DNA of 64,000 nt. Source: Syncephalis fuscata S228 (taxonomy: Eukaryota; Fungi; Zoopagomycota). The DNA is taken from positions 310,001 through 374,000 of the forward strand of contig JAHLTZ010000017.1 in NCBI GenBank assembly GCA_025786725.1, in the 5' to 3' direction. Numbering within the stretch: position 1 is the stretch's first letter; the number at the start of each line of letters is the position of its first letter. The notes under the pieces are model-generated. The model was given only the letters and a program-made list of their open reading frames with translations, was not told the DNA's origin and did not search any database. The position numbers and the translations under genes are program-made. Below are positions 1 to 64,000 of the stretch, in pieces.

Positions 1-26594: not shown

Positions 26595-28624
26595 TTATTT
26601 GTTAAACGTAAAGCCGCCCTTCTTCTTGTGTTTATCGCTGCCGGGTGTCACTGGACGGCCACCCATCTCAAGTCGCTTCTTCTTCTCTTCAAGCTCGCAC
26701 GTTGTTTCTCCACGCATCTTTCATCTCCTTATGACGTGCATATAGCTCTTCCTCGCTTTGCTTAAGCTTCGATTCCTTTTCTTGTACCTTTTGCTGGAAC
26801 ACCAGACGCATTTCCGCTTCCATCTTTTGCATCTTGGCCTCGTGTTGGCGTTTCTCTTCTTCCATACGAGCAATTGGATTGACTTCCTGGAATACCGATG
26901 GATCTTGAGTGATGCCCATGGACTGTAGCTTGCCGGTACGATAGTTTTCGTATAGCACATCGGCTGTATGTTGTTTCAGCTCCTCCATATGCGTACGAAT
27001 AAGCATTTGACGTAGCTTGACAAAGTCATTATGCTCTTCGTTATCAACTATTGTTGCCATTCATTAATGTATATATATATATATATTGGTATTAATAAAT
27101 AATTTTGCTACTATGCACTAATCAATTACCTTCGATAACACCCCATGGATATTGACGGCCACGTACTTGACGCCGCCAACCTCTACGATTGAGTCGCTGC
27201 CTACAATGGCAAATGGAATTTTGTTCTATAAATAAAAACGTCGTTAGTTTATAAGACAGCCAATATATGCGTATGTGCTTATTAATTGCACCAATATACT
27301 TACCATAATTTCACGATTTTCAGCAATTGTCTCTGGATCATCGTATTCATATTGCGGCGCTTGGAAGATTTGAATCTTATGGAACTGGATATCGGCCAGG
27401 ATACGTTTCTTAAAATCGCCAATTTCCTCTTCAGTCAACGTGTCCGACTTGGCAATGACGGGGATCAAGTTGACGCGTGTATGAAGGCGACGCATAAATT
27501 CAATGTCCAATGGTTTTAGTCTAGTGGAGTATATATATATATATAGCATGATTAATATTGGTATTACAATTCAATTGGCCGCAATAACAAGCGGAGAAGA
27601 ATCACTTACGCATGACCAGTCGGAGCAATAAAGTATAAACAAGAGTGGACACGGTTATCGACAATACGTTGGCGATTTACACGGGTCTCCTGCTCGAGAT
27701 AAGCATCGAAACGAGCCTCAATGTTCTCAAGGATCGGCTTCCAGCTCTCTTCGTTATTGACAAAATCACCAAAGCCCGGTGTGTCCACCACCGTAAGCTT
27801 TAGATTCACTCCATTTTCTTTAATATCTATTATCGATGACAATAAAGTAGCAATAATACCATTGTGCGTCAGCCATCGATTGTTATGGCAGTGCTAGATA
27901 TCTAGTTATGACGCAACTTACCAGCACTGATGGCTTGGATATCGACCGTCTTTGGTGTCTCATGCGAAGGAGAAGCACCATCCTTGGGTGGATAGAGCGA
28001 TGTGTTGAACAGTGTATTGATTAGAGTCGATTTGCCAAGACCGGATTCACCTAATAAACAATGGCACAAATATTAGTGAACAATTACAAAGCGGCTTTAA
28101 CTAGTCTAATCCACTTACCAACGACCATAACCGTAAAGTGAAATCCTTTTTTCACCGACTTGCGATGAACTTGATTAGGTAGATTGGCAAAACCGACATA
28201 GCCTTGCAACTGCTTTTTCTTCGCTGGCACGGCCTAATTGATAATAACAATAACAATAATAATGATACCACGTTATTAGAATGATAGAACGAAAATAATT
28301 GGCCAATAATTATTATAACTGGCTATTAACCAACAAACATGCAGTAAAATTCAAGGCGCGTTTATACTTTATCTGGACCTTTCTATTATATAGTACATAG
28401 TGATAACAAAGCTGTCCAGCCAACTGATACTCATAGCAAACGCGATTTTGCACTCTAGCCAAACAGCCAACCATTTATTACTTACTTTAGGACTTAGTTG
28501 CCGAGTGTCAATATCTAACATAGGTCATCATCATCATCAATAGTATTATATACAGTAGCGTTAGCCAACCATCTCTAATATTCAAATCGTAGCTTTCTAC
28601 TTGCAGATGATACATACCTGCCAT
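26595..28624 (-). CDS. CDC3: Septin, Cdc3/SEPT7 group; multi-exon; apparent frameshifts near the C-terminus
   Basis: Spliced start [38 protein letters not shown]; [10 protein letters not shown]; DTPGFGD; IAKSD; GRQYPWG; coiled coil [14 protein letters not shown]. Confidence 0.88.
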
Positions 28625-29281
28625 AATTGTATATATAAATTATAAGTAAAGTGAGAAAAGAGAAAGCGCGTTATCACTATGGATAGCAAAGAGTAGTAGT
28701 AGTAGTAATAGTAGTAATAGTTATGTTATGGTTGTTAGGTCGGTCTACACACAATAACTATGCGTAGAAAAGGGGCGAGGAGTGGTTATTGTTGTTATTT
28801 AGATGAACAAAGATGATGAAAACTAGCCGAGAAAGAGAGGAAAGAATATGTGTGTGAGGTGCAGCGTGTGCAAGTTATTATCTTGACAAGGTAAACGTGC
28901 CACACTTTTAAGCCATTCACACACACGCACACACACAGAGAGTGAGAGGAGAGAGATGGCACATCATTCCTTGACACAGATGGCGGCCAGTGAATTACTG
29001 ACTTGCGCGTGTTACAGCCAATCAGCATGGATCAAGCTATTTACGAATATTTCCCATTTGCTCCGTTTAAACTATCGTGTGTGTGTGTGTATGTGTGATA
29101 CTTGACGCGTGCTTATTGGTCAGGTGATATCATTACGAACTTGTTGATTAACAATCTTCGTGCTACTTACTTTATACAAAATGTAAAGAAAAGGGAAAAT
29201 AAGGAGACAAAGAGAAAGTAGGCCATTTATTATAGTAATAAAAATCATCATTGTTATTGTTATCGTAAATTTATTGTGTTA

Positions 29282-31987
29282 TTACTTAGTTACTATTTGT
29301 TCAAACAGTATACTTGCTCGATAACCGGCTCGTAGTGCTTGGCAGGACCATACATCTTTGATTTTTTGCTCATGGCTCGTGTCATAAGCATGCTGCTTTG
29401 ACTTTAAACGATGTTGACACATCAATTGCATCCGATTGACTGCTTGGCCAGTCAGTACAGCTTGATTACTATTACTATCGGATATGGCATCCATTTTATC
29501 TGGTTGTTTATCATTATCATTATCATTATCATTATCATTATCATCATTATCATCATTATCATTAGCTGCAAACAAAGGTAAAAGATGTGTTGGCCGAGAT
29601 GTAGTGCCTCGTTTGCCATTGCCACATTGTGCATGTTGATTGTGCCCCCTATAATTTGTATGCATTATTAAATGGATCACTATAATAAGACATGTTACCA
29701 TCTTACCATGCATAGATATCTCGTCCAAAGGTACTATATCTATCATGATGTTTTTGTTGTCGGGCACATCTTCAACATGCGTATCTAGTACAAGTGCGGT
29801 ATGTGTGTCACCGACGGCCATTGCATAAATACCAATAGGCTGCATTTGCTTATCCTTTTCCGAGTCTAGCGTAAATAGATATGGTTAATTACAGATTGTA
29901 TTCTATAATCTAATGACTACACTTACATTCGGTTAATTCAGATAAAGATCGTATTTTTACAGGTGTTCCTTGCGCTTGTGTAAACTTAATGATACACAAG
30001 TTAGTATTGCATACCATTTGTTGATCCATTCTATTTACCTGCCCTGTGCCTAATTGTCCGTATTGACCTGCACCACATGCATATAATTGTCGTACTGTCT
30101 CATGCTTTTTATTAAGTACATTGCGTTCTATCATAAAATAACTGACGTTGCCCCCGGCAGCAATAGAAATAACGCGGCCTTCAGATAGCCGTGTTATATT
30201 AGTGCTAGCACCTTTACCTTCTGTTGCATTATCACCACTATCGCTGTCGTCATTCAATCAATCGACCCTACGTATACTGCTGATTTTTTGTGGCGATAAT
30301 ACACGTAATCGCGATGTATTAAATCTACCTAATCCTAGTTGCTATTGGTGACGTGTTATCCTATATATAAATATGGTATATACCGTTTCCTAGCCACTTA
30401 CTCCCCATTGATTATCACCCATTGTAAAAACATCGCCGTGAACAGTTCTAATGTAGTTATTTTGTCATTTCCTCATCTAAGCACAATCACATTATCCAAC
30501 TTACCGAATCATTGTATGTTGTTGACCACATGCAACATCTGCACACTGCTCTCGTTCCAATCCATCCACAACTGGATGTAAAGTAGTATACCATGCCGCC
30601 GACTCTTCCGGTAGATTATCGCCAATGCAGTATTTGCTAGCTGGCTATCTGACTGAGATGAAACAGGTGGTTGTATTGGTAAATAGGATAAGCATGTGCA
30701 TCGGCTGCGCTAATAAATACGCGTCCTTGATCAGTCAGCGCAACAATATGATGTCCACCGGCTGCCAATTTAATAACTCTAATATTATTTATATTTGTTA
30801 TAGCAACTCATACTAAATAAATAACAACTTACTTTTCCTTATGGTTAGCATCTTGTAATTGCATAATACCATAGCCAACTTGTTTTGTCAATGTGGCCTT
30901 ATTGTTATTGTTGGAACCACTCGATGGCCATAGTGATGGCCACGACGGCCACCATGAACGATTCAATGATGGATCGAATACTCCTTTGCTTAGCTGATTG
31001 CTTGTGGCATCACGTAGTTGTTGTGTATGAGCTGCACTTAGCACTATAACACGGCCATCTGAAGTCAATCCATAGACTTTGGTATTACTATGAAATTATA
31101 TTAGTATTAGCGATTAGTTGATTATTAATGCAACATGTTTTGTTTACTTACGTTAATGCCACCTGTGTTAAAGATAGACCAGCCAGTGAACATTGAGGTC
31201 CAATCGAGGCATTTGAACTATCAAATCCATCTCCCCATTGATACAAATCTCCAGATATATCAATGGCTGCTATTATCAAATTATCAACAAAAATACTACT
31301 AGTATATGATATAATAAACCAACCTGCATGTCGACGGTTTAAAGCTACATCTCGCCATACACAGCCATCTAGACCTGGAATGGCTCGTGGTGCACTTATG
31401 ATTGCACTCGACTCCAAATCAGGTGCCACCACACGATATCTACACGATAATGAAATACTAAGCCTATTGTCACTTGTCCGCATCTACACCTACTCGTTAG
31501 AACCCCAGGCATATGTTTGAGCTGACGACGCCACTTCTCCTTTCTTTCCAATAGTCGTTTTACTGATATTTGAACGATGTGTACCTGGTAGTTGTCGCTT
31601 ATCTTCATAGAGTACACCGTCGGCCATGACAAGTTCATCACCGGCAAATAGGTCAGTATCATCGCTTTCACCGCTTACTCGTCCCTCGGCGTGAATACTA
31701 CGCGTCTTTGCGCTGAATTCAAATAAATCACCGGTTAAATGAGCAGCCCGTTGAATCCATTCATTAGCAAGTCCGGGCTGTTCGCTAATTGCATATGCAC
31801 CTCCAATAAGCCCAAGTGCGCTAACAATACCGGCTACTTCACGAGTTGTACCCACTGGCAAACTAGTTTTACTTTGAAACGGCGGCTGTGTCGTATATGA
31901 AGCATTATGAACACTAGTACTTGTCGCGCTATTAGTAGCACGTCCACGCAACGGACTACTAACCGCACGACCTACAGAACGCCACAT
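29282..31987 (-). CDS. FMP25: Mitochondrial RCC1-repeat protein (Fmp25-like)
   Basis: Presequence MWRSVGRAV, TM segment, YAWGSN, GDLYQWG, CGAGQYGQLGTG, VKIRSLSELTE and AMAVGDTHTALVL RCC1 repeats. Confidence 0.75.
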
Positions 31988-32655
31988 GACTAGCAATGTA
32001 AATAGAATACGCCTTATATACTCAAAATAGTAAAGCAAATAGCAAACGTTAAATTGCTCTTTATTGTTCACTTTTTCACTTTAATGCTATTACCATCTAG
32101 CCTTGGGTCTTTATAAATTAACTTTTTATCACATTACCAATTATGGTAATAGCAATTAATGGTGATTGCAGTATCACATGATTTATTTACACCTGGTATT
32201 CTTCACTTGCATTTTACGAAACAACAAACGGCACAGAACCTAGTTTAAATCCACTTTCCAGTGATCACCTGATCACCTAATAGTACTACAAACATCTTAG
32301 CCTTTTTAAAGAATTTACAATTTTAATCAGGTATGTAACACAATATTAAAATAGTTTCAATTAACAATTATAATGTCTATAATTTGTTTTGTTATTTGAT
32401 TAAACAAAATTAAAATGAAACCAAATGTTTATTGCTAGAATTTGGACAGCTGAATGAAAAAGCTAAATTCAGATTTGTAGTAATATAATGGTATCATTAA
32501 TTATAAGTTAAGTAAACCGGTGCATTGATCGGTAGTTGATATGCGAATGAACTAGACGGCAACTACTTAGAGGTCTTGCCGCCCCAAATGTATATCTAAA
32601 TGTATAGATTGATAATTCAGTCGTACTATCAATAGCAATGCCTTCGATAAGCCGG

Positions 32656-34515
32656 TTAATCTATGTTCATAAATTTATACAGCAAATTTCATGTAGTTAG
32701 TGTTTAAATCAACAATATATAAAATTATTTACCAACTATTAGTGCAAGTTATTAAACACACGCAGTGCATAAAGTGTAATTAGTTTATAACTATTTAATA
32801 TACAATGGCACTTACACCCTATCAACACAAGTTATTACACAAGAGCAGTACATAACATATGCTTAGTGTATCGATAATTTATATAAAATGCCACTTACGG
32901 ACTATTAATGTTGTTATTGAATACATACAGTGTATATCACATGGTCAGTATATATTTGGTTAGTACAAAGTTTCACCTACAAGCTACCAAATACACGCAG
33001 TACATAGAACATGTTTAATATACAGTTGAGTAATATACTATGTCACTTACGACCTATTGATAGCCGTTATTAAAAATGTAATCCATGCCGCATAATTAAT
33101 ATATAGCTGGTTAATATACAATGTCACTTACGTTCTATTAATACAAGCCATTAAACATACACATTGCATGGTATATATTTAGCGTATATTTGCCTAATAT
33201 ATAGAGTTATTTACCAGCTATTAATATAAGTCGTTAAACAGATAGATTGTGTGACATGTTTAACACATAACTAACTAAAACATAATTTCATTTACCAGCT
33301 ATTGATATAAGTTATTACACACACGTAGTGGATGATATATGCTTAGTAAATAGTTAATTAATATAAAATGTTATCTACCTTCTATTGGTGCAGGTTATCC
33401 ACATCAAATAATTTATGATTAGCGTATAAATAATTACTATACAATGTCACTTACTAGCTATTAATACAGATTATTACACAAATGTGCATGTCATATACTT
33501 AGTAAATTATCAATTAACATACAATGTCATTTACCAGTTGTTACTTCAAGATATTAAGCAATCACAGTACATAGCATAGGCTTAGTTTTTAGTCGATTAA
33601 TAAACAATGCCATTTACCAGCTATCGATATAGGTTATCAAGCAGACGTAGTGCATATCATATATTTAGTGAATGAACGATTAATATACAGTATCACTTAC
33701 GTTCTATCGATACAAATTATTATACAGATGAAATACCCGACATATGTTAGTACATAAATAGCTAATTTGCAATTCCACTTACTTCCTATTGATACAAGGG
33801 ATTACACATCATATGGTGCATGCTTAGTGTATAAATAATTAACATACAGTATTACTTACCCCCTAGCAATACAATTTATCATACAAGCATAGTATACAAT
33901 CTATATTTAGTGCGTAGCTATTTAATATATAATGCCATTTACCAACTATTAATATAAGCATTGCATAAACGTAGTACATAGCATATGCTTAGCATATAGT
34001 TAATTAATATGCAGCGTCATTTACCAACTATTGATACATGATATTAAACAACCACAGGGCATGATATTTTAGTATAATCGATTAATATAGCATTTTACTT
34101 ACAGGCTATTAATGTACGTTATTAAACAAATATGGTACATGTTATATGCTTAGCGTATAGCCAATAAATACACGACGTCACTTACCAACTATCAATACAG
34201 GTTAGTATACAGGCATGCATGCCACATACTTAGTGTATAGTCAATTAATACATAATTTCATTTACTTTCTATTAATACAAGTTATTAAACATAAAAATTA
34301 TATGGTGTATGTTTAGCATATAATAACTAATATATAATGACGCTTACGATCTATTAACGTGGTTTTTCAGTGTATACATTATTTAATTAAGTGAATGACT
34401 GATTATTGTAATACGACATACCACGACGGCCTAGAGTCGGCATGGCATCCACCGTAGCTGTGATAACTACCAAGGCCATAAAAATGGTACATACGACGCC
34501 AATAGAAAACTTCAT
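32656..34515 (-). CDS. Secreted prepro-peptide whose mature part is encoded by 21 consecutive 3-nt micro-exons: MKFSIGVVCTIFMALVVITATVDAMPTLGRR-DQIAFVGGKPAAKAAERPFRFD*
   Basis: Exon 1 is 34422-34515 (31 codons + G, donor GTATGT). Micro-exons (plus coordinates, minus sequence): 34348-50 ATC, 34266-68 AAA, 34186-88 TTG, 34103-05 CCT, 34025-27 TTG, 33943-45 TTG, 33860-62 GGG, 33783-85 GAA, 33701-03 AAC, 33618-20 CTG, 33535-37 CTG (acceptor CAA), 33455-57 CTA, 33379-81 AAG, 33296-98 CTG, 33215-17 CTG, 33132-34 AAC, 33051-53 GTC, 32981-83 CTT, 32899-901 TCC, 32816-18 GGT, 32733-35 TTG. Last exon starts at 32660 (AT TAA). 20/21 acceptors are TAG; all donors begin GTA. Confidence 0.8.
32661..34421 (-). 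repeat. Degenerate tandem array of intron + 3-nt exon units (70-83 bp period, 22 introns of 67-80 nt)
   Basis: Approximate minus-strand consensus: GTAAGTGACATTGTATATTAATTAACTATAYRCTAAGCATATG...TGTGTTTAATAACTTGTATTAATAG-NNN. Only the splice signals and the 3-nt spacing are nearly invariant. Confidence 0.9.
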
Positions 34516-35839
34516 GCTGGTATTGATTTGTTAAAATAAACAAGTAGAATGAACAATGCAAAATGCTAGGAATAAAATGAACAATGCAATGGTTTTGCAA
34601 AAGTAGAATGCGATGATGCTATCACTGGGTAGTTGTGTGTATTTTGTGGGCTATTTAAATATACGTCTGTCCTAGAGAATTAGAAAATGTATTCTATCGC
34701 CTATACCCTTGAGGTGCAATGTGGCCAATAAAGTGAATTCACATAATAGCTAGAAGTGCGCGTACAACAATATACCAATGACGTAGCAGTATGCAATCTA
34801 GTTCTTTATTCTAAACATGTTCGGCAATTACACAAGTGATTCAACAATGTAAATGATTTAACACATATGTTGTAAAATATGTTATCGACTGTTCTTGCGC
34901 GGTTACACAATTCAGCAATGGCGCGCAAGCTCAATCTACTAGTTTTCCAAAACAAAAACAATAAACTGTTGCACCTTTGATGTTGCCTTTGGTGTTATTT
35001 TCGCCGACAAATTCAGTTTCTAATATATTTATGAACATTGAAAACACGACTGCAATTCACTGGCACAAATAACATAATAAGATTGTATTTATTTACAATT
35101 CTTTAAACCACAAAAATGCACTGATCAGTTTTTCATGAATTATCTTGACATTTAATATTTGATTATGAAAATGAACGGTTTATTTTAGTATTGTACTACC
35201 AAATACTGCTAAAGGCTTTATCGCCAACAATTGATTGTTTTTATCAATTATTCATCGTTGTGTAATGACATTCTAATAATAAAACACTAGATTCGAGTAT
35301 CAACGTCATCGATTATTTGTTTATAAAGTGATGTAAAGGCAATAGAAAGCACCCACTAGGCCATCCTAGTTAAATATAGCTGATTTTGGGTGTACAACAG
35401 TAATATACGACATATCAATTGGCGACAATGATGTAAAAATAGTCTACTTGATAGTAACTCGATGGAAATAACCTGTTTTATTATGATTGTCATGGTTTGC
35501 AATAAGTGGACGTAGCAAATTGCATTGTTTTGAGTTGGACTAAAAGTTTGACTAGTCAACGGCTTTTAAAGGTATACGGCATTTTTATATTTAGAATACA
35601 TAACTAATATACGCTTTATATAAATATAAACATAATTGCACACACATTTATTTAATCATTAGTATTCTCATTAGTGTTGCTTTATTGTTATTAATTTGCA
35701 ATTTTGCAAGAACATATTTAAAATCCAACTTTATCAAATGGTTCCGTTTCCATAATTTTGTTTTGATTCAGTTTGCTTTGAATTTTAGCAATTTTTATCA
35801 CTTGTAACTGTAATAAATATTTATAATTATGCATTCGGC

Positions 35840-37535
35840 AGATTACAGTAATTAAATTAAGTTTATATTTGCATAAATACACTTTTAATATACTTGCTTT
35901 ATTGATGTTTTTTTAATTATTAGATGGTAATAAAATACGAAAGTAGATATAGCACACTAATTAAATATAATTGAAATGAAACCATATGTTTATTACTAAA
36001 GTTTGCACAGATGAATAGAGACGACTAATTCTGGCATATAGCAATATAATGGCGCCACTAGTTAAAGTTTAATAAACCGGAATATTGAATAAAACTTGAT
36101 ATAAGAATAGACTTGAATGGTAGTTGCTGGATGGTCTTGATTTTGCTAAATGTATACCTAAAGTTTATAGACTGGCAGCATGTTCACGTCACCAATGCCA
36201 GTGTTTTGGATGTGTCGATTACACTATTTTCATAAGTTTATACAAAATGTAACATAGTTAGCGTATAAATCAATACTATGTAATTCTACTTACTAACTAT
36301 AGATTGTTAAACACGCAGTGCGCAGTATGTTTAATGCATAGCTAATTGATATATACGTAACTTACCAGCTATTGATGGCAAATTATCGGGCACAATGCAT
36401 ATATTAATTTATAGCTAATTGCTATACAATGGCACTTACGTACTATTAGTGTCAAATTATTGGACACACAATACATAGCATATGTTAATTTATAGTTAAT
36501 TAATATACAATATCACTTACAAGCTATTAACATCAGGTAATCAAACAGTGTGTTATGTATTACCCACAGTAAATTAAACATAAATGATACATTCTATTAA
36601 TATGTAGCATTACTTACGATCTGGTAACATCGGTTAGGTAATGCAAGCAGTATTTAATTAGCTAAGTAGTTAATTATTGTAATACAATATATTACCACGA
36701 ATTGGAGCCGGCTTAGCATCCACCATGGCTGTAGCGGCTATCAAAGCCACGACAATGGCACAGATGGCGGCAATAGAAAGCTTCATGGTGATATGGATTT
36801 GTTAAGAAAAACAAACAAAATAAAAGAGTGTCTAGGGTAAAATAGATGCAATGAACGTTTGGCAGAAAGTAGAGTACGATGATAATGCTACTATTTAGTT
36901 GTGTGCATTTTGTGAGCTATTTAAGTTCATGTTTATTCCAAAGGATCAAGGAATGTATTCTATGGAATGTACGATTAAATGGAACCTAAACCAATAGGTT
37001 ACATCCATATGCTAACATAAAACATGTGTATAACAATATCAATGGTGTGTTAACATGTTGCCAAGTCTTTACTTCTATGCCCTTGGCAAATAATATACTG
37101 TAGGGTCTTTACTTTAATTTTTTAACAAATAACATGCTGCCAGATTTTACTTCAATTATTTTTAACAATTACGCAGATAAAATGGCAATATTAATGGTTC
37201 AACGTATATGTGGTGGAAATGTATATATTGATGTGTATTTTACCATTTCACATAGTTCAAACGTGCAGTGCAAACTAAATTGATTAATGCTACAGAAACA
37301 ATAGGGATGCATCGCTACACATTTGCTGTTGTTTTAGCCAAGGACCTCATTGCTCAATATCTGCATGCATCTCAAACAGCTCTTAGCGCTGATACAGCAA
37401 CAGCATCAATAAATTGGCCTTGTAGTGCTTTACGGCTATTTACTAGTGCGTAGGCTAATTATATTTTTAAATCATAAAAATGTACTGATTAGTTTGATCG
37501 TTTATTCAATTTGACATTGTAATCATTGCTTAAAA
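35840..37535 (+). repeat. About 1.7-kb duplication, copy B (intact copy)
   Basis: Matches 5496-7179. Confidence 0.95.
36219..36786 (-). CDS. Secreted peptide with five 3-nt micro-exons: MKLSIAAICAIVVALIAATAMVDAKPAPIR-DPLPVM*
   Basis: Exon 1 is 36696-36786 (30 codons + G, donor GTAATA). Micro-exons: 36618-20 ATC (CAG acceptor), 36521-23 CTT, 36440-42 TAC, 36366-68 CTG, 36294-96 TTA. Last exon starts at 36223 (TG TAA). First intron, last intron, 3' region and promoter are homologous to the 34515 gene. Confidence 0.8.
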
Positions 37536-37730
37536 TAAGTGGTTCATTTTTAGCATTGTGTTATCAAATGTTACTACATATTTTATTATTAAATAATTAT
37601 ATAGCACAATAATTGATCTTTATAATCTTACTGTAAATATTAAACATATTCGTTTCACTAAAGATTATTTATTTAATAATTTATTTATTACAAAGTTTAA
37701 TTTTAAAGAATATAAATGCAATATTATAAA

Positions 37731-40198
37731 TCAAGTTTTAATGGCTGTTGCCTCGATAGATGGATTACTGCCTTGTAAGATAATAAATACCAACACAAGT
37801 AGACATGTACCCGCTACATCGCCAATCGCTGTTCTAAATGTTGGACAAGTAAGTGCTCAGCTATCTAGCTGTATTATATCGAATCACTTACATGTATGGC
37901 AGTGCATAATTATCCGGATCTAGACTCCTATGCCATAATGCAACGACAATCCATCGTGATGCGACTAACAGACCAGCAACCTATCACGTTGAATATACAT
38001 TGTCAATAATTGATAAAATACTACCAATGTCATTCATTCATTCATTAACTTACTAGTAGCATTGAGGCCAGTGTATATAGTAAAAACATGCCAACAGTAA
38101 CACTACCATGACCAAGATTAAATGCCCGTACTATACCCAAGAATGGCCATTGGACGGGTAGGTTAAGTAGCCATAGCACGACACCAATAACCAGCTGCTT
38201 CTCTTGTCGTCGTGCATGTAATGCAGTGGATATACGTGAAGCAAATACACAACATAGATTACCTGATACGCCTAACAAATTACAAGTCAGTATTATATAG
38301 TTAAAAGTATATAATAATACTATACCATTAAGTACAGGAACTAGAACTGCTATGCCGGCATATCGATCAATAAACCGTTCAAGTACTAGACCGGCCAGAC
38401 TAATGATCATTATAATGATGCAATTGTTAATAAGCTAACGTATAATATATATATATGGCTATTACCTTGAAATAGCCATGGCTAATAGAATGGGTACCCA
38501 ACCATCGAACATCGTTTCTCTTATAAGTTCATTTTTGCGTATTAGCCAGAACCATACTGGTAATGAGAATAGCATAATAATAAAAAGTACAGTAGGAAAT
38601 ATAGTATCTTTTTAATCAATTAGTAGCAAATCCTATATTAATACAAGTCAATCACACTTACCCATGACGGGGTAAAGCCAGCTGCTAATGATAGCCAATA
38701 CCGCTAGCGTAATTAAATCACCAAAACTCGCGGCAATTGGTGTAGCCACATTATCTGGATTAATGCCTCGTCGTCGACAAGCGATACATAGGAAACACAT
38801 ACATAGACCAAGTAATGCACTACTTACTGCAGCACATATCATAGCCGATGTAATAATAAGCATTGCTTGGTGAAATGAGAATGGACTAGCTGTGCCACTA
38901 CTACCATGTGTAATGAAACCCATAATAACTGATAATAGACCAGCCAAACACGAGACACTGAGTGCTTGTAGTTGTAGCAAGGCTAAATTGCCCCATACTA
39001 AAAGACGTTGTGATTTTGGCACATCCAAATCACCTAAATTTGCCTAATATTGATTATTCATTTACTAACGAGCTATTAATATTAATGAATACTTACGGCT
39101 GTTGACATTCTTGAGGCAAGATTCATTTCTAGATTGCCTTTAAGACCAAGTAACACGGGAACCATAATAAATAGCTGGGTAATATGTGTAAATACCGTCC
39201 AATGCTAATTATAGTTAATTAACGATTACCATATAATATTTAATAAATATCGTTTATTGCTAATATACAACTTACCTGTACAACATCGAGTAACCAACCC
39301 GCCATGATAAGACCAACAACGGCAACTAACAATGATGGAAGCGTCTAATGGTTATCCATTTTATATTAATATTTGCAATAATGGCCATATCTACACATTC
39401 ACTTACCTGAAGTGCCACTACAAGTGGACTATCCTCAACCGGCCCATCTTCAGCATTAGTTCGACGGCCACCAAGCATACTTGTATCTGATGCGGCAAAA
39501 CTAAACTTTCGTCTAAAGTGTCCAGCCACATCTTCAAGTAGAATAGTGGAAAAAGACGCGCCTCGATCACGTAATCTTTTACGACTCATATGTAGCCACG
39601 CATCTCCATCCTCCTCGTCGTCATCCTCATTTTCTTCCTCTATTATATCCTCGCCACGGCCTCGTAATCCATGTTGACCTTTTCGTGGCTGTATCGGTGT
39701 CAATGGAACATCTTGCCCATCCAATTCAATAGCTGTATCCAATCGACTCACATTGGCTGCTACACGTCGATCATTTAAATCCATCGTATCACTACTATTT
39801 TCACTCTGCAATAATCTATAAGGCCCACGAGATGGCCCTGTTCGATGCGGCCCTGTCACCGAGTCGTGCAACACTACTGTTTCCTCATCTTCACTATCAG
39901 GTGTTTCATGAAGTGTATGATTGCCTAGATTCGTATAGCCTGTATTCGGCCTATTTAACGAAGGTTCACTGAAGGTAAGATGGCGACCTAGTAAATTGCC
40001 ATCGAGTCGAATAGCTTCTGTAGACGCGGCTTCGCTATTATTAGCCGCTGTTGTCGCGACTGCTCTGTCATGACCACGCTCGTCACTATGACTTGCTTCA
40101 TAGGTAAACGGACGTGTAGGTGTTCGTGGTTCTGAAGAAGCGTCAGACGGTGACGGCAATGTTATTATTGGTAGCCGTGATAATTCTGGTTCAGTCAT
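37731..40198 (-). CDS. SLC41/MgtE-family Mg2+ transporter, multi-exon
   Basis: [60 protein letters not shown] and DPDNYALPY...AIGDVAGT motifs. Confidence 0.92.
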
Positions 40199-40565
40199 TG
40201 TGAAGCAATGGGGAAAGTAAAGGAGTATAATATATTAGTAGAAGTCGTAGAAGTAATAACAGTATATAGAGTATAAAAGGGAGGGCTATTGACTTTTTAG
40301 TTATTAAAATACTGTCGGTGTTTAATTAACCTACACGTTACCTATATTATTTGTAAGGGATATTTTGTTAAAGATTAATGTTATCGTAATTTGAATCATC
40401 ATAATAATGATAACAACACTTTGATACTTTTATCCTTAGTACTTTCTTTATTGTATCACGTCGTTGTTGCTTTATTACTGATTGACACGATTGCGTAATA
40501 GTTTATTAAACATTAACTATTGATCAAGTATTATAGTGTTGTATAAGCAACTATAACTTTACACT

Positions 40566-41106
40566 ATGACTGTAATTGCCAGTTGGGATGAATTCCATCA
40601 AGCCGCTATTGATCTTGGTCAAGAGGCGCCTAAACAAGTAAGTCTTTACTGCATACAAATACATAGATATGTACAGCGGTTAGTTATTGATTCGATATTG
40701 CATTAAATGATCGTATAGACACGATTTGTTACAAAATATCGACACTGTGATGGTAAGCTTGAACTTAAAGTCACGGATGACCGAACGGTAAGTATAGCGA
40801 CCAAACAGTGTTTATATCTATTCTAATCATTTCAATACAGTGTCTGCAATATCGAACAGATCAAGCAGTCGATTTAAAACGATGGGAACGACTTACACGC
40901 GCTTTAATGCAATCCATGTCCAACCGTGTATCGGAACCAGAAGGTAACTATTGAGTCTATAATGTAAATACTATAATAACCCTCCGTTACATATAGAACC
41001 AGAAGTGGCTCAGCTAGCACCCGTAACTATAACCGCTACTACTACTACCGCTACAGCAACCACAAAAACCACTAAGCAAGGTGGTAAACGTAAAAAAGGA
41101 CGATAA
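40566..41106 (+). CDS. SRP9: Signal recognition particle SRP9/Srp21 subunit (4 exons; not in the ORF track)
   Basis: Spliced: MTVIASWDEFHQAAIDLGQEAPKQ|TRFVTKYRHCDGKLELKVTDDRT|CLQYRTDQAVDLKRWERLTRALMQSM... ending in basic GGKRKKGR*. Confidence 0.88.
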
Positions 41107-41378
41107 ACATATAGTTATAATAATGATACGGGTGGATATAATTATACATAGATTCATGTATAAATCCACAACATTACTTAATAAACATTGATTATATATA
41201 TAAACTTTAACTAATAATTCTTTCTTTGATAACAACACTATTCATCATCGACTGTTTCTTAACAAACAAAAAACAATAATTACGCATTTACGTGCAAACA
41301 TCCACGCACACATTGTCTTGCCACGATAAATACGCTTAACATGAACTTCTTTTAACAAATCGACACTTGACCGATGTT

Positions 41379-44300
41379 CTACAAAGCACCCAATCTATAT
41401 ATATATATGTGTATGTATATTGTTAGTGTTATTATTCTATTCAATAAATACAACACTTACCGGTCACGTAATAATTCAACTTCATCTAATAGAATTTGTG
41501 ATCGAAGTCTTGATTCCCGTCGAGAAGAGGACTGGTTCAGGTCGGGATAGTTGCCAGGAGGCATGGCGGTGAACGGATTATGGTAGGCAAATGGAGAAGT
41601 CTCCGTACCGGTGTCCTCTTCAATACGGTTGGCCAAATCAATCAAATCTAATAGACGTACTTGTTGAGGTTGGTGTAGTATTTCCTATAATAACACAGTG
41701 TTAATTACTTGAATAGTAATTATAATGTACACTTACTTCAAACTCTTCTTCTGTACGCAGATTAAGTAATGTGTCACGACACCCAATAAGTAGAGCTACG
41801 GCAAAGAAGTAAATAAAGGAGGGTGGTCGTGTAAAGCAATGATCCCATAGACGGGCCCAATCTTCTTTACAGAGTACTTCTGAAAAGAGCGATTGTAATG
41901 GAATCCATCCGTAAATCTATTAATATTAATGTTTATAAATATAATAAGCATAGTATTGGTTATCTATCTACTCACCTCATTAGGAATGACATGAGACCGG
42001 AAGTGCTCAAGTAGTTCAAGGTCATGCTCCGATAGTAATTCATCCAATTTCTCCAAGAATAGCTTAGGGGCAGACGGGAATTGATTCCACCAGCCTTGGC
42101 ACCAATTACCTAAGTATATAATAAATTGATTAATAAACTAATAGTAAATACTATTAAATATAAATATATACGTACTTAATAGTGTAGCTACAAGCTCAAA
42201 GCAAGCAAACAAATCATCGCCCATCATCTTCACAAAGGGGAAGACTAAATAGGGCATATAGTCGAGTTCTTCAAATGCTGGATTCCAATGTACTAGCAAT
42301 GATATCATACTATTGTAATGTTAATTAATAAGTAGTAATTAGTAATTAGTAATTGGTAATAATTACTATTATATTATGCTTACCGTTCCATGGCCAGTTG
42401 CAATTTACGGTTCTGCATAGAAAATCGTTCACGGAATCGATCAATACATGAATGTGTACCTTGTGATACCAAATCACGGAATGCATCTATTATTATTATT
42501 CATTATTCATTATTCATTATAAATAATGACATTAATATTCATTTAGATTAATAGCTTATTATAGTGTTTACCTTGGTTCTGAGGCAGTACAAGTAAGAAT
42601 CGCCAGATAAGTGTACGATAATCACGTGGAAAACGACCACGCTTCTCTAGAATCTCTACTAAACTCTTTCGATTCATTTCTGGATTGCCATTATGGGTCA
42701 GGTCAATATCCGAGTCAAGTACCGATCGGTTGGCTTCACTGGATGCATCAGTTGGCGTAGGCGATGCATTAAGATATTCACGATACTGAATATTTGAACG
42801 TGAACCGGAGTTACCAGAACGTGATGGTCCTGGTGCATCCGACATACGACGGTTCGAGTAAGTATCGCGTATCGATTGAGGACGGGCACCCGAAAGACTA
42901 TTACGAGACCTTGTGGAGTTGGCCGTATTCGATAGATTGCGTGGAATCGACGGGGGACCACTAAGACGATTGGGACGATTACCAGACGCTGAGGACACTG
43001 AATTACTACGAACTGGCATAGGAATACGTGATGCTGATGCACCCGATAAACGACGGTCCTCTTGACGGTTTCGTGTTGGTGTAGCAGCACCACTACGAAT
43101 ACTAGTAGCGGGTGAAGATGCACCGGAAACTCGACGAGAATGGGTTACTGACATATTTGCATAATCATCTTCAGAGGGCGACTAATAGTGTGTGTGTGTG
43201 TGTTTATGGATCATTCATTAATAAGTATAGTGTATACACCTTTATATTCTAAATCACTTACTGGCGCACGTAGTAACGTTTCAACTGACCAAAGTGTGAT
43301 AAATGATGGCGAATTGATCGGCAGTGTTGATAGAATTAAGCCATCTGATGAAATGGTAAAATTCTTGGCCTAATTAATCATTTAAATGATTGTTGTTATA
43401 TTGATATTTAATAAACTATAAACTACAAACTATAGATTTACTTACTGGCTTAAGACCAACACCTTTGGAAAAGTTTGATATCGCATCAAAAATAATAATG
43501 CGGCCTTGAGCATTAAGTACAACAAGCAATGTAGTTCGCGCGGCAAACTCCATTTGTACAATGCCTGTCTGTAGTCGTTCATCAATAATCTCTCTCTGTA
43601 GACGCTGCTCTTCAACGTTCCATACATGAATAATACCCCTGTAGATCCATGTTACCTACAATATATGCATGCTAATCAATTCAACTTACCAGCCCCCTGT
43701 GACCATCAATTTACCATCACTTGATAGAGAAAATGAACTTAAACCACCAACAACATCATCATCTAATCCGACTAAATCATCTGGTGTAATCTTCCAGATC
43801 TGATCAAGTGTTTCAGAGTCCCATAGTACAATTGAATCATCGCGGAAATTAGCTACAATCATATCGCCAGATGGAGAGAATTCAGTTTGATTGACGCCCA
43901 CTGCATCTACACCTGTAAGTACATGTCGACGTGACCAATCCAACGTATCCCATAGAACAGATTCTGAGGCTGATGAAGTCAAAACACGAGGACGTGAGGG
44001 ATGAACACTAATACGTGTTACAATATTCTCGTGATGAGAAGTAAGTTTAGCCACTGGTGCGCCCGTGTCTATTCAATAATGTTAAGTAAATAGTTATATA
44101 ATTAATAAAAGTATTTGTTATTTATATTTCTAAAGATAACATAAACAACAACTATGTTGTACTTACCCATATTGTAACAGTGAACAGCACGATCCGATAG
44201 ACCCACAATAAGCTCATTGGGTTTGGCAACACCCAGGGCCACAGCTGTACCAGAGATACCTGTACGTGCAATCAACCAGTATTTGTTGGCCTCAAGGTCA

Positions 44301-44683
44301 AACAAATAGATATGGCCTCGTTGATCCACAGCACTCATCAGTGCCGAAGAAGTAGCTGCGCCCTGAGCCATACTGCCGCCTATCGGTGTTGTAAAACGCG
44401 CCCGACGACCATGATCACGTCGGAAACCAACACAGCCCCACTGAACACCGCCTGTGACCTTGTCACCTTTCTTAGCGGGACGGTTAGCGTTAACAAAGGC
44501 CAGACGCGCGGTGACTCTATATTGAAGCACAGTCTAGTTAGATGTCATCGCAACTGCAAATACTCGTGGAATCTATACTGACTTTTCGCTAGGAGGGGCA
44601 GCAAAGGGATCATCTCTATTCTCCCATAAACTACCTGAACGCGATTCCGCCACATAAACACAGGCTGATGAAGTAACAGACAT
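41379..44683 (-). CDS. WD40 + Rab-GAP TBC domain protein (TBC1D31/WDR67-like), multi-exon
   Basis: N-terminal WD repeats (AVDQRGHIYLFDLEANKYWLIARTGISGT; HENIVTRISVHP); TBC motifs GRFPRDYRTLIWRFLL, ELDYMPYLVFPFVK, NWCQGWWNQFP, LQSLFSEVL...WARLWDH. Confidence 0.8.
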
Positions 44684-45659
44684 GATATAATAAACACGGA
44701 TATAGATACTGAGGTAAGTGTGGGTAAAAGAGAAGTGCTTTGAAAGAAGTAGAGAGTGAAAGAGGATGTGGTGTAGGGGTGTGAAAGTGAAAGAGCAAGT
44801 GTAATAGAGAGAGCGAGAGTAGTTAAATAGGAGTCGTGTTATTAGTGTATTAATAGAGGTGATGGTGTGGGGTTTGTAGCTGATAATGTATTATCAAAAT
44901 AAAGTAAAAGTAAAAGTAGTAAGTATTCAAGTAAAAGTAGTAGTAGTAGTAGTAGTAGTAGTAGAGTAGTCGTAATCAATAACAGGATTGAGTATTATTG
45001 ATAATAGTAATAAAATAAGGATATATGACGTGAATAGTCAATAAAATAGAAGCAACGACGTAACAATATGAATTTTTTTAAAGGAATTTTAAACAAAAAG
45101 AAGAACGGTATTTATGGTAGTGAATTACAACACACAATTAAAAAGCATGCACTTGCTAACCCGCAGTTAGTATAGTTTGAAAACAAATAAGCTGCTTTAC
45201 GTAATGCTGCTCTGTTCGTTGCCAGCAATAATAGAAAAAGCGTAGCAACAAAAAGCCACAACCACAAACGGTAGACACACACACGCACACCGTTGTGGTA
45301 CAAAAAGATGCTACCTGGGAGAAAAAGTAAGTATTAAGAGCGCTACCAACCGCACCAAATCACGCGCGCAGTTATAATCCGCTACACTTTAGTCCCAGAA
45401 TGAGAATAAAAGCGTTTTTTAAAGGCGACTAGACCAATAACGACAATAACCACTGGATGAGAAAAGTGAGATGACTAAATGCGTGTTGATACGAAGTACG
45501 GAGGAGAAGGAAAAAAAGCAAGAGCGACGACTGCAACCGATGCTAGATAAAGAATTGATGGCTTCCTTGCCTATTGACTCCACTTTCTATTTACTTGCCA
45601 TTCTTTTACTTTAAAGAAAGGAGAATATAGTTGTATTGAAATTCGTCAGCTTTAACGTT

Positions 45660-46881
45660 ATGGCGACAGCATCTACGTCATCGGCCTCTAGTAGTGCTGA
45701 TGCCGCGAAAACGACAGAGGTAGTAGCAGCAGCAGAGCCGACAAAGACAGATGAAGTATATGAAATGGTATTATTACAACTACCTGAATGCTTTGGTAAG
45801 CTACATTATTTATTGTTCTATATAAATACGTAGATATAGATAGTTGGATATATAAATGAAGAGAATGTATATTATAATGTATAATACTAACAACAACTTG
45901 TATTTTGTATGTACAGTGTATCGTTTACCACCTCGCACCCGTAGTGGAGGCTATCGGTAGGAAGCAGCGCATAATTCAGTGTTAATTTGTAATATAAACT
46001 TAATTAAGACGGTAGGGCAGAAGAATGGGGACTTGATAATCCAATGTGGACTGGCCGTATACGCATTATTGGTCAAGGAGAGCAATGCTTTATTCGACTA
46101 GAGGATCCAAAGACAGGTAGGAAAGCAAAAGCTTAATAAAATACAGCGAAAGGTCATTTATTATTATAATAGAGGAGTTATTTGCCGCTGGTCCTTACGC
46201 ATCGGATGGACGAGCAGTTGAAGTGGCTCTTGATAGTAGTCGGTATTTTGTATTACGTGTTGAAGATGCGGGTAAGTAGATGAATATATTAACAGAGTAG
46301 ATAAATATAATGAATATAATTCATTTATAGGACGGCGGGCATTTATAGGTATAGGATTTCGTGAACGGAATGATGCGTTTGATTTTAATGCTACACTACA
46401 ATCCTATCTACGGTAAGTAAATATAGTAGTAGTCTACTAATTAAATCATTTTTAATGTATTTTAATAAACAACTAATTCTACTAGACATCGACGTGCGAT
46501 TGAAGATCGTGCTTCTGGCAAGGCATCCGTATCAAATACACCTTCTATCAATTATCAATTAAAGGAGGGTGAAGTTATTCATTTAGCATTAAATGGTGTA
46601 AGTTTAAATTAAATGACTATTTATGTGTATTGACATAATTATAGATGCCAACTACAAAGGCATCTAATCGAGTAAATGCTACATTAAATGGTAAATAGTT
46701 ATTTAAATCATTAGCATAAATGTTAATGAATGACTTTTAATAATTGAGTCTAGATGTATTACCATTATTACCGCCACCACCACCGCCGACAACAAAAAAA
46801 ACACAAGATAATGTAGATAATAGCAATAACAATGAAGAAGACGAAGAAGACGAAGATTTTGGTGATTTTATGAGTGGTTAA
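45660..46881 (+). CDS. NECAP: NECAP, adaptin ear-binding coat-associated protein (DUF1681/PHear), multi-exon
   Basis: Spliced: YEMVLLQLPECF|VYRLPPR..GGYR|AEEW..NPMWTGRIRI..RLEDPKTG|ELFAA..DSSRYFVLRVED|RRAFIGIGFRERNDAFDFN; acidic DFGDF at the C-terminus. Confidence 0.9.
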
Positions 46882-46935
46882 CATGACTAAACAATATGCT
46901 TCTATTAAATAAAATGACGGCTTTGAAACATCTAT

Positions 46936-48798
46936 TTATTTAGTCACTGCTTCTTGTTTTAAGAAGGTCTGTACCAATTGTTCTGCCGCATCTCCCCAGG
47001 CAAGTTTACCACTAGACACTACTGGTTCAAGAGAAATGGCTTTGTTATATACTGTTTGATTTTCTTTAAGTCTAATAAATACAACCAATATTAGTAAAGT
47101 ATTATTATTATTACTATTAGCTAGTACTATTTTACTTGCCGTTGTAATAGGTTTGCTGACACTTGATGCCACATCCATCTTGTTCGCTGTGATGATCTTA
47201 TTTCTTCTAATCGACCCGTGTCCTATTGACATACATACATACATACATATATATATATATTAATTCATTAAACATTATAATTATTAATGAATTTATTTGA
47301 TCTTTTCTATACTAAAGCTAATATTCTACTTACAATAATTGTTTCTCGATAATCTGACATCTTATCCCATACTCTTTTCATATCATCGACGCTCTTGGCT
47401 GATGCACGCATCACCTAAATACATGGTTAGACTATCTATCTATCTATATCTATATGCTATTGATAAATAATAATTACTTGAGGTCTCCATTCGGGAATTC
47501 GTGGTTGAACAAACTTTAATGCACTTGTATATTCTTGTTGGGCTACACGGGCAGCCGGTAACAAATTTCCATCGGCCTTGGTGACCACAACAAGATCAGC
47601 CAATTCTACCACACCTTTTTTCATTCCCTATTTACATATAATAATTAAATAAATACCAAGTCGATAGAACTAGTTAATGATGTTATCATTTACCTGCAAT
47701 TCATCACCACCTAAATAATAATAATAATAATAATTACCAATTGACTTGTTATAATACTCTAATTGACTTACCACCTGGTGGTACAAATAAACAAAACCTA
47801 CCGTCTATTATTTAGTAATACTTTTAATATATAGATACAAGTAACCTATACTTACATATCAACCATCTCTGCAACTGTTGTCTCGGACTGACCCACACCT
47901 ACTGTTTCAACAAGACATATATCGAATCCTGCCGCTATTGATTATTAAATATTAGTATTACATTACTATTAGGTAATAGCACTTGACTATTTACCTTCAC
48001 ATAGCATCATAGCTTCGGCCGTGTTGCGAGCAACACCACCTGCATATTACTACTCATTAAACGTGGTTATTATTGCAGTATCCTTGAACTTACCAAGAGA
48101 TCCACTGGTAGGTGAAGGGCGGATATAGGCGCGATCATCGCGTGATAGTTCAGGCATACGTGTTTTATCACCAAGAATAGATCCACCGGTTCGTGAAGAA
48201 GATGGATCAATGGCCTATAGTGTATATATATTTCAATACAATCTATAAAGTATTTGTTTATTCTATTATACCAGTACTGAGACGCGATGTCCTTCCGCCA
48301 AGAGCACTTTGCCAAACTGTTCGATAAATGTAGATTTTCCCACACCTGGTGGACCAGATAAACCGATGCGAAAGGAGCGTCTATCGTCGTGAGTTGCCTT
48401 TAACACGGTCGACAATAGCCGCGATGCTTCAACTTGATGGTCATGCCGTGACGATTCAACTAGCACCAATCGATAGTCAACATATATATAAACTTAGTAT
48501 TCAATATACAATTCCTAATTACAGTTTATTTTAATTTACCTAATGTAATGGCCCGAGATAGTGCATATCGTTCGCCGTTAATTAATTTGTCGCGAAGCAT
48601 TAACGTTTCCGACGATAATTGCTAGTAGAGTGGTAAAGCGGAGTTGTTAGTACCCGTCTAGTGTATATTGCTACGTGTATCGCCTAGTCCTTGCTTGTAT
48701 AGTGACAGCCTTACCGTAGAACTGGCCTGTTGCGCCAAACAGCGTCGTTGGACTGAACGTGCCATTATATTGGCCGCATGCCGTTGAATGAAATACAT
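46936..48798 (-). CDS. MMAA: Mitochondrial MMAA/MeaB (ArgK-type) GTPase, chaperone of methylmalonyl-CoA mutase; many short exons
   Basis: LSRAITL|[59 protein letters not shown]|[19 protein letters not shown]. Confidence 0.92.
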
Positions 48799-49682
48799 AG
48801 TAGAATATTGATTTTCTTTATTCTTTTGGAATATTATGTCAATGAACAAGTAAACAGATGCAAAAGGGGTGGTTGGTTAAACAAGAGTGGTAAGGAGCAA
48901 TAAATACAGTAATAGCAACAATAGTAATAACAAATACAATAATGTCAGATATAGCAATCATTTGATGGTTTATTAATTGTAACAATGACGTCTTTTAATC
49001 ACTTATATGAATTAAAGTAATGTCTATTTAAAGGGGTATTTAATCCTGCTTGGAATACATAGCACTTGACCACTGATATTCATCGATGGTAGATGGTGGA
49101 CAATAAAAACCAAAGAGTTGTTATTATCGTAATATTAAAAATTAATTGGCCTATTACGAACAATGATGGCTTGGTGTAAAAGAAGGGAACTGTACGTCCA
49201 ATAGATAGCCACTAATGACGATAGAAAGAAGAGGAACAAACAAAGACGTATCAAAATGGGTAGCATGTGCGCAACAGTTATAGACTTGTGGTGGATTTTA
49301 GACTAGGAAATGAGTGTGTGCAACTCGAGAATTAATTTTAGCATTGTTAAAATTATATTCGCCTTGAGATTAACCGGTTTATATGTTAATCTTGGGACCA
49401 TGCTTGGGACATAACCACCATTGTTTGTTCGGTCGCCTTAGTTGTATGAATGCCTGATCAAGTATAGACAACCATATTATTCCAGGTCTATTTTTATCTA
49501 GCACTTCATCACAATAATAACAACAACAAAGTTTTTGAGTAGTGCTGTTGTACTATGCCAAAGGGTCTAAATAAAAGCCACAAGGGGTGCGTCGTCGGTA
49601 CTTGATTGAAGCATCATTTTTTATCATACATTTGCATATTAGCAATAGCAACTTTAGCATAACAATTATAACAACAATAACT

Positions 49683-51593
49683 ATGTTTATTAATTTCAAT
49701 TCAATTATATTGCTTGTGGGTTTGTTCCACTTTACCAATCTTTCTTTATTCGTTCAAGCATCCATCACTCTTCAGCATAATAATTTTACTTATTCTACTT
49801 TTGATGTATTTGGTGCAGCAGTGGAGTTTTACGATATCACGGGTGTGTTAATGGCACCACAGTTTTCCCAAAATTCGTCCTGTCGTCTAATCACTACTAA
49901 TTCTACCAATACCACTGCTGTATCATCCCCACCATCAGAAAATGCAACCTCTACCATTCTATTGGTATCAAGCAGTCTTTCTAAAAATGCTGGTTGTGCA
50001 TCATTAAACGATGTAAGTAACTGCTGCGCAACAAGTACATTGTAATTAACCTATTATTATTACTATTATTATTATTATTACTATTATTATTATTATTATT
50101 AGGTGTATGAAGAAGCACTAGCTTATAATCGACGACTTGTATTAAATGGAGGATTGCCCATTAGCTCCGTCATTTATTCATTTGTAACACTTACAAGTAA
50201 TACATTAACTGGACCTTTTAGTCCGTTGTATATTTCAAATCAATTTTCATTACCTGGCTCGTTTGGTATACCTTTCATTCTATTACCGCAGCATGATAAT
50301 GATCAAGTGCATGCCTTAATACAATCAACACCAGTAGTGGCCACATTAAAACAAGGTAAATTGACGTTATTAGACTTGTTATACTATAAGTAATATTAAT
50401 ATTAATACACTAATTAGAACGTGGGCCCTGGAATGATGTTATTCTTTCGCCTGCCTATCGCGCATTTATTTGGTTTATGTTTTCTGTCAATTTATTCCTT
50501 ATTCTTCGTACATTGGCCATTCTTATTCTTTTGGCTAAATCGAAAAAATTGGAGATGGAACTTCGAACTGTAGTCGTAATCATTGCCCTAGTTTCAACTA
50601 TAAGTAAGTTAACATTTATTTACTGATTTACATGGTACTTACCTCGATGATATAGTTTTTACTAGTCAATTTCCATTGAATTGTATAACTTTTGAAGCTC
50701 AAATTATCGGCCAATTCAGCTATATTTTGTCATTTATTGCTATTTATATGCTACTATTATCATGGTAAGCTATTGGTTAAATGGCTGTAAAACACAGTGT
50801 TAATATTATTATTACAGGGAATCAGTCCAGACGGCTATGCGAATTGAACGCCCAGTTACAATCATGCGCGTTATCATTTATAGCTGTTTAGTGCTACATA
50901 TATTTTCCTATTCAGCTCATTTATTCGGTAAAATGTATTTCATTTCTTATTATGAATCATCGTTCAGCTATGTAGTATCGTATTTCAACATTATACTTTC
51001 TAGCGCCAGTGCTTTTAACTTTTTATACTATGGTAAGCTTTCATGTTTACACTAATTACCATCATACTAATTCGTCTCTAGGCTTCTTTTTTGTCAGAAA
51101 ACAAGATGATTATCAAATTAGTTTAGTAACTTGTGAAGTAATGAGTCGGGTAAGTTGAATGGCAATTAATAGTCAAAATCGATGGGCTAATATGTCCCAA
51201 ATTATTTAGATGAGCTACATTTCGTTCTCTTGTTTCATAAGCTATTTTATTCTTGCTGCCTCTAATATAATGGTGAAAATACCATTTGTCAGGGATAACA
51301 TTGCCGCCAGTATTACATGCCTTGTACTTTTCTATTTGGCCAATACGATTCGTTCGTTCGTACTGCTATTTACCCTCGGCATGCGCATATCCCCTGAATC
51401 CGTACCTGCCAATTTGGTCAACTGCATGGACGTGTACAACCTTTGGGTGCAGCTCCGAAACAATGTTTGTCAGGTGGAAGACAAAGCTGGCACAAAAAAG
51501 TGGGACAGTAACAGTAATCGAGTTATGTCGCAATCCTCTTACACGTCCGATTCGCAATCTAGCGAATACGACATTGCCTATAATTTTTCATAG
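49683..51593 (+). CDS. Signal peptide + extracellular (PA-like) domain + multi-TM protein (possible GPCR-like), multi-exon
   Basis: Signal MFINFNSIILLVGL...VQA; N-glycosylation-rich ectodomain; Q|ERGPWNDVILSPAY followed by several hydrophobic helices; Ser-rich tail. Confidence 0.6.
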
Positions 51594-52041
51594 TCATTGG
51601 CACTCAACAATAATCAGTAATTTAATGAAAATCAAAAGGCTTTTGTCAATTAATGCCTGTATTAATTTATTCCACACAATAATAATAGTAATAATAAAAC
51701 AGCTTTGATCATCACATATCACATTTATTACCATACATACAGATCACGATATGACAGCAACGTTCAAGTAAGGGGAAGCTAGTGTTGACAATGCCTTGTA
51801 ACTGGTTTCCCACCTCAATGGGTCGACTATTATGGAAGGTATGTCACGCATGATTAAACTTGTTTATGCATGTGCCAGCCCATATATGCATATTTTACCA
51901 TAAGGCTCATAATGTACCAGCATTACATCTTCCTTATAAAGTTGATCACTTGTCCCTTGGACTCTAATATTCGCATATTCAACCATTAATCAGTTTTTAA
52001 TTTATTTTTTGTATACGCTAGTCGGTTTTTGCATATTAAAA

Positions 52042-53043
52042 ATGGAGATCCGTGACCCCACGGGTGCTCTAAATGTATTCGAATATTTATCAATGATGTC
52101 TGACGATGAAGCTACAGTTCGTCAGCGATACACAAGCCTTAATCGTGAGCTGTTCTGCTTTTCAATTATGCTTGTCATTTTTGTGCGTAATAGCTATTAT
52201 GCAGGTAAAATAACTTTTCAGTATTCGAATAAACTTGCACCATGGTGTTGTAGCTTTATGAACTGTACCGGCCTCTTGGCTCATACAGTATTTACACTAC
52301 CTTCATGGTTCCTATTGGACCATCTTGCTACACAATGTTATCGACATCCATCATTCTAATGGTATTGGCAACCATAGCGGCCAACACCATACTCTTGGAG
52401 CGTGCCTATATTGCTTATAGTCGCAATCGATGGCTTCTTGCACTGGGTATAATTACCATCGCTTTTCCCGGCCCTATATTCATATATATCACACGCTATT
52501 TTGCCATTGTCAAGATAAATGACAAATATGGCTGCTATCTTGACTATAAGTTTTACGTTCCTTATTTTCGTCTTTGTGTCGATCTTCCCGCCAATATTAT
52601 TTTCTCAATTGCCTCCTGTCTCGCCATTTACCGCGAATACCAACGACGTCACGAAGATTGCTGGAAGAAGCTGGCCCGCAACGGTATTCTCACCATGTTA
52701 CTTGTAGCATCTTCAAATATGCTGTGTTTTGCTTTACTTATTTCGCCTTCGCTTCGATTTTTGGGCGATCTTATGTTTTTCGCTGATTGGTAAGTGCTAT
52801 AAAAGCGTATATTTAAAAAACACCAACGCTTTTGTAATAAGGACGATAGCAAGCGCACTACTTACAAAAAGTGTTGAAAACTTGCATTTTATTGCATCAA
52901 ACTCCTCATTACCAAGTACCAAGCCCAAAATCAAATTACAAACAGAGCATCATTCAATTGAACATGTGCAGGGATCCGTGACTAGTATTTGGCTAGCAAA
53001 TACTGTAACGCCCAATAATAATAACTGTACAATGTATATGTAG
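52042..53043 (+). CDS. Multi-pass membrane protein, paralog of 532-1472; apparent frameshift near 52302
   Basis: MEIRDPTGALNVFEYL...KLAPWCC...GPSC...LLERAYIAY...GC...DLPANIIFS...DCWKKL...DW|. Intron 52790-52841 with an AAG acceptor. Confidence 0.7.
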
Positions 53044-53269
53044 CTATTAATAAACTATATTATATCTGGTATATTTTACAGTCGTAAAACTGCGTTTCAG
53101 TACTAAATAATCATGATAGTAGAAGTTAATAAGTATTAATAAAATAAGCTATTCATCTAGCAGGTTAGATATTGTTCTGGACAACTAAAGGTAATTCTTT
53201 AAATGTTTATTATAATAAAATATTAGCTATGCACATTGTTAATAGTCGATAACATTGCATGGTACATGA

Positions 53270-54575
53270 TTACAGTATAAAACACTGGCGCCGCAGCTTT
53301 TGCATTCGCGTACGAAGCGATGCACGCGCTGCTATTTCAAATACATCGTCAATACCAGATAGATCGAGCGCAGAGCATTCAACATAGCGCATAGCGCCAA
53401 TTCTCCTGGCCATCGCTTCTCCCTAAATAATTTAAATAAATACAGTTTAATAATAGCTATTAGATTTAGTATAAGCTGCAATTCACCTGTTCATAAGTAA
53501 CAATGGCTGTGCCATCCTCAGAACCTGGCTCGCGAAGCGAATCATAGCCATATTGCCCATTGGCTATTGCAACGGCCGTAGCAGCAGCAGACATGGATGT
53601 AATCCCCGTGCTTCCTGTACGAGCACTCACTTCTGATAAAATACTATTGCGATTGCTTGCGGTATTTTCCGTTCTATTACTTTGGGATAGGTGGCGTGAG
53701 AGTCGTGGGTAGTTTGGATATGCACTACCTGTGTAATGGGCCCGTCCAAGATTTCCATAGGTATAGCCTCGATCTACCGGTGTATTATCTTTATAGATGC
53801 TTGAACATGCAGATTTCGGTGTGCCCTCTTGAGAAGGAACGGCCAGTCCATTCGTGTCGACTGAAAGTTCTCCATTCATAGCCCGTTTACGTAAGTCGGT
53901 TTTACACCCAACTAAAATAGTTGGCACATGCTCACAAAAGTGTGCCACTTCAGGTGCCCACTAATTGAATGATTAACATTATTGTATTAGTAAATTAAAT
54001 GTACTAATTTAGTAGTCAGTCTTAATCAAATTACCTTGTCGGCTACATTATAGAACGAACGACCATTAACAACAGAGAAGCAGATTAGAATGACATCCGT
54101 TTCCGGATACGATAATGGCCGTAGTCTATCATATTCTTCTTGACCGGCTGTATCCCATAGTGCAAGTTCGACACGTTTCCCATTTGATGTTTTGACAAAA
54201 GCCAAATAATTTTCAAATACAGTAGGTAAATATCCCTATTAGCACATGAAGCACACAAACCATTTGCCCATTAGTCGGTTAAAGATTAATAGATATAAAA
54301 GTAATATTTACCTTTGGAAACATACCGGTAGAATAAACGATAAGTAGGCAAGTTTTACCACAAGCTCCATCGCCGACTACAACCAGTTTCCTTCGAGTAG
54401 CAGCGCTCGGACTGCCACTCGTATCAGTGGCAACTCCTCTTACAGAGTTATTAAGCATAGGAAGTGCTGCTTTTGAATAAGAGCTATTCGTAGATACGGA
54501 CGCTCGATTCCAATATGATTGCTATACCAAATTAGCTATCTTATTATTAATTAAAAATACGCGACTTACTGCCAT
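53270..54575 (-). CDS. Rho-family GTPase (Rho4-like) with a long insertion; CAAX box CFIL
   Basis: [63 protein letters not shown]; C-terminal RRQCFIL*. Confidence 0.9.
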
Positions 54576-55334
54576 TTAAACAATAATTAGTGCACAAGTA
54601 GTAGCTCTTCAATAGTGACCAACAAATAAAATAAAGTACAATCTATTGTACGATTTAAAGTAAAGTAAAATAAAGAAGAAGTCAACAGTGGCAAGTCTAG
54701 TCGAGTTGATGCACACGCACGCACACAGAGAAACAGATAGACAGATAGACAGATAGATACTAGGGGCTCGTTTCTAGCGTGTCAAAACCAAAAGAGACGT
54801 GGAATTATCGTGTATTACGAAGAGATGGTTGACAAGCTATCGACGCTGTCACACAATACAGCTTGTCTTTGTTAAGCACAAATACTATCAAAATTAATTG
54901 GGTAAAAGTCGTATCTGTATACGGAACGAACAAAGAATAGTTGCGGTTGGCAAGCACAATAAGTCGAATAATGAACGCCTTTTCTTTACGACAGAATAAG
55001 ATAACCGACAAATAAAACGGATCCACTGATTATAGACAACAATAAGAATGGTTGTCCCGGTAACAGATGGCCGTATAGAAACATTGATTTGTAGACTGAA
55101 TAATAAACAATAGTGATTTTACAAGTAGAAAGTATGTAATGTTATTGCTACTGTTATTATTATTATTGCTATTATTACGTTGAGTATTGTTGTTATTACA
55201 TTGAATATTGTTGTTGGTAACCAACAAAAAGAAAAAAGAACAACAACAATAAAGGCTTATTTGTTATGACATTTAGTTTATTTGCTCAATGTGTTACATA
55301 TCGTCTTTATAGGATAAGTTTAATATGGTCATAA

Positions 55335-58141
55335 TCAGTTAGTCTCTCGTTGAATACTGACAGTGGGGGATTGCCAAATATCATAATCATTATCAAGAGT
55401 ATGATCACCCAATGGGCGAAGTGCCAGTACCGTTAAATAGTAACGGCCATTAGGTAAATCCGATACAGTGTGCCGATCATCGAGCGATTCAACATCACCA
55501 GTCCAGGGAAGGGCCAGTTCATAATTATCGGGTGTGTCGTCATTACGGCTTAGTAATTCGCTAATACTATTAGGAACAATACCTAAAAGCTGTTTTGTTT
55601 CGGCCGAGTAAATACGAACAAAAGATAGGCGTGTTGCGTATTCAAGCCGAATGTAGACCCAAGGGAAATCGTAATTTTTCATACTATAGGTGGCCGTTTC
55701 GTTAGGAAGGGCAATCTGCGTATTATCATTTAAATTACGCAAGAATGGATAATTACTGGCCAGATTAAATACGTGAATATCACGGAGACGGCCCTTCATG
55801 CCTAAATAAGGCACATAGACGGCATCCTTACTGCTCGTACTACTATGACAGCGCCACGATGAATTTGCCGTTGGATCGATCGATAAATAGCCAGAATAAA
55901 CCCATCTTTCTGCTTCAGGGAGTGATCTTGGTGGTCGAATGGTTACGGTGATGTCACGTGACTCACCGGCTGGTATTTGAATTTCTTGAGTGGAGAAGGT
56001 CACAGCAGCGTAAATACGCTTTTGAAGTGGTGTAGCTGGGACCATTTGTGAGGCATTAAAGCTTTGTACCGATAGAGCAGGCTGGTGCCTTAAACGATAA
56101 GTTTTCGCCTCTTGATCGTTATTGAGAATTGTAATAGTTTTTTGAATAGTTGAAGTAGCATCTGCCTGTTGTTGCGTATCATTAAGTGCGAGACGAGATG
56201 GCGTAACACGAGTTTTGCTTATCAATGCTTGTTTTACATTGATCATGCCTGCACCCTGACGAGCTACCGACGAAGTAATCCAGTGCTTATTGATCGACTG
56301 CACTGTTGGTTTACCGGCATTTTGGAAGGCTTCTCGAATATGCGCTGCTGTAACATTTGTCTTGCCATAAGCTTGTAAATAAAGTGCAATTGATCCTGCA
56401 ATGTAGGGACTGGCCATTGAAGTGCCGCTAAGTGTAGCATAGCCGTTGCTAATTGTGAGTGGATAAGTCGAGTAGATTTGGCCGCCAGGAGCACCAATAT
56501 CGGGCTTAATCTCTAGCATAGGACCGGGGCCCCACGATGCAAAAGTCGACACTTGATTGCCATTAGGATTTGTAACATATCGAGCATCGGCTTCAAAAGT
56601 GGTAAATACCGTTTCATTGTCAGGCTTTGTTTTAATTGCTTCGACAAGCGCATTGCCATTGATGCTATTAATGCCTACTAATGGTAGTAGCGTTGGGTTG
56701 TCGAGTTTAGGCTGCAATGGTCCATCGACATTATTGTAAACGACGACGGCAATGGCACCGGCATTTTTAGCTATACGGGCCTTGTCGTCCATAACACAGC
56801 CACCACGTTTAACCAGCATAACATGACCAGTATAATTATTAACGAGTGCATTACAGCCATATTCGTTATTAGTATCGACGAGTGAGAATGGAACGTTTGT
56901 AAAATTAAGTGTATGGCCTGGATCGGCCGCTAGATACTCGATAGTATAGTCACTTTTAATATTCACGCTAAATATTGTAGCAAATACTTGGAGCTATCAA
57001 GCGCGGTCACCGATAAAGCATTATCAGAGAGTGCAGGTGACGATGTGGCCCACAATCCGGTCGTACCATCATTGCCGGCAGCTGCCACTACAATAATGCC
57101 ACGTTGTGCTAAACGGTCGGCTGCTAAGCCATCAGGAGCATCGGCCCATCGAACGGGCGAAACAATCGAAAGATTAACAATATCCATACCGTCGACGTAG
57201 GCCCGCTCCATACCAGCAATGACAAAATCAGAATCGGTATTTTCCTGGCAGCCAAATACTCGGTAGGCGCCCAGGATAGCGGCTGGCGCAACACCCGTCA
57301 CTTTGGTATCATTGCCACCAATAATACCGGCGACATGTGTACCATGGCCATTACAAGTATCACGAGGGTCTTCATCGGGCTTTTGCGTGCCAATGCCCGT
57401 AAAATTATCCCCAACAAAGTCGTAGCCATAGGCAACACGGCACCCTGGACCGAAACAGCCGCCCAATGCCGGATGCGTATAATCAATGCCAGAATCGACG
57501 ACACCGACTTTAATGCCATTACCGTTGTATTTTTGCTGCTCGTGAAGTTCTTTCACACCCGTTTCTTCGTGGATGGCATCAATTTGATTTACGGTAGCTA
57601 CAGTTGACTCATGAGGGCGGGCAATCGATTTAAGTGTCCATACAGCAATAACATTGTCAAGACTTTTAATACGTTCAATATTATCGGCTGCTGTATCAAC
57701 GCTGATGGCATTTAATAAATTTGCAAACGATAATCGTGGAGTAAATTTAATACCAGCATTTGTCATTTTTGTGCGTAATTCATCGTGTTGTTTTAGTCTA
57801 TCATTGCCGACATCGGCAAGTTCAATCATAAGAATAGCTTGGATTATATTTTTGGTATTTTCTGTTGATGGTACTGCTTCTGTAGAAGTAGTGCTATTGT
57901 TAATGATAGTTGCATTAATGCTAGTAGTAGTTGTTGTTGTTGTATTGGTACCGGTGGTATGTGTAATGTTACTATTGCTAATAATAGGTATATTAGCAGT
58001 AGTGGCGATGTTAGAATCAATGGTAGCTGTGCTGTTATTATTGATATTGTTATTATTATCAGTGATGGAGACTGCTACGGCTTGGTGAACGACTTGCAGC
58101 ACAGCTGCAACGCAAACGATCAAAGCAAAACGAATTTGCAT
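55335..58141 (-). CDS. Secreted S8 subtilisin with PA and Fn3-like (DUF1034) domains; apparent frameshift near 56965
   Basis: Signal peptide; catalytic motifs VGVVDSGIDY, GHGTHVAGI and SGTSMASPY; PA domain VKRGGC..DDKA; RQGAGMINV. Confidence 0.92.
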
Positions 58142-58549
58142 GTTCTTTTTATGAATAGTGGAAACGGGAAGACAACCGGGGAGAAACAATAGAGTATACG
58201 ATAACCAGGATCGTATCTAAAGTAGACGAATTGTAAACTAGTAAAGAATTGGAATATTTAAAGACTAAAAATAAAAAAGCCACACTAGTCGACTATATAT
58301 GTATTGGATAGGTCAGAATTCGTGAAAGCCGTAGTCGACTCCTAGATATTCCGGCAATATTAAATTGGAGTATCACCTTCCATATAAGGTATATTTAGAT
58401 ATTATATTTTAAACTACGATACTTAAAATAGACAATTGCCATAAATTAACAGCTATAGAAATCCATTTAAATCTAATAGCACACCATTGGTTCGGTTAAA
58501 TTATAGTAAAAAATAAAAAACTAAAATAGATACACAGTTTATTTCTGAT

Positions 58550-60260
58550 TCAAGTTGTGCCAAGAAGACGAGCACAATACCATGTCTGTTCGCTTGTTGT
58601 ATCGCCATTGGGCTTTCGTTTGTTGCGTGCTGCAGCACCTGTGGCTGTAACTCGTCGAGCAAATTTCATTAACCAACTGTCAATTTGTGCCGATGCAATA
58701 GCAATATCTGCTAAATAGATACGCAGTTCATCGGCCTGCCATCGTGGCCGTATGTCAAATAGTGCACGTAATCTTGCAGCGGGATCTTGTGCCAATTCGT
58801 CAATAGGTAAATAATGAAGTAATTTTGGTTTAGTCAGTGCATTATTATCTGCGTTTTTATCGTCATCTGAAATACAAATGCCCTATTAACACAGTAATAT
58901 AAATCATATATTAATACGTGCATCCATTTGGTCATTATAGCTTACTTGAAGCATATCCAGCGATACTGTATACCCTTCAGGACTGATTCTGACCATACTT
59001 TAATAAATTCGTTTTCTTCATAGTGGATACCCTTTAAAGTAATAGTACATGGTATTAGTATTTGATAAGTAGCGAACTGATGTATATTATATAATTACCG
59101 TATGCTGTCGGAATATTTCATGGCCAATATATCGACACACCTTAGCAGCTACAAATACATGAGGCACATTATCAAGTAGCTTATTATAAACCAAAGCTGT
59201 ATGTGTCGCTGAAATTGAATCCAATGATTGTACTGTGGCAAATTTGCAAAAACAATGACGAATAATCATAATAGATAGTGTATAGCTATCTATATCACTC
59301 TTAGCATTAGATGGCATTAATAATGGTGCATTTTGTGCTTCTAATCCCATTAATGTAAAGCATTGTTGTGGTGTAACTGGTGTATTTTCCTCAATTATAA
59401 TACCTTCTGCAGCAAATGTTGTAAATATTGAAGCAAGTGTATGACAAACGTGTTCTGATGCAATTCTTCGATAGCCTTGATCTATAATTGAAATAGCTGA
59501 TTATTACTACTATTGCTGTATTGTTAACAGCTTACCTTCAAGCTGTACTATATCGTAATCTAATAATCCTTTTGCTAGTTCATCATCACTAGCTTGTATC
59601 TCCGAACGTAATTCATCCAAAGTTAGTGCTGCTGCCTAATTCAATTATTAATATAATATAGATTATACAATAAATTTATAAGTAAGCATACTTTGTTCAG
59701 CAATGAGACTCCATCCCAAACGGCGTTGACTCGACTCGTTAAATCGCGTAATCGAGCCGTATTGGGTCGTATTTGTCGTGCTTCTAAAAGATGTCCTAGT
59801 GCCGCCTGTATAGTTACTGGTTGTGGCGTCTTTTCTGTAACCTCCATACTATTATCAATACTAGTTGTATCGGTTGTATGGTTATTTTTCTCTTCAGTAT
59901 CGGCAAGTAATAGTGTATTGGACCATTCTACTCGTCGTAAAGCAAAAGTAACCGATGGCGTACATAGTACAGCTTCATCTTTTGGTCGACCTCTAATGAC
60001 CAACGGTACTTTCTCTTGACTTTTTACAAACCCTTTTAGTCAACTATAATATAGTATGTATTAAGACGTTTTACTTACTCGGTATCACTCGTCAGTGCTC
60101 GTTCTAACGTCTCGTCTAGTTCGAGTAGAGCGTACCCGTGATTCTCTAGATCTTCTGCGGCAATAGCAGTACCCGCATTACCAGCACGTTCTTCGTAGTC
60201 TGAGGCATAAGCAATACGGAGGTGCCGCGTGTCGGCAGTCCGTGTCAAATCATACGGCAT
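58550..60260 (-). CDS. DCC1: Sister chromatid cohesion protein Dcc1, multi-exon
   Basis: LLELDETL...VIRGRPKDEAVLCTPSVTFALRRVEWSNTLLL; IQASDDEL; DPAARLRALFDIRPRW...LMKFAR. Confidence 0.88.
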
Positions 60261-60439
60261 GATAGGTAGGGAATATAAATGAGAGAGCAAGAGAGAACGA
60301 AAGAAAAGAATGAATTCTAATCGATGAACTCTACTTTAATCTTAATACGTCTCTTTCTTTTTCTTTGTATTTGACCGACCGCTATCCTTCTGCTATTGCT
60401 GCTGGGTCGTTTGTTAACGTAAACATTGACGTTATTGTG

Positions 60440-62168
60440 ATGTCGCCTGCTAAACGAAAAGATGGTCTCCACGCTGAACGTATACATGAAATAAACGAAG
60501 CACTTGGTAGGCGTGACCTCGAACGACTACGAGAACTGGCCGTCACTGGACCAGGTTTTGTTAATAATGGCCTTCGCCGTCTTGTATGGTAACTACAATG
60601 GCTATATAATATATAACATACAATATTAGCTATTAAATAGTAAATATTGAATATTAGGCCTCTCTTATTATCACCCATTAATGATCAGCCAATTAATAAG
60701 GATCTATTTATGATGCACAAAAGTAAGTGCTTTTATTAAATAAAAAAGCTATTTAATTAGTCTATTATAATATTCTATTTGATGCATTAATAATTTAGAT
60801 AAATCGCTACCTCCACATCGAGATGCGCGACAAATAGAATTGGATGTCAATCGTAGTAGCAATTATTGCACTGCCGGTAAGATAAATTAGATGGTTAAAC
60901 AATGGTAGAATACAATTAGCCATATTATTAATAATATATAATTGTTAGCTACACGCCAAGGTGTAAAGCGTGGGAAGCGACATCAGTTAAATAAAGTAGC
61001 ACTTTACGTCTTAGAGTCGGATGCCAATCTTCACTATTACCAGGTAAATCATTTCTAGCCTATAATAATAATAATGATGATACGCTTAACTTGAATTATA
61101 AATCGGTAGGGATTTCATGATGTGTGCTCGGTATTTCTAAATGTACTTGGGGATTCGTCGGCCAAGGATGCAACGCTTACTGTGGCGCGTCATTATTTAA
61201 GATATCCTTGGCAATTCGTTGTATATTAGTTATAGCTTAACCTATCGTATTACAGATGCTATGGCTTCGAATTTAGAACCAGTCATGGATCAATTACAGC
61301 TACTCTATCCACTAATAGATTTCATTGATTCAGAGTTGGCCAAATTCCTTATAGCGTAAGTATTGATTCTACAAAAAGATTTATGGAAGTTTATTCAAAC
61401 TCTTATTTTCAGCTCCGAGACACCAGTTTATTTTGCCGTCGGCTGGGTTCTTTCCTGGTTTAGTCATCATGTGTCTCATTTAGATCAGGCAGCCCGTCTT
61501 TTCGACTTATTCATTTCGACAAATCCCATTATGCCGCTTTATGTGGCAGCTCAGGTATGACATACTTTTAACTTGGCAGCCATTGAATTACTTATTCTTC
61601 ATGGTAACGATAGGTCGTGGCCGCACAACGGGATGAATTACTGGCTGGCGAATGCGAATTTACTGTGGTGCATCACCGACTAAGCAATATGCCAACCAAA
61701 CTACTAACTAATGAGCTGCTAAACAAAGCAGTACTGCTTTATCAACAATTCCCTCTCAGTCATCTTCAACGTAAAGCAAACCATTTTCTAGATCCGCAGT
61801 AAGTCACAAAGCTGTATTAACGATTGCCATTTGTTTGTTAAGCTGATATAAATACATGTCTTACAATCAATAGATCGGCAGCAAGGCAATTTTTTATTAA
61901 AGATGCAGCCGATATTAAACAACATGAATTATCACCATCATTATCTTTTATACAAAATATTCAGGTAAGCATTTAATAGATCAGCTAATAATATAATATA
62001 AATATTAATACAATGTTTATTTCATTAGTCAATATCCAGCTCAAATCAGGTAATTGACCAACTAATCCAACTATCATCTATACTGATGTTTAAATTGGTC
62101 TCAAGTATTTGTTATTTTTATTTGCATTCTTACTAGTATTGGTGGCGTTCCCTATAACTTACTTGTAA
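60440..62168 (+). CDS. GYP8: Rab-GAP TBC protein (Gyp8/TBC1D20-like) with C-terminal TM, multi-exon
   Basis: GFVNNGLRRLVWP, RDARQIELDVNRS, LHYYQ|GFHDVCS, YFAVGWVLSWFSH, ARLFDLFISTNPIMPLY. Confidence 0.85.
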
Positions 62169-62985
62169 GTAGTTTAGTGCCAATAATAACGCCTATTTAT
62201 TTATTATTTAATCATCATATTATATACATCTTATTTTTACTATAGTAATACTAGCCATTAATTGACGTCACATCTACGTTATTATTTTGTTTAGCCTTAT
62301 TATGATGCCCCAATAATTATTTTTTTCTTACGGATTTATCTATTTTCTAACGGTAACAATGCAAATTCTCATTGTTCAAGGCACGATTATTAATTTAGTA
62401 ACATCATTGAATTTAAACATTTTAAAGTCCGATCATGGAATTCTTTAGCGCTTAATAAATTTATCGCTATTTTAATTTAATATAAATATTATCTCAGATT
62501 AAATTACTACATTGCCCAATTTGGAAATTCTATTTTTGGCACTTTTACAGGCTCTTTAGTATTACGTGAATTTCTTGTAAACCAAGATAGCTTAAAAATT
62601 ATCATTTGGTCCGATATGAAAACCACCCATGGTTTTAATAGCCAAGTCAATAAGTTGATGAGAACGATGCGGTCTTTATAATGCGTATGCTCTTTGCAAC
62701 TTTGCCTTGCTTTCCTAATATTCCTATCTACTTTTTTTCAACTCAAACCGTCTACCTATTGCTAGTCAACTATTATCCTGATAGCTATACAACTGCCTAA
62801 TACACTATCATCAGGATTATTGCTGTATTGTACTAGATACATACATATATATATATATATACATCTATATCGATAATCAAATCTGTTATTACACTTTATT
62901 TCGTATAATACATTGATCTCTTTTAATCCGTTGAACTAGATACTGCTGGGCTAGATCTGAATTATTTGCTTTTCATAAACTAATC

Positions 62986-64000
62986 ATGCGACTTTTATCA
63001 ACTATTATCTCTACTCTTTCATTACTGGCGGTAATACAGACCAGTACGACAATTGGTGGTCCAGTGGGTCGTACAAGCTCAAGTAAGCAGTCGACTGCAT
63101 TACCACGCCTTTTGGCACGCGATACACCTATAGAAACCGTTATCAATGATCAGTCGACCGTTGTGGCCGAGCCCTATAATACATACGTTATCGAGTTTGA
63201 CGTGGACTCGGAAGTTTCTTCAAGCGACGCACTTAGTAATTTTCGTGGACAGCTCACTGCAGCCAATATCACCTACACTGAACGATATGTCTATAATACA
63301 GCACTGAAAGGCATTAGTTTGCAAACAACAAATGACCAATATCGTCAACTTAGTTCACTGGGCCTGGTCAAGAAAATCTGGCCTGTACATGTGGCAGTCA
63401 GTTCACCGGCTGTTGTTGTCGCCAATAGCCAAGTCAATCAACTAAGCCTGGTACATCAAATGACCGGTGTTACCAAAGTACAAACCAACCTTAAACTCAA
63501 TGGTAGCGGCATTAAGGTTGGCATTGTTGACTCTGGCGTTGATTATCGCCATCCAGCACTGGGCGGTTGTTTTGGTGCTGGGTGCCGTGTTGCCTACGGC
63601 TACGATTTCGTCGGCGATAAATTCGATGATACAAGCATTCCTGTGGCCGATAATGACCCTCTTGATACTTGCAGCGGACATGGCACTCATGTTGCCGGCA
63701 TTATTGGTGCCAACAGCGCAGTGGTAACAGGTGTTGCACCTAATGTTATTTTCGGTGCCTACCGTATTACTTCATGCAGTGGTCAAACATTTTCTGATAT
63801 CACTGTGGCCGGTATGGAACGTGCCTACGCCGATGGCATGGATATTATTAATCTATCGATGATCAGCGAGAATCCATGGCCCACATTTACAACGGCGCTT
63901 GCGGCCGAACGTATAACAGCTCTTGGTGTGCACGTAGTAGGTGCCGCCGGTAATAGCGGTTTACTTGGACTATGGCTAGAAAGTGCGCCAGGTGCAGCGC
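62986..64000 (+). CDS. Second secreted S8 subtilisin (5' part; runs off the window); paralog of 55335-58141
   Basis: MRLLSTIISTLSLLAV signal peptide; I9-like prodomain; IKVGIVDSGVDYRHPALGGCFGAGCRVAYGYDFVGD; GHGTHVAGIIGA; AAGNSG. Confidence 0.92.
   Translation, partial: MRLLSTIISTLSLLAVIQTSTTIGGPVGRTSSSKQSTALPRLLARDTPIETVINDQSTVVAEPYNTYVIEFDVDSEVSSSDALSNFRGQLTAANITYTERYVYNTALKGISLQTTNDQYRQLSSLGLVKKIWPVHVAVSSPAVVVANSQVNQLSLVHQMTGVTKVQTNLKLNGSGIKVGIVDSGVDYRHPALGGCFGAGCRVAYGYDFVGDKFDDTSIPVADNDPLDTCSGHGTHVAGIIGANSAVVTGVAPNVIFGAYRITSCSGQTFSDITVAGMERAYADGMDIINLSMISENPWPTFTTALAAERITALGVHVVGAAGNSGLLGLWLESAPGAA

Follow-up and report, generated by a model that had tools for sequence, protein, structure and literature searches.

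Gene A extends from position 34515 to 32656 on the minus strand of the window (the whole 64,000-nt stretch of Syncephalis fuscata DNA that was analysed), and is built from a leader exon of 94 nt, a ladder of 21 units, and a terminal exon of 5 nt. A TATA-like box (34651..34660, minus strand), which belongs to a promoter block conserved across the family described below, lies ~143 nt 5' of the ATG. Exon 1 (34422..34515) ends in phase 1 and encodes a signal-peptide-like segment followed by a short pro-peptide with an Arg-Arg end, a putative Kex2-type site. Micro-exons 1-10 (33618..34350) are 3 nt each (first bases at 34350, 34268, 34188, 34105, 34027, 33945, 33862, 33785, 33703, and 33620) and are separated by introns of 74-80 nt. 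They are followed by unit 11, for which the likeliest form is a 9-nt exon with a canonical AAG acceptor (33535..33543), and by micro-exons 12-21 (32733..33457), again of 3 nt each (first bases at 33457, 33381, 33298, 33217, 33134, 33053, 32983, 32901, 32818, and 32735), with introns of 67-80 nt. The last coding exon (32660-32656) supplies 2 nt and the stop codon. The adjoining 3' UTR block (32394..32655, minus strand) contains AATAAA at 32433-32428 and is ~70% identical to the corresponding blocks of ladder and intronless paralogues. The promoter, leader, stop, and poly(A) motif of gene A are intact.

The initial annotation of this region described a run of TAG-3 nt-GTA units on the minus strand of 32656-34515, set between a phase-1 leader exon and a final exon, with introns of 67-80 nt and a joined reading free of internal stops. 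All of these features were recovered, the units numbering 20 plus one with CAA in place of TAG (33537-33535), and the accompanying base-composition counts (A or T at the middle base of 17/21 exons, G or C at the last base of 15/21) were correct on recomputation. The phrase "one codon per exon" holds for the exon length of 3 nt, but the phase-1 register means that each codon is split over two exons. GT is present at 22/22 donors and an acceptor is in place at 21/22; the splice ends are invariant, and divergence between the intron bodies has reached one third. All introns are copies of one repeat unit, with a mutual identity of 65% vs. 51% for shuffles, and a CTAA motif resembling a branch site is conserved in them, 32 nt downstream of the donor and 38-45 nt upstream of the acceptor. 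The motif YAG-N3-GTA has 21 matches in the gene A region, comprising 20 ladder units and one chance intronic match, vs. 0-6 matches in 1000 shuffles; acceptor-donor spacings of 0-2 and 4-6 nt give zero matches, with 3 nt alone enriched. The longest strict-motif chain in the window is 10 units, vs. 3 in 100 whole-window shuffles. The absence of stops in gene A, taken alone, is not significant (P=0.42, exon order permuted); thus, the case for this gene rests on its relatives.

At unit 11, where CAA stands in the position expected for the TAG acceptor, a canonical AAG located 6 nt upstream would give a 9-nt in-frame exon (33543-33535). The unit might be spliced in this form, as a 3-nt exon after CAA, or be skipped, and the reading frame is kept in all three cases. 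The 9-nt reading is preferred because the paralogues exhibit similar acceptor slippage, upstream and by threes, giving 6-nt exons. A predicted gene A product of 55 aa is therefore more likely than one of 53 aa, and the exact peptide proposed in the initial annotation is probably in error at unit 11. Beyond the Arg-Arg site, the product is predicted to contain a mature peptide of 22-24 residues that lacks cysteine. There are two units in the whole family that have no AG at the usual place. The second, also with CAA for the acceptor, is in the ladder at the gene I locus (L131:10244-10249), where the intron has no upstream AG; this unit is probably a skipped exon or one that uses an AA acceptor.

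A search covering similar-length proteins yielded no homologues of the unspliced exon-1 ORF of gene A, and its triplets found no match in the five intronless paralogues and four further ladders compared. In the syntenic region of S. plumigaleata (L001), the MgtE-like gene is the immediate neighbour of the septin gene, with no RCC1-like gene and neither of the ladder genes in between, and no gene A orthologue was found there. The aminopeptidase encoded in the window (ORF 21593-22891), which has 100% identity to an S. fuscata protein from a 535-kb contig of assembly GCA_025786725.1, is inverted in the same S. plumigaleata sequence, where it lies between two inverted-repeat copies.

Three relatives of gene A are present inside the window. 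Gene B (36219..36786, minus strand) has the same leader, five 3-nt exons, and a six-residue mature part. Gene C (5873..6434, minus strand) duplicates gene B at 98.9% identity but has lost a single base at each of twelve sites, two of them in exon 1, which suggests a pseudogene, or else a long-read consensus error or low-quality assembly copy. Both genes are borne by a 1.7-kb duplication (5496-7179 vs. 35840-37535, 98.9% identity), in which all twelve indels are deletions in the C copy. Gene D (17964..18197, plus strand) is intronless and encodes a 77-residue secreted-type peptide with the same leader and eight cysteines in the mature part. There is no gene at this position in the deposited annotation, and the peptide has no match in Pfam; its flanks and those of ladder gene E share 77-82% identity. 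Dispersed intergenic repeats of ~80% identity (7539-8168, 15338-15525, and 18466-19499) also flank family genes on other contigs, and are possibly mobile-element relics that aided the spread of the family. The window additionally encodes a large subtilisin-like protease (55335-58189) in two overlapping ORFs, indicative of a frameshift or short intron, and an inverted fragment related to this protease is located at the end of the window (63498-63860).

A leader profile built from three window leaders matched 17 proteins of S. fuscata plus one encoded on a metagenome contig, with no flatworm protein among the matches; another search added one protein. The family loci that were read comprise nine ladders (5-35 units) and five intronless genes. 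The ladders on other contigs are gene E (L003, 35 units), gene F (L006, 28 units), gene G (L007, 28 units), gene H (L130, 17 units), gene I (L131, 31 units), and gene J (L132, 29 units); the intronless members besides gene D are P0135, P0131, P0123, and P0128. Common to the family are the promoter block with its TATA-like box (138-145 nt upstream of the ATG in 6/11 members aligned), the leader, the phase-1 junction (at nucleotide 94; 91 in gene B), and a 3' UTR block with AATAAA at its end. The leader is hydrophobic with a conserved Val-Asp-Ala end; signal peptide and Kex2 cut were both assigned by eye. Exons were called with a greedy splice-site score and some manual curation (ends, insertions, and the two units without a canonical acceptor). 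The family peptides had no sequence match in Pfam or PDB; the queries for sequence searches were single exons or annotated proteins. Degenerate extra leader copies adjoin family genes on two contigs (L004:10745 and 12015; L006:13402, minus strand), the two L004 copies being identical across the stretch read. Additionally, the same leader occurs in an intronless sequence of another, more G+C-rich organism (L009:580-1015; ENA ERZ1505404), which has an early in-frame stop ahead of a cysteine-containing region.

All internal exons of the eight distinct ladder genes are multiples of three (194/194). Seven of these genes contain 165 internal exons, of which 158 are 3 nt and the others 6, 9, 15, 21, or 27 nt, and have 0 stops in 188 codons vs. 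7.7 expected (P=4e-5, exon-order permutation); gene J has 29 internal exons (27 of 3 nt, one of 9, and one of 33), also without a stop. Information content in the ladders is 1.4-2 bits at splice positions vs. 0.01-0.19 bits at the three exon positions. G+C content follows codon position, with 32% at the middle (wobble) base, 54% at the outer two bases, and 25% in introns. In a triplet-wise comparison of paralogues, gene E proved collinear, through its 35 micro-exons, with the phase-1 triplets of intronless P0135 (71/105 identical, 68%, with one whole-triplet gap), with an alignment score of 27.0 vs. a null of 7.8 +/- 1.5 (maximum 12.8, 300 permutations). Genes E and G also match intronless P0123, and the gene J ladder has 10/13 residues in common with the annotated protein P0127 across a four-cysteine motif. 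The repetition of the triplets, in order, by intronless sister genes indicates that the ladders represent real genes missed by annotation. The deposited model of gene E (P0121) has a canonical parse of exon 1 and two 3-nt exons, followed by a retained intron. More generally, deposited ladder models read through an intron after at most a few micro-exons, and three have no canonical parse; these faults could reflect incomplete splicing or aligner failure. All deposited ladder models examined are wrong beyond the first few exons. The principal proposal of the initial annotation, a secreted-peptide gene of serial 3-nt exons, gains support from eight further ladder loci with the same leader, from the frame-preserving length of every internal exon, from a paralogue whose micro-exons are collinear with an intronless gene, and from the one deposited model that parses with two 3-nt exons. 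On this sequence evidence, we assign a probability of about 0.93 to the ladders of the family being spliced as exons, and consider it likely that gene A itself is spliced in this way.

Across the family, ladder introns are 63-94 nt (insertions aside), with 70-72% identity among introns within genes E, G, H, and I. Intron pairs three units apart in gene E are 90-92% identical; in gene G, introns 7/11, 8/12, and 10/14 are 94-100% identical, a period of four that equals the CxxxC spacing. These patterns indicate ladder growth through the tandem duplication of whole units, intron and exon together. In the window and nine other S. fuscata loci, all matches to the intron unit fell inside ladders. 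Genes G, H, and I each contain, inside a ladder intron, a related antisense insertion with an AT-rich tail (L007:10757-11240; L130:11250-11575; L131:10750-11150). It is positioned ~16 nt after the donor, with a 15-16 nt target-site duplication seen in two copies and a tRNA-like head in one, and is absent elsewhere in the S. fuscata DNA examined. This insertion resembles a non-LTR element or SINE with the ladder unit as its target, and the presence of tailed insertions with target duplications in ladder introns suggests reverse transcriptase activity near family genes.

Between gene E and its intronless relatives, the leader is 84-92% identical and the mature region is diverging faster; for P0135, identity is 84% in the leader, 88% in the 3' flank, and 68% in the mature part. 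By analogy, this fast divergence of the mature part resembles that of peptide toxins and effectors. The intronless genes have no donor remnant at the first junction, and their homology to the common 3' flank resumes at the stop. For the mature part of P0135, the predicted fold is a two-helix hairpin (pLDDT 89.5); its best Foldseek matches were alpha-hairpinin-like peptides (nigellin and vicilin-buried peptides), at E-values of 5.9-7.6 that are not significant. Paired CxxxC helices are predicted for the subgroup composed of E, G, P0135, and P0123.

An array of this kind might instead be a non-coding minisatellite behind an unspliced 42-residue ORF, or one large intron, with AG-3 nt-GT as a frozen accident that was copied along with the unit. 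The ladder introns are indeed homologous tandem repeats, metagenome satellites and even CRISPR arrays fit the same pattern, and exon 1 of gene A reads through to a stop at codon 43. However, the triplets of a satellite should match the conservation of the unit, whereas ladder triplets are the least conserved positions and are flanked by invariant signals; given also that gene E triplets reproduce an intronless gene in order, and that stops are avoided family-wide, we regard a minisatellite as very improbable. Even less credible is that the units are recursive-splicing (ratchet) sites whose triplets are discarded. Recursive sites of animals do consist of tight acceptor/donor pairs, but those sites are AG-GT without a spacer and lie in very long introns, and discarded triplets would be expected to lose the codon-position bias, the open frame, and the homology to intronless genes. 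It might also be that the family is genuine, with gene A itself decaying or partly spliced, as a pseudogene or a source of mainly exon-skipped short products. The altered acceptor at unit 11, an intron likeness below that within genes E, G, H, and I (65% vs. 70-72%), the absence of cysteines and of a matching protein in the collections searched, and the damaged copy of gene B in the same window would all be in keeping with decay. We nevertheless consider it improbable, as every donor and all but one acceptor have kept their place despite the divergence of the introns, the elements from promoter to poly(A) motif are intact, and unit 11 has an in-frame rescue acceptor.

The two gene forms could be related in either direction. 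Comparison of the sequences suggests that the intronless copies are likely to have arisen by cDNA-mediated intron loss, which is favoured because one loss is simpler than 35 insertions. The opposite polarity, in which intronless genes are ancestral and ladders result from repeated phase-1 insertion of an Introner-like intron-generating mobile element at successive codons, would account for the coexistence of both forms and for the homology of all ladder introns, which resembles that of Introner copies. Nevertheless, it would demand ~35 separate insertions exactly 3 nt apart, and is at odds with the joint duplication of adjoining intron and exon blocks and with the restriction of the intron unit to ladders in the S. 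fuscata DNA examined. Furthermore, P0135 has both copies of an exon block for which the gene E introns are 90% identical, although gene conversion between introns could blur this relationship. We judge an insertional origin of the ladders to be unlikely, and retain cDNA-mediated loss as the preferred explanation for the intronless genes.

For the ladder transcripts, we propose that the spliceosome would remove the 70-80 nt introns singly by intron definition, retaining each 3-nt exon, at a distance of ~40 nt between branch-like motif and acceptor. In intron-definition organisms, a short intron can be recognised as a unit, and splicing is then not necessarily limited by the size of the exons. 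The precursor would then be secreted, and cleaved after Arg-Arg or Lys-Arg. The contribution of every unit is three bases in one constant phase, so the frame survives duplication, deletion, three-base slippage, and skipping alike; the ladder may thus serve as a safe generator of peptide diversity, in which the duplication, loss, or skipping of a unit makes the peptide longer or shorter by one residue. Intronless paralogues would be formed by recombination of the cDNA of a fully spliced transcript into a gene copy. Syncephalis species are haustorial parasites of Mucorales fungi, and S. fuscata is not known to cause disease in people, animals, or crops. The family peptides may be active where the parasite meets its host fungus or competing microbes. 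Lifestyle and family pattern, taken by analogy, tilt the balance slightly toward a role in host interaction; the label "effector" applied to gene A in the initial annotation is inferential.

A pattern scan of metagenomes returned at least 120 contigs. Constant-triplet arrays beside cas genes (L014, L030, L031, L062, and L090) were rejected as ladders and constitute a CRISPR class of false positives, the arrays of L014, L031, and L090 being cyanobacterial CRISPR repeats; among the many further matches that were rejected are plain tandem repeats and satellites. Among the matches listed, AT-rich contigs (L011, L032, L068, L093, L105, L106, and L122; WNFZ/WNGA/WNGF, 16-23% G+C) carry phase-1 ladders with up to 20 or more diverse 3-nt exons, and ladders of this type have no stop in 90 exons in eight contigs (P=0.008, among the matches listed). 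In L011 and L032 the ladder leads, with the frame kept, into exon 1 of a protein kinase gene. By its kinase type and base composition, this group may resemble the expanded kinases of arbuscular mycorrhizal fungi, which are possibly the source of these ladders. Introns of Syncephalis and of the AT-rich kinase-linked ladders have no homology to each other (0.504 vs. 0.492 for shuffles). Also among the matches listed, soil and root metagenome contigs of 39-44% G+C (L034, L086, L095, L114, L041, and L098) contain apparent phase-0 ladders of 16-35 three-base exons, each one whole codon, with no stops, diverged introns, and branch-like motifs; that of L041 adjoins a NACHT-like gene fragment. We lean, by a narrow measure, toward 3-nt exon ladders being a general, unannotated architecture of fungal genes that has arisen more than once. 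If so, they would amount to a codon-resolution construction kit, in which duplication, loss, and skipping of units write new peptides or variable kinase ends, and versions that succeed become fixed, through reverse transcription, as genes without introns. Syncephalis would then provide the first worked example, with the kinase-linked phase-1 and the phase-0 metagenome ladders as independent cases.

At family level the ladder architecture is well supported, and for gene A it is probable. In line with the initial annotation, which knew of no described fungal gene of this type, the literature searched (with subscription journals mostly outside its coverage) contained no report of serial 3-nt exons in fungi or of the Syncephalis family. 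A succession of 20-35 consecutive 3-nt exons would represent splicing at its smallest scale, and offers a test bed for intron definition and for steric limits on exon recognition. Living paralogue pairs with 35 and zero introns provide material on cDNA-mediated mass intron loss. Because ladder genes are missed or mis-spliced by gene finders and short-read aligners, the small secreted peptides of early-diverging fungi are likely to be under-counted; this family adds new candidate antifungal or host-modulating peptides from a mycoparasite.

Micro-exons of 3 nt in animals, plants, and fungi are isolated ones: each is spliced with the frame preserved and has ordinary exons on both sides, whereas those of Syncephalis make up the whole mature coding region. 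The family resembles prepro-peptides of the conotoxin or defensin type in its constant signal and pro-region, dibasic site, and fast-changing, often cysteine-rich mature part. It differs from these, and from alpha-hairpinins, in its use of codon-scale exons. Alpha-hairpinins have two CxxxC helices in a hairpin, as predicted for P0135 (with structural matches at E-values above 5), whereas gene A has no cysteine and hence falls outside that class. Introner elements supply many homologous short spliceosomal introns to one genome, dispersed over unrelated genes; by contrast, all copies of the Syncephalis intron unit in the window and nine other loci belong to the tandem ladders of a single gene family.

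The closest parallel is with the micro-exon genes (MEGs) of Schistosoma, in which a signal-peptide exon precedes a coding region made of nearly all tiny symmetric exons, and whose products are secreted at the parasite-host interface; the genes are missed by automatic annotation and enriched in mobile elements (10.1101/2023.06.21.545858; PMC4350168). MEGs have 10-20 small exons per gene and are described as flatworm-restricted (10.1101/2023.06.21.545858; PMC4350168); the exons are mostly 15 nt (range 3-81 or 6-81), with introns of 0.1-5 kb (10.1101/2023.06.21.545858). As in MEGs, the coding region of the Syncephalis family consists mostly of very small symmetric exons (each a multiple of three). 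The hydrophobic leader, signal-peptide-like as judged by eye, would direct the product to secretion. A further trait of MEGs is the production of variant proteins through exon skipping. Unlike MEGs, 95% of the internal exons are 3 nt, with up to 35 in a row, the introns are homologous repeats of 70-80 nt, and intronless paralogues exist. Moreover, the host genome is that of a zoopagalean fungus, and the family has no MEG sequence motif and no flatworm match to its leader. The Syncephalis ladder works like a MEG but is not one, as it differs in intron length, exon size, taxon, and homology; it is an extreme, independently evolved variant of the micro-exon gene.

Follow-up and report, generated by a model that had tools for sequence, protein, structure and literature searches.

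A Syncephalis secreted-peptide gene family whose mature region is probably encoded one codon per exon

What kind of gene, if any, would follow a leader exon with a run of exons that are each a single codon long? The question is raised by gene B, which lies on the minus strand at positions 36786-36219 of the window, by which we mean the whole 64-kb stretch analysed here from Syncephalis fuscata contig JAHLTZ010000017.1. Overall, we believe that gene B is probably a member of a Syncephalis family of secreted prepropeptides in which a conserved leader exon precedes a mature part written one codon per exon, a reading drawn from the sequence of the gene and its paralogs. Starting from the ATG at 36786, the predicted layout comprises a leader exon, five micro-exons of 3 nt, six introns, and a last exon made of two bases followed by TAA:

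36917-36924, minus strand: TATA-like box TTAAATAG, in a promoter/5' leader block common to the paralogs and some 130 nt upstream of the start codon
36696-36786, minus strand: exon 1, 91 nt, 30 codons from the ATG plus one base (phase 1); hydrophobic, ending VDA-KPAPIR
36621-36695, minus strand: intron 1, 75 nt, GTAATA...CCAG with a CCTAAC branch-like motif; positional counterpart of gene A intron 1
36618-36620, minus strand: micro-exon 1, ATC, giving Asp with the carried-over G; the same in gene A (34350-34348) and copy C
36524-36617, minus strand: intron 2, 94 nt, positional counterpart of gene A intron 18
36521-36523, minus strand: micro-exon 2, CTT, matching the gene A CTT at 32983-32981
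36443-36520, minus strand: intron 3, 78 nt, GTAAGT...AATAG, of the repeated-intron family and at most 81% identical to units of the L003 array
36440-36442, minus strand: micro-exon 3, TAC
36369-36439, minus strand: intron 4, 71 nt
36366-36368, minus strand: micro-exon 4, CTG
36297-36365, minus strand: intron 5, 69 nt
36294-36296, minus strand: micro-exon 5, TTA
36224-36293, minus strand: intron 6, the last, 70 nt, 76% identical to the last intron of gene A
36219-36223, minus strand: coding start of the last exon, where TG completes Met before the TAA stop
35989-36218, minus strand: putative 3' UTR, ending at a conserved AATAAA (35994-35989)

All six introns run from GT to AG, and the joined exons form a reading frame of 111 nt with a conceptual product of 36 residues that ends in KPAPIR-DPLPVM. 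The preliminary description had read five micro-exons and this same C-terminus, and every detail of it was reproduced on the minus strand. The ending in two bases plus TAA takes the form TG+TAA in gene B, AT+TAA in the neighbouring gene A, and AA+TAA in the paralog L003.

Three relatives of gene B lie in the same window:

32656-34515, minus strand: gene A, a long tandem paralog whose 94-nt leader exon is followed by 21 micro-exons, all of 3 nt but for one of 9 nt, with 22 introns and a 55-aa product
5873-6434, minus strand: copy C of gene B, with exon 1 from 6434 and a leader exon frameshifted by one-base deletions
17964-18197, plus strand: paralog D, intronless, coding for a Cys-rich precursor of 77 aa and sharing the leader, promoter and 3' flank of the family

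The earlier suggestion that gene B is a tandem paralog of gene A holds up: the two are 1.7 kb apart on the same strand and agree in leader and phase, in their first and their last intron, and in the NN-TAA ending, and the first micro-exon is indeed ATC in both. Identity is 70% over 361 nt in the upstream block, which takes in the promoter, the leader, intron 1 and the first micro-exon, and 67% over 598 nt in the downstream block, which starts at the micro-exon CTT and takes in the last units and the 3' flank. The TATA-like motif recurs at a matching distance in gene A (34658-34651) and in copy C, and an upstream alignment finds the box kept in A, B, D, L003, L004, L005 and L007; a downstream alignment finds the 3' flank conserved among A, B, D, L003, L006 and L007. 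The promoter, 5' leader, 3' flank and AATAAA of gene B are thus conserved with annotated paralogs, while genes A, B and D themselves are lacking from the deposited annotation and other family members are mis-modelled in it. Copy C, which was absent from the preliminary description, sits in a 1.7-kb block (5496-7179) that is 98.9% identical to the gene B block at 35840-37535; the twelve one-base deletions in copy C all fall on one side.

The introns themselves look like a coherent set of spliceosomal introns. Among 72 family introns, 71 start with GT and one with GC, all 72 end in AG, 47 open with GTAAGT and 64 close with ATAG, and branch-like motifs of the ACTAAG and CTAAY types are conserved in the unit alignments of both S. 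fuscata and its sister species S. pseudoplumigaleata. The units are 62-66% alike within and between genes A and B, against 54 +/- 3% in shuffled copies, so that the similarity claimed for them goes beyond AT-richness and the units are homologous. That chance is an unlikely source, as had also been argued, is borne out: runs of three successive ATAG-NNN-GTAA motifs at 60-85 nt spacing number 12 in the window, against none in 100 dinucleotide-shuffled versions. The architecture also recurs in S. pseudoplumigaleata and at a further four loci of S. fuscata.

Homologous units in tandem could in principle be a plain tandem repeat, and we considered and rejected a minisatellite: intron pairs that are 80-95% identical flank micro-exons at 0.29-0.31 identity, which is the random level, and the frame stays open over 121 codons. 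Even the most similar introns (up to 92% alike) flank codons that are no more alike than chance, and within the unit the triplet is the most variable part and the splice signals the most conserved. A related reading, which we regard as very improbable, dispenses with splicing altogether; the leader ORF would run into intron 1 to give a 38-aa product ending in YYNN, and the array would be a minisatellite in the 3' UTR with incidental GT and AG. The read-through ORFs of A and B do both carry YYNN after the leader, but intron 1 read-through in other members ends after about six codons. Metagenome satellites (L018, L035, L048 and L072) likewise carry the ATAG-NNN-GTAA pattern, but in them the triplet is invariant. 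Three further observations speak against this reading and are taken up below, namely a stop-free frame with multiple-of-3 spacing, peptides collinear with intronless paralogs, and the persistence of the architecture in a second species.

The case for one-codon exons as coding sequence is strongest in the longer arrays. Introns in the family range from 67 to 94 nt, yet the exons of five arrays are all 3, 6 or 9 nt long, and the array spacing keeps to multiples of 3 throughout, although indels are frequent in the introns. Over the 121 codons of those five arrays the used frame has no stops, whereas shuffles of exon order average 6.0 stops, and 1 in 5000 is stop-free. L003 has 34 micro-exons of 3 nt and one of 6 nt, and L130 has 34 of 3 nt. 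When the 35 micro-exons of L003 are joined, they give a six-Cys peptide that corresponds Cys for Cys, including the string NYPYPS, to the intronless paralogs P0125 and P0122; shuffling exon order destroys the match (z = 16.6 for P0125 and 9.6 for P0122), with none of 2000 shuffles as good. In the same way, the micro-exons of L128 give CKCQDEDGNCTSC, to be set beside CKCRDDDGYCTSC of the intronless P0129 (z = 11.1, again unequalled in 2000 order shuffles). In the deposited annotation, P0123 is modelled as the leader exon, CCA, AAG and a read-through exon, which means that two 3-nt exons are already annotated, and these are probably transcript-guided; the deposited P0124 model could not be reproduced from canonical splice sites.

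The preliminary description proposed a search of the genome and of relatives with the leader exon. Besides the four additional S. fuscata loci, the leader stands on S. pseudoplumigaleata contig KZ990530.1, where 34 exons of 3 nt come after it; their frame is open and all the introns are GT/AG. The introns of this sister-species array have diverged and are richer in GC. Neither a leader-like sequence nor an array is present in S. plumigaleata over the 21.7 kb that surround its M17 peptidase ortholog (L002). Judged by its frame, spacing and collinear products, the micro-exon architecture is real coding sequence in the paralogs and in the second species, and we infer by extension that gene B's own transcript would be spliced at the predicted junctions. 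A contiguous leader-ORF alignment search and an exhaustive profile search returned no spliced product of A, B or L003 among proteins, all matches being genome-annotation proteins.

How did such arrays arise, and how do they change? Intron 2 of gene B corresponds by position to intron 18 of gene A, and both stand before CTT, from which it follows that gene B is without 16 consecutive units; the two genes differ by this single block. (A reading of this intron 2 as a visible fusion of introns 2 and 18 of gene A was rejected: it aligns with A intron 18 over the first ~64 nt and has no clear breakpoint.) The preliminary description saw the gene as growing or shrinking one amino acid at a time through slippage or unequal crossover of units of about 80 bp. 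The homologous units on which that model was built stand, but residue-by-residue change is not supported: the difference between A and B is one 16-unit block, codons are decoupled from the introns around them, and two paralogs with 27-35 micro-exons encode Cys-rich peptides collinear with intronless paralogs with almost no length change. A constant phase and 3-nt spacing are still most simply traced to duplication of modules, but the arrays as they now stand behave as constrained coding sequence with introns evolving in concert, unlike a freely slipping repeat.

The opposite polarity, in which intronless peptide genes are ancestral and the arrays were built by repeated insertion of a mobile, introner-like intron, is in our estimation distinctly unlikely, although several features speak for it. 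The introns form one sequence family with up to 92% similarity while the intervening codons are unrelated, the promoter and 3' flank are common to micro-exon and intronless genes, and another mobile insertion lies within array introns of L004 and L005. It would, however, demand some 30 insertions that each hit phase 1 exactly, codon after codon, and did so separately in two or more subfamilies; arrays are present in two species, and the micro-exon ends show no target consensus. Within the window the unit is confined to A, B and C, with no copies outside family genes, and 12 introns compared with shuffles have no excess RNA structure (z from -1.95 to +1.27), which also leaves intron folding without support as an aid to splicing. 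The L003 introns are on average 70% identical to one another, whereas the flanks of L003 and the intronless L007 differ by ~0.15 changes per site; introns more diverged than those flanks fit old introns and a recent one-step loss. A tree built from flanks only (5' UTR, leader and 3' flank) pairs L128 with L129 at support 100/100 and places L003 beside L007 and L006, and this interleaving of micro-exon and intronless genes favours wholesale intron loss. The intronless paralogs would most simply be cDNA-mediated intron-loss copies of arrays. L006 was weighed as a classical retrogene, given that its upstream homology stops ~60 nt short of the ATG and that its 3' homology gives way to an A-rich run, but that stretch belongs to a local tandem duplication, so these signs are not diagnostic.

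Whatever the history of the arrays, the leader of gene B ties it to a large family. It is homologous to at least 20 annotated S. fuscata small proteins, and its pattern of MK, a hydrophobic stretch and VDA resembles the n-, h- and c-regions of a signal peptide. Across the family the leader is strongly conserved (MKLSI...VDAKPALVRR) and usually ends in RR, and the mature parts are unrelated or fast-evolving and often Cys-rich. One member carries an SVWC domain in Pfam, which has no family for the Cys-rich paralogs, and a profile search of 1.84 billion representative proteins gave no matches outside Syncephalis. Gene B departs from the pattern in a leader one codon shorter with IR in place of the usual RR, and in a mature part of six residues that has no Cys; among family proteins, neither its mature peptide nor that of gene A has a relative.

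These departures lend some weight to a different view of gene B, namely that it is a truncated, decaying member whose A-like ancestor lost 16 internal units by recombination between intron units, so that it may still be transcribed and spliced into a functionless peptide. We consider this unlikely, if still to be taken seriously. The units between the common ATC and CTT micro-exons are exactly those that gene B lacks, its leader is a codon short and without the RR found in nearly all members, its six-residue mature part stands alone, and its duplicate, copy C, has leader-exon frameshifts; a gene that resembles an internally deleted A-type gene and has a frameshifted copy may well be decaying. 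The 16-unit difference, however, may instead be a gain in A, and the one-base deletions of copy C, being one-sided, could be sequencing error. Gene B also keeps GT, AG and branch-like motifs in all six introns, an intact frame and the NN-TAA ending, and the survival of the promoter box and AATAAA despite the overall divergence of A and B suggests continued constraint.

A general pathway for expression of gene B as a prepropeptide gene can be proposed. Short fungal introns are usually recognised by intron definition. Consider a transcript started from the conserved TATA-like promoter: each of the six short GT-AG introns, all of which would be copies of one ~78-nt unit with GTAAGT, a CTAAY-like branch motif and AATAG, would be recognised by intron definition and then removed. 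Since every intron is in phase 1, each junction would build a codon across two exons, one base coming from the end of a 3-nt exon and two from the start of its successor. Long-read data from Coprinopsis establish that single exons of 1-3 nt are spliced in another fungus (PMC12230235). The 111-nt frame would then be translated into the 36-residue precursor, removal of the signal peptide at VDA would free a proline-rich peptide of 12 residues, and cleavage after the single Arg would leave six residues. We infer secretion and processing from the leader and its predicted sites, and any role of the peptide in parasitism of host fungi is likewise a conjecture.

We also raise, as a tentative possibility, that arrays of one-codon exons are an unrecognised general way to build and diversify genes in several lineages, one that would include codon shuffling, combinatorial splicing and reverse-transcribed intronless copies. 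If so, recombination between any two homologous introns of the same phase would be safe for the frame, allowing codons to be shuffled and blocks gained or lost as between A and B; any donor could join any later acceptor, so that one locus might yield a combinatorial family of secreted peptides; and the intronless paralogs would be reverse-transcribed fossils of spliced mRNAs. AT-rich metagenome sequences L076 and L026, from unrelated eukaryotes, contain runs of 50-84 one-codon exons with mutually non-homologous introns of 22-30 nt, and spliceosomes in several lineages would then routinely process long runs of 3-nt exons. Models of exon recognition take it that two splice sites a few bases apart, one 3' and the following one 5', cannot both be occupied. 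Up to 35 successive 3-nt exons would therefore be a strong test of intron-definition splicing, and of the order and sterics of spliceosome assembly. The same arrays would show that a whole class of secreted peptides escapes standard gene finders and RNA-seq aligners. S. fuscata is itself a parasite of moulds, and the family has the look of a fast-evolving secreted-peptide arsenal directed from one fungus at others, which makes its members candidate effectors or antifungal peptides, and its interleaved micro-exon and intronless paralogs offer a rare system for wholesale intron loss or gain within one genome.

A full-text search of the literature found no description of tandem arrays of 3-nt exons, and the known systems that come nearest each capture a part of the architecture. 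Introner-like elements are near-identical introns scattered through unrelated genes; they resemble the Syncephalis arrays in that many introns belong to one sequence family, which suggests intron copying, and differ in that the Syncephalis units are in tandem, 3 nt apart, in one phase and, as far as seen, in one gene family. Conotoxin superfamilies combine a conserved prepro region with a hypervariable mature peptide carried in one ordinary exon. The likeness, a conserved leader and a fast-evolving, often Cys-rich mature part after a dibasic site, is one of evolutionary pattern only, without homology, and in Syncephalis the mature part is spread over micro-exons. The HYP effectors of cyst nematodes have their variable domain on one transcribed exon, inside which the genomic sequence itself varies (PMC11228951); they too come from a secreted-protein locus of a parasite, where short coding motifs change in number and order in a modular way that keeps the frame, but they have no micro-exons. 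Fungal Kex2-processed repeat proteins, in which several peptide copies are set apart by dibasic sites, are ruled out, since the family has at most one RR site per precursor, at the leader end, and non-repetitive mature parts.

Closer in mechanism are isolated micro-exons, such as the 27 exons of 3 nt found with long reads in 26 genes of Coprinopsis cinerea (PMC12230235). Together with those of plants and animals, exons of 1-3 nt establish that spliceosomes can join exons of 3 nt or less, as is needed here, but they are single exons in normal genes, whereas Syncephalis has up to 35 in a row that make up a whole mature peptide. Schistosome micro-exon genes (MEGs) typically have exons of 6-36 bp, and alternative splicing is the hallmark of their diversity. 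Two reports describe a signal-peptide first exon followed by very short symmetric exons in multiples of 3, with exons of 3-81 bp and long introns of up to 5 kb (PMC10526429, PMC10399815). Both systems are lineage-specific multigene families of a parasite in which short multiple-of-3 exons encode most of a small protein, secreted in the schistosome and putatively so in Syncephalis, and the structural match extends to A, B, L003 and L130, where what follows the leader is for the most part encoded in very short exons, one after another, with lengths in multiples of 3 nt. Homology to the flatworm MEG families was not detected in Pfam or in the profile search of 1.84 billion proteins, and the differences are plain: Syncephalis exons are nearly all one codon long, its introns are ~78-nt copies of one unit and all in phase 1, it has intronless paralogs, and the setting is a fungus. 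Schistosome micro-exon genes are nonetheless the closest known kind, and the Syncephalis arrays are a new and extreme variant of it.

The anatomy of gene B, the five-micro-exon gene, is exactly that of the preliminary description. Its 91-nt exon 1 breaks off after the first base of a codon; it is followed by five 3-nt exons, in order ATC, CTT, TAC, CTG and TTA, and by a last exon of TG, then TAA; the six introns measure 75, 94, 78, 71, 69 and 70 nt, and all six run GT...AG. Splice signals and reading frame are intact, and the conceptual product has 36 residues with the C-terminal end KPAPIR-DPLPVM. By this anatomy and by homology gene B is a member of the micro-exon class, one whose splicing we infer from sequence.

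Gene B and other features of the window
36786-36219, minus strand: gene B, with leader exon, five micro-exons and last exon
36924-36917, minus strand: promoter box of gene B, intact
35994-35989, minus strand: AATAAA of gene B, intact
34515-32656, minus strand: gene A, the long tandem paralog, 1.7 kb from gene B and on the same strand
5496-7179, minus strand: copy C, a dispersed duplicate (1.7-kb block, leader exon from 6434), 98.9% identical to the gene B block
17964-18197, plus strand: paralog D, an intronless gene for a 77-residue Cys-rich precursor
21593-22891: M17 peptidase exon, 432 residues, 100% identical to an S. fuscata protein

As a member of its family gene B is odd: its leader is one codon short, with IR in place of RR, and its mature part, six residues long, lacks Cys and found no relatives among the family proteins. 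Gene B may be a truncated, possibly decaying derivative, a reading that we hold less likely than not.

Gene A has a 94-nt leader exon and 21 micro-exons, ends in AT+TAA and encodes 55 residues; one of the 21 micro-exons is 9 nt long, the acceptor there being displaced by 6 nt. The two genes have in common a 5' block of 361 nt at 70% identity, which takes in the promoter, leader, intron 1 and first micro-exon, and a 3' block of 598 nt at 67% identity, which takes in the last four to five units plus flank. Both also contain the micro-exon CTT, and the introns that precede it, intron 2 in gene B and intron 18 in gene A, align over ~64 nt; the two genes therefore differ by a single 16-unit block, whether by gain or by loss.

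The window contains 12 copies of the three-unit pattern ATAG-NNN-GTAA, and 100 shuffled sequences contain none. The intron units had been described as mutually similar, and so they proved to be, beyond mere AT-richness, at 62-66% against 54 +/- 3% after shuffling. Conserved in the unit alignment are the donor GTAAGT and acceptor AATAG, a central motif of ACTAAG type and one of TTTAATAAC type; variation is greatest at the three bases between units.

That these bases are coding is indicated by paralogs without introns. L003, a family locus on contig 44, has 35 micro-exons between its leader exon and a last exon of AA+TAA; 34 of them measure 3 nt and the other 6 nt. Joined in silico, the micro-exons encode 37 residues, six of them Cys, and this peptide aligns Cys for Cys, motif NYPYPS included, with mature P0125 and P0122, annotated proteins whose genes at L006 and L007 have no introns. 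The score is 110 against P0125 (21.9 +/- 5.3 with micro-exon order permuted, z = 16.6) and 78 against P0122 (22.5 +/- 5.8, z = 9.6), and the observed score was reached by 0 of 2000 order shuffles. The micro-exons of L128 (contig 11) give CKCQDEDGNCTSC, and the intronless P0129 at L129 has CKCRDDDGYCTSC (z = 11.1). Such collinearity requires that the 3-nt pieces be read together in that order and phase. In a frame test that took in five arrays (genes A and B, L003, L128 and L130), the used frame held 0 stops in 121 codons and the other two frames 2 and 13; order-shuffled arrays had a mean of 6.0 stops and were stop-free in 1 of 5000 cases. Array exon lengths are always 3, 6 or 9 nt, though introns range from 67 to 94 nt.

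The last of the five arrays comes from S. pseudoplumigaleata, contig KZ990530.1 (GC 44%):
718-3470: L130 array, with the same kind of leader, then 34 exons of exactly 3 nt, frame open

Its introns, 54-86 nt in length, are 60% alike (shuffled, 50 +/- 3%), all 34 have GT and AG, and the CACTAAY branch motif is conserved. The architecture therefore predates the species split and has been kept since. The independent replication first described for the tandem pair is found also in L003, L128 and a second species. The annotated protein P0138 (L130 350-1577) is a mis-model, with an upstream extension added and part of intron 1 read.

S. fuscata, a member of the Zoopagomycota, parasitises other moulds. 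Searching with an alignment of contiguous leader ORFs returned five annotated S. fuscata proteins, and an exhaustive profile search returned 19, of which 18 belong to S. fuscata and the other to S. pseudoplumigaleata. The leader is common to all 19; the tails are unrelated or fast-evolving and often Cys-rich, and a Pfam search of them gave no family, with one exception. In P0135 (S. fuscata, another contig) the family leader is fused to an SVWC (single-domain von Willebrand factor type C) module (Pfam E = 4.7e-07), and the leader therefore serves unrelated mature domains.

The deposited model of P0123 can be rebuilt only as leader exon, CCA, AAG and a third exon that begins ATC and reads through the next intron. 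Two 3-nt exons are therefore already in public annotation, most plausibly placed from transcript evidence. The model of P0124 (L004 5001-5406) cannot be rebuilt with GT/GC-AG introns and probably places a micro-exon non-canonically. At L006 5001-6483, a ~1.25-kb tandem duplication holds the intronless family genes P0125 and P0126, which differ from each other but have a 3' UTR in common; at ~5765, between the two, is another leader-like ORF, its signal peptide truncated. An array intron is broken just past the donor region in two separate family genes (L004 from ~5757, L005 from ~5190) by a like insertion, which opens with a T-rich stretch followed by GAA(A/G)AGCTTGTG; the insertion may be a mobile element that prefers these introns, and P0121 is a chimeric model reading into an insertion of this type.

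The preliminary description held that the peptide gains or loses one residue at a time through ~80-bp intron+codon units. As an account of present array behaviour this fails: A and B differ by one block; the L003 peptide is not longer than those of its intronless paralogs despite intron pairs that are 90-92% identical (units 6/9, 21/24 and 22/25); and over all unit pairs the identity of flanking micro-exons is 0.27-0.31, the random level, at every intron identity. Array introns thus undergo copying or concerted evolution, with selection holding the codons. The constant phase and spacing are nonetheless most simply traced to duplicated "intron + 3 nt" modules, so the growth idea may be right about how the arrays arose.

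When the tree is confined to 5' UTR, leader and 3' flank, L128 (micro-exon) and L129 (intronless) form a pair with support 100/100, and the micro-exon locus L003 lies within ~0.15 changes per site of the intronless L007; at least two changes of state have therefore occurred. Either repeated intron insertion made the arrays, or the arrays are old and all introns were lost in one cDNA-mediated step. Because the L003 introns, at 70% mean identity among themselves, are more diverged than L003 is from L007, we favour old arrays with one-step loss as the probable history, and regard repeated insertion as a less probable but serious contender. If one-step loss is true, each intronless gene is a fossil of a correctly spliced mRNA.

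Between copy C and the gene B block there are 18 differences; 12 of these are single bases missing from C, three of them within the leader exon. Copy C is either a poorly polished assembly stretch or a decaying copy. Paralog D has the family leader, ending VDAKPALVRR, and a promoter and 3' flank homologous to the family; the deposited annotation has no gene at its position. Dispersed repeats of 71-84% identity (57165-57527 versus 63860-63498; 15338-15643 and 7571-7756 versus 18466-19702) in part flank paralog D. The M17 exon has its identical match on contig JAHLTZ010000017.1 of GCA_025786725.1, and its next-best matches are from S. plumigaleata and S. pseudoplumigaleata (82%).

Metagenome contigs scanned with the three-unit pattern included plain satellites of ~70-80 bp (L018, L035, L048, L072, L106 and others) with an invariant triplet (e.g. 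GGA 45 times); for the micro-exon reading these are negative controls. The same scan gave arrays with variable triplets. In L076 69-3190 (plus strand; Ga0256407_10060259, GC 15%) a 437-residue kinase/B-box exon precedes at least 50 consecutive candidate one-codon exons, which read as 50 codons without a stop, among them codons for W, C, P and G; the introns (22-30 nt, GTA...TAG) are not alike, and the only relatives are metagenome proteins of first-exon length. Runs of 14-84 candidate one-codon exons occur at GC 14-17% in L026 (20-3155, minus strand; 84 triplets), L122 (2144-3133, plus strand), L019, L022 and L016 (29-550), with introns of ~26-28 nt and the triplet frame the sole open one; the first nine introns of L016 are nearly identical 28-mers. 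L080 (3-544, minus strand; soil metagenome Ga0190273_10010733, GC 45%) has eight triplets of variable sequence, and the 75-nt introns between which they lie are 78% alike and carry GTAAGT, GCTAAC and TATAG. It adjoins an ankyrin-like reading frame and is a fungus-like candidate case in another kind of gene.

No description of tandem 3-nt exon arrays was found in a full-text literature search. In the fungus Coprinopsis exons of 1-3 nt are documented (PMC12230235), but as single exons rather than tandem arrays, and the variable domain of HYP effectors lies within one exon (PMC11228951). Nearest in kind are the schistosome micro-exon genes, with exons of 3-81 bp and introns of up to 5 kb (PMC10526429). 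These are a secreted parasite family with a signal-peptide exon and then symmetric micro-exons; the Syncephalis family, predicted to be secreted, likewise has symmetric micro-exons after a putative signal-peptide exon, and there is no homology between the two. We file the Syncephalis arrays as a new, extreme form of micro-exon genes.
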